DNA of 64,000 nucleotides from assembly GCA_044347345.1 (NCBI GenBank), contig JBIKUX010000010.1, positions 27,032 through 91,031 of the forward strand, written 5' to 3'. The translations under genes and the position numbers were made by a program. The notes under the pieces are model-generated. The model was given only the letters and a program-made list of their open reading frames with translations, did not search any database and had not been told where the DNA came from. The stretch comes from Bdellovibrionota bacterium (GTDB taxonomy: Bacteria; Bdellovibrionota_C; UBA2361; JBIKUX01). Of this stretch, positions 1 through 64,000 are shown piece after piece (the stretch's first letter is position 1; the number at the start of each line of letters is the position of its first letter).

Positions 1-1098
1 ACTTCTCCTCGGATGTTGTTCGGCATCTTAGAAAATGATTCAGTGAATTATTCCAATGAGAAGCAATTAAAGGATGTTGAGGTTTCTGTTTCTGGCCCTA
101 CGATCGGTGTAGCAGATGCAACATTTCAAAATGTCAAGACGTTTGATTCAATAGAATCTAAAAAGGAAGGGCAGTTTGATTTGTTGCATGACATGGCACC
201 TCTTGACCAAGGAGCTAGGAGTATCTTTTTTCTTCAACAACTGTTTAGCTCAGCAGTAACGCTTATACGAGTACCGAGTGGTACCAAATTCAAAGAACCT
301 TTTTTCATAAATGCCAAGGCAAAGAGTGCCGTTGGAAGTTATCTAACCATCATTATTGTGGAAAGGGGCGCATCGGCTGAATTTGTTGAAGAGGTTGAGT
401 CGTTTGCTGGGTCGTCTCTTTTAATGGGTCGTACTGAAATACTGGTCGATTCTGAAGGATTATGTTCCTATACCTTGTCTGGTGCTACTAAGGGCGAACA
501 TAGTTTATTTCATCGTATTCGCGGTCATGTAGGGCGAGCATCTAGTCTTGATGTAACCTCTGCTATTTTCGGAGCTAAAGCGGCTCGAATTGAAGTAGAT
601 TGTTTGATGAAAAAGGATGGGGGTCAGGCTAAAATAAGGTCTTTAGCAATTGGTAGTGATAAAACTCATTTTGATTTGCATACTAATCAGATTCATATAG
701 CACCTAATTGCAAATCTGAACTTTCGGCTAATGCTGTTATGAGTGATCGAGCCAGAAGTGTTTATTATGGTCTTATTGAAGTAGCTGAAAATGCTCATGG
801 AACAGATGCTTATCAATCGAGTAAGAATTTGCTTTTGAGTGAGGATGCTCGAGCCGATTCGGTGCCTAACCTAAAAATTTTAGCTAATGAGGTTAAATGT
901 TCTCATGGTGCTACAGTTGCTCAATTAAATGATGATGAATTATTTTATATGCAGTCTCGAGGTATGTCTCGTAAAATGGCTGAAAATCTCTTAGTAAGTG
1001 GATTTATCGGAAAAACAGTAGCTGAAATACCCGGCAAATTTGGAAGGGACAAAGTACAATCAACATTATCAACCACTGGGATGTCCTTAGAGGCTTAA
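1..1098 (+). CDS. sufD: Fe-S cluster assembly protein SufD (probably 5'-truncated by window edge)
   Basis: C-terminal SufBD motifs (TDAYQSSKNLLLS, PNLKILANEVKCSHGATV, LFYMQSRG); frame is open back to base 1; followed by Rieske and SufU-like genes. Confidence 0.9.
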   Translation, partial: TSPRMLFGILENDSVNYSNEKQLKDVEVSVSGPTIGVADATFQNVKTFDSIESKKEGQFDLLHDMAPLDQGARSIFFLQQLFSSAVTLIRVPSGTKFKEPFFINAKAKSAVGSYLTIIIVERGASAEFVEEVESFAGSSLLMGRTEILVDSEGLCSYTLSGATKGEHSLFHRIRGHVGRASSLDVTSAIFGAKAARIEVDCLMKKDGGQAKIRSLAIGSDKTHFDLHTNQIHIAPNCKSELSANAVMSDRARSVYYGLIEVAENAHGTDAYQSSKNLLLSEDARADSVPNLKILANEVKCSHGATVAQLNDDELFYMQSRGMSRKMAENLLVSGFIGKTVAEIPGKFGRDKVQSTLSTTGMSLEA

Positions 1099-1101
1099 TA
1101 A

Positions 1102-1431
1102 ATGGAAAATGAAAACAATCGTTCTTTCAAGGTAGCAACTGTAAATGATTTAAAGACGAATTGTTTCAGCTGTGAGGTTGATGGATGGAGCATTTTAATA
1201 TTGCGTCATTCCGATGGATCGTTAACAGCTATTGAGGATAGATGCTCTCATGCTGATGTTCCTTTATCGGATGGTGAATTTGATCCCAAATTAGGCAAAA
1301 TTACCTGTCCGGCTCATGGAGCAGAATTTTGCACCAGAGAAGGTACAGCCTTATGTATGCCAGCAGTAGCGCCTGTGAAGATTTTTTCTGTAAAAATTAT
1401 TGGTGATGAAATTTGGATAGCAATACCTTAA
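1102..1431 (+). CDS. Rieske [2Fe-2S] ferredoxin, suf-associated
   Basis: CSH...CPAH Rieske ligand motifs; 109 aa. Confidence 0.9.
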   Translation: MENENNRSFKVATVNDLKTNCFSCEVDGWSILILRHSDGSLTAIEDRCSHADVPLSDGEFDPKLGKITCPAHGAEFCTREGTALCMPAVAPVKIFSVKIIGDEIWIAIP

Positions 1432-2024
1432 GGATAGTGGCAGAAAAAAGTGTTAGCATTAGTGAAATTTTATTAGATGCTTACAGGTATCCTAGGCACC
1501 GTGTAGATTATCCAAAACATGTAGATTATCCAAAACATGTAGATTATCCAAAACATGTAGATTATCCAAAGAGTGGCGTAGGTCAGTTCTACGGTGAGGT
1601 TGCTAGTATTGAACATAAGGCAATAGCTACCAACCCTCGTTGTGGGGACTTAATATCTGTTGTTACCATTTTAACTGATGAGCAATTGCGATATGGTTTT
1701 GAAGCTACCGGGAGTCCCTTACCTTTTAACTGGTCAGGAAAGGGATGTATCCTAAGCTTAGCTGTTACTGAGCTTCTCGTTAGATTCTTAAACGATTCTT
1801 TTAGTTTTTCTAATCAAGAAAGTATATTGCTAACAGTAGAAAAAAATCTTCTAGTTGGAATGTCAATTAAAGAGCCAGAGGATTCTATAGATTTAGGCGA
1901 ACTAGCTTCAGTATTACTTGATATAGGTAAATTTCCGGTAAAAGCGCATTGCGCTGAGCTTGGCTGCAAGGCTATTCGAAAATTAATATCTGGATTAAGA
2001 TCTCTCTTAATTAAGAGTAATTAA
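1413..2024 (+). CDS. sufU: SufU/IscU-like scaffold or sulfur-transfer protein
   Basis: NPRCGD, GKGCILS and AHCAEL supply the three Cys plus Asp; suf context; start uncertain. Confidence 0.75.
   Translation: MDSNTLRIVAEKSVSISEILLDAYRYPRHRVDYPKHVDYPKHVDYPKHVDYPKSGVGQFYGEVASIEHKAIATNPRCGDLISVVTILTDEQLRYGFEATGSPLPFNWSGKGCILSLAVTELLVRFLNDSFSFSNQESILLTVEKNLLVGMSIKEPEDSIDLGELASVLLDIGKFPVKAHCAELGCKAIRKLISGLRSLLIKSN
1502..1570 (+). repeat. 18-bp tandem repeat (about 3.8 copies) encoding HVDYPK
   Basis: Exact GTAGATTATCCAAAACAT units at 1503, 1521 and 1539, partial at 1557. Confidence 0.97.
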
Positions 2025-2116
2025 GCTTTTTGCCTCGGTAGGCGGGTTAAGATACGCTTAGTGTTATTGAGTTAATGTAGTTGTGTGTATTTTTTTCTTT
2101 TGAAAGGCATTTAATC

Positions 2117-2626
2117 ATGATTTTAGCCGCAGTTATCCACCATTTAGCCTTTCTAGGAATTTTTGCGATTATTGTTGCTCAGCATCTTTTTGTTAATCGG
2201 GCTTTAACTGCTGATGTAGTTAGATTATTGCGTAGAATTGATTCGGTTTATTTAATTCTTGCCGTATTACTATTAGTGGTAGGATTTGGGAGGGTTTTTA
2301 TATTTGAAAAGGGGTGGCAATATTACAAAGCCGTCTGGCCCTTCCACTTAAAGCTAACTCTTTATATCCTACTCGGATTGTTATCAGCTTATCCTTCTTT
2401 GCGATTTGCCCACTGGGGTCGTTTGGTCAATTCTGGACAGACTACTATCGAACCATCAAAAAAAGAGCGTGTATTAGTGAAAATGTGTCTTCGTTTAGAA
2501 TTGTTGTTAATAGTGGGTATGGTTGTGTGCGCTGTGATGATGGCTCGAGGTTATTCTGGAAACTATTCTGCAGTATCGTCAGAGCCAACTAGTATTCAGA
2601 GTCCTATAACACCCTCTGGAGCATAG
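2117..2626 (+). CDS. DUF2214-like membrane protein
   Basis: Four hydrophobic segments with R.D..Y, EKG..YY, F..KL.L and LS.YP motifs; ATG 2117 preferred. Confidence 0.75.
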   Translation: MILAAVIHHLAFLGIFAIIVAQHLFVNRALTADVVRLLRRIDSVYLILAVLLLVVGFGRVFIFEKGWQYYKAVWPFHLKLTLYILLGLLSAYPSLRFAHWGRLVNSGQTTIEPSKKERVLVKMCLRLELLLIVGMVVCAVMMARGYSGNYSAVSSEPTSIQSPITPSGA

Positions 2627-2652
2627 TTTTAAATATGCTGGTGTAGTACAGG

Positions 2653-4626
2653 CTAATAAGGATAACCGTAAAAATCTAAATGATCCTTTAATTCTGATAT
2701 ACTACAAAGAATTTCTTGTACAGCACCGCTTGAGGCGAGAGCCTCCAGAACCATCAGATGCTCGCTTAAGGTGGGGATGCCAAGCGACTCCAGGCTATTT
2801 TGTAGTGAGAGAAGTAATTCACTCAGATCTTCCCATTCTTGTGCTTCGGCAAGTGTATTTAAGGTGGGAATTGCTTTGTATACTTGTTCAAGAGCCTTTC
2901 TTTGGCAGTGTAAATCTACATTATTTGAACTTGGTTTATTAAATGAACTGGAATTATCGTGTAGTTTATTGGCGCCTTTAATTCCTAAAAGGATTCCTTG
3001 ACATATATTCAAAAGAAGGCTCAAAGAGTTTCTTGCCCAAGCTTCATCTTGGGCTCTTATAGCCTGTTCTAAGCTAGCTATAGCGCTATTGAAGGTTGAT
3101 AGATTTAGTGTATTAATAGTTTGTGAGATGGCAATTTGATGTTGTTTGATTTCATCCCATTCAAGATTATTTAAAAGAACATCGATTGTAGCCATTTCGT
3201 TTTGTAGTGTACTCAGGCTCTCTTCCAAATTAGTTGTGCCAGATGATTGGTAAGGTAGAGTTTGCTTTTCTGATATTTCGATAGAAGGTTTGCGAGTGAT
3301 ATGCCTTTTAAGTAGAGGTAGTAATTGATCCGCAGTTTTTTCGCGTGATACGCATGCTGTACAACCTGCATCCTTGGTAGCTTTTAATAGTGCTGGAGAT
3401 ACATTTGGTGCTACAGCTATTATTGGCACTGTTATTCCAGCTTCCTTAGCTTGTCGCGCAAAGGCAGCCGCTGAAATATCTGGAAGAGATATACTTAGTA
3501 CAACTACATTAAATTCGGAAGGATTTTTTTTAAGAGCTGATAAGCCCTCTTGACCGCCTGAAAGAAAAGTACTTGTAAAATCTCCATCTATTAATTGTCG
3601 CTCGTACAAGATGCGGTAGTCTTGTGAATAATCGACAAAAAGAACGTGAGCACTATCGGTCAATTCGCTTGGTTCATTGTTAATGATAACTTCATTTGCT
3701 CGAAATGAAAGTGCTACCGAGGTACCTTCTCCGATTTGGCTTTGTACTGTCACTACGCCGCCCATAGCTTCAGCTACTCGTCGAGCAAAACGCAACCCAA
3801 AACCTGCACCTACTGAGCTTCCAGAATCGACAGTATCGTATTCTGAAGATTTTCCTAAAATAGTCTCAATCGACTCGGGATCTAAACCAGCTCCGTTATC
3901 GGATACTGTAAATGTAACACACCCGATCTCCGCACTAAATGAGGCGGAAAGTGTTACATATAGATTATTTTTGGTGTTTCTGACTGCTGTATCGAGAAAA
4001 TTTCTAAGTATGTAGTTCACCCTCTGTTCGTCGAATGACACTATACGAGGGATATTACGCTCAACTTCCCAGCGAAATTGTATAGATCGATAATGAGGAT
4101 GATGGGCATACGATTTATACAATCGACGTAAAAATGGTTTCAGCTCAACCTCTTGTGTCGTTGAACTAAATTTCCCATCCAGTAACTTTTGAATATCAGA
4201 ATATTCATCTAAAACTTGGCCGACTTCGCGAGAGCTTTCAATTAAAACATATAGCAAGTCTTTAGCCTCTAAAGGTATACCAGCTTGTTGTTCAAGTGCG
4301 GTTCCTAGACCAATTAACTGAGTTATAGGGCTTGAAAGTTTTTCTAAAAATATATGATGAAAGTATCGATGTTCTATAGTCCTGAGTTCAGGACAGTTTG
4401 TAATTTGAGCGGATAATTCAGATTTATTTGAATTTATTGACTTATTGAAATTAGTTGTATCAGAAGCTAAATTACTGTGTGAGTTACTCGTCGCTTTATT
4501 AATAGCCCGCTCAATTAATTTTATTAGGCCGCGCATGCTATTAGCTACGCTCTTAAAGGTATTATCTAATTCTGTTTTTTTTAGTAGAGATGAACTCCGT
4601 GAAGGATTGGGAGAAGATTTATCCAT
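2653..4626 (-). CDS. Degenerate hybrid histidine kinase (HisKA-HATPase-REC plus two Hpt-like repeats)
   Basis: DNGAGL and GAGFGL G-boxes, receiver fold, two C-terminal helical repeats; phospho-acceptors appear missing. Confidence 0.75.
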   Translation of the reverse strand: MDKSSPNPSRSSSLLKKTELDNTFKSVANSMRGLIKLIERAINKATSNSHSNLASDTTNFNKSINSNKSELSAQITNCPELRTIEHRYFHHIFLEKLSSPITQLIGLGTALEQQAGIPLEAKDLLYVLIESSREVGQVLDEYSDIQKLLDGKFSSTTQEVELKPFLRRLYKSYAHHPHYRSIQFRWEVERNIPRIVSFDEQRVNYILRNFLDTAVRNTKNNLYVTLSASFSAEIGCVTFTVSDNGAGLDPESIETILGKSSEYDTVDSGSSVGAGFGLRFARRVAEAMGGVVTVQSQIGEGTSVALSFRANEVIINNEPSELTDSAHVLFVDYSQDYRILYERQLIDGDFTSTFLSGGQEGLSALKKNPSEFNVVVLSISLPDISAAAFARQAKEAGITVPIIAVAPNVSPALLKATKDAGCTACVSREKTADQLLPLLKRHITRKPSIEISEKQTLPYQSSGTTNLEESLSTLQNEMATIDVLLNNLEWDEIKQHQIAISQTINTLNLSTFNSAIASLEQAIRAQDEAWARNSLSLLLNICQGILLGIKGANKLHDNSSSFNKPSSNNVDLHCQRKALEQVYKAIPTLNTLAEAQEWEDLSELLLSLQNSLESLGIPTLSEHLMVLEALASSGAVQEILCSISELKDHLDFYGYPY

Positions 4627-4784
4627 AGCAAATAAAAACTTGTTTAAAAGAAAATATGTGATCTAAATGACTAAATTAGTAAAATTATAACCGCTCGTTC
4701 ATTCAACTCATTAGATGATGGGAGGCTGATGATAGGAGGCTTGAGTGGGTAGGTGAATCGAAAAATTTATCTTTATAAAAAAGT

Positions 4785-5450
4785 TTAACGACAGTTGATA
4801 GCTCGCCAACACGTCTCAGCTAACTCTTCCGAAACTTTTCGTGGTGGAGCGTTATTGTATCCATCGAGCCAATCTCGGATATAGGCAAGAGGTAGACCAA
4901 ACACTATTGTCCAAATTAAAGGAGCTTTAATAGGACGTATACGTTTATTTTTAATAGCTTTCTTTATGGATTGTGCTAATTTTCGTCCTAAAGGATCAAA
5001 CCCAACCATAGTTGGATGTTTAATTATGCCACTCATAAATTCATTATGGCGGCATAACCACAAATATCTTGATAACTGATGATTAATTTCCGAGAATTCA
5101 AGAAAACTTTGAACCAGTATCTTAATTATTTGCTCTATGTCTTCTTCATGTTCGATAGCTCCAAACAGAGCAGATCTAAAGGCACTAAGCCCCTCTTGAT
5201 ACAAAGCTTTTGCAACTTCTTCTTTGTTTTTAAAAGTATGGTAAATTGAACCAACACTACATTTACTTTCTCTACTAAGGTCAGGAACATTGGTATTAAA
5301 ATACCCTTGGTCAACGAAAAGTTTAAGAGCAGCAGCTAAGATTCGTTCTCTTGGTTTAAATGAAGAAAAATCGATTGATTCTTTATTTTTTGCATGCTGA
5401 GTGGGGGATTTATCAAGCCTCATTATCCCTGTGCTGTGTCTAATGCTCAT
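4785..5450 (-). CDS. TetR/AcrR family regulator
   Basis: RERILAAALKLF..QGY...SVGSIYHTFKNKEE HTH signature. Confidence 0.93.
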   Translation of the reverse strand: MSIRHSTGIMRLDKSPTQHAKNKESIDFSSFKPRERILAAALKLFVDQGYFNTNVPDLSRESKCSVGSIYHTFKNKEEVAKALYQEGLSAFRSALFGAIEHEEDIEQIIKILVQSFLEFSEINHQLSRYLWLCRHNEFMSGIIKHPTMVGFDPLGRKLAQSIKKAIKNKRIRPIKAPLIWTIVFGLPLAYIRDWLDGYNNAPPRKVSEELAETCWRAINCR

Positions 5451-5518
5451 TTTACAAATCGATCTTTCTTAAAAATTAAAAATCTCCGGGACATTGTTGG
5501 CACAAATACCTACTACTT

Positions 5519-6154
5519 CTATACTGAAATAAGTCCCTGAGATATTGCAAGCTTAACAAGTTCAGCATTAGTATTAAGATTTAGTTTTTTAAGGATGTTA
5601 CTACGATGAGTATCCACAGTTCTAGTACTGATATGAAGCATTCTGCCGATTTGTCTGTTGGGTTTTCCGTCAGCTAGATGCTTTAGAATTTCAACCTCTC
5701 TTTTAGTTAGAACGCTTAAGGGGTTATCGCCAGCATCACCAACCGATGAACTCATAAGATGGTCGGTCACAGAGGGACTTAAATAGGTACGCCCTTGTAG
5801 AATGGAGTCAATAGCAAATTGTAGTTCTTCCATACCGACGTTTTTCGGTAAAAATCCTCTTGCTCCCGCTTTTAAGGCAGCCTTAACATTGTTACGGCCG
5901 TCGTCGGCGGATAATATGAGCACTGGAGCTACAAAGCCTTTAGCCGCCATTTTTTCCAGAGTTTCTATGCCGCCAAGTTTCGGCATGGATACATCCATAA
6001 TAATGACATCAGGGAGGTTAGAGTCTAAAATTTTTAACAACTCTTCGCCGTCTGATGCCTGAGCTACTACTCTGTACCCATCTTTTTTTTCTAGCATTTC
6101 ACACAGCGCAAGTCGTAGCACCTCGTGATCATCTGCCACCACTAGCCTAATCAT
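5519..6154 (-). CDS. NarL/LuxR family response regulator
   Basis: ADDH / MDVSMP receiver and LTKREVEIL...TVDTHRSNILKKL LuxR HTH. Confidence 0.95.
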   Translation of the reverse strand: MIRLVVADDHEVLRLALCEMLEKKDGYRVVAQASDGEELLKILDSNLPDVIIMDVSMPKLGGIETLEKMAAKGFVAPVLILSADDGRNNVKAALKAGARGFLPKNVGMEELQFAIDSILQGRTYLSPSVTDHLMSSSVGDAGDNPLSVLTKREVEILKHLADGKPNRQIGRMLHISTRTVDTHRSNILKKLNLNTNAELVKLAISQGLISV

Positions 6155-6373
6155 ACATTGAATCTCCTACTGAGCTATCGTATTCGCGAGCTATGTTACT
6201 TTTCCTTAGTAGTCTATTTGAGACGAGAAAAAGCCTGTAGCAAAGGGAATATTATCAAAGCGATTTTTTTCCCCCGATTGAATACTAGTTCGTCGCTCTA
6301 CGAGGTATTCTTAAGCATTAAATTAGTACATTAGTGAAATTCTAGTAGAAATACTCATAGTGACACTCAGTAT

Positions 6374-9300
6374 TTATTCTAAATCTAGTACAAACCGTTG
6401 AATTCGCTTGGAAAGTACCAGAAAAGCTACTGGTGAGGCATTACCCCCTCGTAATAACTCTTGTGCTGAGCCGAGTAGTTCGTCATACCCTTGCATAGCT
6501 GAAACCTTTGCTCCCACTTCTTCTACGGAGTGAAGACCTTTGCCGATAAACTGAATGGTAAGAGACGAGAGGCTCCGATCCAGCTCATGAGCGGCTATTC
6601 CTAGTCCTTGCTGTTCCCACTTTGATCTACCCGGAACTCTCTTAATCTGGTCGACTAAGTCGCTAATAGCTAATTTCTGATCTATCGCAAAACGAATTGG
6701 CGCTACTATGGTGCTATCATAATGAGATCTATTTTGGCACCAGGCTTGTTCTAAGAGAAGCCTTACCCACGGTAAAAGACTGAGCCGTTGCTTTACCTCG
6801 CTGGAGAATGAGGAGTAGTTCGCAGACTGCAATCTATTCTCGAACGTAGGAAAATCTCTAGCAGAGATACAAATATTTGGATTTTCATAAAAAAAGAAGA
6901 ATGTATTCTGATATAGCTCAACTATACCACGAATAGAAAGATGCGAACCGTGAACTGCAATTAGCCACTGTGCGGTGTGTCGTACAGCATCGGCAAGCTC
7001 TCTGCGTAATAGAATATAATCGTTATTGTGCTCAGGTGCATCCAATATTCGAGCTTTACTCCTTAATTCTCTCGATTGTAGAAGCTCTTCAGCAGCTATC
7101 GCACATTTAATTACGGTAACAGGCGAAACTCCATGAGCTAAACACATTCGATGTACGAAGGAAATTCCCGTTGAATCGACGATTGAATTTGTTAACTCGG
7201 TAGCAATTAAGTGTTCCTTCAACGGATGACGCGTTAAGGATTTACCTAGTTCGGATTGAAGCTTTTGGGGGAAGTATTGAATTAAATATGATTCAACCAG
7301 AGGTTCAGACGGTAAATCGCTGGTAAGAATAGTTTCTTTAATCCACATCTTTACTCCAGCTAGAAGCATGGCTAGTTCTGGACGAACGAGTCCTTCCCCT
7401 TTTGAAGCTCGCTCAGTAAGGTCATCGTCATCAGGAAGAACATCGAGAGTTCGATTTATGTATCCTCTACGAGTTAATTCTCGAATTAAGCTATTAAAAT
7501 AGTTTACTGTTATGCCTGACCGGTGTTCAGCGATAGTGAGCAGGGTTGCATGATTATGGTTCAGTGATAACACTTGTTCAACTATTTCATCATCTATTTC
7601 AAATAGAAGAGCATCACGTCGGTCTGGAGTAAGTAAGCCTTCTGAGATGAGGTTATCAAAAAGAATTTTTAAATTTACTTCACGGTCAGAAAGCGCTACA
7701 CCAGCTGAGTTATCAATCGCATCAGTATTAAGCCGGATACCCCTTTCGGCACACTCTACTCTTGCTTTTTGAGTTAAGCCAAGATTGCCTCCTTCACCTA
7801 CTACCTTCGCTTTTAACTCACTTGCATCTACACGAACTCTGTCATTCACTCCGTCATTTACTTCAGAATTAGCTTCACTAGAAGATTTAATGTAGGTTCC
7901 GATACCTCCATTCCATAAAAGATCGCATGGAGCTTTTAGGATTAGATTTATAAGTTCTTCCCCATTGACTGTTTGAGGCACTGATGGGGCGATATCAAAA
8001 CGCTCTCTAATATTTGGATGAAGTAAAATGGCTTTATCTGCTCGATTGAAAACACCACCTCCTTCGCTGATTAGCGATGTATTATAGTCGGACCATTGTG
8101 ACCGGTGAATATTAAACAATCGGCTGCGTTCAGAGAAAGATTGTTTAGGATCTGGATTAGGATCAATAAAAATATGACGATGATTAAATGCGGCTATCAG
8201 CTGGATATTGTCACTTAAAAGCATGCCATTTCCAAAAACATCGCCAGACATATCACCGATACCGACAACAGTGAATGAAGATGTGGTATAACAAATGCCT
8301 AAGTCATGAAAGTGACGCTTTACGCATTCCCAAGTTCCACGAGCAGTAATTCCATATTTTTTATGATCGTAGCCATTGCTACCACCTGAAGCAAAAGCAT
8401 CTCCAAGCCAAAAGTGATATTCTTTTGCCGCTATTTCGTTAGCGATATCGCTAAAAGTTGCCGTTCCTTTATCTGCGGCTACTACAAAGTATGGATCTGC
8501 TGGATCGTATGTAAGCACGTATGGAGGATGAATAATATCATCACCTTTACGGTTATCGGTGAGTGATAGTAAAGACCGTATGAAAGCTCTATAAGCTTGT
8601 TCAACAGCTCTGGGTATGCGAGAGGAATCAGTTGGTAGGTGTCTTACTATGAAGCCACCTTTAGCTCCAGTTGGTACAATGAGTACATTTTTTACCTTTT
8701 GAGTTTTCATAAGACCGAGTACTTCAGTGCGAAAGTCTTCTGGACGTTCACTCCATCTAAGTCCTCCTCGGGCCACTTTACCTGCGCGCAGATGTATACC
8801 CTCAACTTCTCTACCATAAACAAAAATTTCATAACGTGGTCTTGGGAGAGGAAGAATCTCTAAATCTTCTGATTTAAGCTTCATAGCTAAAGGCAGAGTG
8901 ACGAGGTCACTAGTCGCAGGATTAAAGAAGTTCACCCTAATCGTCGCCCGAAGTAGAGCTAGCAAAGAGCGAAGGATTCTATCTTGGGTGATATCTTTTA
9001 CAGCTTTCAGCTTTTCGAATACGGCCTGCTCAATCCCCTGGGTGAGAGTGATTCGAGCGTCGAGACATAGATCTTTTGCCGGATCAAATTTAGTTTCAAT
9101 ATACTCCCATAAGAGGTGAGCTATTTCAGGTTGTGATGCAAGAGATTCTAGTAAAACGCCCTTTGAGGCTACTTTTTGTACTTGCCATAAAAGTGCGGTA
9201 AACGCTCTTAAAATTTCAATACTTCTTTCAGATAATACTGTTGAAAGAAGAAGACTATTTAGAATATCGTTTTCAACATTACGCAAAAATATCTGTCTTA

Positions 9301-11500
9301 TACCGCTTGTAATTCTTGGATTATTAAAACACGAAAGGTCTACGGTATTCGGAAGACTCTCATCTATGATACACAACTGACTTTCTTTAGCGTTCAGTAA
9401 TAAGTAGTTTACAAATAATGTTTTTGCTTTTGGTCGTTCAACCTCAAAAGTACTGCTTGAAAGTACCTCGAATCCCAAGTGCTCTATAATAGGGATAGAC
9501 CTACTCAGTGTAACTTCCTTGCCGAGACCTAATACAACAAGGGCAAGCCCGTTATCATCAGAAAAATAGGCAGTAATGTCTTGAGATTCTGTTAGCTCTG
9601 CCGCTTTTCTTAATAATTGTAGAGCGTCATTAGGGCTAAAGCGTACTCTGTATTCTACCGGAAAATGTGTTAATCTCCATTCATTGGGTACTTCAGCTAG
9701 ACTGTTACTTCCGATTAATTGGCAAAGAGCGTCATCCCAGCTCTGACCAAGGCGCTCAATTTGAGTTGTGAGAAGTGGAATATCCACATCCGCTCTTGTA
9801 ATTTCATCACGCTCATTTGCTTTTGCTTCAGTCAAAAAAGGAAGAAAAAAGTATAGCCTAGTTTGAGGTTGAGAACTGAAATCAAAACTAAATTCACTTG
9901 TTCCCTTTGCTACACCATAAGATTCTTCTAGTAATCCCTGAAGAGTATCAAGGTACTCCCGATTAAATTTGTCTCTGGATAAAAGAATACATAATGATAC
10001 TCCACGTCCGTTTCTTTCCTCATAGGCCGTGAGGTGCACTGTGTTCTTGTGATAAACCTTGACTTCATTTGTTACAATTTTTTTCAAAATTGCTGTAGGT
10101 AATCTAAGAGCGAAGTCTTTTGGCATTCGGTTGAGAGTCTCAACCACATAGGTATAATCGTATGAGTTATCAAAGAGACGTTCTTCCTCGATAAGCTCCC
10201 TCAGCTTCACTCGTAACATGGGGATATCACGACATTCGTCTCGAGTTACTTTTGATGAAAAAAGGCCACATATAGATAGAAGGGTATTGCCTCTAGTTTG
10301 GTTATCATTGTTAGTTGATTCATCTGGGATAGAAAGAACAAAGTGAGTGATGTACTGACGACGCAAAATACGACTACGACATGTCAGTTTGGTGATGGTA
10401 CTTTCTAGTCCAGCTTTTACCATTTTTTCCACATCTTCTCGAACTTGAGAAGTGATTGATGTGGCATTTGGTTCCTTCAGTAGTCCAAGTGGTGTACGTG
10501 GAATTGCTACTCCTTTTTCTATTTTCTCTACATCCCATGTGCAAAGGCCTAAAAAGATGAATGACTCGTCGAGGAGCCATCTAATGAGCTGTCCTTGTTC
10601 TAAGGCTGAATCTATAATGCGAGTGGGAGAATACGGTGCTCGTTCGCATATTGATGCTGCTTTATCGAGCCTAAAAATCATTGGTGAGAAATCTTCGGTC
10701 ACTTTATAAAGACTCTCAAGACTGTCTGTCAGCTCTTGATAAATTTTTTCAGAGGAAATTGCATGAGAAGTTTTTTCGACCTCAACATATAGAAGTGAAA
10801 TTTTCTCTCGACGTATAACGAATATTGGATGTAGTAGCAGTGACACTTGTAAGTCTAACGCAGATAAAGTTTCTGCAACTGTAGAAACGATAAACGGACG
10901 GTCGCGCTGAATAAGGGTAAAAACAAGATTTTTATTTGAGTAAATTGAAGCTTGATCTACAGAGGCACCTTCTATTGAAGTTTCTGGAACAGGCACTATT
11001 TTATTATCATTTTTTGAGTCGGACGTGTACTCATTCTGTAAATCCCATTTGGATGGAATTACTAAGTGGTATGGTTGGCCTAAACGGTTAACGATAAAAT
11101 CAGCTAATTGCTTCCATAAAGTTATAGCTAGTTGAACAATCTCGTTACTACTTCTAACTATCTTTTCTTGACCTGAGAGATGACCAAGTACCTCACGAAT
11201 AAAATCAGTAGGTGGTAGTAATTGCTGATCTACGTCATCAAGATTACCGATTCCCTTGATAAAGGAGCTTTCTATTTCACTCTGAGAAAATTTTAAATTG
11301 TTTTGAGTTATGGGAGACGAAACTGTACCTGTTACTGGAATCGGTGTTACTGCTGAAGGCAGTTTTACCGGGGATAAAGATTTATTGTTGCGCTGTTTTT
11401 GCTGATTTCCTTCCAATTTTGTATTCCCCCCTACAATTATACTAATTGAGTTAAAATTAAAGTCTTTGGTAACTACATATCGTTTGTTCTTTTTAAACAA
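6374..11500 (-). CDS. Large NAD-specific glutamate dehydrogenase
   Basis: ARGGLRWSER, KNVLIVPTGAKGGF, VVAADKGTATFSD, GDMSGDVFGNG, DAIDNSAGV; start uncertain. Confidence 0.95.
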   Translation of the reverse strand: MFKKNKRYVVTKDFNFNSISIIVGGNTKLEGNQQKQRNNKSLSPVKLPSAVTPIPVTGTVSSPITQNNLKFSQSEIESSFIKGIGNLDDVDQQLLPPTDFIREVLGHLSGQEKIVRSSNEIVQLAITLWKQLADFIVNRLGQPYHLVIPSKWDLQNEYTSDSKNDNKIVPVPETSIEGASVDQASIYSNKNLVFTLIQRDRPFIVSTVAETLSALDLQVSLLLHPIFVIRREKISLLYVEVEKTSHAISSEKIYQELTDSLESLYKVTEDFSPMIFRLDKAASICERAPYSPTRIIDSALEQGQLIRWLLDESFIFLGLCTWDVEKIEKGVAIPRTPLGLLKEPNATSITSQVREDVEKMVKAGLESTITKLTCRSRILRRQYITHFVLSIPDESTNNDNQTRGNTLLSICGLFSSKVTRDECRDIPMLRVKLRELIEEERLFDNSYDYTYVVETLNRMPKDFALRLPTAILKKIVTNEVKVYHKNTVHLTAYEERNGRGVSLCILLSRDKFNREYLDTLQGLLEESYGVAKGTSEFSFDFSSQPQTRLYFFLPFLTEAKANERDEITRADVDIPLLTTQIERLGQSWDDALCQLIGSNSLAEVPNEWRLTHFPVEYRVRFSPNDALQLLRKAAELTESQDITAYFSDDNGLALVVLGLGKEVTLSRSIPIIEHLGFEVLSSSTFEVERPKAKTLFVNYLLLNAKESQLCIIDESLPNTVDLSCFNNPRITSGIRQIFLRNVENDILNSLLLSTVLSERSIEILRAFTALLWQVQKVASKGVLLESLASQPEIAHLLWEYIETKFDPAKDLCLDARITLTQGIEQAVFEKLKAVKDITQDRILRSLLALLRATIRVNFFNPATSDLVTLPLAMKLKSEDLEILPLPRPRYEIFVYGREVEGIHLRAGKVARGGLRWSERPEDFRTEVLGLMKTQKVKNVLIVPTGAKGGFIVRHLPTDSSRIPRAVEQAYRAFIRSLLSLTDNRKGDDIIHPPYVLTYDPADPYFVVAADKGTATFSDIANEIAAKEYHFWLGDAFASGGSNGYDHKKYGITARGTWECVKRHFHDLGICYTTSSFTVVGIGDMSGDVFGNGMLLSDNIQLIAAFNHRHIFIDPNPDPKQSFSERSRLFNIHRSQWSDYNTSLISEGGGVFNRADKAILLHPNIRERFDIAPSVPQTVNGEELINLILKAPCDLLWNGGIGTYIKSSSEANSEVNDGVNDRVRVDASELKAKVVGEGGNLGLTQKARVECAERGIRLNTDAIDNSAGVALSDREVNLKILFDNLISEGLLTPDRRDALLFEIDDEIVEQVLSLNHNHATLLTIAEHRSGITVNYFNSLIRELTRRGYINRTLDVLPDDDDLTERASKGEGLVRPELAMLLAGVKMWIKETILTSDLPSEPLVESYLIQYFPQKLQSELGKSLTRHPLKEHLIATELTNSIVDSTGISFVHRMCLAHGVSPVTVIKCAIAAEELLQSRELRSKARILDAPEHNNDYILLRRELADAVRHTAQWLIAVHGSHLSIRGIVELYQNTFFFFYENPNICISARDFPTFENRLQSANYSSFSSEVKQRLSLLPWVRLLLEQAWCQNRSHYDSTIVAPIRFAIDQKLAISDLVDQIKRVPGRSKWEQQGLGIAAHELDRSLSSLTIQFIGKGLHSVEEVGAKVSAMQGYDELLGSAQELLRGGNASPVAFLVLSKRIQRFVLDLE

Positions 11501-11676
11501 GAACTTTGAGAATTTTTCATGCGAAGTTATAATTGGATAATCTCATGCAAAAAAGAGTTTAAACAAATTAAGAGGATACGATAAGTCGGTGAACAGCATA
11601 AGTGTCCATACATTATAAGACTTATTTACTTTAGTGAATAAGTCCTAGAAATAAAATATTAAGTGAAAGAAGTTTT

Positions 11677-12324
11677 TTACCAGTACTCAGAAGCTAGTTT
11701 TTTTAAGTTTAACTTAACTAAGTTTTGTGCTAGCTCAGCGATTGTAACGGAATTAAGCTCAGGGAGTATAGGAACTCGAGCGATAATCGGCACAGATGAC
11801 AATTTTAAAACAATACTCTCGGTCTCAGGTAGTAATTCCTCACCATTAAAAATAATTCCAATAAGGGGTAATCCAGCATTTTTAAGGTATTCTATACTAA
11901 GAAGTGTATGATTAATGCTACCAAGATAGTGATTAGCAACTAAAATTATCGGAAAACAAAGTTTACGGATTAAATCAATATTGGTTTTTTCGTCATTTAA
12001 AGGAACTAAAATACCTCCGGCGAGTTCAACTATCAGTACTTTATCAGTTACTGGTGTGATAATTGCGTCAAGTGTAATTTTTACATTCACTAGTTTTGCC
12101 GCAGCGTGGGGCGATAGGCTGTGGGCAAATGTATAGGACGAAGGGTGTATTCGACTCTCTCCTTTTTTGATGAGGCTCCTAACAGTGTCTGAATCTGGAG
12201 GGCTATCTTGTGTGCCACTTTGAACAGGTTTCCAATAATCTCCAGTTAATGCTTGGCAAAGAGCCGCTGATATCACCGTTTTACCAACATCCGTACCTAT
12301 CCCGCTGACAATTAAACCTTTCAT
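11677..12324 (-). CDS. bioD: Dethiobiotin synthase
   Basis: GIGTDVGKT P-loop, WKPVQSG, SPHAAA, ELAGG, LGSINHT; ATG 12324 with GAGGT upstream. Confidence 0.95.
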   Translation of the reverse strand: MKGLIVSGIGTDVGKTVISAALCQALTGDYWKPVQSGTQDSPPDSDTVRSLIKKGESRIHPSSYTFAHSLSPHAAAKLVNVKITLDAIITPVTDKVLIVELAGGILVPLNDEKTNIDLIRKLCFPIILVANHYLGSINHTLLSIEYLKNAGLPLIGIIFNGEELLPETESIVLKLSSVPIIARVPILPELNSVTIAELAQNLVKLNLKKLASEYW

Positions 12325-12611
12325 TTTTACCTCTGATGCCGTTATTTCATCCGAATTGCTTTTTATTTGCAGTTTACAGGAATTACAATCCAAGGGGATA
12401 ATTATAGTATCCCTTACAGCGGTATAAATATTTAATAAAAAACTTGGCTCCCGCCTTCGGCAGGTCTTGGTACCAACTTAAGAAAAAAATGCGTCTTCGC
12501 ACAAAAATGTGCTTTTTTTAGAATAACAAATCTAATTCTGACAAAAAGCTGACTCAAAAAAAATAAGGACTTGGAAGGTTTTGCCATATTACGGCGCATA
12601 ATGCCTTACTA

Positions 12612-12626
12612 TGGAACGAAGCTTGC
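12612..12626 (+). promoter_or_regulatory. Putative sigma54 (-24/-12) promoter
   Basis: TGGAACG-AAGC-TTGC versus consensus TGGCACG-N4-TTGC with correct GG-N10-GC spacing, upstream of a sigma54 activator cluster. Confidence 0.6.
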
Positions 12627-12759
12627 CTCCTTAAGATTGACTGAACAAGACAAAAACTGCCCCTTGTGAGGTGAAATGTTGTCACTGTTTTTTGATTGCT
12701 CAAAAGCAAAGAGTAATAGCTTCTAAAGCTATAGTGTTGATAGTTTTTGAACAGGTTTT

Positions 12760-13959
12760 TTGATGAGGTCTATGCACGCTGATATTGAAACTTTGTTTCT
12801 AGATGATCCTATCGATGCAAAATCGACGTTATCTGAAAAACACTCAACTAGTATGAATTTAACTTTACCCCCAGGATCTCTGTATGAGGGTATCGTAACT
12901 AGCAGCACTGCTATGCGAAAAGTGCTCAGTATTGTTGAGAAAGTAGCATTTAGTAATAGTACTGTTCTAATTCTGGGAGAAAGCGGAACAGGGAAGGAGC
13001 TCATTGCGTCAGCTATACATAGACGAAGTGGTCGAAAGGGAAAGTTAGTTCCGGTAAATTGTGGTGCTATTCCCGAAGAGATACTAGAAAGTGAACTATT
13101 TGGGCACGAGAGAGGTGCCTTTACTGGAGCAGTTACATCAAGAATTGGTCGGTTTCAACTTGCAGAGGGAGGCACCATTTTTCTGGATGAAATAGGAGAA
13201 ATGAGTCCTAAGCTACAAGTCAAACTTTTGCGAGTATTACAGGAGAGAAGAATTGATCCTGTTGGATCAGTAAAGTCGATTGATGTTGACGTTAGAGTAG
13301 TAGCGGCTACAAATAAAGATCTCTTGCAAGAGGTTAAAGCGGGAAGATTTCGAGAGGATCTTTATTATAGATTACAAGTAGTACCAGTTGAACTACCTGC
13401 TCTGCGGTTTAGAGATGATGATGTCGTAGTCCTGGCTCGTTGGTTTGTTTCGAAGCACTGTAAAAAATTAGGAAGAAGTCCTTACTTGTTAAGTTCCGCA
13501 CTTATTGAGGCTCTACGTAGATATCAATGGCCTGGTAACGTAAGAGAACTTGAAAATTTATTGGAAAGACTTGTTGTTCTTGCTGATACTGATTTTCTTG
13601 ATATTAAAGACCTGCCTACGTTTATTTTAGAACAAATTGATATTGAGGATCTAAAAATTGAAAAAGTTAAGCAAGAACCTGATCTAATAACAGACCGTCA
13701 AATAACCCTTGAAGATTATTGTGGTGTATCTAATTTATCCTCTCAGATTATCGACCTCCAAAATCTACCCTCCAATGGAGTTGACTTTAATGAGATGGTA
13801 ACCAAATTCGAGAACACGCTCATTAAAATGGCTCTTGAAAGAACAGGGTGGAATAAAAAAGCCGCTGCTGAGCTACTTCGATTAAATCGGACAACTCTTG
13901 TGGAAAAAATTCGAAAGAAGGGTATTGCTCTCGCAGAGGATATAGACGAATCAGCTTAA
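12760..13959 (+). CDS. Sigma54-dependent activator without receiver domain (FleQ/FlrA-like)
   Basis: [32 protein letters not shown] and a C-terminal HTH (LNRTTLVEK). Confidence 0.92.
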
Positions 13960-13989
13960 GAAGCTTTAATAGTTTTTGTACCATTAGAC

Positions 13990-14934
13990 ATGATGAGCAA
14001 AATTTTTATTATAATTTTATATATTTTTTTTAGGCTAGTATTCTGGCCGTGTATTGCTACGGCTGACCATCCCCACACCGTTATCACTCACGAATCAGAG
14101 AAACGTTATTTTGATGCTTTATCTGCCTTTTTATCGCTTCCTGAAAGACAGCGTACTACTGAGACATATTTGTCAGCAGCGCGAAGTGCTTGGGCTCTTT
14201 CATTGCCAGAGCGAGCGATTAATTTGTTCGAGATGGCTCTTAAAAAATTAACAACAGATGATGTAGCTACTAAAGCACGTTTACTTTTATCTATCGGAAC
14301 TATTCAACTTCAGGAGCAAAAACTGATTTTATCAGAGTCTGCAGCTAAAGATGCTCTGAGTATTTGTGAGCAGTTTCCCTCGCTGAGAGGAGAAGCCAGA
14401 TTTTTACTGGGTTCAGTAGCCATGGCAGCTAGTCGTTATGGCGATGCTGTTGCGATTTTGGAACAGGCTATTACAGATCTTGAGGGCGAGAGGCGAGATG
14501 AAGCAAGACTATATCTTGGAAGAGCATATCTAATGCTTGGAGATGTATTGCATTATACAGCACATTTAGAAGAAATTCCGCTTAATTCTATTTGGGCACC
14601 TGATGCAATTCGTTTATTAGCGTTATCTTCTTTAAGGCTAGGAGATAGAAAAAAAGCTGGTTTTTGGGCTCAGAAAGGCAAGGCTGAGTTCCCCGATAGA
14701 TTTGTAGATAGTTGGATGGAATATCTAGCTTTTCATGATCGCTACAGTGGTAACGAATTGGCAGGAATAGATGAGTATTTTACGCAGATATCATCGCGAT
14801 ATCCTGCCTCGGATTTATGGGTAGGTGTCATAAGTTCGGAAATTGAAAAAAAGTTAGCATCAAATTGGGTTAATTCAAATGCTAATCGTAAGAATGATGG
14901 TTCTTTTGTGTCCACTTCCATAGGAGTGCAATAA
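13990..14934 (+). CDS. Exported TPR-repeat protein
   Basis: N-terminal hydrophobic segment; TPR-like helix pairs (ARFLLG, ARLYLGRAYL). Confidence 0.65.
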   Translation: MMSKIFIIILYIFFRLVFWPCIATADHPHTVITHESEKRYFDALSAFLSLPERQRTTETYLSAARSAWALSLPERAINLFEMALKKLTTDDVATKARLLLSIGTIQLQEQKLILSESAAKDALSICEQFPSLRGEARFLLGSVAMAASRYGDAVAILEQAITDLEGERRDEARLYLGRAYLMLGDVLHYTAHLEEIPLNSIWAPDAIRLLALSSLRLGDRKKAGFWAQKGKAEFPDRFVDSWMEYLAFHDRYSGNELAGIDEYFTQISSRYPASDLWVGVISSEIEKKLASNWVNSNANRKNDGSFVSTSIGVQ

Positions 14935-14939
14935 CTGTA

Positions 14940-15698
14940 ATGGCGTACACTCAAACTTCATTACAAGAATCTCCGTGTTTAGCGGCGATGGTAGCACATG
15001 AAGTAAAAAATCCTCTTGGTTCATTAAAGATTTTTCTTTCTATATTAAAAAAGGATTTAGAGCAGTACGCAGATGCTCTGTCAGAGGATATTTTTGAGCA
15101 TCTAATTCACATGGAGTTAAGTGTAACGGCTATTGATAAAGTAGTCACCTCGATGCTTACCAGTACTGCAGGGGTAGCTTCTCGGTGGGGGCCAGTAAAT
15201 CTTCATGCTCTTTTAAATGAGTTATTTATTCTTGTTAGTCCAAGAATCACTGAACAAGAAGGTAAGATACCGTCATCGATTAGAGTTAGCGGAAGTCCAT
15301 TTTTATTCGGAGATGAACGAGCTCTTAGGCAAGCATTCATGAATCTAATGGTGAACGCTATAGAAGCTGGCGATGATAATCGTATTTTAATTATTGAGGT
15401 TTGCGATGATAAGCAGGGGCTTCTCATTAGTATTTATGATGGCGGTCCTGGAGTTGAGCCTACGATTCGGGAGAGAGTTTTTGATCCGTTTTTTTCAACA
15501 AAATCATCAGGTAGTGGCTTAGGTTTAGCTCTGGTCAAAGAGACTATAACGGCTCATGGCGGAACTATAAAATTTGGTGCTCCACCAGACGGAAGTTATT
15601 CAATCAAAGATGATGTACCTAATGCTTTGTTCTGCTGCTCTGTTTGGCTTCCGCGAAATTCCCGAGCAATAGGATCGCAAGAAGTGTGGAAAGGTTAG
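14940..15698 (+). CDS. Cytoplasmic histidine kinase lacking a sensor domain
   Basis: AHEVKNPL H-box near the N-terminus, NLMVNAIEA, DGGPG, FFSTK, GSGLGL. Confidence 0.92.
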   Translation: MAYTQTSLQESPCLAAMVAHEVKNPLGSLKIFLSILKKDLEQYADALSEDIFEHLIHMELSVTAIDKVVTSMLTSTAGVASRWGPVNLHALLNELFILVSPRITEQEGKIPSSIRVSGSPFLFGDERALRQAFMNLMVNAIEAGDDNRILIIEVCDDKQGLLISIYDGGPGVEPTIRERVFDPFFSTKSSGSGLGLALVKETITAHGGTIKFGAPPDGSYSIKDDVPNALFCCSVWLPRNSRAIGSQEVWKG

Positions 15699-15731
15699 CT
15701 AGTTAATAATTAAAATGGCTTAGAGGTTACT

Positions 15732-17207
15732 ATGATGAAGGTTTTGGTGGTTGATGATGATGATCAAATGCGCCGAGCTATGGAGGTTTGTCTAGCCCGA
15801 GAAGAGTATGACGTAGTATCAGCTATAAATGGTAAAAGTGCGCTTTCTTTGATTGATAATGACCATTTTCAGGCAATTGTCACTGATGAAAGAATGCCAG
15901 AAATGGGGGGATTGGCTCTTTTGCGAGCCCTTAAAGAAAGAGGAGAGCATCCTCCGGTAATTATGATTACTGCGTATGGTACTATTAATCAAGCCGTTGA
16001 GGCGATGCAAAATGGAGCAACTGATTTTTTGATGAAGCCATTTGCTCCTGAAGAGTTAGTACGAGTAGTGAAACGAGCCATTGATAGCGGGCCGGTAGAT
16101 CTTTCAATCAAAGAGAATAAAAATAGGGTCAGTCGTCCAATAATTACTAATGACCCTATGATGATTCGAATTCTTGAGATATGTGAAGCAGTAGCTCGAA
16201 GTGATGCTACTGTTTTAATTCAAGGGGAATCTGGGACAGGTAAGGAACTAGTTGCCAGATTAATTCATTCTGCCAGTAATAGAAGTACCCAACCTTTTAT
16301 CGCTGTTAATTGTGCTGCACTTCCTGAATCGCTTTTAGAGAGTGAGCTATTTGGACATGAAAAAGGAGCTTTTACCGGAGCTCAATCCCGTAAAATTGGT
16401 AAATTTGAGCTCGCTCATGGGGGTACGATTCTTCTCGATGAAATTTCAGAGATGGATATTGTGCTTCAAGCAAAACTTTTGCGAGTACTTCAGGAGCGTG
16501 AGATTGATCGCGTTGGAGGAAGGGATCCAGTATCAATCGATGTTAGAGTACTTGCGACGACCAATCGTAATCTTGAAGGCATGGTGAATGATGGTCGATT
16601 CCGACCAGACTTGTTTTATAGATTAAATGTTATCCCAATTACTATACCTGCTTTGCGAAGTCGCGAAGGTGATATTCGGCTCCTTGTACAGCATTTTATT
16701 CGCAAATATTTAGGTTCTCATGTTTCCCCGATTACCCAAAATGTTCTGAATGCACTTGAAGCATATCCGTGGCCAGGAAATGTGCGTGAGCTGCAAAACG
16801 CTGTTGAGCGAGCTGCAATTCTTGCTCGTGGTGGAGCTATAACGCCGGAGCATTTTCTTCTTCAATCTCAGTTTATACAATCTGAAAGAGAAAGTAATCA
16901 ACAGAAAAGTCAATCGGTTTTTTCTGCAAGTCCTCTTCGCTCAATTATTGAGAGGGAACATATTAATTCTGATGCTCATTTTGATTTTAATATAGGAGGT
17001 CAATCTCAGGTGTTACGAACTGGAGCATCAAATTCATCCGTTATTGAGATTAAGCCAGGAATGACTGTACATGATATGGAGCAACAGCTGATTCTTGCTA
17101 CTCTTCGAGCTACAGGAAACAATCGCACTCAAGCGGCTAAGCTGCTCGGTATAAGTATTCGAACATTACGAAATAAATTACATGAATATAGGAGCGATGC
17201 AGACTAG
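15732..17207 (+). CDS. NtrC-family sigma54 response regulator (FleR/FlrC-like)
   Basis: Receiver (VDDD, TDERMP), AAA+ with [21 protein letters not shown]. Confidence 0.93.
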
Positions 17208-18199
17208 CTGTGAATTTCAAAACTTATTCCGGCTGGGAGTATTTCAAAACGATGACCTTCGTTAGCAGAAACGAAATTTGTTGACGAAGTCATGGTCATA
17301 TTTGAAGAGGTGTTAATTGGAATTGATATAATATCAGCCGTGATTAAGTCATTTGAGCGAATAAAAGTATCTTTTCTCGGAATAATCGTTATTAAGCCAC
17401 TGAATTTTTCAGTTCGGATAAATTTCACAGTAAAGAGTTTCTTACCTGCGGAGGGTAGATCAATATAGAGCAGGTCTTCATCAGTCGAGCCGACACTATA
17501 TGTAATGTCAGGAATTAGAGGGTAGGAATGGCTATTACCCGTTAGAGAGATAAAAAGATGGGGTAAATTTGAAGAATCTAGATACTCATTCGGGAGATTT
17601 GTTTTATCGTAATCAAAGACAAGAGCAGCGGCCGCGCTAACAATAGTGTCAGGAATAAAAATTGGGAAAAGACATATCTCCATAATAGTAAGGCTGGAAT
17701 AATTTGGTAGCGTTATTTGTTCGCCAACAAGAATTGTTTTTTTTAAGTCGGTGTTTTTTTTGTCATTTATAATCTTATTTTCTGATGATTCGATGATAAT
17801 TCCATCCAATTCAGCAGTAAAAAACACCTTATTGTAATCATCGGTGCTATATCTAACACTAATTTCAGTTTGTTGCGTAAAAGGAGAGTTAGAGTCAGAT
17901 AGCGTAAAGGAGCTATCTTCTGCACATAAGGTATAATCTCGAAGTGGCGAGGGCATTACACTCGAAGGAGTTATAGCTAAAGGAGTTGCAGGCGATGCGG
18001 TACTTTCAGTTTCTTGTTTAAGTACATTTGTTTTATTCTTAGGATTCGCATTGACTGCCGTAAATACTCCCAACCATTTATCGGCTAATGTTACTGTTAA
18101 GAAACCAGATTGGGTAATACCAACACGACAAGTGTTGCCTCCAAATCTAAAGAATGAAGGAGGTGTATTGTTTCGTTCGACTTTGAATATAAAGGCCAT
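17204..18199 (-). CDS. Hypothetical protein, possible degenerate FHA-like region
   Basis: 331-aa ORF, beta-rich; SYPL...YSVGS...LYID loosely resembles FHA but lacks the GR and SxxH motifs. Confidence 0.5.
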
Positions 18200-18219
18200 A
18201 CTTTAGTTTACCTTAGTTA

Positions 18220-19233
18220 CTAAAGACGAGCTAATATTTTTTTTGAAGATTGAAGAATAGGAATGTCAGTTCTTACGGAGGAATAAACTTGCTTTTTTAT
18301 GAGTTGAAACGCGATTGATCCACCAAGTCCAGTAACTAAAAATTGGATACAATGTTGAGTTAGAACCATTGCTAATGCGAGTTCTCGTTCAATACCAGAG
18401 GCTACGAGGGCTTCAGTAGCCACCGCCTCAATTACTCCAATTGCGCCTGGAGCAGATGGAATTAGTGAGCTAAAGTTTGATGAAACCATAAATAAAACCG
18501 CTGTATGAAGGGATATTAAGCCTCCGTATGCTGAACCGACGGAGTAAAATACCAACAGTTCTAGCGTCCAAATAAATATTGACCACAAGAAGATAGTAAG
18601 AAGAGCAGATGGCTCCCTTAAAGGTTCAAAACCTTCTAGAAAAAGACGAATGCGGGATAATAAAAAATTAAAAGCAGGATAATCAAACTTGTTCTTTAAG
18701 ATGTCGAGACAATAAAATATCTGTTTTTTCGATAAAATTAAAGTAACAACAATCACCGAAACAAGAGCAAAAGCGTAAGTTACCCAACGAAAATCAACTG
18801 AATCTTTCCCGCTTTCAATACTTAAACCAAAGATTAGAAAAAATCCACTTAAACATAGTCCGTCCGCAATTCGTTCGCTTGCTATAGTTGCCAGTACAAA
18901 TGTTTTTGAACAACCGGCAATCTTTGCGCCAAGATGAGCTCTTACAAACTCGCCAGCTCGAGCCGGAAGAAGATTGTTCATTAAAAAACCAAATATCAAA
19001 ACAGTAAGTGAGTTTTTATAGTTAAGATTAGCTGTCGGAAGGAAAACTTGCCACCTCCGAGCTCGAAACATATATGAACAAATAGTAATGAGCACAGCTC
19101 CTGTCAGGAGTCCAGCATGTCCTTGCTTCAGAAAAGACAAAAGAGAAGTGACATCAATATCACGAGAGACAAAAAAAATCGCCGCAAGTGTTATAATCCA
19201 CGGAATTATATGGCGTGTGACAATACGTCGCAT
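18220..19233 (-). CDS. Lysylphosphatidylglycerol synthase TM / flippase-like membrane protein (UPF0104)
   Basis: RARRW, NNLLPARAGEFVR, ERIAD and PSAPGAIGVIE motifs; multiple TM segments. Confidence 0.9.
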   Translation of the reverse strand: MRRIVTRHIIPWIITLAAIFFVSRDIDVTSLLSFLKQGHAGLLTGAVLITICSYMFRARRWQVFLPTANLNYKNSLTVLIFGFLMNNLLPARAGEFVRAHLGAKIAGCSKTFVLATIASERIADGLCLSGFFLIFGLSIESGKDSVDFRWVTYAFALVSVIVVTLILSKKQIFYCLDILKNKFDYPAFNFLLSRIRLFLEGFEPLREPSALLTIFLWSIFIWTLELLVFYSVGSAYGGLISLHTAVLFMVSSNFSSLIPSAPGAIGVIEAVATEALVASGIERELALAMVLTQHCIQFLVTGLGGSIAFQLIKKQVYSSVRTDIPILQSSKKILARL

Positions 19234-19412
19234 CTGCTTTTTTTACCTGAAGATATCTCGAAGGATGCACAATTGTATTAGCTCTCTGTGGAGTAGTATT
19301 TAAGCATCCTTGAACAGCAAGTTAATTTCAAAACTGTACTTCGGAACTGGGCTTGGGAACAAGATAAGTTGAGATTTAAATGCATAAAAGTGGTAGCCGT
19401 AAATATAAAAGA

Positions 19413-21209
19413 CTAAATCGAACAAGGAGCTGACTGGTTTAAATTTATGCGATTAATGTCTAGCAGGTCTGCTATTTTATTCCTGAAGGCGCTTGCCTGA
19501 GAGCGGTCGCAAAAGGGAGCTAAAGTTAAGTCAATAGCCCGAATTTTTTTAGTTAATGCAAGGCGCCATTCAATATCATCTATGAGTTTAAGAGCTTTCT
19601 CCTCATATTCGTTCTCACTTCTTGCTACTAATTCGGATAGACCAATAGCTTGAAGCATGGCTGATCCGATTCTGTTATACCATTTTGAGCCTTGGCGAGT
19701 TACGATTGGTCGCCCACATACTAGCGAATCAAAAACAGAATTACATCCACCAAAATGGAAAGAGTCTAAACAAAAATCACTGTCAGCAATAACTTGAAGG
19801 TAGGCAATGTAGTCACCGTCGGTGTATATCTCAACTTTAGCAGGGGCAAGGCGCTTGTGCAATATCTCCATAAATGGGAGTAACCCATAATCACGTAAAA
19901 TAAGAGGCCCAGTAAGAAAACGAAAAATAATTGGTTTTTGGAACTTATGTATTAATCTTTCTAAAACAGAAATCAATAAATAGTTGGTTTTGTGAGCTGA
20001 CCAAGGACAGGCTATGACAATTTGCTCGCGATCGCTTGATAAGCATGAATCTATTTTCTGTGGAGCTGGCTCATGGATAACTCCAAATCCAGATACTGAC
20101 AGAATTGATTCAGAGTAGTTGTTTGCCAATTCTTCATGATCTTCAACATCATCACTAACTATAAAATAGTCAATTTCAGCGCCCCATGTGCTGACTGAAT
20201 GTCCGTAAGTTGTAACTTGAATTGGAGCCAATCGGAGGTTGGCTAAGAATATGCTTGAAGGATGCATACCTATTTCAGTAAAATAGATCAGACGATGTTT
20301 TTTTGATTTTATAGTGTTGATGGCTTCATTAAGCTTCGAGTTGTACATTGGAACGATATTCGAGCATAACTTTGAGTCTTGTCCAGGATGAAGAGCGTAA
20401 AGAGTAACATCAGCTATGGTCTGCAATGCTTCTATGAAAGCTTTTTGATTTCTGTAAACAGCGTGTCCTTGTAGGAGGCATGATGCAATAATACCGATAC
20501 TTTTAGAGTTGCTTTCTTCATTAAATGTATCTCGTTCAAATATTTTACAAGCGTTATTGATTAATTGTTTGATAAATCGGTCGTTGTCTGGGTCGATATA
20601 GGTACTTCCATAATAAACTTCAGCGATATTTGATACCGGTATAAACCTAGGATCTTGAAAACAAAGTAAGGATTTTAATCTTTGAAAAGTATCTTTATCA
20701 GAAAGACCACTTTGATATAGAGATAAGTAATTACAGTACCACAATGATGCAAGGTGCGGACTTGCATCAAAAATAGAACTAGGGTCAAGTTGAACAGTAT
20801 TTCTAGCTGAGAGAAGCATACAGAGTTTGCTGGCTTGTTTGAATTGCCTTTGAAGTAGTAATTTAATCGCCGTATCAGTCGATCTAAATTCTGATATCGT
20901 AATTAAGTTACTTAAAAGAGAATTAAAATAAACAAAGTTTGCTTGTAGGATCGGCGGAATTACGAAATCTTCTTTACAGAAGAAGAAAAGAAAATCCTCA
21001 ATAAATTGAGTTATAGCAGTCACAAATAATGCTGGTGGTTCCTTGGTAGCGCCTGTTTTATTAATCACAGTGGATACCGAGTTACCGATCGCCTGTAGTC
21101 GCTCTAGCATACTAATAGCAAGGGCATGATTATTTTTTTGAAGATATAAAGACATCCAAGAGCGACTGTTACCTGTTAGAAGCGAATAAATGTTCATAGT
21201 AAGTGTCAT
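19413..21209 (-). CDS. GT41 glycosyltransferase (HMW1C/OGT-like)
   Basis: RLAPIQVTTYGHSVST, IDYFI, LDSFHFGGCNSVFDSL..G.PIVT; no obvious TPR array. Confidence 0.85.
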   Translation of the reverse strand: MTLTMNIYSLLTGNSRSWMSLYLQKNNHALAISMLERLQAIGNSVSTVINKTGATKEPPALFVTAITQFIEDFLFFFCKEDFVIPPILQANFVYFNSLLSNLITISEFRSTDTAIKLLLQRQFKQASKLCMLLSARNTVQLDPSSIFDASPHLASLWYCNYLSLYQSGLSDKDTFQRLKSLLCFQDPRFIPVSNIAEVYYGSTYIDPDNDRFIKQLINNACKIFERDTFNEESNSKSIGIIASCLLQGHAVYRNQKAFIEALQTIADVTLYALHPGQDSKLCSNIVPMYNSKLNEAINTIKSKKHRLIYFTEIGMHPSSIFLANLRLAPIQVTTYGHSVSTWGAEIDYFIVSDDVEDHEELANNYSESILSVSGFGVIHEPAPQKIDSCLSSDREQIVIACPWSAHKTNYLLISVLERLIHKFQKPIIFRFLTGPLILRDYGLLPFMEILHKRLAPAKVEIYTDGDYIAYLQVIADSDFCLDSFHFGGCNSVFDSLVCGRPIVTRQGSKWYNRIGSAMLQAIGLSELVARSENEYEEKALKLIDDIEWRLALTKKIRAIDLTLAPFCDRSQASAFRNKIADLLDINRINLNQSAPCSI

Positions 21210-21223
21210 GTTTAGGAAAATGA

Positions 21224-22153
21224 ATGAAATATGATCTTAATCAACTTAAAGACCTTTTAAATCAACATTTCGTTTATCCTGATTACTTTAGTGGCAGAGG
21301 TATAGTTATTGTTGGTGGAGGCGCTACCTTACCATCAGCTTACATCGCTGTTCGTAGCTTACGATACCACAATTGCGTACTTCCTATTCAGATGTGGCAT
21401 CTGGGACCATCGGAGTTAACATCTGCGTGGCGAAGAAATTTTGAGATGTTTGGGGTTGAATTTGTTGATACCTATGAGATTGCAAAGGTGTTACCCGGGA
21501 ACCCTAAGGGACCTTGGCCGGCAAAACCTTTTGCATTGATGTATTCGCCTTATGCAGAAGTACTTCTGATTGATGCAGATAATATGGCTCTTTGCAATCC
21601 AACGTTTCTGTTCGACAATGAGTCTTATAGGGCAATGGGGGCAATTTTTTGGCCTGATTTTGTTCCTCAGAATGGAGATTTTTGGGCGATAAAAGAATCA
21701 ACATGGACACTACTTGGCTTACAAGCGAGATTCGCGGCAGAACTTGAGACGGGACAAGTTTTAGTGAATAAAGCACTTACTTGGAAAGAACTAAATATCA
21801 CCATGCACATGAACCAGCATTGTGAGTATTACTACAATGGTATTTCTCACGGTGATACAGCTACTTTTTTGTTTGCTTGGATATTGTGTGGTTCTAAAAT
21901 ATTTGTAGTGCCACATAGACCAAAAATGACAATTCCGTCGGTGAATATTGATTATTTCTTTACCGTTAACAACCGAGAGCACCACAAAATAGTCAATCAG
22001 GATTGGAAGGTACGAATTCAATTTGCTCCAGATGGACAGCCACTTTTTCAACATTCTAGAAAATGGTTTATGCCGGCAATTAAAAATCCACGAATTTCAG
22101 AATTTATGGATGAAGAACTTTGTTTTTCATGGCTATCAGAGCTTCGCTGGTAA
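21224..22153 (+). CDS. GT71-like alpha-mannosyltransferase (Mnn1/Mnn2 type)
   Basis: RGIVIVGGG, LPIQMW, KPFAL..SPY.EVLLIDADN, GAIFWPDF, ETGQVLVNK, GD..TF..AW. Confidence 0.8.
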   Translation: MKYDLNQLKDLLNQHFVYPDYFSGRGIVIVGGGATLPSAYIAVRSLRYHNCVLPIQMWHLGPSELTSAWRRNFEMFGVEFVDTYEIAKVLPGNPKGPWPAKPFALMYSPYAEVLLIDADNMALCNPTFLFDNESYRAMGAIFWPDFVPQNGDFWAIKESTWTLLGLQARFAAELETGQVLVNKALTWKELNITMHMNQHCEYYYNGISHGDTATFLFAWILCGSKIFVVPHRPKMTIPSVNIDYFFTVNNREHHKIVNQDWKVRIQFAPDGQPLFQHSRKWFMPAIKNPRISEFMDEELCFSWLSELRW

Positions 22154-22168
22154 AGACAGCAACTCAGA

Positions 22169-22882
22169 TTAGTTAAAAAAACCGGTCAAAAACGAAAACA
22201 TATCGTTCTCACTGTCTTCTGATCCCTCCCATAAATACGTAGCAGCACAGCGAGCTAGAGGTTTAAAGAGTCTATTTGGATAATATGAAGAGGGTTCATA
22301 CCCATCATCTAAAAATGATGGTGGCCGCATGTAAGGATGAAAATGAGGTATCCATCGCTTAACTTCAATATAACTTACTGATTTATGGCTTGCTACATTT
22401 ATAACCTTAATAAGAAGGCTGGCTTTATTAAGGCTTGCAAGTGGTTGAAGGTTTCCTACAATTATATAATTGTAGCCCGCAGAGTATGCTTGCGAAATAC
22501 CACCGAAATTACCGGTATAAAATTCCTGTCTCTTTCCTGGCCAATCTTCTCGATTAAGTATTTCAAAGATAGCCTGTCCCTGTTTTTGTAATAGTGTCTG
22601 GTGAATTTCCCAGGCCATCTCATGACCAAGTCCTGTAGTTGAACTAGTAGTAGAAGTAAGATTAGCCGGAACGGTAAAAGGAATGATTCCTACTCGAGGA
22701 GGGGTATTAGTGTCGTTTTGATCAGATAGAACATCCCAAAGTGGTTCGTAAATATAAGCACGGATTTTGCAAGAATCTTTGATATCGTAATCCGTGGTAA
22801 ATATTGCTGGTATCAACGAACATCCAATAGAAATTGTAGCAAGTGTCAAAAAAAAGACAGTTAGGAGTATTCGTTGAGTCAT
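22169..22882 (-). CDS. Putative lipoprotein, possibly FlgO/CsgG-like fold
   Basis: Lipobox-like SIGC after a hydrophobic leader; RVGIIPF and YIIVG...IKVINV pattern; ATG 22882 preferred. Confidence 0.55.
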   Translation of the reverse strand: MTQRILLTVFFLTLATISIGCSLIPAIFTTDYDIKDSCKIRAYIYEPLWDVLSDQNDTNTPPRVGIIPFTVPANLTSTTSSTTGLGHEMAWEIHQTLLQKQGQAIFEILNREDWPGKRQEFYTGNFGGISQAYSAGYNYIIVGNLQPLASLNKASLLIKVINVASHKSVSYIEVKRWIPHFHPYMRPPSFLDDGYEPSSYYPNRLFKPLARCAATYLWEGSEDSENDMFSFLTGFFN

Positions 22883-23020
22883 TTCGATGGAAAATTTTAG
22901 TAGTGTCGACCTATGAAGGAAAAAAAGGCGATTAGGATGAAAGTATCTCACTCAATCAGCTCAATATTTATCTATAATTTATTTCAAATGATAAGTCCTT
23001 CAATCTCAACTATTCAAATA

Positions 23021-23791
23021 ATGTGCCAACTTAGAACTTATAAAAAAAAGTTATTTGGCTGGAATGGTATTACCAAATATATTTTGGTTTTGTTAATTGT
23101 TTTCGTTATAGGATGTAGCAAGCGGTATAACGATCTCCCAGTTTACTCGCCAATTCCGCTTGTTGAGTATACCAACGAGTCGGTAGGGCGCTTTAAGTCT
23201 TCATTTCTTGCGGAGCAAATAGATGAGTATTACGAAGGTGTTGATCCAGGGCCTATAGGGGTGACAACACTCGTAAATCTTGATGACCTATATAGAAGCT
23301 CTACCTTTGGTCGTCTTTACGCAGAGCAATTAATGAGTGAATTGACGATGCGTGGGTTTGAAGTTGTTGAGCTTCGGCATAGTGATGCAATTCAATTTCT
23401 CGAGCGTGATGGAGAGTTTGCTCTTTCACGCAACTCTTTTTCTGTTCGACCTATGCGAGAGCTGGGCGGTCTTGTCGTTGGTACTTATGCATCTTCACAG
23501 GATCGAGTTTATGTAAATGTACGTCTTATAGAGCCCAGTACTTCAAGAATAGTATCAGCAGGTTCAGTTGAGATGTCAAAAACGACTGAGCTTGCTAGGT
23601 TGTTGAAGAGAGGAGGAGGTGGTGGTAGTAGTGGAACTGGAACATTAGAGCGAATTCCAATAAGAAGGCTCGGGTATACAATGTATCCTCATTTCTCAGA
23701 TGATTCGGTAGACCCTCTTGAGCGAGGAGATGATAAGGGTCTACCGCCAACAAATTTGCCCGCTCAAATACCCAGAATAATAAAGCGATAA
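23021..23791 (+). CDS. FlgO-family outer-membrane lipoprotein
   Basis: Lipobox VIGC; VTTLVNLDDL..SSTFGR..AEQL, GEFALSR, VGTY, VNVRLI; start inferred. Confidence 0.8.
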   Translation: MCQLRTYKKKLFGWNGITKYILVLLIVFVIGCSKRYNDLPVYSPIPLVEYTNESVGRFKSSFLAEQIDEYYEGVDPGPIGVTTLVNLDDLYRSSTFGRLYAEQLMSELTMRGFEVVELRHSDAIQFLERDGEFALSRNSFSVRPMRELGGLVVGTYASSQDRVYVNVRLIEPSTSRIVSAGSVEMSKTTELARLLKRGGGGGSSGTGTLERIPIRRLGYTMYPHFSDDSVDPLERGDDKGLPPTNLPAQIPRIIKR

Positions 23792-23912
23792 ACCGAAGCT
23801 TTGTGGGATTACGGTAGTTATTGCTCGAAAAGCACTTTTTATACATTTAGCTAGTGAATAAAATGCATCAGTGCTATGAATAATCTGGAGGTAATGAGAG
23901 CAAACGGGTTAC

Positions 23913-24674
23913 ATGTCGACAAAGAGCATTGCTTACAGAGGAGAGATGAGTGTTCTAGCAGATGTTAGTTGTCCTAAAACTACCGCAAATTCACGACTTG
24001 TTAGAACCTTTTGGATAGTACATTCGGCACTCTTTACCACAAATATTTTTCTCTTTGAATCACCATCATCTGATGATACTAGTCGTGGATGTCATCTTAA
24101 ATTTTTTGATGCAGATGGTTCCCTTATTAACGAGGTCTGGTACGCTGATTCCGCTGGTCAAGGCTCTATATTTCCTGTCGCTCCATTTTTATCATCTGCT
24201 AAGCTTGAGAGTGGGCTAGCTCATGGGGCATTGCAAGTTGAGATGAATCAAAGTGCGTTGTTGCGTTGCTTGTTAGTGGCACCGGGAATGCGTTTCCCAA
24301 TGGATCAATTAATTTATGCTGACTATTGTACTCCAGTAGTAATGCCTTTTTCCTTTCGAGCGGCACAAAGAAGCATTATTGCCATAGTGAATTCTGTAAA
24401 TTCACCAATTGATTTTATTGTTCGTGTCGTATACCGCAATCAGAAAATTGAAACAGTACGAACTTGTCCAGCACAAGGAACAAGACTTTTAAGTTTTCCA
24501 GGAGAATATTTTTTTCTTAAATTTGTTGAAGGGAAAGGTGGGACAGTCGAGATTTTTCCGTGTATGCAGGGAGTATGTATAGGTATTCAAATCCTCACAG
24601 AAATAACTAATGGAGAGTGCACTGAGACAAATGTTTCACACTATGTAGGATTGACCGCATGGGATAATTGGTAA
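23913..24674 (+). CDS. Hypothetical protein
   Basis: 253-aa ORF overlapping the next gene. Confidence 0.6.
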   Translation: MSTKSIAYRGEMSVLADVSCPKTTANSRLVRTFWIVHSALFTTNIFLFESPSSDDTSRGCHLKFFDADGSLINEVWYADSAGQGSIFPVAPFLSSAKLESGLAHGALQVEMNQSALLRCLLVAPGMRFPMDQLIYADYCTPVVMPFSFRAAQRSIIAIVNSVNSPIDFIVRVVYRNQKIETVRTCPAQGTRLLSFPGEYFFLKFVEGKGGTVEIFPCMQGVCIGIQILTEITNGECTETNVSHYVGLTAWDNW

Positions 24675-25426
24675 TGGATACGCACAGACGAACTCCGACT
24701 TTTGATTGGATTTTATATTTACCTAAGTATTCAAAATGTACAGTTTGTTGTTCTGTTTATAGCTATAACCACACTCCCAAATCTTTTAATGATGTAACAC
24801 TAGTGACCAAAATTCATGAATTAGGTAATACCGAGCAACAAAAATTTATTGGAGAGCTAAAAAGAGTCGCTTTTGGTTGGTGTGGAAGTATAAATTTTAC
24901 TCCACGAGATAGACATGATAATCACCCTGATGATGAGTTAACCACAGATTATCAGAAAAGGTGGAGCACTTACTTGCTTTCTGTTAGCCCCAGCATGATT
25001 ACGAGTAATGGCTCAGAAAATTTTTTTAAGGAGCAATCCATTCTTAAGGCTCGGTGTGCGGTTAATATTATGTTACCCTTACGTTCTATAAACTACTTGG
25101 GAGTGATATATGACAACCTTGCCTATAGAGGAGATCAAAACCGACCTTCAGTAACGCTCCCTCTATTTTGTGATACTGGTACTTCTATCAGATCTTCGCT
25201 TGTAGCTATTAATCCCACAGTTAACTCACTTTACTTAAGCGGTCTTTTGTCGGAATTAGATCCGATTATCATTTATCCAAGTAGTGCTGTTGAGATAGAC
25301 CTGTCAAGAAGTGTTCCAAAGGATACAAAATTTAAAGTGCTTTCTTGGAGTAACGATGGCGGAATAGCCCTTTCTGTTCATAGATTAGCTGCTGATGGAG
25401 AGGTTATTTTGGTAGATTGTTTATGA
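24668..25426 (+). CDS. Hypothetical protein
   Basis: 252-aa ORF tightly packed between neighbours. Confidence 0.6.
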   Translation: MVMDTHRRTPTFDWILYLPKYSKCTVCCSVYSYNHTPKSFNDVTLVTKIHELGNTEQQKFIGELKRVAFGWCGSINFTPRDRHDNHPDDELTTDYQKRWSTYLLSVSPSMITSNGSENFFKEQSILKARCAVNIMLPLRSINYLGVIYDNLAYRGDQNRPSVTLPLFCDTGTSIRSSLVAINPTVNSLYLSGLLSELDPIIIYPSSAVEIDLSRSVPKDTKFKVLSWSNDGGIALSVHRLAADGEVILVDCL

Positions 25427-26190
25427 GCATTATGTTTTATGCTCCTTATGGTCAAGAAAATGAGGACGGATGGCTTATTTATTTAATAGCTAAATATCTT
25501 AGTGAATCAAGACAAGAATTATTACATCTTGTATGTAACGGTTGTTATTCTCTTTGTCTAAGAGATAAAAAACATAATTGGCGACGACCGATAGATGGAT
25601 GTACTGTTTGTAGTGCTGAGCAAACCTACTTTGGGTCTGTGGTAAATATTGATTCGTGTTCTTTATCCTCTTTCATAGAGCCTGCTGATATTCTTCTGGC
25701 CGATAGGACTGTAAATCAGATACCAACAGAGGAGCTTATATCAGCAAAATTTGCTGGCTTTGAGCTTTTCCCTTTTGCATTACCAACACTTAAAAGTCGG
25801 TTCGGAGCTAAGGGCAATTTTGAAAAATATAATCATTATGAAAGTATACTAAGGCAAATATTTCGTGGATGTATCTTAACATACATTGCAGGGAAACGGC
25901 TCACAAAAAAAAATGCAATCAATTTGGTTATCACCGCAGGTGAAAAGGAGTATCTTTTGGCAGCTCTTGTGCTTGCAGTTAAAGAGGCTATGATTCCACG
26001 TTACTATATTCGATATGATTTATCTCGTCGATGTTTGGTGGTGCACATTGAGCATATCAATCAAATTGTTGAGATTCCATTTGTCTCAGATGCATTATCT
26101 CTTCAGTATCAGGCACCTAATCTATGGCCAAGCGCTGTTAAAGATGCAATTGAGCTTCTCTTTCAAAAGACTGAGATATTATTTAAATAA
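25417..26190 (+). CDS. Hypothetical protein with N-terminal Cys cluster
   Basis: CNGCYSLC...CTVC; 257 aa. Confidence 0.6.
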   Translation: MFMSIMFYAPYGQENEDGWLIYLIAKYLSESRQELLHLVCNGCYSLCLRDKKHNWRRPIDGCTVCSAEQTYFGSVVNIDSCSLSSFIEPADILLADRTVNQIPTEELISAKFAGFELFPFALPTLKSRFGAKGNFEKYNHYESILRQIFRGCILTYIAGKRLTKKNAINLVITAGEKEYLLAALVLAVKEAMIPRYYIRYDLSRRCLVVHIEHINQIVEIPFVSDALSLQYQAPNLWPSAVKDAIELLFQKTEILFK

Positions 26191-26230
26191 ACTATTATTT
26201 TTATTAGGATTAGGAGAGTCTAGTGGAAGT

Positions 26231-26860
26231 TTACTTTGTTATCGGTTCTCCTTCTAGTTCTTTCTTTATTAGTTGAATTGTGTCACATAGTGCTCGATTG
26301 ATTTTAAGATCTAAAATAGCATCTTCTTGAGAGGCAAATTCTTCTAAGCTATTTTGAATATCTAATACGAGGTTATCGGTGATTTTTGTATAACCGGCCC
26401 AAATTAAATAATTTTTAATTGTTTTGGCAAATTGTCGAAATATTGAGCCAGTTAGTTCAGGGAATAAAGCAATAATTTCCAGCATAGCCACTAGCGCTTC
26501 AGCGCCAACAAATTTTTCGACATGTTTTATAGCGTCTCTTTGCTCATCAACTGGTAATAAATTTAATAATGCCAAATACAGTTCAATAACGACTTTTGCC
26601 CATCTTCGCTCGGGTATCTGTTGCCATTCGCTTTCGGGAATTATGCTGGAGATGGAGGCTGTATTGGAGTCTTGTAGTTTTTTGCTGAGGGATAAACTTG
26701 TAATGTATTGTTGAGTAACCGATTTGGCTATAATTAGAAGGCAGACTTCAGCCGGATCAATTTTAAGAGAATTAATCGCATCAAAGCACTCTGTTACTCG
26801 AGATAACTCTGTTTCTTGGGATAACTCTGTTTCTCGGGATATTTGAGGATCGTCATTCAT
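26231..26860 (-). CDS. Hypothetical helical protein
   Basis: 209-aa ORF with ATG start, downstream of rsgA on the same strand. Confidence 0.6.
   Translation of the reverse strand: MNDDPQISRETELSQETELSRVTECFDAINSLKIDPAEVCLLIIAKSVTQQYITSLSLSKKLQDSNTASISSIIPESEWQQIPERRWAKVVIELYLALLNLLPVDEQRDAIKHVEKFVGAEALVAMLEIIALFPELTGSIFRQFAKTIKNYLIWAGYTKITDNLVLDIQNSLEEFASQEDAILDLKINRALCDTIQLIKKELEGEPITK
26788..26841. repeat. 18-bp imperfect tandem repeat, 3 copies, encoding (I/L)S(R/Q)(E/V)TE
   Basis: ACTCTGTTACTCGAGATA, ACTCTGTTTCTTGGGATA, ACTCTGTTTCTCGGGATA. Confidence 0.9.
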
Positions 26861-27003
26861 TAGAAAAATAGTTGCATTCTGACTGCTTTAATTAGTTTTG
26901 GAGAAGATTTAGTAGCCTGTGCGTTAAATCCAGCTACTGGAGAAATAGTTTATTGAGTGCCCACAAAAAATTATAAGATTTTCAGAACGACTATTTTAAT
27001 ATA

Positions 27004-27972
27004 CTACAATTTTCTATTTTGCTTGATTTCAGAAATTATATGGCAGTAGGAATTATATCTTAGTTGAGATATCTCACCGTGCTTTACAGCATTCATAACA
27101 CCGCAGTTATCCTCACCAAGATGCATGCAATCTATAAAGCGACACTCAAGAGATTTTGCAGAAAATTCGGGAAATCCTTTCATCATATCAGTTAGCGATA
27201 AGTGAGAGAGGCCAAAGTGTTGCAATCCTGGTGAATCAAGTATTAGTAAGTTAGCTCCACTACTTGTGGTATATCTGTGTGCTTTTGATTGAGTAGTTGT
27301 TTGTCTGCCTTGACCAGTTTTTTTGCTTACTGATTGGGTAATTTGATTCACATTAGGGATTAAACAATTGATAATTGTCGATTTACCTACTCCCGATGGG
27401 CCACAGAGAAGAACAATTTGGTTCGATTGTGAATCTAGTTGAATTTTTAGTGATATTAAACCGTCTTGGTCAAGAGCGGTGGTTATTAAACATGAATGGG
27501 CTATAGTTAGGTATGGTTGGAAGAGGCTGTTTATCGTTTCTTCAGGTTCAATATCTCCTTTATTACATATTAATGTAACTTGAATACCTTCATTGGCCGC
27601 AGCTACCAACGCTCGATCAATAAATAGGTTATTCCAAAGTGGAGGCGGTGCCATAATGAGATAGATATGATCTAGATTAGCACCGATTAACTTAGTGCGT
27701 CCTTCATAAGCTCGGCGAAGAACATTTGTTCGTTTTAAATGTTTGGTAAGTTTGTAATAATCTGAAGATAGTCCGTCTTGTAAAATTTCTACTTTATCAC
27801 CAACAACAAGAGGTTCCCATTTGTTTGGAAGAGCTAGATTAATTTCATTTTGTAAAAGGTTAGTATCTGTTGCAATTGCTGTTACTGTTCTTCGTGTTGC
27901 AGACACGATAACACCACTAAAGGTAAACCCTGATTTTGATGGTAAATTATTTTCCGTTGAATGGGATGACAC
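27004..27972 (-). CDS. rsgA: Ribosome small subunit-dependent GTPase A
   Basis: Circularly permuted NKGD...GPSGVGKST...GRQTT...DSPG and C-terminal CRFIDCMH...C zinc finger. Confidence 0.95.
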   Translation of the reverse strand: MSSHSTENNLPSKSGFTFSGVIVSATRRTVTAIATDTNLLQNEINLALPNKWEPLVVGDKVEILQDGLSSDYYKLTKHLKRTNVLRRAYEGRTKLIGANLDHIYLIMAPPPLWNNLFIDRALVAAANEGIQVTLICNKGDIEPEETINSLFQPYLTIAHSCLITTALDQDGLISLKIQLDSQSNQIVLLCGPSGVGKSTIINCLIPNVNQITQSVSKKTGQGRQTTTQSKAHRYTTSSGANLLILDSPGLQHFGLSHLSLTDMMKGFPEFSAKSLECRFIDCMHLGEDNCGVMNAVKHGEISQLRYNSYCHIISEIKQNRKL

Positions 27973-28069
27973 TTATAACAATCCACTATGGTTATGCTTG
28001 GTATGGCGGTTCGGTATGACAATAAAAAATTAACATAGTATAGTTAACAAAAGATATTTATATGGACTG

Positions 28070-28573
28070 ATGTTTAAGCAACCTATTTCATTTAGAATTA
28101 ATGATTCTACTGTTGGCGATAATCTCAAAAGTAACAGTAAATGGCGACTAAGTAACGGTGTTATGATATTGAAAAATTATCTTAGGGTACCTGTTTTAAA
28201 AATTGGAGGGATAAAACAAAAGTTTCAGACTTACTTACAGACTTACTTAAAAAGTAGTCACTGGGAAAGTTGTATATTTTTTCTTCCTGGAGCTCTCTTA
28301 ATGCTCACAGGGATGGCGTTTGTTTTAGCGCCAAATCTAATTATCTTTTTGATAGCATGTTTTTTCTTTCTTATCGGTGCGATAGTTTGGTTTATTGCCT
28401 ACAAGCTTTTACTTTTTAAGTATAGAGTTGAAAAAATAATACGGTCTTTTGAAGGAAGAATTATTTTACAGGCAGGAGGGATAACTAGTAGTTTGTCAAA
28501 TGAAGAAAAATCAGATTCGTCTTCTATAATAGATACTTCTTTAGACGGTCGAAAAAAGACCTATTTTCATTAG
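28070..28573 (+). CDS. Hypothetical two-TM membrane protein
   Basis: Two long hydrophobic stretches; start uncertain. Confidence 0.6.
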   Translation: MFKQPISFRINDSTVGDNLKSNSKWRLSNGVMILKNYLRVPVLKIGGIKQKFQTYLQTYLKSSHWESCIFFLPGALLMLTGMAFVLAPNLIIFLIACFFFLIGAIVWFIAYKLLLFKYRVEKIIRSFEGRIILQAGGITSSLSNEEKSDSSSIIDTSLDGRKKTYFH

Positions 28574-28574
28574 G

Positions 28575-29579
28575 TCAAACTAGTTGATCGTCTCCACCGC
28601 CACCAACATAAATTTTGCCTTCAGCTTCTAGGCGTCTGGTGATGTCAATAATACCTTGTTGACCTTTTTCGACGTCTTTTAATTTAACAGGCCCTAATGC
28701 TTGGAGATCTTCTAGAATCATTTGGGCAGCGCGTTGCGATACATTGCGAAAAATTTGCTCCTTTAAGTTATCAGAAGCAGTTTTTAGCGATAGCACCAAC
28801 TGATCTCGAGGAACCTCTTTGAGTATAGTTTGAATGCCACGGTCATCAACTTTTTTGAGATCCTCAAAGGTAAACATTAAATTACGAATCTTCTCAGCTA
28901 TGTCTGGATGAAGTTCATCCAGCTCGCTCATGATCCTGGCTTCATTGGTTCGTTCAACAAAATTTAGTATATCAGCGGCCGCTTTTGGACCACCGACCTC
29001 TTCTTCTTCAGCTAAACCAGCTCCTCTTAAGGTAGCTCTGAGTACTTCTCTTACTTCATCAACTACTTCAGATTTAACGTTATTTAGATTTGCTATTCGA
29101 AGCAATACATCTGTTTGACCTTCCTCAGTCATTGTTTGAAGCACTGACGCTGCTTGGTCAGGATTCATTTTAGTTAGAAGGAATGCTATCGTCTGTGGGT
29201 GCTCTGAATGAATAAAAGAATGAAGAATTTTTTCAGGAACATCGGCAATGATTGCACTAATAAATTCTTTCTTTGAACCTGTGATGTAGTCAAGTAGACC
29301 GTCTCCATCAGCATCGCCGAAAGCTTCGGCAATCACATCTTTGGCAAAGTCACGCCCGTCTATGAGCATGCTCTTGCCACCTTTAAGCATAGTGCGAAAT
29401 TCGTTCACAATCGCCAGTTGAGTTTCACGATCAACTTCACTAACGGACATAAAGGCTCGGCTTACTCTTTTGACCTCCTGCTCGTTTAAATGACGGATAA
29501 CATCTGATGCGAGCTCTTTTCCCAAGCTTAAAAGAGTAAGAGCTGCCTTCTCTGTATTATTAAGGTCACGTCCAGCCAT
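28575..29579 (-). CDS. fliG: Flagellar motor switch protein FliG
   Basis: EKAA..LLSLG, EHPQTIA, GG.KAAADILN, MFTFEDL, NVSQRAA. Confidence 0.96.
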   Translation of the reverse strand: MAGRDLNNTEKAALTLLSLGKELASDVIRHLNEQEVKRVSRAFMSVSEVDRETQLAIVNEFRTMLKGGKSMLIDGRDFAKDVIAEAFGDADGDGLLDYITGSKKEFISAIIADVPEKILHSFIHSEHPQTIAFLLTKMNPDQAASVLQTMTEEGQTDVLLRIANLNNVKSEVVDEVREVLRATLRGAGLAEEEEVGGPKAAADILNFVERTNEARIMSELDELHPDIAEKIRNLMFTFEDLKKVDDRGIQTILKEVPRDQLVLSLKTASDNLKEQIFRNVSQRAAQMILEDLQALGPVKLKDVEKGQQGIIDITRRLEAEGKIYVGGGGDDQLV

Positions 29580-29849
29580 TTTGGGTGTCCTTGAAAAAAA
29601 CCTCTAAGAACTGAAATCTAGAGCTCAAACTAAAATTAATTTCAATAATTTATAGATTGGTCTCACTATTGCTACTATTTAATTTGTCCCTTTTTTCAGC
29701 AAATTAATATGGGATTCATCGACTAATTAGATGAAAACTGAATTGGTCTGATGCTTAAAATGAATATAAATTCTGAACTTTTTTAATGATGGTACTATTC
29801 ATGAATAGTAGTTTGTATGCTTACCTTCATGTTTTGGATCACAGGCCTA

Positions 29850-30905
29850 AGTAGAATCTACGTCAAAAAAATAGTCAGAAACGACGCATGAGAACGGTAA
29901 AAAAGCGAAGAACATCCACGGACAAATTTAAAGCCAAAGTAGCTATTGAGGCCATCAAGGGTGTGATGAACCTGGGGGAGCTTGTAGCGGTAGTGCAGAC
30001 TGGCAGGTGTTCCCCGATTGGGCTTCTACTATGAGGCTGTCCCTGAAACTGCGGATAATCTCTATCTGATGCGACTGATGGATGAGTAGTACCTCCTGCA
30101 CACGGGGCGTTTGGTTATCTATGAATGAGACGGGCTGATTGAGAGATCAGAGTCATAAAGTGAACAGCAAGCGATTTGCCTGTCTTATGCAGCGGATGAG
30201 ACTCTAGGCAATTACGCCCGAACAACAAATAAGCAAACACGCTTCTGGATACAAGGTTTACCCGCATTTGTTAAACGATGTGAGCATTGAGCGAGTGAAT
30301 CAAGTGTGGAGTACATGACATCACGTACATCCTAATGAACCATGGTTATATCTATTTGACAGGAGTAATCAACTAGTACAGCTTAGGTGGGAACATCCAG
30401 ATATCGTGCAGATTAGGTTCTGTGTTGATGCTATGGAAGTGCGCTGACCCAGAGAAGACCGAATATATTCAACACCAACCAGCATTCCCAGTTCAATTCA
30501 TAGACGTTTACGAGCATTTTACTGGAGAGAAATATGGCCATCAGTATGCGTGGACGAGGATGGTGGAGCCCTGGATAACGTATATATCGAGTGCCTGTGG
30601 TGAACTGTGAAATTCGAAGAGGTCTATCCTAAGTGTTACGCAGATGGCCATGAATTGAAACGAGGGCTCAATCGTTACTTCTATTGTTACAACCAGACAG
30701 GAGAAGTAGCGCACTGGACAACCGAACTCCTGCCGATGTATTAATCGAAGGAGTGTAAAACGTAGTAGCAAGCGATGCCATTACTGGTACCGCAGGGCGG
30801 CTCGGTAGCCGCTGTGATCTACTAAACAAAGAGTCACTAAACAAAGAGCTGCAGATTCTATCTTAAGTTAACCGATCTATGGCTAAAGATTGGAGGTAGG
30901 CGCTT
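29850..30905 (+). mobile_element. Degenerate IS3-family insertion sequence (transposase pseudogene); ends approximate
   Basis: OrfA start MRTVKKRRTSTDKFKAKVAIEAIKG at 29888; OrfB remnants YKVYPHLL...NQVWST*/DITYI and LDNVYIECLW*TVKFEEVY with stops and frameshifts. Confidence 0.88.
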
Positions 30906-31018
30906 TGCTACTTAGACTTATATGATTAACCGTTCGGACTGTAGAACCACAAACATCTTTTTAGTCTTTTTTATAAAAGACATTTTCTTTGAAAAACAGT
31001 AAAAAATTATAAAAACTT

Positions 31019-32032
31019 ATGAAGCAATGGTTCATAGAGTCTTTTCAGCGAATTTTTGGCGATAATCCGACAATAATTGTTCCTATTGCGGCTCATGCAT
31101 CCGGTCGAGAAATTTATAGATTGGTGGGAGAGTCAGCTACAGCAATCGGCTCTGTAAATGCCAATCCGAAGGAGTTCGCCGCTTTTTATTATCTGACTGA
31201 GATTTTTAGAGAGATAGGTTTACCGGTAGCAAAAATACATATAGCAGATGCTACTCTTGGATTATTCTTACTAGAAGACCTTGGTGAAGTCACACTTCTT
31301 GATGTACTTAGAGCCGATAAAGAAGATAAAAACTGTGAAATATCGGAAAATATATATGCTTTGTACCGGCAAGCTGTAACGTTTCTACCAACTTTTCAAG
31401 TGATTGGTGGAAAAAAAATAGACTTTAGTCGATGTTATCCTCGTAAAGTATTTGATACTCAGAGCATGCGATGGGATATGGAATATTATAGGGATGAATT
31501 TTTATATAGATACTGTGTAGGAGCAAAGCAATTATTCTCTAAAGGTCATCTAAATAAAGATTTTGATGATCTAGCATTATTTCTTTCACAAGCGGATAGC
31601 TCGGTTTTTATGTATAGAGATTTTCAGGCTCGTAACATAGTAGTAAAAAATGGTAGTTGTCGATTTATTGACTATGATCTGGGTCGCCGTGGCCCAATTC
31701 ACTATGATATCGCTTCAATTTTATACCAATCGAGTGCCAAACTTCCTAAGTCTGTCCGGTTAGCTTTGCTAACTGATTACTTGTCAGCACTTGAAAATCA
31801 TATATCTTTATCTCGAGATGAGTTTTTAGAATTCTTTGATGGTTTTGTTCTTATTAGGCTACTTCAAGTACTTGGAACCTATGGTAAACTAGGGTTAGGT
31901 CAGGGAAAGCAATACTTTTTAGACAGTATTCCGCCCTCCTTGGTGAACGTTTCAGAACGATTGAGTGAAAGTAAGATACTGAGTCGTTTGCCTACACTGC
32001 GTTCTTCGCTAGAAGCTATATTATTAGTATGA
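31019..32032 (+). CDS. AmgK-like sugar phosphotransferase (APH family)
   Basis: ASGREIYR, LLEDLG, YRDFQARNI, GPIHYDIASIL, LQVLGTYG; next to a nucleotidyltransferase. Confidence 0.85.
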   Translation: MKQWFIESFQRIFGDNPTIIVPIAAHASGREIYRLVGESATAIGSVNANPKEFAAFYYLTEIFREIGLPVAKIHIADATLGLFLLEDLGEVTLLDVLRADKEDKNCEISENIYALYRQAVTFLPTFQVIGGKKIDFSRCYPRKVFDTQSMRWDMEYYRDEFLYRYCVGAKQLFSKGHLNKDFDDLALFLSQADSSVFMYRDFQARNIVVKNGSCRFIDYDLGRRGPIHYDIASILYQSSAKLPKSVRLALLTDYLSALENHISLSRDEFLEFFDGFVLIRLLQVLGTYGKLGLGQGKQYFLDSIPPSLVNVSERLSESKILSRLPTLRSSLEAILLV

Positions 32033-32047
32033 GGTAGGTAAGCATAA

Positions 32048-32494
32048 ATGCTTTATTTTAAAATTCGAAGTTTCTCATTTAAGCGCTCGCCGCTCAGAAC
32101 TCCGTTTAATAGCGAGAAAAGAGTGGAGGATTTACACGATAAGGAACATGGGGGTGGTTTTGTTTTTGACTGTAGGGCGCTACCCAATCCAGGTAGATTA
32201 CCTAATTTAAGTCATTTATCAGGTTTAGATTCTCCAGTGATAGATTATCTAGCTAACTTATCAGAGGTTGGAGAATTTATCGAATTGTCCAGTGGGTTAA
32301 TTATTAGAAGTGCACGTAATTATCTGTCTAGAAATTTCTCCTCCATTTTAGTTGAGTTTGGCTGTACTGGAGGTCAACATCGTTCAGTATTTTGTGCAGA
32401 GAGAGTATCTCAATTTATGAGGAGCTCTTTTGAAAGAACTGCCGCTCAGATTGAAATTCATCATGTTGAATTAGGATTAACTAAGGCACTATGA
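32048..32494 (+). CDS. Standalone RapZ C-terminal domain protein
   Basis: SFSFK, FVFDCRALPNP, FGCTGGQHRSV. Confidence 0.88.
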   Translation: MLYFKIRSFSFKRSPLRTPFNSEKRVEDLHDKEHGGGFVFDCRALPNPGRLPNLSHLSGLDSPVIDYLANLSEVGEFIELSSGLIIRSARNYLSRNFSSILVEFGCTGGQHRSVFCAERVSQFMRSSFERTAAQIEIHHVELGLTKAL

Positions 32495-33228
32495 AAGCTA
32501 TGGTACTTGCCGCCGGATATGGAAGTCGGCTGGGTGCAATCACAAAGTCTATTCCCAAGTGTTTAGTAGAAGCAGGTGGAAAAACTCTGTTAGCGCATAC
32601 CATTGAGCGATTGCGTGATGCAGGAGTTACACACTTAGTTATAAATCTTTATCATTTAGGACATTTAATTGAAGAATATGTTAAGGCAAATAATTTTTTT
32701 GGTCTAAATATCATATTTTCTCAAGAATCGACTTTGTTAGGAACCGGGGGTGGATTGCAAGCCGCAAAAGAGTTTTTTTCTGATAATCAACCCTTTTTTT
32801 TGCATAACAGTGATATAGTTTCCGATATTAATTTGAGTGAACTCTATAGGATTCACTGTGCGACCCCTAATGTGATTGCCACTCTTGCAGTAAACCGTAG
32901 AGATACTTCGAGACCATTACTGTTTTCGCCCTCAGGTCGATTAGTTGGATGGGAAAAAAGCGAAGAGGAAAGAGGCGAAGTATTAGGATCTGAAGTAGAG
33001 TTTGAGAAGCTTGGGTTTACAGGTATTCAGGTATTGTCGCCAAAAATATTTAGTTATCTCAATGGTGCTCCTCCTTTTTCAACTATTTCGGCCTTTATGA
33101 AAGCAGTGCATGCTGGAGAATATATACAAGCATTTCGTGTAGATAATATTTTTTGGATTGATGCTGGAACGCCTGATACTCTGCATGAGTTACGTAGTTT
33201 ACTATCCTCTCCAGAATCATTGAATTAA
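32491..33228 (+). CDS. MurU-like nucleotidyltransferase
   Basis: KAMVLAAGYGSRL, PKCL, LGTGGG, HNSDI, WIDAG. Confidence 0.88.
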   Translation: MKAMVLAAGYGSRLGAITKSIPKCLVEAGGKTLLAHTIERLRDAGVTHLVINLYHLGHLIEEYVKANNFFGLNIIFSQESTLLGTGGGLQAAKEFFSDNQPFFLHNSDIVSDINLSELYRIHCATPNVIATLAVNRRDTSRPLLFSPSGRLVGWEKSEEERGEVLGSEVEFEKLGFTGIQVLSPKIFSYLNGAPPFSTISAFMKAVHAGEYIQAFRVDNIFWIDAGTPDTLHELRSLLSSPESLN

Positions 33229-33261
33229 GGGTTTTTATAAGAGTAACTAATATTATTTACT

Positions 33262-34047
33262 ATGGCACTTGTTGAATTAGATTGGACAACTTTAGGGGAT
33301 GGGGTAGCTCTTTTACGATTAAACGATCCGACTCGTCTAAATGCAATGAGCGTAGATATGGCTGAATCTATGCGCGAAGTTATAGCCCAGCTATTACTCA
33401 AAACAGATTTACGGATGGTAATTCTCACCGGCACTGAAAGAGCGTTTTCGGCTGGTGGAGATATAGAAATGTTAGCTAAGCGTTGTGAAGTATCTGCTGA
33501 ACAGAACCGTATTTTTATGAGGCGTTATTATAATGATTTTCTAGCTTTAAGAACGCTTGGAGTACCCCTTATTGCCGCTATAAATGGCATTACCGTAGGA
33601 GCTGCTTCAGCCCTAGTGTGTGCATGTGATTTACGAATCGCTACAATCACCTCCAGCATGAGCTTTTCATTTGTCAGACTTGGTCTTCACCCAGGTATGG
33701 GTACAACTTGGTTCTTACCATCTGTTGTAGGGGTAGCTCGAGCCACAGAGCTCTTACTCACAGCTCGGACGTTATCGTCTTCTGAGATGATTGAATATGG
33801 ATTAGTGAGTAAAGTAGTACCCGACCAAGAGCTGATGAATGCTGTTGAGGAATTAGTTTCAGTAATCTTAAAAGGCGGTACCGAATGTATTAAGCAATTG
33901 ATATCTACTTTACGAGCTCCTTCATCATGCTTAAATCAAGCCTTAGAAAGAGAGTGCCTTGTACAAGCGCTTAATTACTCTGGGGCAGAGTTTAAAACAC
34001 TACTAAAAGAAAAAATAGATAAAAAACCCAGTCTATCCAAAGACTGA
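33262..34047 (+). CDS. Enoyl-CoA hydratase/isomerase family protein
   Basis: AFSAGGD, IAAING, CDLRIA, LGLHPGMG. Confidence 0.92.
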   Translation: MALVELDWTTLGDGVALLRLNDPTRLNAMSVDMAESMREVIAQLLLKTDLRMVILTGTERAFSAGGDIEMLAKRCEVSAEQNRIFMRRYYNDFLALRTLGVPLIAAINGITVGAASALVCACDLRIATITSSMSFSFVRLGLHPGMGTTWFLPSVVGVARATELLLTARTLSSSEMIEYGLVSKVVPDQELMNAVEELVSVILKGGTECIKQLISTLRAPSSCLNQALERECLVQALNYSGAEFKTLLKEKIDKKPSLSKD

Positions 34048-34081
34048 ATATGAGAAACAACTTTGATTACTTATCTGAGAG

Positions 34082-34609
34082 TTAAACGTTGCTGAAAGGG
34101 ATTAAACCTAAGTTTTGAGCTCTTTTTATAGCTTTTGACACTTTTCTTTGGTTGTTTGCTTTCAGCCCAGTTAACCGCCGTGATAAAATTCGGCCACGTT
34201 CACTTACGAATCTTGACAGTACAGCTATGTCTCTATAGTCAACTGGCTTTTCAGGATCTTCAGTAAAAGGATCGAGTTTTTTCTTGCGACGAAACAACTG
34301 CATTCGCTGTATCGGGGGTAAAGGCTCGAATTTTTTTTGAGTACCCTCGGTTCCTCCTTTGCCACGATCCTCAACTACCTTAATTGGACGACCGTTTAGT
34401 ATAAACCCGTTTAATTGCTCGCTAACACTACGAGCTGATTCTTCATTTTGCATTTCCACAAAGGCGAATCCCTTTGAACGCTTACTATCTCGATCTACTG
34501 CTACTACCACGCTTGATGATGGGGCTATTGCGTCTACAGCCTCTCTTAGCTGTTCAGAGGTGACTTCGAAGTCTAGATTACTAACAAATAGTTTTTTCTT
34601 GATAGACAT
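34082..34609 (-). CDS. rpsR: RRM domain fused to 30S ribosomal protein S18 (zinc-free type)
   Basis: N-terminal RNP2 LFVSNL and RNP1 KGFAFVEM; C-terminal VDYRD..L.RFVSERGRILSRRLTG...QRKVSKAIKRAQNLGLIPF. Confidence 0.92.
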   Translation of the reverse strand: MSIKKKLFVSNLDFEVTSEQLREAVDAIAPSSSVVVAVDRDSKRSKGFAFVEMQNEESARSVSEQLNGFILNGRPIKVVEDRGKGGTEGTQKKFEPLPPIQRMQLFRRKKKLDPFTEDPEKPVDYRDIAVLSRFVSERGRILSRRLTGLKANNQRKVSKAIKRAQNLGLIPFSNV

Positions 34610-34671
34610 ATAACTTTTAAATTTTTAATCTCGGGTTGACGTTTAATCGTTCATTCCCCAGTCGTATAATG

Positions 34672-34700
34672 CTTATATCTGACAGCGTCGTGAATGGCAA
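34672..34700 (-). promoter_or_regulatory. Possible sigma70 promoter for the RRM-S18 gene
   Basis: Minus strand TTGCCA-17 nt-TATAAG; the -10 lacks the final conserved T. Confidence 0.35.
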
Positions 34701-34740
34701 TAAGATGTGACAGCTTTAGAGCAAAAAATAACCAGGGGGT

Positions 34741-35715
34741 TTGGCTAAAATGAATTATGCGAAGACAGACTACAAAGACGATATTGAGTTGTGGTGGATG
34801 AAGAGTATCCTCCGCATAGCTGGTATCTACAATGTTTTCTTTGGTATTTGGTGTATATTATTTCCTACCTCGTTTTTTCGATTGAGCGGAATGGAATTGC
34901 CGAATTATCCGGAACTTTGGCAATGTATTGGCATGATAGTTGGAGTGTACGGAATAGGTTACTGGATTGCCGCCAGTGCTCCTCTTCGTCACTGGCCCAT
35001 TGTTTTAGTAGGGTTAGTCGGCAAAATTCTCGGACCTTTGGGTTTTATTGGAGCTTTAATTTCAGGTCGTTGGACTCTTTCATCGGTATGGCTGATTGTT
35101 ACTAATGATTTGGTGTGGTGGTTGCCGTTTGGTGCCATTCTTTGGGGTGTTACTCTGAGAAACATGGATCCAGAATTTTTGGGTTTACTCTCAAAAAGCT
35201 CTAGAGATGAAGGAAAAAGACAATGGCAGGCGCTAATTAACAAATCCTCTCATAATCCAATTCTTGTGGTATTTTTAAGGCACTTAGGATGTATTTTTTG
35301 TGCTGAAGCTGTTAGCGAGCTTCGTGATATTTTGCCGTCGCTTAATTCGTCTGGAATTTCACTTACCGTGGTTTCAATGTCAGATGAAAAGAGTATTAAA
35401 GAGTATTTAGGTCAAGCTTTTAGTGATAAGAGTACGATGAGTGATATCGAGATTGTTAGCGATCCAACAACAGCTCTTTACCGAGAAGTTCAGCTACCCA
35501 GAGGGTCTTTTTGGCAACTTTTTGGTTGGTCTTCTGCAGTTCGAGGATTCAGCGCGATGAAGAAAGGTTTTTTACCTGGTCGTTTATCTGGTGATGGAGC
35601 TCAACTTGCTGGGGTATTTTTGCTCAGTAACGGGGCAGTAGTAGCATCTCATCTAACCTCCTATGCTGGAGAGACCTTACAATTAAAGACTTTTTTACAT
35701 GATAGCCTTCATTGA
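34741..35715 (+). CDS. Membrane domain fused to AhpC/TSA-like (peroxiredoxin-like) redox domain
   Basis: Four-TM N-terminus (WQCIGMIVGVYG, NDLVWW.PF) then FLRHLGCIFC, VSDP, GD..QL.GVF; start may be 34798. Confidence 0.8.
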   Translation: MAKMNYAKTDYKDDIELWWMKSILRIAGIYNVFFGIWCILFPTSFFRLSGMELPNYPELWQCIGMIVGVYGIGYWIAASAPLRHWPIVLVGLVGKILGPLGFIGALISGRWTLSSVWLIVTNDLVWWLPFGAILWGVTLRNMDPEFLGLLSKSSRDEGKRQWQALINKSSHNPILVVFLRHLGCIFCAEAVSELRDILPSLNSSGISLTVVSMSDEKSIKEYLGQAFSDKSTMSDIEIVSDPTTALYREVQLPRGSFWQLFGWSSAVRGFSAMKKGFLPGRLSGDGAQLAGVFLLSNGAVVASHLTSYAGETLQLKTFLHDSLH

Positions 35716-36109
35716 AAATGCTCATTTTGCCGTAACCTTGGCAATGTTTGGTTTAATTTGGATGGTTCAAATAGTGCACTATCCAATGTTTAGTCTTGTT
35801 GGAGTTAATGAGTTTCCTAAATATGCCTCATGTCATCAAAGAAATATTAGTTTAGTAGTGATGCCTTTGATGACTGTGGAGGCGGTAACAGGAGCTTTTT
35901 TGGTGGTTTTATATCCTGAAAGGATTACCTTCTGCATAGCTATGCTCGCTTTAGTGTTAATATGGGGGTCAACTTTTCTTATTCAAGTACCTCTGCATCG
36001 AAAGCTCGCAAAGGGTTTCGATGCAAGAAATCATGAGCTTTTGGTTAGAACTAATTGGATAAGAACCATCTTATGGAGTTTTCGTTCCTTTCTTTTGTTA
36101 TTGCCTTAA
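35699..36109 (+). CDS. Small membrane protein
   Basis: GLIW.VQIVHYP, QVPLH, NWIRT.LW pattern; overlaps the upstream gene. Confidence 0.75.
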   Translation: MIAFIENAHFAVTLAMFGLIWMVQIVHYPMFSLVGVNEFPKYASCHQRNISLVVMPLMTVEAVTGAFLVVLYPERITFCIAMLALVLIWGSTFLIQVPLHRKLAKGFDARNHELLVRTNWIRTILWSFRSFLLLLP

Positions 36110-36116
36110 GTCCATA

Positions 36117-37451
36117 TTGAGTAAGGTTTGTATGATTAGTGTCCGTAAGGTTCAAGTCGCTATAGTTGGAGGAGGATTCACTGGATTAGCTGCAGCTTAT
36201 GAGCTGTCAAAAAGTGGGATAGAGGTAGCAGTTTTAGAATCAGAGCCCGAAATAGGTGGGCTCGCGGCAGCATTTAATGTAGAAGGTGAAAGACTTGATC
36301 GATTTTATCATCATTGGTTTACCAATGACCTTGAGGTGATGAATTTAATTGATGAGCTTGGTTTGCGCCATCGGGTTGAGATTAACCCTACTAATACGGG
36401 TGTATACTACGCTAATAATTTCTTTAAATTATCAACACCCTGGGATTTACTAAATTTTTCTCCCTTAAATTTTATTGATAGAATCAGGCTCGGACTTCTT
36501 GCGTTACGTGCTAGGCGAGTAAAAAATTGGAGGTCTCTTGAAAGTAAGACAGCGCATCAATGGCTAAAAGAGCTTGGTGGTGAAAATGTTTACCGAGTGG
36601 TTTGGCAGCCTCTACTAAAAGGGAAGTTTGGTCCATTCGCGGAGGAGATTTCTGCTGTTTGGTTTTGGAATAAACTTAAACTTCGTGGTGGCAGTAGAGG
36701 TAAGAAAGGCGAAGAACAGTTGGCTTATTTTAAAGGCGGATTTATCTCATTAGCTGAATCTTTAGCACAAAAGATAAGAGACCTTGGTGGTTCTATAGCA
36801 GTAAGTAGTCCTGTAACCTCAGTCAAAAAAATTGATAATAATTGGTGTTTAGAGTTTGAAGATGAGAAGACTCTGATTGCGGAGCACGTTATTTTTACAA
36901 CAGCTTTGCCTATTGTTGCAAAGTTAATTGAAAGTTGGGCTGCGTCAGACTATCTGGATGCGCTTAGGAGAATTAAATATATTGGGAATGTTTGCTTAGT
37001 TCTACAATTAAAAAAGTCTCTTTCTTCCACCTATTGGTTAAATGTAAATGACCCTACATTTCCGTTTGTAGGTGTTATTGAGCATACTAATTTTGAACGA
37101 CCTGAAACCTATGGTGGACATCATATCGTTTATTTATCAAAATATTTACCACATACAGATCCTCTTTATTCAATGAATAGAGAGGAATTTTTAGAGTATG
37201 CGCTTCCTTTTATAAAAAAGATGTTTCCGCAATTTGATAGAAGTTGGATTAATGATTTCCATCTCTGGCGTGCTCGCTGGTCGCAGCCAGTCGTTGAAAG
37301 ACACTATAGTCAATTAATTCCAAGCTCTGAGGGACCACTTATTGGTATGCATCTTTGCTCAATGGCGCAGATATATCCAGAAGATCGAGGTACCAACTAT
37401 GCAGTGAGAGAAGGAAGAAACATAGCTAAAAAAATCTCTCAAACTTTCTAA
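36117..37451 (+). CDS. FAD-dependent oxidoreductase (amine oxidase/HemY-like)
   Basis: GGGFTGLAAA, IGGLA, FYHH, IYPEDRGTN. Confidence 0.9.
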   Translation: MSKVCMISVRKVQVAIVGGGFTGLAAAYELSKSGIEVAVLESEPEIGGLAAAFNVEGERLDRFYHHWFTNDLEVMNLIDELGLRHRVEINPTNTGVYYANNFFKLSTPWDLLNFSPLNFIDRIRLGLLALRARRVKNWRSLESKTAHQWLKELGGENVYRVVWQPLLKGKFGPFAEEISAVWFWNKLKLRGGSRGKKGEEQLAYFKGGFISLAESLAQKIRDLGGSIAVSSPVTSVKKIDNNWCLEFEDEKTLIAEHVIFTTALPIVAKLIESWAASDYLDALRRIKYIGNVCLVLQLKKSLSSTYWLNVNDPTFPFVGVIEHTNFERPETYGGHHIVYLSKYLPHTDPLYSMNREEFLEYALPFIKKMFPQFDRSWINDFHLWRARWSQPVVERHYSQLIPSSEGPLIGMHLCSMAQIYPEDRGTNYAVREGRNIAKKISQTF

Positions 37452-37549
37452 TTTGATACTGATCTTACTTGCCTCTCAATTAAAAAAGTGTCACTGACTA
37501 GAGTAAAATACTCGCCTAGAACTGTCGTAAAACTTAGAAGCTGACTGAA

Positions 37550-38572
37550 CTATTTCTTTAGTTTAGACCTGTCTCTAGCAATATAATGGGGATCTACCAT
37601 TCCAGTTAGAGATTCCAGGAATATTTGAATAGAAGTTACTTGCTCGCCTGTTAGTGAACGACCCAGTTGATGCTCTCCCATCATTTTAATTGCATCGCTT
37701 AGTAGCGGTACTGTTCCGTCATGGAAATATGGACCTGTTTTTGTAACATTTCTTAAGGAGGGGACTTTGAATACAAACTTATCGCCTTCTAGTTTAGTTA
37801 CGTTAAAGCGCCCAAGATCTTTTTGATTCGGCCACGGTTTTATAATCCCAGCCTTTTGATAAAGGCTCCCACCTAGTAGAGGCCCATTGTGACATGTAGC
37901 ACATCCAACTTCTACAAACACATTTAAACCCTTTTTTTGCTCTTCTGTTAGAGCATTGGAATCGCCCGATAGATATTCATCGAATTTAGCTGGAGATACC
38001 AAACCTCTCTCGAATGCTCCGATTGCTTTAGCAACATTTTCAAATGTAATTGGATTTTTATCTTCAGGAAAAGCCTTTTTAAAGGCTTCGACGTAAGTAG
38101 GATTATTACGCAGTTTTAACTCGACTGCCTCCGCAGATGGCATACCCATTTCGCCTGGATTTAATATTGGTCCCTTTGCTTGCTCTTCTACAGTTGGAGC
38201 TCTGCCATCCCAAAATTGTGCAATATGCCCTGCGGCATTAAGTGATGTAGGAGAGTTGCGATCACCTTTTTTTCCTTCATGACCTGGGGAGGTACTTAAG
38301 TTATCGACCCCAAATTTATTAAGGTCATGACAGCTATTACAAGACATTTTCCCTGATTTGCTCAGAGCTTCTTCGTAGTAAAGATTACGTCCAAGATTAA
38401 TGAGTGCTGTATTATTCGAGCTTTGATTATGAAAATCTTTTGGAAGAGGGCTCTTAAAAAGAGCCCTTAGAGATGCATCATCACCTTTAGCAAAATTAAG
38501 GTTTAATAAAAATGTAAGCGTGATTACTATTTTCCCAAGGGTTTGACAAGATTTACAAAATAATTTGCTCAT
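37550..38572 (-). CDS. Di-heme cytochrome c peroxidase
   Basis: CNSCH and CATCH; RNSPT, QFWDGRA, FKVPSLRNV..TGPYFHDG. Confidence 0.95.
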   Translation of the reverse strand: MSKLFCKSCQTLGKIVITLTFLLNLNFAKGDDASLRALFKSPLPKDFHNQSSNNTALINLGRNLYYEEALSKSGKMSCNSCHDLNKFGVDNLSTSPGHEGKKGDRNSPTSLNAAGHIAQFWDGRAPTVEEQAKGPILNPGEMGMPSAEAVELKLRNNPTYVEAFKKAFPEDKNPITFENVAKAIGAFERGLVSPAKFDEYLSGDSNALTEEQKKGLNVFVEVGCATCHNGPLLGGSLYQKAGIIKPWPNQKDLGRFNVTKLEGDKFVFKVPSLRNVTKTGPYFHDGTVPLLSDAIKMMGEHQLGRSLTGEQVTSIQIFLESLTGMVDPHYIARDRSKLKK

Positions 38573-38670
38573 TTAGCCGGTTCCTTAGGTAAGTTTTAGC
38601 CTTATTTCACCTTTTTTGTTTGATGACTTTTTTTGGTCGCAGATTCTTTAACTCCACAAAATACCTATTT

Positions 38671-39504
38671 CTACTGATTTTTTGCTAGGAGCTTGCTAAT
38701 AATCTCTTTAAAGTGCTCCAGAGGGTATGCACCTCTGACAGGAATTCCCCCTACAACGAAGCCAGGAGTGCCTTGAAATCCTAGACGTGCCGCTAATTGC
38801 TCATCAGCCGCTATTTCAGATTCAATCTCATCTGAAGCTCGGTCTTTCTCAAACTTACTAATATCAAGTTTTAAATTCTTTGCTACATCTAAGTATAAAT
38901 CATCGCCTAGCTTGCGCTGGTTATTAAATAACGCATCGTGAAATTCCCAAAATTTACCTTGCTTTCCAGCGGCTAGAGCAGCCTTAGCTGCTGGCCTAGC
39001 ATTTTTATGAAAAGTTAAAGGTAGATTTTTAAATGCTACTTTTACTTTTCCCGAATATTCATTGAGCACCTGCTCAACTACAGCGGCTCCCCTTTGGCAA
39101 TATGGGCACTCAAAGTCGGAGAATTCAACAATAGTTATCGGAGCTTCTGCCGCACCCTTAACAGGACTGACACCTACCGGAGCTTCCATCGGATTAGCAA
39201 AATACTTGTCTATCTCGGCTTTAGCCTGATTTTCTGCATCTTGTTGGGCGCGAGTTCGTGCCTCAGTAAAGTATCTCTCTACCGCCTTTGCTACTTTTTC
39301 TCGTCCTGTCTCCGTTTTGAGAAAATTATCCATATTATTTGCAAATGCTTCATCTGAAATGCTTGATCCGTTACTTGATGAGATTGGATCCTTGCCATCA
39401 GCTTGACTACAGCCAAAAATAGTAGCAAGCAGAACAAAAGAGCAGGCACTTGCTATTTGCTTAATTCTAATTAAGGAAAACCTTTTTATTTTGTTAGCAT
39501 TCAT
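38671..39504 (-). CDS. DsbA-family thioredoxin-fold lipoprotein
   Basis: EFSDFECPYC, cis-Pro GTP, lipobox-like IFGC; ATG 39504 preferred. Confidence 0.9.
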   Translation of the reverse strand: MNANKIKRFSLIRIKQIASACSFVLLATIFGCSQADGKDPISSSNGSSISDEAFANNMDNFLKTETGREKVAKAVERYFTEARTRAQQDAENQAKAEIDKYFANPMEAPVGVSPVKGAAEAPITIVEFSDFECPYCQRGAAVVEQVLNEYSGKVKVAFKNLPLTFHKNARPAAKAALAAGKQGKFWEFHDALFNNQRKLGDDLYLDVAKNLKLDISKFEKDRASDEIESEIAADEQLAARLGFQGTPGFVVGGIPVRGAYPLEHFKEIISKLLAKNQ

Positions 39505-39759
39505 AAAATGAGATTTTATAGGATATAATGTTGTGATGGATTTTATTGTGTAGTTTGAGAAAGACGAATTATTTAGCATAGTACTAATACTTGAGCCCGA
39601 GAAAAAGTGTCAATAAAAGTAAGGCTAGCAAAGTTTTTTCCGATCCGAAAGAGATTAGTAACTGGCTAAAACTGTGTTTTCTTGGATTGCTCAAGAGTAA
39701 TCCCGGATCCCTCATGAGTGCTGGCATGAGCAATAATCGGTGAGTTTTGTTATCAATAA

Positions 39760-40503
39760 TTATTTGCTTGAGGGAGTATCATCAACAGCAAAAACAGTAC
39801 GTCCACTCTTGGTCACTGTGTGCAACGTTCCTTTGTCTACTTCCTCGCATAGTTCCCTGATTACCTCTTTTATTCTAACGGCACTAGCATGCATTGCTTC
39901 GGCAGTTTCGGGCGAAATTGACTCTGGAGATGCAGAAGTAATGAAATGTAAAGATCCTAGTACTACTCCTAAAGGATTATGAATTTCATGTTTAAGGGTG
40001 GTGAGAAGAGTACGAACAGTTTCATTTATTGCTTGATTAATAGCAGTTAGTTGAAGCTGTTTTCGTAATGCCGATCGCTCTAACATTCCGCAGATTAACG
40101 GACGAAGCAAAGGCTGACTCAAATCGCGTTTTGAGAGAAAAAAAGTTGCTCCTGCCTGAATGGCTTTACCTGGAAGCTCAGGAGACTCATCGGCACTCAT
40201 TATTAGAACAATTACATCATCAGTCTTGCCAGAATTTAAAATTGTACTTGAATTACCATCTGGAAGATGATGATCTATGATTACTAGATCGAAAGTATGT
40301 CCGTTTGTTAGTGCTCCCAACGCATCAGATACTGTTCGGCAGCCTACACTTCTTACTCCTGGAAACAGGCCTCGCAACCGTAGTTCCAATATTTTACGAT
40401 ACTCTTCATCATCATCAACTAGAAGAATATGATTGGGTTCTATGCCAGAGGGGATGTCTTGCAGTGTCAATGAATAATTACTGCTGCTCTCGTAAGAACT
40501 CAT
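39760..40503 (-). CDS. Receiver plus HisKA protein without ATPase domain
   Basis: LVDDD, IIDHHLPD receiver; KHEIHNPLG H-box; ends about 55 aa later. Confidence 0.82.
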   Translation of the reverse strand: MSSYESSSNYSLTLQDIPSGIEPNHILLVDDDEEYRKILELRLRGLFPGVRSVGCRTVSDALGALTNGHTFDLVIIDHHLPDGNSSTILNSGKTDDVIVLIMSADESPELPGKAIQAGATFFLSKRDLSQPLLRPLICGMLERSALRKQLQLTAINQAINETVRTLLTTLKHEIHNPLGVVLGSLHFITSASPESISPETAEAMHASAVRIKEVIRELCEEVDKGTLHTVTKSGRTVFAVDDTPSSK

Positions 40504-42304
40504 AGTATTTTCCTTGCTCTTTGAGTAGCTCATTTGGCGAGCCATGCTCAATAATTTTTCCGTTCTCCATTACTACCATGATATCTGCTCCTTTAATCGA
40601 AGAAAGACGATGTGCTATTAGCACGATGGTCACTTGAGAACGGAGGGAGTTTAAAACTTCTATAACTCCCTTTTCATTGGTTGCATCGAGAGCAGCAGTG
40701 GCTTCATCTAGAACAAGTAACCGAGGTGATTTTAGTAGAGCACGAGCTATGGCAAGCCTTTGTCGCTCTCCACCGCTTAGTATGTATCTTCCGGGACCAA
40801 GTTTAGTATCAAGCTGACTTGGTAGTGATCTAACTAACTCCTCAAGCCTCACTTGCTTTAGGGCATCCCATGCAGCTTCGTATGATATTGAGATGTTGTC
40901 ACCACGTAAATTCTCTATTAAAGATGTCGAAAAAATTCCCGGGGTTTGAGCGACGTAACCTAATTGTCTGCGAATCAGACTGAGATTCTTCGGTGAACAT
41001 TCCTCTCCGTCAAATGCAATTGAACCAGATGTGGGTGGGAGAAGTGTTAACATCACCTGGGCTAGAGTTGTTTTACCAGATCCAGATGCACCGATGATAG
41101 CGCAGAATTGTCCCGATTTTATTGATAAGGAAATGTCTTGTAATTGGTACCTCTCTGAAGCACTAGGTGAGAAAGTTTTAGAAGATTCTTGGGTAGCCCT
41201 CGGAAGGTAATAAAGGTGCCTACATTCTATCTTCATTCCATTTGACGAAAAAGGCGATTGTAAGACTGATAAAGATGAATCAGCGCAATTGGTAATTTCG
41301 ATACCCTTTTCAACTTCAGGGGGAGCCTCCAAAATTTCATTTAATCGGTCAAGAGCGGCATAAGATTGCACAAAGCTACCGTAACTTGTTGCAATAAACG
41401 ATAGTGATGAAGCTACTATAGCCCCATATAGAGCAAACTGAAGAAGAAGTCCCGGAGTAATAGTAGCCTTTGCTACAAAACTTAGTCCGATAATTACAAA
41501 TCCAATTAGCAAAATATTTAAAATAAATGGCATTAAAGATTGAAATAACGCACTTACTCGACTGCGTTTTTTTCCGGTTGTAGTGATTGTATCAAGAATT
41601 TTAAAGTATCGACTTAATTCGTAAGTTTCTAGTTGAAATATTTTAATCTCTGCGATGTTTTCCAGTGCTTCGCTTGCAATTTCAGTGGCGGTAGCTAAGT
41701 CTTTTTGTTGTGAGATTGAGTAGGATTTTAATGTACGTCCGAGAAACGCCGAAACACCAATAAAGGCAATCACACAGCCCAAAAGTCCTAGTGTTAATAT
41801 AGGAGATACTATCACCATACATAAAAGACCGGCTATTACTTGGATCGTATAACGTAAAACTACTGACAATCTGGTTCCAATAGCATCACGAATCAGCAGT
41901 GTATCGCTGTGCAATCTGTTAATAAGATCACTTGGTGGAGTTTTTTGAGATATTGAAACTGGTAGTGCGAGAAGATGAGCAAAGACTTTGTTTTGTAAAT
42001 CACGAGTAACTAGTTGACTGAGCATTCCGAAAGCAAAGGTGCGGCAGAAAAACATACAGCCCTGCACTGCAAGAAGAAGTATAAGACTCATCCAGATTGA
42101 TGAAGGGATTGCTACAGTCTTTTCCGAACTCATCTGATCCACAATCGATCTAGCAAGGCCAGGGAAGATTAAATTTGTAGCTACTCCGCCTAAAAGTGCA
42201 AGAATCCCGATAGTGACATAGCTTAGATAACCTAGGCAGAGAGAAAGCACGCCTCTAAAAGAGCCGAGTACTGGGTTTGTTTTTTGTTGAGAGTAAACAT
42301 TCAT
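40478..42304 (-). CDS. ABC exporter, fused TMD and NBD (MsbA/MdlB-like)
   Basis: GASGSGKT, LSGGERQR, LDEATAALD, IAHRLS; multi-TM N-terminus. Confidence 0.95.
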   Translation of the reverse strand: MNVYSQQKTNPVLGSFRGVLSLCLGYLSYVTIGILALLGGVATNLIFPGLARSIVDQMSSEKTVAIPSSIWMSLILLLAVQGCMFFCRTFAFGMLSQLVTRDLQNKVFAHLLALPVSISQKTPPSDLINRLHSDTLLIRDAIGTRLSVVLRYTIQVIAGLLCMVIVSPILTLGLLGCVIAFIGVSAFLGRTLKSYSISQQKDLATATEIASEALENIAEIKIFQLETYELSRYFKILDTITTTGKKRSRVSALFQSLMPFILNILLIGFVIIGLSFVAKATITPGLLLQFALYGAIVASSLSFIATSYGSFVQSYAALDRLNEILEAPPEVEKGIEITNCADSSLSVLQSPFSSNGMKIECRHLYYLPRATQESSKTFSPSASERYQLQDISLSIKSGQFCAIIGASGSGKTTLAQVMLTLLPPTSGSIAFDGEECSPKNLSLIRRQLGYVAQTPGIFSTSLIENLRGDNISISYEAAWDALKQVRLEELVRSLPSQLDTKLGPGRYILSGGERQRLAIARALLKSPRLLVLDEATAALDATNEKGVIEVLNSLRSQVTIVLIAHRLSSIKGADIMVVMENGKIIEHGSPNELLKEQGKYYEFLREQQ

Positions 42305-42560
42305 ATAAGTTGAGCGGATACAGCACTAAGTCTTCTCATGCAAGAGTTACAACATTGTTTTTAGTAGTTATCACCGTATTCTTTTTTAGATACACTACAC
42401 ACCATAGAATGTTACGTAAACTAAGGAGATAATCACAAGAAAGCACTTAAATGCTGATATTTAGGAAATATAAATCAGATTACATTTCCTTTTACTTTTT
42501 ACAAATTCAGTTTTTCCAACCAGCATTTACTCTTAAACAGCGGCTTAATAAAACACCGTA

Positions 42561-44063
42561 ATGATGAAAAAGCTTCAATATAAATCCATCCTTCCAGAAC
42601 GTCTTGGCGATATATGTAACCATCCCATTATCCTGAGGATTCTTGAATCATTAGGTCAAAATCTTCCCCCTCAATACTGTTATCACTCCGTCGAGCATTC
42701 GATAGAAGTACTTAGAGATAGTGTTAGCTACGCTTTTTTGGATGGTGTTTCAGAGAAAGAAATTCAGTTAATAGCCATAGCTGCTGCTTATCATGACTCC
42801 GGATTTCTTCTTAGTGCCCACAATCATGAAGAAGAGAGTGTTCGCCTTGTTATGGAAGCACTTTCACTGGAACAGGAGTGGAGCCCTACGGATCAAGCAA
42901 CAATATGTCAGATCATCTTGGATACTAAGGTAGTTCAGCCTACTGAAAAATATTGGAAACCACCAAAGCATCCACTTTCTCGCTATGTTCTTGATGCTGA
43001 TGTTAGTAATCTCGGCCAGTCAAATTTTTTAGACAAGACCGAACTTATTTGTCGGGAGATAGGAGCAGAGAGAGAGAACTTTTTGCGTCAAGCTCTAAGT
43101 TTTATTGAAAGACATCGGTGGTATACTTTACCCGCCAAACAATTACTTCAGTCGGTTAAAGAGCAGAATATTCAGGCTTTACGAAATTTACTAGGAGTTA
43201 ATCGTCCAATATTAAAAGGTTCAGACTCACTCTTAAAAGTAGTAACAGAAGAACTTAGATTTCCTGTCCGGTTTATCGCTGGAACTTTGAGCATTCTAGA
43301 TTCTCTTAAATCGATATTTAATGGGCAACAAGTAGCATTGCATCTTTTTACAGGGAGTGGAGCTGCTGTTTCTATTAGTGTTATCGGGCACCAGAGGTTA
43401 GCGAATATGCCGGTTGTGAGGTCTGAGTTAGCATCATCACAGATTATTCGACCTATTAGTTGTATTTATTCATTAGATGGTGAATTCGCTGGGTGTGAAG
43501 TTATTACTGCGCCACTAGCACCGTTTTCTATGGATTGTAGTGGGATTCTTGAGATCATAGGCAATGCTTCAGAAAATTACGAAGAGTCACATTTATTGGT
43601 TCTAGAAAATATTGCCGAGCGAATTTGTCTTACATTAACCGCATTTTTTCAGGGGATAGAGGGAGAGCATAGACGAGGTCTAACTGATAATAAAACGATC
43701 ACCGTAAAGGAAAATAAGATTTTAAGTTCTTGGGGTAAAAATCTGTTACGGGCTCCACTTGTAAAGAATAATTTTTGCAGTATTGCCGCTGTTGCTATGC
43801 TTGAGTCGATTATCTTGACGAATATGTTTACATTGAAAAATTCTCAGGCTAGCCAGGAGCCAAATAGTGGCTTGATAGTTAGTCTCCAGTGTGAAAATTC
43901 GACTGATGAACCTAAGCCAGGTCGGAAATCATATATGGGATTGGAAGGGAATAACGTGGTTCCACTTTTTAATCAAGATGATTGGGAACTCTTTTTGTTA
44001 GGCTCATATTTAAAAATTACTCAGTGTAACAGGCAAATTGAGATTAACTGTTGTCTTCCATAA
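42561..44063 (+). CDS. HD-domain protein with uncharacterised C-terminus
   Basis: YHSVEHS, AAAYHDSG, HEE.S, LDADVSNLG. Confidence 0.75.
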   Translation: MMKKLQYKSILPERLGDICNHPIILRILESLGQNLPPQYCYHSVEHSIEVLRDSVSYAFLDGVSEKEIQLIAIAAAYHDSGFLLSAHNHEEESVRLVMEALSLEQEWSPTDQATICQIILDTKVVQPTEKYWKPPKHPLSRYVLDADVSNLGQSNFLDKTELICREIGAERENFLRQALSFIERHRWYTLPAKQLLQSVKEQNIQALRNLLGVNRPILKGSDSLLKVVTEELRFPVRFIAGTLSILDSLKSIFNGQQVALHLFTGSGAAVSISVIGHQRLANMPVVRSELASSQIIRPISCIYSLDGEFAGCEVITAPLAPFSMDCSGILEIIGNASENYEESHLLVLENIAERICLTLTAFFQGIEGEHRRGLTDNKTITVKENKILSSWGKNLLRAPLVKNNFCSIAAVAMLESIILTNMFTLKNSQASQEPNSGLIVSLQCENSTDEPKPGRKSYMGLEGNNVVPLFNQDDWELFLLGSYLKITQCNRQIEINCCLP

Positions 44064-44152
44064 GAAGTTTAATTTGGTTTAGAGGAACCTTGGCTCGCAT
44101 TAAGTAAAGAAGTATCATGACTTCTACAGCCTAGGATAATTGTCGATAGTTT

Positions 44153-45367
44153 ATGAATTCCGCCTCCTCTTCAACATTTTTATCACAGCGAGCGAGACTA
44201 ACCCCTTCATCTCCGATAAGGAAGTTATCGTCCTTGGCTGACAGAGCAAAAATGTCTGGGATTAAAGTTCATCACCTAAACATAGGTCAGCCAGACTTAA
44301 GGTCTCCATCATTTTTTTTAGATGCCCTGCGTTCGTATAATCCTTCGGTTTTAGCATATGAAACTTCTCAGGGTTCAAGCAGACTGCGCAAGGCTTGGGC
44401 ATCTTATATCCAGAGGACTTTGGGATTGTCGCTGAATCCAGAGCATTTTCTCATAACTATGGGAGCGAGTGAGGCGCTAATTTTCGTGTTTATGTTATGC
44501 GCTGACCCCGAAGATGAGATTTTAGTGTTCGATCCTACTTATGCAAACTATATAGGTTTTGCTGCAATATCTGGAGTTAAACTTCAACCTGTACCCTGCG
44601 ATCTTGAAAATGGGTTTGCTCTTCCAGATAGAGCTCAGATAGTAGCGCGTATCAAAAGTAAAACACGAGCTATCTTGCTTTCTAATCCAAATAATCCCAC
44701 CGGTACGGTTTACAGCAGTGAAGATCTCAAATTGTTGTTGGACTTGTGCGATGAATTTAATCTGTTTTTAATTGTTGATGAAGCTTATCGAGAATTCGTA
44801 TACGACGGCCTAAAGCCCCTATCTGTATTTCATTTAGCTTCAAATAATCCTCGCGTGATTGTTATTGATAGCCTTTCTAAGCGCTTTTCTCTTTGTGGTG
44901 CAAGAATTGGTGCTCTTATAACCGTCAATGAGCTTGTTATGACTGCTGCCGTATCTCTTGCTTCAGCTCGACTTGCAGCTCCTTCTGCCGAGCAGTTTGC
45001 TGCAACAGTGCTTTTTGAGCAAATTCATTCAGATTATGTTGAAGAGAGCCGCAGTATCTATGATAAACGACGGTTACTTCTCTTTAGTCTTTTAAGCGAT
45101 GTTCCGGACATTGAGTTCGTTCGACCACAGGGTGCTTTTTATTCTCTTGTCCGTTTGCCGGTGCAGAGTGGTGAAGAGTTTGCTCGATTTTTACTGTCTG
45201 ATTTTTCGTACAGAGGTGCCACAACCTTTCTTGCTCCAGCTGAGGGATTTTTTTTAGAGAATGAACGCGGAGCTCAAATGGTAAGAATTGCTTATATCCT
45301 TAATGAAGAAGATATTAGGTCTGCAGTCGAAATACTTATGGTAGCTTTGGCTAAGTTTAAGAATTAA
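44153..45367 (+). CDS. Class I/II PLP-dependent aminotransferase
   Basis: NIGQPD, NPNNPTG, DEAYREF, SLSKRFSLCGARIG. Confidence 0.95.
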   Translation: MNSASSSTFLSQRARLTPSSPIRKLSSLADRAKMSGIKVHHLNIGQPDLRSPSFFLDALRSYNPSVLAYETSQGSSRLRKAWASYIQRTLGLSLNPEHFLITMGASEALIFVFMLCADPEDEILVFDPTYANYIGFAAISGVKLQPVPCDLENGFALPDRAQIVARIKSKTRAILLSNPNNPTGTVYSSEDLKLLLDLCDEFNLFLIVDEAYREFVYDGLKPLSVFHLASNNPRVIVIDSLSKRFSLCGARIGALITVNELVMTAAVSLASARLAAPSAEQFAATVLFEQIHSDYVEESRSIYDKRRLLLFSLLSDVPDIEFVRPQGAFYSLVRLPVQSGEEFARFLLSDFSYRGATTFLAPAEGFFLENERGAQMVRIAYILNEEDIRSAVEILMVALAKFKN

Positions 45368-45391
45368 TCTCCTATTTAAACAGGAAAAAAT

Positions 45392-46219
45392 GTGACTAGG
45401 TATATTTTAAATAGTTGCCGTAATTTGCAGATAAGCTCATTGCCAGGATTGCTTATTGTTGTTTTTCTCACTGGTTGTGCAATCTCTGGCCCCCCTTTAA
45501 AACCTACTAGTGACGAGCTATGGGATCCATTTGAGCCAGTTAATAGGGGAACTCATGCTTTAAACACAACTCTTGATGAGTATATTTTAGAACCAGTAGC
45601 TCGAGGTTATGAGTACGTGATTCCTGAGAGCGTTCAAGGCAGTATACGAAATGTTTTTGATACATTTAGGTATCCGTCGTTTCTTGTTAGTGATGTGTTT
45701 CAGTTTAAATTTACACAAGCTGCCTGTCATACAGGACGATTTCTTGTTAACGCTACAATCGGCGTATTAGGGATTTTTGATGTAGCTACAGATTGGGGTT
45801 TACCTAGGCATTATGAAGATTTTGGAATAGCTTTAGCTTTTCATGATATACCACCCGGACCTTATGTTGTTCTTCCGTTATTTGGGCCTAGCACCGTACG
45901 AGACGCCTTAGGAAGAATTGTAGATGGATTTTTAGATCCTTTTAATATTTTTATAGTCTCGGATATTGGAGGAAGTAGCGTAAGAGACGCCTCTTTGGGA
46001 GCGCAAATTTTATGGGTTGTGCAGACACGATCTGATCTTATTGAGGCGGTGAAAACAGCTAAAGCTGCTGGCATTGATTACTACAACACTATGCAATCGG
46101 GTTATTATCAGTACAGACAAGGAGTATTGTACGATGGAGAGGTGCCTTCTTCAGATGAAGAGATAAATGAGGACTTTACATCTGATGACGAGCTTGGTAG
46201 CTCAACCCCTAAAAATTAA
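45392..46219 (+). CDS. mlaA: MlaA/VacJ lipoprotein
   Basis: LTGC lipobox, DPFEPVNR, RFLVNATIG, EDFG, GPYVVLPLFGPSTVRD. Confidence 0.93.
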   Translation: MTRYILNSCRNLQISSLPGLLIVVFLTGCAISGPPLKPTSDELWDPFEPVNRGTHALNTTLDEYILEPVARGYEYVIPESVQGSIRNVFDTFRYPSFLVSDVFQFKFTQAACHTGRFLVNATIGVLGIFDVATDWGLPRHYEDFGIALAFHDIPPGPYVVLPLFGPSTVRDALGRIVDGFLDPFNIFIVSDIGGSSVRDASLGAQILWVVQTRSDLIEAVKTAKAAGIDYYNTMQSGYYQYRQGVLYDGEVPSSDEEINEDFTSDDELGSSTPKN

Positions 46220-46378
46220 TAAAGCTAGCTTTCTTTTTGGTGAAACAACATGTTGTCTTTAGTTATAAAGTAGTTATTGGGTTTAACTTAACTTTTATTA
46301 TTGATCGGTCGATCAAAATAAAGACCGAATACAGAGCCTGTCTCCTGAGTAAGAAAAGGTAATTATTCTAATTTATTT

Positions 46379-46801
46379 ATGTTAATCTGTAACTTTAAGA
46401 TTCTTATTGTAGATGACCATCCTCAAGCTCGGGATCTAATTAGGTCTATTTTGCGTCATGCGGGATTTAACTGTAGTTTGGCAGATAATGGCAGAGTCGC
46501 CTTAGCAAAATTAAAGTCAGAACATTTTGATTTAGTAATTTGTGATTGGGTTATGCCTGACCTCAAGGGCATAGATGTTCTTCGTCAGATTAGAGCTGAC
46601 GAACAACTAAAAGGTATGCCTTTCGTACTTTTAACGGCTGAGGCTACAAAAGATAAAGTTCATAGTGCCATCGAAGCAGGGACTACTGATTATATTATTA
46701 AGCCTTTTAATGCTGATACTTTAATAGCTAAACTCAGAGGTATAATTGAAAAAATTGCTCCAGAATTAGTAACGGAAATAAAACGACCAGATGAAGTTTG
46801 A
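46379..46801 (+). CDS. Single-domain response regulator (CheY-like)
   Basis: VDDH, CDWVMP, LTAEA, YIIKPF. Confidence 0.92.
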   Translation: MLICNFKILIVDDHPQARDLIRSILRHAGFNCSLADNGRVALAKLKSEHFDLVICDWVMPDLKGIDVLRQIRADEQLKGMPFVLLTAEATKDKVHSAIEAGTTDYIIKPFNADTLIAKLRGIIEKIAPELVTEIKRPDEV

Positions 46802-46862
46802 TTAGAAGTTAACTTTATTTAGCTCATTCGTTCTGGAGAACGAATTAAAATTACTCTATCGT

Positions 46863-47306
46863 TTGAAGAGTAATATATTTGCAGGAGAATCAGTTGTGGG
46901 AGTAAAAAGTTCTGGTGAGTATTTAGGAGAAAAAAAAGTTCGATTAACACATCTCGAATCAGGAGCTCAAGTTATTACAGTAGCGCCAAAAGATAATAAT
47001 GGTGACGGCTCACTATTCTCTCCTACTGATTTAGTAGCATCTGCACTAGGGAGTTGTATGATGACGGTTATGGCTATAGCCGCAGAGCGCAAGGGGATAA
47101 GTCTAACAACAGGTAGATTTCTTGTTGAGAAAACTATGCAAACTTCTCCAAGAAGAATAAAGAGACTAGATTTAAGGTTTGAACTACCCAGTAGTCTAAG
47201 CAGCGATGATCGTATGTTTCTTGAAGCTGCAGCTAATTCCTGTCCAGTTCATCACTCGCTACATTCTGACATAGAATGTGTTATTTTATTCTCCTACACT
47301 TTGTAG
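46863..47306 (+). CDS. OsmC family protein
   Basis: FSPTDL...LGSC and CPVHHSL; start may be slightly downstream. Confidence 0.9.
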   Translation: MKSNIFAGESVVGVKSSGEYLGEKKVRLTHLESGAQVITVAPKDNNGDGSLFSPTDLVASALGSCMMTVMAIAAERKGISLTTGRFLVEKTMQTSPRRIKRLDLRFELPSSLSSDDRMFLEAAANSCPVHHSLHSDIECVILFSYTL

Positions 47307-47325
47307 TAACGCTTATAAATTAACG

Positions 47326-47365
47326 AAAAAGCCAATCATACCTTGTTTTAAGGAATGATTGGCTT
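47326..47365. terminator. Likely intrinsic terminator between convergent genes
   Basis: AAGCCAATCAT-A-CCTT pairs with AAGG-A-ATGATTGGCTT; the A-run gives a U-tract on the minus strand. Confidence 0.75.
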
Positions 47366-47435
47366 GTTACCAAAATTTGGTGTCGATTTTATTTAACCGA
47401 CACCAAATGACTAGCTTTTATCTAGTGCATATATT

Positions 47436-49040
47436 TTATCTAGTACACTGGACAGTTGAGTCAGGGATAGTACTTGAGAAGGCTAATGCCTCATCAAGGC
47501 GCATCTTAGCCATTGTATCAACCCGACTCGCAGCACTTAATCCACGTTTAGTTCCTAGTTTCCTTAGTCGTTTGCTTACAGAGCCACTTACGGTGTTTAT
47601 TTTATCTGTAGCATCAACATAATTAGCTGTCTTTACAGTAAGATCCTGAAGTGTACAGTTAGAAGATAGCGTACCTGTACATTGTGTAATGAACTGAGGA
47701 TATGACCAGGAAATGGACCAGGCTACTAAGAACTGATCTTCCGCTGATTTCTTAGCTTCGTCAGCGAAAGCATAAATAGCGTTTCGTCTTTTTCGGGGTA
47801 AGCCTCTTGCTAGCAATTTGAGCCTCTGAGTGCCGTATTTTACTACTTCATATAAACCGGCGGCACCTCCATCGAGAGCAAAAAGGTTGTTGGTGAATTC
47901 CTGTGTTGTACATGAAGACGAGTTTACTGTTGGTGTTGGAGTTGGTGTAACTGTAGTTCCGCAACTAATCTGAGCCCCCCAAAGTGTACCAGTACAATCT
48001 ATTGGACACCAATCAGTTATACCCTTATTGAGGAGTATGAAGCTACTAAGTGTGGAACCAGCTGTAGATGGAGCGAGCCAGTTAGTTAGATAACCTGCGC
48101 TATCATAGGCTGTTTGGAGTCCGTTAAATCCCCATATCCAAGCTCCGATTTTTGGTGTAGACCCGTTGGGATTATTTGCACCTCCCCCTATATCGATACC
48201 TTTCCAGTTTCTTACACCGGGGTAATCGGGAACATTATTAATAAGGGGCTTTGCATCAATAATTACTGTAAAAACTCGAAGTTGAAGGCCATTAAGCGGA
48301 CTACCTGAAACGTTATCTACGATGTCCTCAACAGCTACTCTTCTTGGTAACTTAAGACCAGTTGACCAAACTCCAGTATGAAAATTAGCTGGAGGATTCA
48401 GTGTCGTTACAATTCGGTCAGCAGGAAGCCCATCACTGCCAGAAGGATTTGTGTAAGCATTGCCGTACCGCCAGCTATCCAAGATACCATTAGCTGTTCC
48501 GTTGTAGGCATATGCTGTCAGAATAGGAGCGGCTATGCTTTTTGAAGCATCAACGTACACAACAGCCCATTCACCTGATTGAGATGGGTTCGATCCGCTG
48601 TTAATTACAAAAGCCATCCCTTCTGGGAAGCGACCATTCAAACGAGGATATTTTACTTGAAGGTAGAATTCTTTTTGAAAGGAATTATAGTAAGTTTCTA
48701 CGTAAACCGGGCGAGCTGAGCCAGTTGAAGTGCATAGTGATGAGTCTCCAGACTCTGAGTTATAACAAGGAACCCCATTCGGATTTTGCATAAAAAAAGT
48801 GTATTGGTAACCTGCTGCAACATTCCATGACTCAGGATTACCCTTTGTTCCAACTTGCGCTTCTGCCTCGTGTGATAGGGGTAGGAAGTTAATTGTGTTT
48901 AGGAATGGCACATTGGTAACTGTACCGATGGATACAATTGCGAATGCCACTAAACAAATTAACTTGGAGCAAGTTAACCTAGATGCGTGAACTGACCTAC
49001 TTATTAGCGTTGCTCGCTTACATTTCATTTTTATCCCCAC
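47436..49040 (-). CDS. Secreted modular protein with Thr-Pro linker and Cys-containing C-terminal domain
   Basis: Signal-like N-terminus ending AEA-Q, G/N/S/W-rich domain, TPTPTPT linker, basic helical C-terminal domain. Confidence 0.8.
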   Translation of the reverse strand: MGIKMKCKRATLISRSVHASRLTCSKLICLVAFAIVSIGTVTNVPFLNTINFLPLSHEAEAQVGTKGNPESWNVAAGYQYTFFMQNPNGVPCYNSESGDSSLCTSTGSARPVYVETYYNSFQKEFYLQVKYPRLNGRFPEGMAFVINSGSNPSQSGEWAVVYVDASKSIAAPILTAYAYNGTANGILDSWRYGNAYTNPSGSDGLPADRIVTTLNPPANFHTGVWSTGLKLPRRVAVEDIVDNVSGSPLNGLQLRVFTVIIDAKPLINNVPDYPGVRNWKGIDIGGGANNPNGSTPKIGAWIWGFNGLQTAYDSAGYLTNWLAPSTAGSTLSSFILLNKGITDWCPIDCTGTLWGAQISCGTTVTPTPTPTVNSSSCTTQEFTNNLFALDGGAAGLYEVVKYGTQRLKLLARGLPRKRRNAIYAFADEAKKSAEDQFLVAWSISWSYPQFITQCTGTLSSNCTLQDLTVKTANYVDATDKINTVSGSVSKRLRKLGTKRGLSAASRVDTMAKMRLDEALAFSSTIPDSTVQCTR

Positions 49041-49489
49041 TGATTGCTCTACACCTTTATACTGGCATCACACCTTAGTGCTAATGTTAGTTTATGCCTT
49101 GTTACTTCTATTTTTCCACCTTTGATAAATTAGATACATAGATAGCTTCTCCAGTTACTTATATCATCTTTATCAAGTATTTTTCTATAACTACCTCAAG
49201 GATTAACTTCTTTAAAAGCTTAGTAAGTATAGTTTTTCTAGTTTTTTAAAGTTTTAAAATTAAAGACATCTCAATCACAGTAACACGACCTACTTTTCTC
49301 TTCCCTTGTCGATTACTTTCACTCTCCTGGTTCAGAACTGTTGTCTACCGAGAGATATCATAAGTTCCTCGTCAGGAGATGCATAAAACAATTGTAAGGC
49401 TACACTTAATTTAAGTAATTAAAAAGTCACAATTAAATTCATAAACTTCTTGATTAAATTTAACTTTGTTCTATAGATCCAACTATATC

Positions 49490-51598
49490 TTACAAGGGTG
49501 ATTGTTTTGTTGAGTCAAGAGAACGGCGAATAGCAAGCGCTAGTTCATTAAAAGTAAAGGGTTTTGATAAGATAAGAAACTCTTCACAAGCTTCAGTTGT
49601 TTCAGTTTTTGTGCTTTTCTGGACTATTGATGCTCGATTGCACTGAAACTTTTGATGTTTTAGTTTGAATGTACTTGTTGAAGACTTTGAACCTGTTTGT
49701 AATTCCTCATAATTACCTGAACTGAGAATAAATGGCACTTGAGGAGATATTTTTCTGAACCAACCAAACAGCTCAATTCCAGACATATCAGGCATTGAAA
49801 AATCGGAAAAAACAAGGCTAATTTCCTCGTGAAGTTGCTCAAATATGGTTAGACCGTTAGTCGCATCGGCAGCACAATGAACTCGGTAGCCAAGAGTTTG
49901 GAGCATCTTAACGAGAGCTTCCCGTACAATGGCCTCGTCTTCAATTACTAAAATAGTTTCACTTCCACCCAAAAAATCTTGATTATTTACCTTTCCTACT
50001 TCTCTGATTAACTGGCTATCTGACTGGTTTTGTTGAGAAGTGAAAAAAATTTTTGTAAGTTCGTCGCTGTAAGGAAACAATTCAGTATCTTTAATCTTTG
50101 GTAAATCTTTGAAACTCAGTTTCGGTAACAAGATTTTGATTATACATCCACCAGAATCAAACGGTTCCCTGATGTGACCTTTTATTTTAGATTCACAAAT
50201 TCTATTTTGCAAAGATGATGGTTTGTTGTATGCAGATATAGAACCGTTGTGTCGATTTATTATTCCTGAAACCATTGCAAGACCGAGCCCTGTACCTTGC
50301 CCATCTTTTTTTGTTGTAAAAAAGGGTTCAAACATTTGTCTCATTACATTGTCTTTTATACCAATGCCGGTGTCGCAAACCTCGAGAACTATATAGTGGT
50401 TTAATTCAATCACTTCAGTGGTTATCGCTACCTTAATCACATGTTTATCTGAATCTTCCCAAGCCATACGCTGAACAATAGCATCTCTGGCATTTAATAA
50501 GAGATTGATGATTACTTGATTTAGTTGACCCGAGTCACCTTCAATTAGAGATTGTTCAGGGGGTAAAAGATATGTGGTAATTGCTACTCTAGAATCAATT
50601 GAAGCTCGAACGATAGATATTGCCTCTTTTACAATATGAGTCAGCGATACGGGACGGAGAGCTAATGGTGACGGTCGACCGAGAGATAAAAGGCTGTGTA
50701 CAAGTTCACGAGCTCGAGAACACGCAACCTCAGCGTCTTGAAGCCGATCAGACACCAGAGATTGGTTGGATTCATTTTTGATAACTGCTAAATTACAATT
50801 TATTGCAGTAAGTAAATTATTGAAGTCGTGAGCTATCCCACTTGCCATCTGTCCTAAAAGTTCTACTTTTTGAGCCCGAAAAAGTTGTTCTTCTAATAAT
50901 CTTTTTTCAGCAGATTCTTGGATTGATTCCCCACTTGGAGTTAAGGTAACTAAACAATTCGCATTAAATGCCCTTTGAAGTGATTTTGAAAGGGTAGTTA
51001 CTCTAACAGTACCTTTAATTTTGGTGCTGCTATTTAAAACTGAGAATAGAACTTTTTGTTCTTTTTCAGAGTCCCTTTTTGAGAGTAATTTTTGGAGAGA
51101 AGAGGCGTAAGATGAGTGTTGTTCATCCGAATTATCAAGCACTGATAATATTTGGTGAATGTATAAATTAGATTTGTCTACTTTAGAAGCTTCTATTACG
51201 GTAGTTCCGGCGTGGTTAAAATGTGTAATTAACCCGTTTTCCTTGATGATAAAAGTTCCTTCCGAAAGGCCGTTGGCAAGCAGTAAGAAATCTCTAATTA
51301 TTTCGAAATATCGTCGCTTTTGAAGTTTCGTATATTTTTCTTTATTTTCTTGATTAAAATTTTTGATAGTAGCATTTGGTGTTAATTGGCTCGCTGGTGT
51401 ATCGCATTCCGACTTGTGGTCTGTAAGGGTACATTTTTTATGACCATGTTGAATGTGAGCGCTGTGGTCGTGATAACCTTGATCGGACTGTATAATATGA
51501 CAAAACGGGTATAAGCTTTTTTTGCTCACTATGCTGTAACTATGATGTATGAAGGCAATATGACTTTTTACCGCGGAAACAACTTTTTTTAAAAGCAA
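49490..51598 (-). CDS. Hybrid histidine kinase/response regulator (CckA-like architecture)
   Basis: GIAHDFNNLL, NLLLNARDA, DTGIG, FEPFFTTK, GTGLGL, receiver SDFSMP...SKPF; start uncertain. Confidence 0.93.
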   Translation of the reverse strand: MLLKKVVSAVKSHIAFIHHSYSIVSKKSLYPFCHIIQSDQGYHDHSAHIQHGHKKCTLTDHKSECDTPASQLTPNATIKNFNQENKEKYTKLQKRRYFEIIRDFLLLANGLSEGTFIIKENGLITHFNHAGTTVIEASKVDKSNLYIHQILSVLDNSDEQHSSYASSLQKLLSKRDSEKEQKVLFSVLNSSTKIKGTVRVTTLSKSLQRAFNANCLVTLTPSGESIQESAEKRLLEEQLFRAQKVELLGQMASGIAHDFNNLLTAINCNLAVIKNESNQSLVSDRLQDAEVACSRARELVHSLLSLGRPSPLALRPVSLTHIVKEAISIVRASIDSRVAITTYLLPPEQSLIEGDSGQLNQVIINLLLNARDAIVQRMAWEDSDKHVIKVAITTEVIELNHYIVLEVCDTGIGIKDNVMRQMFEPFFTTKKDGQGTGLGLAMVSGIINRHNGSISAYNKPSSLQNRICESKIKGHIREPFDSGGCIIKILLPKLSFKDLPKIKDTELFPYSDELTKIFFTSQQNQSDSQLIREVGKVNNQDFLGGSETILVIEDEAIVREALVKMLQTLGYRVHCAADATNGLTIFEQLHEEISLVFSDFSMPDMSGIELFGWFRKISPQVPFILSSGNYEELQTGSKSSTSTFKLKHQKFQCNRASIVQKSTKTETTEACEEFLILSKPFTFNELALAIRRSLDSTKQSPL

Positions 51599-51795
51599 AT
51601 ATTGCTTTTTTTTATAAGACTATCCTCCGCACTTTTTAATTAGCAAATAATGACTCAGTTTCACAACCTAGCAAATTTCGCAAAACTAGGAACAAAAATA
51701 TTGTCTGTTTAATAAGGTCTATTTTGTACGGTGCTTTAAACGGTACCATAGAAATATACCTCAAAGGTTTGATGATTGAGAAGCGGTAAATCTTC

Positions 51796-52392
51796 ATGGT
51801 AATGATACACACAAAATTTTTAAATTTTGTATTTAAATCCCTGAAAAACCGAACTTGGAGTGTTAATCGGTCTCAGGAACTTCCGACAAAGTTAAACTTT
51901 GATAAAATTGGGGGAGCTGTTTCAGATCAAACTAAGGCGTGGGTATATTTTTTATTTTATCAGGTATGCGTTCAAGATGGTATATTAAGAGATGAGGAGG
52001 TGAAGGAGTGTAACAGACTTTACAGAGAGTGCTTTGGCGAAGACGTAACCAACATAAAATCTGACAGATTTATCACAGGTAACCCAATCATTACAGATAC
52101 CTCAAAGATTACAGGCAATGCCGCTGGGCTCCCGAGTCCCTCTGACATAATTAATGACTTAATAATTCCAAAAGTAGGTCAGTTTCGGATTGAAGTTATG
52201 GCTAAGGCTTTTAACGAAGTTTACAGTTCCTATCAACGAAAAGCTCTCATTGGTTTATGTTTTCGTCTTGTAATGGTTGACGGCCAAGGAGACAAACAAG
52301 AATATCGTTTCATTAAACAGGTCGGATATAGATTCCTTCTCACTCCGGAGGAATTCAGCTACGCATTCGACAGCGCGTTAAGGACTAGGTAG
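51796..52392 (+). CDS. TerB-like protein
   Basis: Paired DG....EE and DG..D..E motifs in a helical protein. Confidence 0.6.
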   Translation: MVMIHTKFLNFVFKSLKNRTWSVNRSQELPTKLNFDKIGGAVSDQTKAWVYFLFYQVCVQDGILRDEEVKECNRLYRECFGEDVTNIKSDRFITGNPIITDTSKITGNAAGLPSPSDIINDLIIPKVGQFRIEVMAKAFNEVYSSYQRKALIGLCFRLVMVDGQGDKQEYRFIKQVGYRFLLTPEEFSYAFDSALRTR

Positions 52393-52439
52393 CATAATGA
52401 TATCATTTTTTGGATAAAAAGATTTAAGGAGAACACTTA

Positions 52440-52955
52440 ATGCCAGATAATGAAAATTCGCTTGATGAAGCTTTTTCGTTACTTTTCGAGCAGAGTAGGG
52501 AATCTGATCGTATGGGAGAAGTTAAGTCATCAACTCATGGTCGTGTTAATCTTGTTTCTGGGACCCCATGGGAGCCGCTTCGAGCTTTTAGTCGAGCTGT
52601 CAAAATTGGTGATATGTTATTTATTTCAGGTACAACTTCGCTAACTTCAACGGGGGAGGTTATTGGTCTAGGCAAGCCTTACGAGCAAACAAAATTTATT
52701 TTGGAGCGGATTCGGCGCATACTTCACCAATGTGGCATGTCCTTAGGGGAGGTTGTTCGTACTCGTTTATTTGTTTCACAAATGAATAGTTACGATGATT
52801 ATGCTCGTGCTCACCGAGAAGTATTTGATGAATTTCGTCCAGCATCAGCTATTTTACAGGTTAGTCGCTTGGTTGACCCAAGATTACTTGTGGAGATTGA
52901 AGCTGATGCGATTGCTGGCGCTTCACCTGTAGCATCAATTAAGCTAGCGGAGTGA
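52440..52955 (+). CDS. RidA/YjgF family protein
   Basis: SGTPWE, FSRAVK, SGTT, VVRTR.F, RPAS, VEIEADA. Confidence 0.92.
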   Translation: MPDNENSLDEAFSLLFEQSRESDRMGEVKSSTHGRVNLVSGTPWEPLRAFSRAVKIGDMLFISGTTSLTSTGEVIGLGKPYEQTKFILERIRRILHQCGMSLGEVVRTRLFVSQMNSYDDYARAHREVFDEFRPASAILQVSRLVDPRLLVEIEADAIAGASPVASIKLAE

Positions 52956-53069
52956 TTTAGTTGAGATAAATTAGGAGAGCTAGATAAAAAACTATTAATT
53001 TAGGCACAAACTGTTCGACTCGATCACTCTTTATTGTGGAATAAAAAAGTAATAAGCAAGGATTTTGTT

Positions 53070-54086
53070 ATGCCAGTTCCTTCTTCAAAACAATTTTTAG
53101 CGATGTTATCTTCGGCTAGTAGGGGATCTTATGCTTTCCCTGCCATCAATGTGTCAAGTTTGGAAACTGCTAATGCCGCTATGCAGGCCTTTGTTGATAA
53201 AAAGTCAGACGGTATTCTGCAGATATCGCTGGGAGCTGGAAAGTATGCTTCAGGTCCGGCTAATGATGATGTTATCGGTGCTGTTTCCATAGCAGAACAT
53301 GTTCATCGAGTAGCGGCAAAACTGCCAGTTTTTGTTGCCCTTCACACTGATCACTGTCAATTCGATCAAATCACTTTCATTGAGCGCCTGCTTGAATATT
53401 CCCGAGAATCAGTAAAATTGCGGGGTCAGCCATTGTTTAACGGACACATGTTCGATGGGTCGGCTCTTCCGTTAAAGAAAAATTTAGAGGTCGCGGTAGA
53501 TTTGTTGAGGAAGTGCAGTGAGATTGGAATTATTCCCGAATTTGAGGCAGGAGTAGTGGGGGGAGAAGAAGAGGGTGCAGCTGTAGCTGAATCACATCAC
53601 GAATTATATACTACGCCAGAAGATATGTTGGAGGTAGCAAGGGCGCTTTTTCCGCTAGATGCGCCCTTTCTTTTTGCTGCTACATTCGGCAATGTCCACG
53701 GTATTTACAAGCCAGGCAACGTTAAATTGCGACCGGAAATTCTTAAGGAAGGTCAGGAAGCAGTCATTAAAGAGTTTAGCGCTGATAAAAAGTTTTTCTT
53801 AGTTTTTCATGGCGGTAGTGGGACTCCAGTTGAGCAAATTCGGGAAACTCTCGGGTATGGAGTCGTGAAAATGAATGTTGATACTGCCGCACAATATGCT
53901 TTTACTAGGCCAATTGTGGATCATATGTTTACTAATTACAGTGGCGTATTAATGGTTGACGGTGAGATGGGAGAGAAAAAGCTCTATGATCCAAGAAGTT
54001 ATCTAAAAAAAGCTACTAAAAGTATGACTAATCGTGTTGCGCAAGCGGCTGATGAATTATGTAGTAGTGGCAAGACTTTATGTTAG
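53070..54086 (+). CDS. fbaA: Class II fructose-bisphosphate aldolase
   Basis: LHTDHC, MFDGS, GGEE, FGNVHG.YKPG, FHGGSG, KMNVDT, YDPR. Confidence 0.95.
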   Translation: MPVPSSKQFLAMLSSASRGSYAFPAINVSSLETANAAMQAFVDKKSDGILQISLGAGKYASGPANDDVIGAVSIAEHVHRVAAKLPVFVALHTDHCQFDQITFIERLLEYSRESVKLRGQPLFNGHMFDGSALPLKKNLEVAVDLLRKCSEIGIIPEFEAGVVGGEEEGAAVAESHHELYTTPEDMLEVARALFPLDAPFLFAATFGNVHGIYKPGNVKLRPEILKEGQEAVIKEFSADKKFFLVFHGGSGTPVEQIRETLGYGVVKMNVDTAAQYAFTRPIVDHMFTNYSGVLMVDGEMGEKKLYDPRSYLKKATKSMTNRVAQAADELCSSGKTLC

Positions 54087-54304
54087 TGTTGCTACATTTT
54101 GGGATAATTAATCCTTAATTGTATAACTTACAAACTAATTTTTTACAAAAACTTTTTAGAATATTGCGAAATTCTAGCAATGTTTTGTGCCACAAATTCT
54201 TAAGCACCACCTTGTGTTGTTCGACACTCCTTGGTGAGCCGAATGGCCGATAAATAATGGCTATCAGGCTTTGAGGAGTATTGTAAAGAAGTTGGGTACA
54301 AACA

Positions 54305-55744
54305 ATGGTAGCTGTGGAAGCTTCTAGCAAGCGTAGATTAGCACGAGCGTGCAAGCATGTAGGAGATTTATGGTTTCCGGCCAGTCCATCTCTTTTAAAA
54401 GAAATTAGACTTAAATTAAATCAAGGAGTTTATGACCATGATCCGATGGTGCTCTATAATGATGTGAGGAGCGATTTTTCCTTGTTTATGTATATGCTCC
54501 GAAAGCTTGCAAGTATGGTGCGCTATGAGGATGGTATAGAGCGGGTTGCAACTCCTCAAGAGTTATTTTCACGAGTTGGTCTAGTGCGCCTGAAAGAAGC
54601 ACTAGACCTTGATGATTCGGTGTTATCGAGACACTCTCTGGAACAGATTACTCGTGCACAGTCATGTCGTATTGAGGAAGCATTTGTAAGCGCTTCAGCT
54701 GTGGAATCTTTATCTGCTCCTTTAGGGTTTAATCCGGAGGGAGGTTTTGCCCTTGCTTTGTTTCGGCAGCTGGGGTTAACCCTGGTTGCATTTAATTATC
54801 CCTCTTTGTATGAGGAGGTTATTTCTTCTCTTGGCCCGAACGAGGATGTAGAAAGTAAACTTGCTAGTCATCTTGGATTTACTCCAAGTATTCTAGCTGT
54901 AACTTTATTTCGAGAGGTGGGTGTTGAGCCGCACTTTTTTGATGTAATGCCTGAAAGAATTTCATTAGATTTGGAAGAGGTAGAAGTTGGTCTTACGCTC
55001 AGTCGCTTGTGTGAAGTTGGTGAGGCATTAGCAAGAGCAAATAATCCGGAAAGATATCCTTCTGCTTCTAAAGATTGGAAGGAGGCTAAAAGCGTTATAG
55101 AAGGAACGTTAGGAAGTCAGGGTCTTACCATTATTCGTTCCATCTTAAAGAAAAATTTACTTAAATTTGCAAAGTCATCCCCTAATGTCTTTAAAACTGG
55201 AGTTTCCTTTAATCCTGAAGCTAAACTTTGGAAAATATGGGAGGAGCGTCATAAAGACGTGAATAATTTTCTCGATGGATGTAGTAAGGAGTTTCAACGC
55301 CCTCTTCATCAGTTTTATGACAGGATAATCGGCAAACAAGTCCCGCAGGATGCTATTGGTATCTTAATAAAGGAAGTTTTTCCGGTGGCAGGTTTCCAAG
55401 GAGGTTGCGTCTATACCGTCGACCCAGTCACTCGAATGTTTTATCCTCAACTTAGGATAAATCAAGTTGATCTGCGGATTCTTGAGCCTATTCCATTTGA
55501 TAACACCGGAGATCCGGTAGCTAGTGCTTTTTCTTCTGATTTACCGGTCGTAGGAGCAGATAGTAATGACAGTGGTACATTAGTAAATTACATGGCAGGA
55601 GTTCTCGGAGGTTCTCAGAAAATTGCAGTTCTTTACGTAGAAATGCTTCAGCGTGACTATATTGAAGATTCAGCTCGATACGTCGCTCATTTACAGGCTC
55701 TTTGCAAAGCTTTGAGCGATACTCTTCTAAGAACAACATTGTAA
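54305..55744 (+). CDS. HDOD-like domain signalling protein
   Basis: HDOD-like helical N-terminus (D.SL...LR, LFRQLG, LGFT) and GAF-like C-terminus. Confidence 0.6.
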   Translation: MVAVEASSKRRLARACKHVGDLWFPASPSLLKEIRLKLNQGVYDHDPMVLYNDVRSDFSLFMYMLRKLASMVRYEDGIERVATPQELFSRVGLVRLKEALDLDDSVLSRHSLEQITRAQSCRIEEAFVSASAVESLSAPLGFNPEGGFALALFRQLGLTLVAFNYPSLYEEVISSLGPNEDVESKLASHLGFTPSILAVTLFREVGVEPHFFDVMPERISLDLEEVEVGLTLSRLCEVGEALARANNPERYPSASKDWKEAKSVIEGTLGSQGLTIIRSILKKNLLKFAKSSPNVFKTGVSFNPEAKLWKIWEERHKDVNNFLDGCSKEFQRPLHQFYDRIIGKQVPQDAIGILIKEVFPVAGFQGGCVYTVDPVTRMFYPQLRINQVDLRILEPIPFDNTGDPVASAFSSDLPVVGADSNDSGTLVNYMAGVLGGSQKIAVLYVEMLQRDYIEDSARYVAHLQALCKALSDTLLRTTL

Positions 55745-56092
55745 TGTCGTGCGTTGCTTAAACTGTTTACTTGGCAGTTGTTCAGATATTTTCTACCGAA
55801 AGTGTTTACATTTTTTTTCTGATGTAAGCACAGCTTGATTTATTTTTCAAAAATTATTGAAAGATAAATCTTAGAAGGTCTGAATTTTTTTCATTACAGT
55901 TAAAGTCATCAGTTGACCATGCTTTGTTGGTGTGTTGATTTTATAGACTAATCTTGATTGTGTATGGCTTTAAAAGAATAGCTTAGTTTTTTGCTGTTGT
56001 GCATAAAGAACTATCGTTTATTCTCCATCTTTTTACGGAAGTCACGTAGGCGATTCAGGTAGGCGTCGCTCTATTACAAAAAAAAGGGGATT

Positions 56093-56797
56093 ATGATAAC
56101 AAGATGTGTGTTAAGAAGTTTATTTGTGGTCGGGCTGTCTCTGTCTGTCGTAAATTACGCTAAGGCAACTGATGATCCAGTTTCTGGGGCCCGGGCTTCA
56201 GCTAAAAAAGAGTTAGCGAGTGGGCAAATTAAAGCCACTTCTAATAAAGATGTAGACAAAGGAAAAGAAATGTCGAATACCCCTCTAAGTGTAGAGATCG
56301 AAACAAGTAAAGGAATTATCGAGATTAATCTGACACCCGATAAAACACCGCTAACAGTGGCTAATTTTGTTAATCTAGCTGAGCGAGGCTACTATAATGG
56401 GCTTATTTTTCATCGAGTAATACCGGCATTCATGATTCAGGGAGGAGATCCCACTGGTACGGGCACTGGAGGTCCTGGATATAAGTTTCAGGATGAAATA
56501 GTCTCCGCTCTTGTTCACGACCGACCTGGTATTTTATCTATGGCTAACGCTGGCCCAAATACTAACGGAAGTCAGTTTTTTATAACGCATGTACCTACTG
56601 ACTGGCTTGACGGTAAACATACAGTTTTTGGTTCTGTCGCTCGAGGCCAGAATGTTGTTGATGCAATAACTCAGGGTGATAAAATAAATAAAGTGATAGT
56701 TAAAGGAGATGTCGCTTTCTTATTCGAAAAGCCTGAAGTAGCTGAAAAGTTAAAGCAGTGGAATGCGATATTAGATCAAAAATTTCCGAGAAAGTAA
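56093..56797 (+). CDS. ppiA: Cyclophilin-type peptidyl-prolyl isomerase with signal peptide
   Basis: [43 protein letters not shown]. Confidence 0.95.
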
Positions 56798-56836
56798 GTT
56801 ATCAAATTAGTATCAAGACTGATATAAAGTGTTTTT

Positions 56837-57901
56837 ATGGAAGAAGTGAAAGTATCTGCTCTTTCAGAGCAAATAAGTTTATATCGGTCTGAACTTGATG
56901 CTTTATTTTCTAAAACTCTTTCCGAACGAGAGTTGAGGGATAACAGAATACGGTGGTTGGGTAACTCAGGTATTGTAAAGACGTTATTTCGGAGGATCCG
57001 TGAGGTTTCAGCAGAGGAGCGGCCTAAAGTAGCCGCTGGATTAAATAGTTTAAGAGATCATGCGGAATCTTTGTTTGGAGAGACTGAAGCTTTACTAGAT
57101 AAGGCAAAGTTAGAAAAGGAGTTGTCTAATCAGTTTTTTGATCTGACTCTTCCATCTAAGTCGATGGGAATTGGAGCTATACATCCAATAGCTAAGGTTG
57201 AAAGAACCATAGTGCGAATTTTACGGGAATGCGGATTCGCAATAGTTGAAGGTCCAGAAATAGAGACTGATTATTTTTGCTTTGATGCTTTAAATATTCC
57301 TCCTCATCATCCAGCAAGAGATTTACAAGATACTTTTTATACTGAAACCGGACATGTATTAAGAACGCACACTACTTCGGTGCAGGCGCGAGTTCTAAAG
57401 CAGGGAGGTCTTCCAGTTAAGGTAGCTTCTTTTGGTAAAGCTTATCGAAACGAATCGGAAGACGCGACTCACCAAGCTATGTTTCATCAGTTCGAACTTA
57501 TGTGGGTAGAAAAAGGCTTGGTACTATCTCATTTGGTTGGATTGATAGAGCATCTCATGCGCGAACTGTATGGACCGAAACGTAAGATAAAATTTGTTCC
57601 TAAATTTTATCCTTATACTGAGCCGAGTATTGGAGTTTTACTTAGTAATTCCAAAGCGCTAAGAAAAAGATTAGATGATTCACAGGAGAGTGACATTGGT
57701 GATGATGAATGGGCTACTGTCGCGGGAGCAGGGATGATACATGAAAATGTATTGCGTGAATTCGGTTATGACCCCAGCCAGGTGTCTGGATTAGCCTTCG
57801 GTCTTGGAACATCTAGGCTAGCAGCTCAACTCTATGGATTTTCTGATTTACGCTCATTATATGAAAACGATCTGCGTTTACTAACTGCGATTCAAGGATA
57901 G
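56837..57901 (+). CDS. pheS: Phenylalanyl-tRNA synthetase alpha subunit (divergent motifs)
   Basis: FDALNIP..HPAR..QDTFY, LRTHT, YRNE..DATH..MFHQ.E, TEPS, AFGLG..RL. Confidence 0.92.
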   Translation: MEEVKVSALSEQISLYRSELDALFSKTLSERELRDNRIRWLGNSGIVKTLFRRIREVSAEERPKVAAGLNSLRDHAESLFGETEALLDKAKLEKELSNQFFDLTLPSKSMGIGAIHPIAKVERTIVRILRECGFAIVEGPEIETDYFCFDALNIPPHHPARDLQDTFYTETGHVLRTHTTSVQARVLKQGGLPVKVASFGKAYRNESEDATHQAMFHQFELMWVEKGLVLSHLVGLIEHLMRELYGPKRKIKFVPKFYPYTEPSIGVLLSNSKALRKRLDDSQESDIGDDEWATVAGAGMIHENVLREFGYDPSQVSGLAFGLGTSRLAAQLYGFSDLRSLYENDLRLLTAIQG

Positions 57902-57906
57902 TTAAG

Positions 57907-59967
57907 ATGAAATTGCCAATAAAGCTTCTCGAAAGAGTGCTAGATTTGCCGGAAGAATACCGGTCTATTAAAGCTCTTCGAGCTCTTCTTGACGATCTGG
58001 GTCTTGAGGTTAAAGCAGTTGATACAAGGGATACGACTTCGCCTGTTTTTACCATTGAAACCTTAGCAAATAGAGGAGACCATCTTTCAGTTATCGGTAT
58101 TGCCAGAGAAATATCAGCCAGATTATTGCTGCCTTTAGCTGTGCCTCAGTTAGCAATAGAGCTTCCTGAGCGAGCGGCTTCGGTTGTAGTAAGAAATTTT
58201 ACTGAACTATGTCATCGTTACCTTCTTTTAGAACTTCAGCTTGGAGAATCTTTAGAGTGCTTGAGAGATATATTTACCGTTGTTGATGGTAATCCGGAAT
58301 TACCAGAGATTGTACAAGTCTTAAACTATGTCCAGTTAGAAATCGGACAACCGATGCATGCGTTTGATCGTGATAAGGTTGAAGGAGAGGTACAAGTAGC
58401 TACATTGGACTCTGATGAAATAATCGATGCTCTTGATGGTAACTCATACACGGTGCCGTCAGGTTCGATAGTTATTCGTGACCGTCGAAAGATTATTGCA
58501 GTTGCTGGAATCATAGGTTGTTCTAACTCTATGGTTGAGTCGTCTACTCGTCGTGTATTAATTGAATCGGCGAGCTTTGACCCAGTTTCGGTTCGCAAAT
58601 CATCGCGTAGGATGGGATTAGTAACTGAGGCGGTAAGATTATTTGAACGTGGCAGTGATATCGATGCCTGCGAAGTAGCTTTGCGCCGTACAATGTCTTT
58701 ATTAGCAACAAGTAGAGATACTCATGCTCTTGGCATTAGCCGAGTAACTGAGGCGTCGGTAAAAAAAAATGTTCAACCGATTTTATTATCAATTGAAAGT
58801 CTTCGGCAAAATTTTAATCTTTCTCGTTTATCAGAAGTGGAGGTTGCTTCCAGATTACGGTATTTAGGATTTGTAAATGAGAGTGTTGAGGGGAAAGGAA
58901 AGCATAAGTTTCTGAGTGCGTATGTGCCTTCTTGGAGAAGATGGGATGTAAAAACTGAGAGTGACTTAGTTGAAGAGGTTGCCCGAGCAATAGGATATAG
59001 CCGAATTAAAGGAGAGATGAAGCTTTCTCCTGTAGTTCATCCAAATATAAGTTTTATGGAGGCGTTTAGGCTGGCTGTCGAGCCAGTGTTGATAGGTAAC
59101 GGCTTTTCTGAGGTTGTTACCAAAGGATTTTATTCGGCGCGTACAATGGAGGTCATTAGTAATTTAGACCCTAAACGTGGCGAGGATCACCTCAGAATAA
59201 AAAATGCTATTGAACGAGCTCACGCTGCTATGAAAGTGTCTAATGCTCCTCACTTAGGTGAGGTGCTGGCTACTTATCTTCGTCGAGGTGGAGTAGGAGG
59301 TAAGATTTTTGAGATTAGTAGATATTTTCACAATTTGGAAAGAAAGGGTCGTTTTGCACATGAAGAGGTTATTCTATCTTTTGCTGCTTGTGGAAGGCTA
59401 GTTATTCCTCCTTGGGGTAAGGAAGAAAAACTCGATGAGAAGTTACGAATTTTTAAGGGAGTAGTGGAGGGAGTTGTAGCTAGTTGCGGTTGGCATATTG
59501 ACACTCGACCCGGCAATAATCCTCTTTTTCACCCGGGATTTTTTGCTGAATGTTGGGTAGCAAACGCTCTTGTTGGAAGTTTTGGAGTTGTTCATCCTGA
59601 GCTTGCTGCTTTAAGCGAGCTTAAAACACCGCTGTTGTTTGCTGAGTTATCTGTAGAGGCTCTACAAGCTGTGCGAAGAACTGTATCAGCGCCTACAATA
59701 AGCGATAAGCCTATTATGGAGCGAGATATAACTATTTGCTTAGAAGCTAAAGAGCCAAGTAGTAAGATAGTAAATACTGTTTATAGGTTGGCTATTCCTT
59801 TTTTGGTAAATGTTTCACCAATAGATGAATACATTAAACCTGATGAAACTATTCGTAGGGTGACTTTTAGATTACGATTTCAGGACAAAGATAGAACACT
59901 TAGCACAGCAGAAGTAGAGCAAGCCATGTCGTTAGTGACTAGCGCTTTAGGAGTGGAGTCGCTTTAG
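57907..59967 (+). CDS. pheT: Phenylalanyl-tRNA synthetase beta subunit lacking the B2 OB domain
   Basis: NRGD.LS..GIARE at about aa 56, GQPMHAFD, FERG, DLVEEVAR..GY, C-terminal RDI...DRTL. Confidence 0.92.
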   Translation: MKLPIKLLERVLDLPEEYRSIKALRALLDDLGLEVKAVDTRDTTSPVFTIETLANRGDHLSVIGIAREISARLLLPLAVPQLAIELPERAASVVVRNFTELCHRYLLLELQLGESLECLRDIFTVVDGNPELPEIVQVLNYVQLEIGQPMHAFDRDKVEGEVQVATLDSDEIIDALDGNSYTVPSGSIVIRDRRKIIAVAGIIGCSNSMVESSTRRVLIESASFDPVSVRKSSRRMGLVTEAVRLFERGSDIDACEVALRRTMSLLATSRDTHALGISRVTEASVKKNVQPILLSIESLRQNFNLSRLSEVEVASRLRYLGFVNESVEGKGKHKFLSAYVPSWRRWDVKTESDLVEEVARAIGYSRIKGEMKLSPVVHPNISFMEAFRLAVEPVLIGNGFSEVVTKGFYSARTMEVISNLDPKRGEDHLRIKNAIERAHAAMKVSNAPHLGEVLATYLRRGGVGGKIFEISRYFHNLERKGRFAHEEVILSFAACGRLVIPPWGKEEKLDEKLRIFKGVVEGVVASCGWHIDTRPGNNPLFHPGFFAECWVANALVGSFGVVHPELAALSELKTPLLFAELSVEALQAVRRTVSAPTISDKPIMERDITICLEAKEPSSKIVNTVYRLAIPFLVNVSPIDEYIKPDETIRRVTFRLRFQDKDRTLSTAEVEQAMSLVTSALGVESL

Positions 59968-59978
59968 GAGTGGAGTCG
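59943..59978 (+). repeat. 17-bp exact tandem duplication over the pheT stop
   Basis: CGCTTTAGGAGTGGAGT twice, then CG. Confidence 0.93.
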
Positions 59979-60016
59979 GATAGTGAGTTTCTGTGAGCCT
60001 TCGTCTTATAGTATAA

Positions 60017-60271
60017 TTAGGACTTCAGCCAGTTTAATTTGTTTTTTTCGAATTCAGCTTGAAGCTCTGAAAACCCCCCTAAGATTTTTTCGTCAATAAA
60101 AATTTGAGGAAACGTTCGCATATTTGAGCGCATAACCAGTTCTTGTCGTGTAGCGTCATCATTTCTATCGACTAAAATTGATGTAAAGGGGATACCTTCT
60201 TGGTTAAGTAGAGCTTTAGCTTTATCGCAATATGGGCAGTTGTTTATAGTATAAATTTTAATGTTTTTCAT
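60017..60271 (-). CDS. grxC: Glutaredoxin (Grx3-like)
   Basis: CPYC, RTFPQIFI, GGFSEL. Confidence 0.9.
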   Translation of the reverse strand: MKNIKIYTINNCPYCDKAKALLNQEGIPFTSILVDRNDDATRQELVMRSNMRTFPQIFIDEKILGGFSELQAEFEKNKLNWLKS

Positions 60272-60410
60272 AGATATGAAAGGTGCACTTCATCCTTTAT
60301 TATTTATGTCGATTTTTAGCTAAGTTGCAAGCACAAAATAGTAATAAAAGATATTGGATAAAAACCCAGAGAAAAATTTTAATCGCAAAATTTTGAGTTG
60401 ATTTATCGAT

Positions 60411-60968
60411 TCAGCTAGACCGTGATTCAAATACGAGAGAGAAGCTAGCAGAACCTACTGTAGTACCTAAAAAAGCTCCGGTTGATTGCATAAATTCTGG
60501 AGTACCTTCAATTTGCCCCTTAAAATGAGCTCGTTCTGATGTAAGTGTAACTATGTCTACGGGAAGAGATACTGAGTGTTCTTTTAGCCCTTCCTTTAGT
60601 CGTCCCTTTACTAAAAGTCGAGATGGAGAGCTTTTAGTGATTGAGGTGCTGATAAAAGTTAGATTTCTAGAGGGAAGCGAGGCAAGAAGTTGAGAAAATA
60701 GTTGTTGGGTTTGCGGTGTAGAACTTCCAACTTTAGTGCCAGTCAGGTCGATTGTTAATCTAATTAAATGGGGAATGTGCTCTTTAGGTAGGGTTTCTAC
60801 TGCGCCGGAAATTTTTGTAAAGGCTCCTTCAATAGGAATAAAAGGTGATTGTAATTTAAAAATGGCATTCGAAGATTTTTGGTTGAGTTCTTTCACATTG
60901 GGATAGCTAGGAGCAGTGCAAAAAAGTATTCCTAATAAAAAGATGATCACTCTGGTGGATAATTTCAT
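60411..60968 (-). CDS. YceI-like periplasmic protein
   Basis: Signal peptide; G.F..ISG, LTF.STSI, V.G.L pattern. Confidence 0.7.
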   Translation of the reverse strand: MKLSTRVIIFLLGILFCTAPSYPNVKELNQKSSNAIFKLQSPFIPIEGAFTKISGAVETLPKEHIPHLIRLTIDLTGTKVGSSTPQTQQLFSQLLASLPSRNLTFISTSITKSSPSRLLVKGRLKEGLKEHSVSLPVDIVTLTSERAHFKGQIEGTPEFMQSTGAFLGTTVGSASFSLVFESRSS

Positions 60969-61130
60969 AAAGCTCCTTTTTGACGGGATATTGTAAATAT
61001 GAGAGCTGAATCTGCACCAAATTAGCATAGGTTGAAAGTAAACAATTGCATAAGGTTCTGTAGTTGTTATTTGGCTTACAAGAGTTTACCCCTTATACTT
61101 TAGATTAGCATTAGAAAAATATGGATACAC

Positions 61131-62600
61131 GTGAAGCAGGATCTATTTTTTGTAGCAGCAATGGTAGCACCTACTTTGCATGTGATTGGAGCGTTGCATG
61201 CAGTTCATGCAATTATGCGTGTTCCTAACGCTCAGGGTGCCATTGCATGGAGTCTAGTTCTAATTTTTTTCCCCTATTTATCGGTACCACTTTATCTTAT
61301 TTTTGGGCCTTGGAGTTTTCGTGATTTTCGAAAAGCCGCACTTTTGGCTCAGAGGGAACAGCTTCAACGAGAACAAAGTCGAGCGATGTTGCATTGTAAA
61401 AAATATGTTACCTGCCTTCCGCTATCTTATCATTATTTTGAGCAAGTATTAATCAAACTTGCAGGTGAGCAATTTACATCGAGTAATGATGTTGAATTGA
61501 TAATTAATGGAGATTTATTTTTCCCCCGCTTACTTGAGGAAATAAGTCACAGCTCAACACAAATTTTCTTGCAATTTTTTATCTGGCGAAATGATGGCAT
61601 AGGAAAAGATATTTTTGATGCTCTTAAAGCTGCATCGGAGCGTGGAGTTGCAGTATATTTGTTATATGATCCGATAGGCTCTTTTTCACTTGATAATGAT
61701 GTTATTGAGGATCTTGAAAGTGAAGGAGTCCAAATAGCGGCCTTTCATACTACCAGAGGATCCCTTCTTAAACGTTTTAGATTGAATTATCGCAATCATC
61801 GAAAAATAGCAATTTTTGATGGTAAAAGCGCACTTGTAAGTGGCTTTAATATCGGAGATGAGTATCTCGGGCGGTCGCCTCGTTTTGGTAGATGGCGAGA
61901 TACTGGAGTAAAAGTTATAGGCCCTGCTGTTTATGATCTTGAGCGTACGTTTTTACTCGACTGGCGATATGCTACTGGCTCCAGCCTTTTAGGTAGAGAC
62001 CATTATAGTTTTCGAGCTGATTCAGAGGATCTGGAGTTAAGTGTTAATAATGGGATGATTGTTTTACCCATAGCAACAGGCCCTGTGGGAAGTTCAGGAG
62101 ATTGCGGATTACTTTTTTTGACAGCTATTGAAGAAGCCAAATATAGAATTATTATTGCTACTCCGTACTTTGTTCCAGATGAAGCGGTTTTGCAGTCTTT
62201 AAGGCGAGCTGTATTGCGTGGCATAGATATAACCTTAATCTTGCCCGACAATTGGGATCATGCAGTGGTTCAGCTTGCTTCGCTATTTTATGCTCATATT
62301 GCCATTCGTTATGGTTGTAAGGTGTTTAGATATACTGATGGATTCATGCATCAAAAATCGATGTTAGTAGATGAGGAAATATCAATCATAGGGTCGGGTA
62401 ATTGGGATCAACGTAGCTTTAGGTTAAATTTTGAACAGCATATAGTGGTGTTTGATTTATCTTTTGCAAAACAAGTAGAACAGATGCTTCAACATGATAT
62501 AAGCCATTCTCGTCAAATAACCTCTGAGGAATTCGCGGGAAGGCCTTTCCCTATTCGTCTTTCAGCACACCTTGCTCGGCTATTTTCTCCTATTCTTTGA
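61131..62600 (+). CDS. cls: Cardiolipin synthase
   Basis: Two HKD motifs (RNHRKIAIFDG, HQKSMLVD), N-terminal TM pair, TPYFVP, RSF.LNFE. Confidence 0.95.
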   Translation: MKQDLFFVAAMVAPTLHVIGALHAVHAIMRVPNAQGAIAWSLVLIFFPYLSVPLYLIFGPWSFRDFRKAALLAQREQLQREQSRAMLHCKKYVTCLPLSYHYFEQVLIKLAGEQFTSSNDVELIINGDLFFPRLLEEISHSSTQIFLQFFIWRNDGIGKDIFDALKAASERGVAVYLLYDPIGSFSLDNDVIEDLESEGVQIAAFHTTRGSLLKRFRLNYRNHRKIAIFDGKSALVSGFNIGDEYLGRSPRFGRWRDTGVKVIGPAVYDLERTFLLDWRYATGSSLLGRDHYSFRADSEDLELSVNNGMIVLPIATGPVGSSGDCGLLFLTAIEEAKYRIIIATPYFVPDEAVLQSLRRAVLRGIDITLILPDNWDHAVVQLASLFYAHIAIRYGCKVFRYTDGFMHQKSMLVDEEISIIGSGNWDQRSFRLNFEQHIVVFDLSFAKQVEQMLQHDISHSRQITSEEFAGRPFPIRLSAHLARLFSPIL

Positions 62601-62739
62601 TATAGGTTTGAAGCATTTTTTGCGGTGGAAGGAGGTGTAAATAATATCTATAAGCCTCTTTTGCGAAGCTCACTTATTATTCAGAATAGAGATAACTTGC
62701 TTTTAATATAAAAGAGTTTACTTAATTTCTAAGGTCTAC

Positions 62740-63138
62740 ATGGTGAAACAGAGAGATGGCGATGACTCTGGCGATATTTTCGCTGAAGCCCTCACAAGAG
62801 CTATGCGAACTATTGGCAGGCAAATTGCGCGCGAGATGCAAAGGTTCCCAGCTGAGCAAGAAGTTCATGGAGTACAAAAATGGGCTCCAATTCAAAAGCG
62901 AGTGGAAAGGGCTATTGGAATAATATTGGATGAAGTTGGTGATCAAACAGTTGAGATTGAGTCCTTAGTGGTATTAACACGAGCCTTTACTTCAGCAATT
63001 CGTATGATAGTAGAGGATTTAGGAGTTGAGGGATTGGGAAAGGTTCGTTCGGAGTACGTTTGTGATGCGATGGAACGCGCTCAAGAAGACGCTAGAAGAA
63101 CCATCTCTCGATTTCTTGGCGATACCATGATGAACTAG
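62740..63138 (+). CDS. Hypothetical helical protein
   Basis: 132-aa ORF, ATG preceded by AAGG. Confidence 0.7.
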   Translation: MVKQRDGDDSGDIFAEALTRAMRTIGRQIAREMQRFPAEQEVHGVQKWAPIQKRVERAIGIILDEVGDQTVEIESLVVLTRAFTSAIRMIVEDLGVEGLGKVRSEYVCDAMERAQEDARRTISRFLGDTMMN

Positions 63139-63350
63139 TCAATTATTGTAATTATTTGAGACAATAAGATTGTAATATAGAAAATTACAATAAAGAGCCA
63201 CTTTTCCGGCTTTTTCAAAGTTTAGAGCAGTGGTAAAAAACCAACGGTAATTTTGTCATTATGAATTTTTACAGTGCCTGCTGATTTATTTATGCATCCT
63301 AAGAGTGAAACGTGCTAGTAATTCTAGCCTAATCGAAGGAGGTGGTCCCG

Positions 63351-63473
63351 GTGTCTTTGGATCTTTTAGGCCTCTTATATTCTATCTTAATTTCTCCCTG
63401 TATCTGGGAATTTATCAAAACTTACAATGTATTACAGAGGAATAATGTTTCTATGGTAATGATAGGATATTAG
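63351..63473 (+). CDS. Candidate 40-aa small protein
   Basis: AAGGAGGT at 63336-63343, GTG 7 nt later, TAG at 63471-63473, terminator-like hairpin downstream. Confidence 0.45.
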   Translation: MSLDLLGLLYSILISPCIWEFIKTYNVLQRNNVSMVMIGY

Positions 63474-63494
63474 GGGTCTCGTGGTGTGATCCAT

Positions 63495-63542
63495 GGAGCT
63501 GGTTCTTCCTCAATTGAAGAAGGTCCAGCTCCTTCTTTTTTT
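63495..63542 (+). terminator. Intrinsic terminator-like hairpin with U-tract
   Basis: GGAGCTGG...CCAGCTCC imperfect 38-bp palindrome followed by TTCTTTTTTT. Confidence 0.7.
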
Positions 63543-63561
63543 GAATGATTTATATATTTTT

Positions 63562-64000
63562 TTAATAGATGATAGTTATGTATTCAATTTTAATTATCTC
63601 TACTGAACTACTCCCCTTTGGTGATTGATATTCAATTATATCCCCAGCACGACGTCCTTGGAGAGCTCGTCCCAATGGTGATCGATAGCTAATTCGCTTA
63701 GCACTTACTTCAACTTCGTGGGTATCGACAATCGTATATTTTTTAGTAACGTCATTGTCATCAATAAGCGTTACAGTAGCACCGAATTTTATAGTATCTC
63801 CCTTATTTGACAGTGGATCTATGACGGTTGAATTTTTAATTATTGTGGATATGAATCTTATTCGGTTGTCTATTTCTCTGAGGCGCTTTTTTCCGTAAAC
63901 ATAGTCGCCATTTTCAGACCGGTCTCCATTACCAGCGGCCCATTCAATAACTCGGGTAATCTCAGGTCTTTCTTTGTATTTTAATTGCTCCAATTCATCT
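63562..64000 (-). CDS. greB: Transcription elongation factor GreB (5'-truncated by window edge)
   Basis: ERP......WAAGNGDRSENGDY.YGKKRLREID.RIRF, FGATV, ISY.SPLGRAL. Confidence 0.93.
   Translation of the reverse strand, partial: DELEQLKYKERPEITRVIEWAAGNGDRSENGDYVYGKKRLREIDNRIRFISTIIKNSTVIDPLSNKGDTIKFGATVTLIDDNDVTKKYTIVDTHEVEVSAKRISYRSPLGRALQGRRAGDIIEYQSPKGSSSVEIIKIEYITIIY

What the first reader, a model, noticed from the sequence alone, without database searches (positions are those of the whole stretch)
34082..34609. RRM RNA-binding domain fused to a zinc-free ribosomal protein bS18
Seen: one uninterrupted 175-aa ORF. About aa 5-82 form a full RRM (RNP2 LFVSNL, RNP1 KGFAFVEM), followed by a short Gly/Lys/Pro linker and a complete bS18. 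The protein has no Cys or His, so the Zn ligands are gone (KKLDPF, TGLKANNQR). The gene is not beside rpsF/ssb/rplI. Known: bS18 sits with bS6 on the 30S platform near the anti-SD and mRNA exit, and bacterial RRM proteins are usually standalone. Inference: it could tether a single-strand RNA reader to the ribosome platform, recruiting mRNAs in a bS1-like way or defining a specialised ribosome if a normal rpsR also exists. I do not know of a characterised example.
Basis: partly seen in the sequence, partly recalled or inferred. Interest (0 to 1): 0.85.

Follow-up and report, generated by a model that had tools for sequence, protein, structure and literature searches.

The report
Ribosomal protein bS18 carrying an RRM
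This bacterium's only gene for ribosomal protein bS18 has an RNA-binding RRM domain joined to its front by a flexible linker, a design shared by its whole uncultivated phylum, so its ribosomes probably carry an extra RNA-binding module beside the site where mRNA is first engaged.

Summary
Window 34082..34609 (minus strand) is one 175-aa ORF. It has an RRM at aa 5-82, a 20-aa linker, and a complete bS18 from M103 to the end.

It is not a chimera. Three RNA-library contigs bridge the join with no differences. The design also recurs across the whole GTDB phylum of 124 species representatives: 116 have exactly one S18 match each, and 113 of those lie in open frames of 170-268 aa.

The fusion is the only rpsR in this genome. 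The old L25-Pth-S6-L9 cluster lacks rpsR in 6 of 6 genomes checked. "Zinc-free" is the ordinary state of bS18 as far as I recall.

The RNA-binding residues of the RRM are invariant or nearly so. The linker is modelled as a coil.

Best reading, part shown and part inferred: a constitutive ribosomal protein that tethers a single-strand RNA binder at the 30S platform, next to the anti-SD and mRNA exit, most likely to catch mRNA leaders.

Five literature searches found no description. Databases call the protein plain "S18" and sometimes truncate it. This scan has met the same fusion twice before, on other DNA.

The parts
34082..34609 (-). Whole gene: RRM-linker-bS18, 175 codons plus the stop codon (34082-34084)
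   Evidence: ORF list and translation. Pfam and NCBIfam domain hits. It is the sole S18 gene of the genome.
34364..34597 (-). RRM domain, aa 5-82, with RNP2 at aa 6-12 and RNP1 at aa 46-53
   Evidence: PF00076 matches aa 7-77 at E 8.9e-18. The AF2 model shows beta-alpha-beta-beta-alpha-beta with pLDDT of 90 or more. F8, G47, F48 and F50 are invariant or conserved in at least 90% of 139 homologues.
34328..34363 (-). Variable Gly/Glu/Ser/Arg-rich linker, aa 83-94
   Evidence: AF2 models it as coil, with pLDDT 58-67 over aa 81-120. The length from aa 83 to the M103 column varies from 20 to 47 residues among 139 homologues, and the variable part is 30% Gly.
34304..34327 (-). Conserved pre-S18 motif EPLPPIQR, aa 95-102
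   Evidence: L97, P98, I100, Q101 and R102 are each present in 120 of 120 order-level sequences. The other orders of the class carry AP(M)GYFRAQPLDLG in its place. Its function was not tested.
34085..34303 (-). Complete bS18 body, aa 103-175, starting at the retained ancestral start codon (ATG at 34301-34303)
   Evidence: TIGR00165 matches aa 107-173. E. coli-type bS18 chain residues 4-71 align to query 105-173. Public 72-75-aa 'S18' gene calls start exactly at this Met.
34026..34049 (-). Terminator-like hairpin followed by a T run, 33 nt after the stop codon
   Evidence: Pattern scan: 9-pair stem, then TTTTTATCTA. This is a consensus match only. RNA-library contigs run on past it.
34610..34652 (-). 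A/U-rich leader without a Shine-Dalgarno motif
   Evidence: Sequence. The fold is no more stable than shuffles (z 0.48). Contigs of two RNA libraries from one study end at 34651 and 34652, which is not a mapped 5' end.

Best explanation
The gene encodes the organism's one and only ribosomal protein bS18. An RRM and a 20-47-residue flexible linker were added in front of the intact ancestral S18 reading frame, whose start codon survives as M103.

This happened once, in the ancestor of the phylum. In the same lineage rpsR left the rpsF-rpsR-rplI cluster.

Because there is no other bS18, I infer that essentially every 30S subunit carries the RRM. bS18 sits with bS6 and bS21 on the platform, and its N-terminus points into the cavity that holds the anti-SD and the 5' side of the mRNA. 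The tethered RRM would therefore sweep the mRNA-exit side of the 30S.

My preferred mechanism is inferred, not shown. The RRM binds single-stranded leader RNA upstream of the start codon and raises the local mRNA concentration at the platform. That would be a standby or capture function beside bS1, useful in a genome where only a minority of genes show an SD motif.
For: Shown here:
- Domain identity: both domains score far above their cut-offs.
- Sole copy: the own genome has one S18 match over the cut-off. The only other candidate scores 12.1 bits at E 0.64 in a 33-aa frame.
- Phylum-wide: 116 of 124 genomes have exactly one S18 match and none has two. Of those 116, 113 lie in open frames of 170-268 aa.
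- Relatives of the same order: 38 of 40 match the query across both domains in one frame.
- Other orders of the class: 19 of 20 fetched loci are RRM+S18 by phmmer.
- Protein databases: 457 hits to this protein, and 316 hits to a relative from another order of the class. The best 120 listed in each search all carry PF00076 plus PF01084.
- Operon loss: S6 is directly followed by L9 with no S18 in 6 of 6 genomes from 6 families.
- Single origin is not contradicted: 43 fused RRMs sit on one side of a branch against 18 free RRMs, with support 95/80, and do so in 94% of bootstrap trees.
- RNA-binding face kept: G47 and F48 are invariant. F8, N11 and F50 are conserved in at least 90% of 139 sequences.
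- Flexible tether: AF2 gives pLDDT 83.6 but pTM only 0.46. The RRM and S18 parts reach about 90, and aa 81-120 are coil at 58-67.
- The join is real in RNA libraries: contigs from X10, X11 and X14 cover 33900-34651, 33900-34652 and 34063-34597. They show 0 differences, no indels and no joints.
- The S18 part still looks like an S6 partner: the predicted complex scores 0.58 against a best control of 0.01. That mark was reached by 58 of 80 solved complexes and 2 of 110 mismatched pairs. At 0.60 or under it was reached by only 7 of those 80 solved complexes and by both passing mismatches, so the verdict is 'weak support'. The runs agree in at least 38% of contacts and the partner pLDDT is at least 66. 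S6:S18 is a textbook pair, so the pass may come from memory of solved ribosomes.
- Context: the anti-SD is intact (GGATCACCTCCTTT). bS1 and bS21 are present. An SD core lies at -18..-4 in 21.4% of 1731 long ORFs, against 44.6% of 121 E. coli ORFs by the same crude method.

From papers (passages read):
- The E. coli bS18 N-terminus becomes ordered on contacting mRNA, and the chloroplast bS18 N-terminal extension projects into the platform cavity (bioRxiv 10.64898/2026.07.03.736309).
- In Flavobacterium johnsoniae the 16S 3' tail lies in a groove formed by bS6 and bS18 (PMC7797042).
Against: - No ribosome, proteome or RNA-binding data exist for this protein, so incorporation into 30S and any RNA target are inferred.
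- One genome, G049 (92% complete), has an S18 with a linker remnant but no RRM upstream, on a 5.5-kb contig. If that is real, the RRM is dispensable there.
- G087 has the RRM and S18 in adjacent, different frames.
- Eight of 124 genomes (55-90% complete) show no S18 at all, including a single-contig genome, G040. I cannot explain this beyond incompleteness.
- A k-mer scan of leaders found only SD-like words enriched, so there is no candidate RRM motif.
- The SD comparison uses uncurated start sites and only 150 kb of E. coli. It shows no causal link to the fusion.
- A full bS1 is present, so there is no evident 'gap' for the RRM to fill.
Confidence: 0.55

Rival explanations
1. The tethered RRM binds ribosomal RNA rather than mRNA. 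The most interesting version has it bind the pyrimidine-rich 3' tail of 16S rRNA (the anti-SD), masking or handing it over. That would be a covalent counterpart of the anti-SD sequestration by bS21/bS18/bS6 in Bacteroidia. A plainer version has it bind another 16S helix as a structural protein, as cS22 does in chloroplasts.
For: - bS18 lies directly along the 16S 3' tail in F. johnsoniae (PMC7797042, passages).
- The anti-SD is intact here, yet only 21.4% of long ORFs have an SD core, against 44.6% in E. coli by the same crude count.
- The gene's own leader, and most leaders of 19 relatives, show no obvious SD by eye.
- The cS22 RRMs bind 16S h6 and h10 (bioRxiv 10.64898/2026.07.03.736309, passages).
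- bS21 also has an R/G/D-rich N-terminal open-frame extension in this order.
Against: - SD-like words are still the most enriched leader motifs and peak at -14..-8, so the anti-SD is in use.
- The 16S matches the bacterial model end to end (positions 1-1533 in 1517 nt) with no expansion that could act as a docking site.
- Linker length varies from 20 to 47 residues and the linker is modelled as coil. That suits a mobile reader better than a fixed structural domain.
Confidence: 0.2
2. The RRM works mainly off the mature ribosome. It could act as an assembly chaperone for the platform, or as the sensor in feedback control of its own mRNA, now that rpsR is a lone gene outside the S6 operon.
For: - The gene stands alone between a divergent and a convergent neighbour, with its own terminator-like hairpin.
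- Many ribosomal proteins regulate their own mRNAs (established knowledge, recalled).
- In Bacteroidetes, bS18 and bS21 are proposed to control their own translation (PMC7797042, passages).
Against: - The leader is unstructured (z 0.48).
- The 64-kb window has no Rfam match.
- An RRM kept with invariant RNP residues across a phylum, on the sole bS18, would sit on every ribosome in any case.
Confidence: 0.1
3. Two products arise from one gene. Translation starts both at M1, giving RRM-bS18, and at the retained ancestral start M103, giving plain 73-aa bS18. The cell would then hold a mixed ribosome population whose ratio could be regulated.
For: - M103 aligns within one or two residues of the first residue of E. 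coli-type bS18.
- It is Met in 104 of 120 order-level sequences.
- Gene callers have started 'S18' there in public records.
- G049 appears to live with the short form.
Against: - 16 of 120 order-level sequences have Thr at this position. In the 19 sequences from other orders of the class, the aligned column is Gln or Val.
- No SD-like sequence lies within 20 nt upstream of the internal ATG here (sequence).
- RNA-library contigs cannot show starts.
Confidence: 0.08
4. Artefact: a chimeric assembly join, a frameshift, or a read-through of two separate genes.
For: None found. Short 'S18' gene calls exist in databases. The one I traced (P0279) lies inside a 182-aa fused ORF.
Against: - The same architecture occurs in 113 of 116 S18-bearing genomes of the phylum and in hundreds of protein clusters.
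- Three RNA-library contigs cross the join without a difference.
- Nine further DNA runs hold all sampled words of the stretch, though they may be the source of this assembly.
Confidence: 0.01

Closest known systems
Canonical bacterial bS18 (rpsR; Pfam PF01084, NCBIfam TIGR00165)
   Same: - aa 103-175 are a complete bS18 and align over nearly the whole length of solved bS18 chains.
- It is the only copy in the genome.
- A predicted contact with the genome's bS6 gets weak support.
   Different: - It carries about 100 extra N-terminal residues (RRM plus linker).
- The gene has left the rpsF-rpsR-rplI cluster in 6 of 6 genomes.
- No solved chain covers both domains.
Chloroplast bS18c with its N-terminal heptad-repeat extension
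   Same: [quoted passage not shown] The authors propose that it contacts mRNA (bioRxiv 10.64898/2026.07.03.736309, passages).
   Different: The chloroplast extension is a short, disordered basic/aromatic repeat of about 19-55 residues. It is not a folded RNA-binding domain, and it arose in a different lineage.
Chloroplast cS22 (PSRP2), a ribosomal protein made of two RRMs
   Same: RRM domains serve as stable parts of a bacterial-type 30S. The RRM of this protein matches cS22 chains by sequence (5x8p_v E 3.6e-12, 5mmj_v E 1e-11).
   Different: cS22 is a separate protein at the foot of the 30S and binds 16S h6 and h10. Here the RRM is covalently tied to a platform protein near the mRNA exit.
Free-standing bacterial RRM proteins (cyanobacterial Rbp family; Bacteroides RRM-1 proteins; NCBIfam NF058537 Rbp_regulator)
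   Same: - Single RRM with canonical RNP1 and RNP2.
- NF058537 matches aa 7-82 at 70.3 bits.
- Synechocystis Rbp3 co-purifies with ribosomes (PMC12232666, passages).
- This genome also has two free RRM genes.
   Different: - The NF058537 score is below that family's cut-off of 100 bits.
- The fused RRMs separate from 18 free ones on a tree.
- The Rbp3 authors found no direct evidence that it binds ribosomes directly. Here the link is covalent.
Anti-SD sequestration by bS21/bS18/bS6 in Bacteroidia
   Same: It involves the same three platform proteins next to the 16S 3' tail, in a lineage with an intact anti-SD but fewer SD motifs than E. coli.
   Different: - Bacteroidia use side chains of ordinary-length proteins. 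No RRM is involved.
- SD motifs are still enriched here.
- I did not test the Bacteroidia-specific residues.

Membership tests
bS18 (Ribosomal_S18, TIGR00165 equivalog) | Sequence matches the family model above the curated cut-off over its full length | tested here: met
   PF01084 scores 79.6 bits (cut-off 21) over profile positions 3-52 of 52. TIGR00165 scores 77.7 bits (cut-off 38.75) over profile positions 2-68 of 70.
bS18 (Ribosomal_S18, TIGR00165 equivalog) | Is the genome's functional rpsR, with no other copy to do the job | tested here: met
   The 95.8%-complete genome has one match over the cut-off. Each of 116 genomes of the phylum has exactly one match.
bS18 (Ribosomal_S18, TIGR00165 equivalog) | Pairs with bS6 on the 30S platform | tested here: inconclusive
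   The predicted complex with the genome's bS6 scores 0.58 against a best control of 0.01, verdict 'weak support'. This is a textbook pair, so the score may be memory of solved ribosomes.
bS18 (Ribosomal_S18, TIGR00165 equivalog) | Physically present in 30S subunits | not testable with these tools
   This needs ribosome purification, proteomics or cryo-EM.
bS18 (Ribosomal_S18, TIGR00165 equivalog) | Usual gene context rpsF-(ssb/priB)-rpsR-rplI. This is typical of the family but does not define it. | tested here: not met
   S6 is followed directly by L9 with no S18 in 6 of 6 genomes.
RRM (Pfam RRM_1, PF00076) | Family model matched above the cut-off | tested here: met
   64.4 bits (cut-off 20.7) over profile positions 1-70 of 70.
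RRM (Pfam RRM_1, PF00076) | beta1-alpha1-beta2-beta3-alpha2-beta4 fold | tested here: met
   AF2 gives E6-10, H18-26, E31-38, E45-53, H56-66, E77-80, with pLDDT 90-93.
RRM (Pfam RRM_1, PF00076) | RNP2 and RNP1 motifs with the aromatic residues that stack on RNA bases (the consensus is recalled) | tested here: met
   The motifs are KLFVSNL and KGFAFVEM. F8 is in 138 of 139 sequences, F48 in 139 of 139 and F50 in 138 of 139.
RRM (Pfam RRM_1, PF00076) | Binds single-stranded RNA | not testable with these tools
   This needs a binding assay.
Zinc-independent (C-) S18 paralogue of the zinc-starvation type (as recalled for mycobacterial RpsR2) | Coexists with a Cys-rich C+ S18 copy that it replaces when zinc is scarce | tested here: not met
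   There is only one S18 gene per genome. No member of A1 has 3 or more Cys in the S18 part.
NCBIfam NF058537 Rbp_regulator (free bacterial RRM regulators) | Score above the curated cut-off of 100 bits | tested here: not met
   70.3 bits.

The most novel reading that the evidence does not exclude
In this order the whole mRNA-exit face of the 30S platform has been rebuilt with protein-borne RNA binders. bS18 carries an RRM. bS21 carries an R/G/D-rich, RGG-like N-terminal extension. bS6 has extra tails.

Together these appendages would take over part of start-site selection from SD:anti-SD pairing, either by capturing unstructured leaders or by gating the anti-SD. That would be a third solution, besides the E. 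coli type and the Bacteroidia type. It would explain why only about a fifth of long ORFs here have an SD core although the anti-SD is intact.
Probability: 0.2. Interest if true: 0.85.

Novelty: new variant of a known kind. Interest (0 to 1): 0.68.

Why it matters
Core bacterial ribosomal proteins rarely gain folded domains, and bS18 sits at the spot where mRNA is first engaged. A whole phylum whose only bS18 carries a canonical RRM is a natural experiment in protein-based mRNA or anti-SD handling by the 30S subunit.

It could be tested directly by RNA-binding assays of the RRM, by swapping the gene into a model bacterium, or by cryo-EM of ribosomes from enrichments.

It also exposes an annotation blind spot. 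Public records label the protein plain "S18". In at least one case they start the gene at the internal Met, which hides the RRM.

Tried and rejected
1. The exhaustive profile search of 1.84 billion representatives with alignment A1 was swamped by long multi-RRM proteins (4-14 matched stretches each). Only 2 of the 150 listed hits (P0129, 187 aa; P0205, 203 aa) are fusion-like. It therefore says nothing about the range of the fusion outside the phylum.

2. My first regex for S18 found nothing, and one script crashed. I replaced them with phmmer and a corrected script.

3. A k-mer scan of leaders (-22..-3 against -80..-61, 1474 ORFs) gave only SD-like words, plus an unexplained TAAGTA (37 against 4). 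It yielded no candidate RRM target.

4. The leader fold is no more stable than shuffles.

5. The 64-kb window has no Rfam family above gathering score.

6. The DNA run X12 left 34206-34316 uncovered. Nothing can be concluded from that hole.

7. The RNA-library contigs end at 34651 and 34652, but contigs cannot map a 5' end, and I found no convincing -10 box at the right distance by eye.

8. The promoter scan found no site on the minus strand.

9. The ESM Atlas returned one RRM+S18 cluster (50 members, commonest taxon Bdellovibrionota). This is probably the protein's own cluster.

10. Presence of the fusion in sister phyla, for example cultivated Bdellovibrio, could not be tested.

11. I considered an obligatory internal start at M103 and set it aside, because 16 of 120 order-level sequences have Thr there.
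Full report
**1. Observation**

The window holds one uninterrupted ORF of 175 aa at 34082..34609, on the minus strand.
- Pfam finds RRM_1 at aa 7-77 (E 8.9e-18) and Ribosomal_S18 at aa 121-170 (E 1.8e-22).
- NCBIfam's S18 equivalog model covers aa 107-173 at 77.7 bits, against a cut-off of 38.75.
The protein has no Cys or His.

An AlphaFold2 model built on 139 homologues has mean pLDDT 83.6 but pTM only 0.46.
- The RRM is modelled as beta-alpha-beta-beta-alpha-beta at pLDDT 90-93.
- aa 81-120 are coil at pLDDT 58-67.
- The S18 helices are at pLDDT 84-93.
- So these are two confident domains with no fixed mutual orientation.

Solved bS18 chains align from about query residue 98-105 to 172-174. 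E. coli-type chain residues 4-71 align to query 105-173. No solved chain covers both domains. M103 therefore sits where a normal bS18 begins, and everything before it is an addition.

**2. It is real, old and lineage-wide**

The assembly in which the window lies has 2.53 Mb in 68 contigs and is 95.8% complete.

Relatives of the same order:
- 38 of 40 match the query over both domains in one frame.
- The two misses, G029 and G040, show only RRM matches.

The whole GTDB phylum has 124 species representatives including this one, all in one class.
- 116 genomes have exactly one S18 match each, and none has two.
- 113 of those 116 matches lie in open frames of 170-268 aa.
- The three exceptions:
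  - G087 has frames of 108 and 135 aa side by side, which points to a frameshift or masked bases.
  - G046 has a 48-aa piece that matches only the C-terminal part of the S18 model.
  - G049 is treated in section 5.
- Eight genomes (55-90% complete) have no S18 match. A profile of the fusion found only free RRM genes in the four of them that I rechecked. I take this as incompleteness but cannot show it. G040 is a single contig.

I fetched 20 loci from the other orders of the class. Nineteen encode RRM + linker + S18 by phmmer.

Protein databases:
- A search with this protein gave 457 hits among 515 candidates.
- A search with a member from another order of the class gave 316 hits among 403 candidates.
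- The best 120 listed in each search all carry both Pfam domains.

Public contigs with the fusion are titled Bdellovibrionota, Bdellovibrionales, Deltaproteobacteria, Proteobacteria/Pseudomonadota or Dadabacteria MAGs.

On a tree of 61 RRM domains, the 43 fused ones lie on one side of a branch against 18 free ones. Support is 95/80, and the split appears in 94% of bootstrap trees. The tree rests on 80 columns and an arbitrary root, so this is consistent with a single fusion event but does not prove one.

**3. Reads**

Contigs from three metatranscriptome libraries of one study cover the ORF:
- X10 covers 33900-34651.
- X11 covers 33900-34652.
- X14 covers 34063-34597, which leaves out the first four codons.

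All three show 0 differences, no indels and no joints, so they bridge the RRM-linker-S18 join. Contigs cannot prove transcription or map ends, and DNA can be present in RNA libraries. Nine DNA runs hold all sampled words, but they may be the source of this assembly.

**4. Sole rpsR, moved out of its operon**

The own genome has one S18 match above the cut-off. The only other candidate is a 12-bit, 33-aa chance hit.

rpsF lies on contig C68 in the order L25-Pth-S6-L9, with 62 bp between S6 and L9 and no S18. The same S6-L9 adjacency without S18 holds in 5 further genomes from 5 other families, making 6 of 6.

It also rejects a zinc-starvation C- paralogue.

**5. Details of the added module**

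Conservation in the 139-sequence alignment:
- G47 and F48 are invariant.
- K6, F8, N11, F14 and F50 are conserved in at least 90% of sequences.
- Identity to the query within the order averages 63% for the RRM and 77% for S18. In the other orders it is 41% and 54%.
- The RRM is thus only a little less constrained than the ribosomal part.

The linker, from aa 83 to the M103 column, is 20-47 residues long. Its variable part is 30% Gly.

A short motif just before S18 is strikingly conserved. In the order it reads E-P-L-P-(P/S)-I-Q-R, with five positions at 120 of 120. In the other orders it reads AP(M)GYFRAQPLDLG. I did not test its role. Docking on the platform is a guess.

M103 is Met in 104 of 120 order-level sequences and Thr in 16.

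Public databases hold 23 short S18 proteins similar to the C-terminal part. Of the 10 I fetched, 7 begin with MQLF, the motif at M103. I traced one of them, P0279, a 72-aa protein named 'S18' by a source. It is the tail of a 182-aa fused ORF in G013. So at least some short calls are truncated annotations.

G049 is different. Its frame upstream of the Met still reads linker-like residues (…NNRRHNDSDSGDYNKGAP-MGYFKAQ…), but no RRM lies upstream. It looks like a secondary loss, on a 5.5-kb contig.

**6. Setting**

- The gene stands alone between a divergent membrane-protein ORF (34741..35715, plus strand) and a convergent ORF (33262..34047, plus strand). I read the latter by eye as enoyl-CoA hydratase-like and did not scan it.
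- A terminator-like hairpin follows at 34049-34026.
- The leader is A/U-rich, has no SD and is unstructured.
- The 16S 3' end is canonical, GGATCACCTCCTTT.
- bS21 and a full bS1 are present.

SD usage, by one crude method (first ATG of stop-to-stop frames of at least 150 aa):

| Set | ORFs | SD core (GGAG/GAGG/AGGA) at -18..-4 | Same words at -40..-26 |
|---|---|---|---|
| This genome | 1731 | 21.4% | 7.6% |
| E. coli, 150 kb | 121 | 44.6% | 3.3% |

- Twenty random 150-kb samples of this genome gave 14.7-30.1%.
- SD is therefore used, but by a minority of genes.
- No other leader motif stood out.

**7. How it most likely works**

Shown: a conserved, apparently RNA-competent RRM is tied by a flexible linker to the only bS18.

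From papers (passages read):
- bS18 lies with bS6 and bS21 along the 16S 3' tail in F. johnsoniae (PMC7797042).
- The E. coli bS18 N-terminus orders on contact with mRNA (bioRxiv 10.64898/2026.07.03.736309).
- The chloroplast bS18 N-terminal extension projects into the platform cavity and is predicted to touch mRNA (same preprint).

Inferred: every 30S carries an RRM within some tens of angstroms of the mRNA exit and anti-SD.
- I favour leader capture, a standby function beside bS1, at about 0.4 within an overall 0.55 for the whole statement.
- The rivals are rRNA or anti-SD binding (0.2), assembly or autoregulation (0.1), and dual products from M1 and M103 (0.08).
- Artefact is excluded (0.01).
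- The predicted complex with the genome's own bS6 gave only 'weak support': 0.58 against a best control of 0.01. The pair is textbook, so this adds little.

**8. Known or new**

Five full-text searches aimed at the fusion listed no paper that describes an RRM-bS18 fusion. I judged this from titles and abstract starts, and from passages of the papers I opened.

Sources name the protein 'small subunit ribosomal protein S18', once 'cold-inducible RNA-binding protein', and twice 'hypothetical protein' in an isopod assembly flagged as contamination.

Earlier notes of this scan (e1-4899572 and e1-1398415) found the same fusion on other genomes and read it the same way. I re-tested their claims here and added these points:
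- the one-copy census;
- the operon evidence;
- the retained start codon and the truncated annotations;
- the RRM-less G049;
- the RNA-library contigs;
- the SD calibration;
- the bS21 observation.

The closest known analogues are the chloroplast bS18c extension, cS22, free bacterial RRM proteins that co-purify with ribosomes (PMC12232666), and the Bacteroidia anti-SD pocket.

I class it as a new variant of a known kind: a core ribosomal protein with an accreted domain.

**9. Verdict**

Interest is 0.68: a specialist would be surprised, and it gives a handle on start-site selection in SD-poor bacteria. However, everything beyond the anatomy is inference, and the hosts are uncultivated.

Noticed in passing
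Own genome contig C28, locus L048 1276-1695 (+): bS21 lies in a 139-aa ORF. The canonical 67-aa S21 follows about 70 residues rich in Arg, Gly, Asp and Ser (RGG-like).
- The open frame around S21 is at least 100 aa in 79 of 85 same-order genomes, but in only 5 of 33 genomes of other orders of the class (my count from the table).
- G005 shows a similar R/G/D/E-rich stretch.
- The start codon, and whether the extension is translated at all, are not established.
   Followed up: partly
Own genome contig C68, locus L003 773-3273 (-): A conserved L25-Pth-S6-L9 cluster lacks rpsR. The own bS6 is 151 aa, with about 20 extra N-terminal residues and a long C-terminal tail relative to the Pfam S6 core.
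   Followed up: partly
Locus L085 513-1061 (-), genome G013: A public 72-aa protein named '30S ribosomal protein S18' (P0279) is the C-terminal part of a 182-aa RRM-S18 ORF. The gene call starts at the internal Met and hides the fusion.
   Followed up: yes
Locus L068 2381-2713 (+), genome G049: This is the only S18 of the phylum seen without an RRM. The frame upstream of its Met still reads linker-like residues, and no RRM ORF lies upstream on this 5.5-kb contig. It is either a secondary loss or a misassembly.
   Followed up: partly
Own genome contig C10, locus L004 1492-1896 (+): A free-standing 134-aa RRM protein has a Gly/Arg/Asp-rich C-terminal tail. Next to it, on the opposite strand, is a 343-aa ORF that looks sigma-70-like by eye. 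A second free RRM gene lies on C40.
   Followed up: no
Whole genome, leaders -22..-3 of 1474 long ORFs: The hexamer TAAGTA occurs in 37 leaders, against 4 in the -80..-61 control window. This is unexplained.
   Followed up: no
Proteins P0394 and P0397: Two RRM-S18 fusion proteins are filed under an isopod (Idotea baltica) assembly as 'UNVERIFIED_CONTAM hypothetical protein'. They are presumably bacterial contigs from this lineage.
   Followed up: no
Genome G040 (single contig, 2.3 Mb, 82% complete): Neither Pfam S18 nor the fusion profile found any S18, although bS21 and a free RRM gene are present. This is unexplained.
   Followed up: partly
Window 1-64000: No Rfam family reaches its gathering score anywhere in the 64-kb window.
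   Followed up: yes
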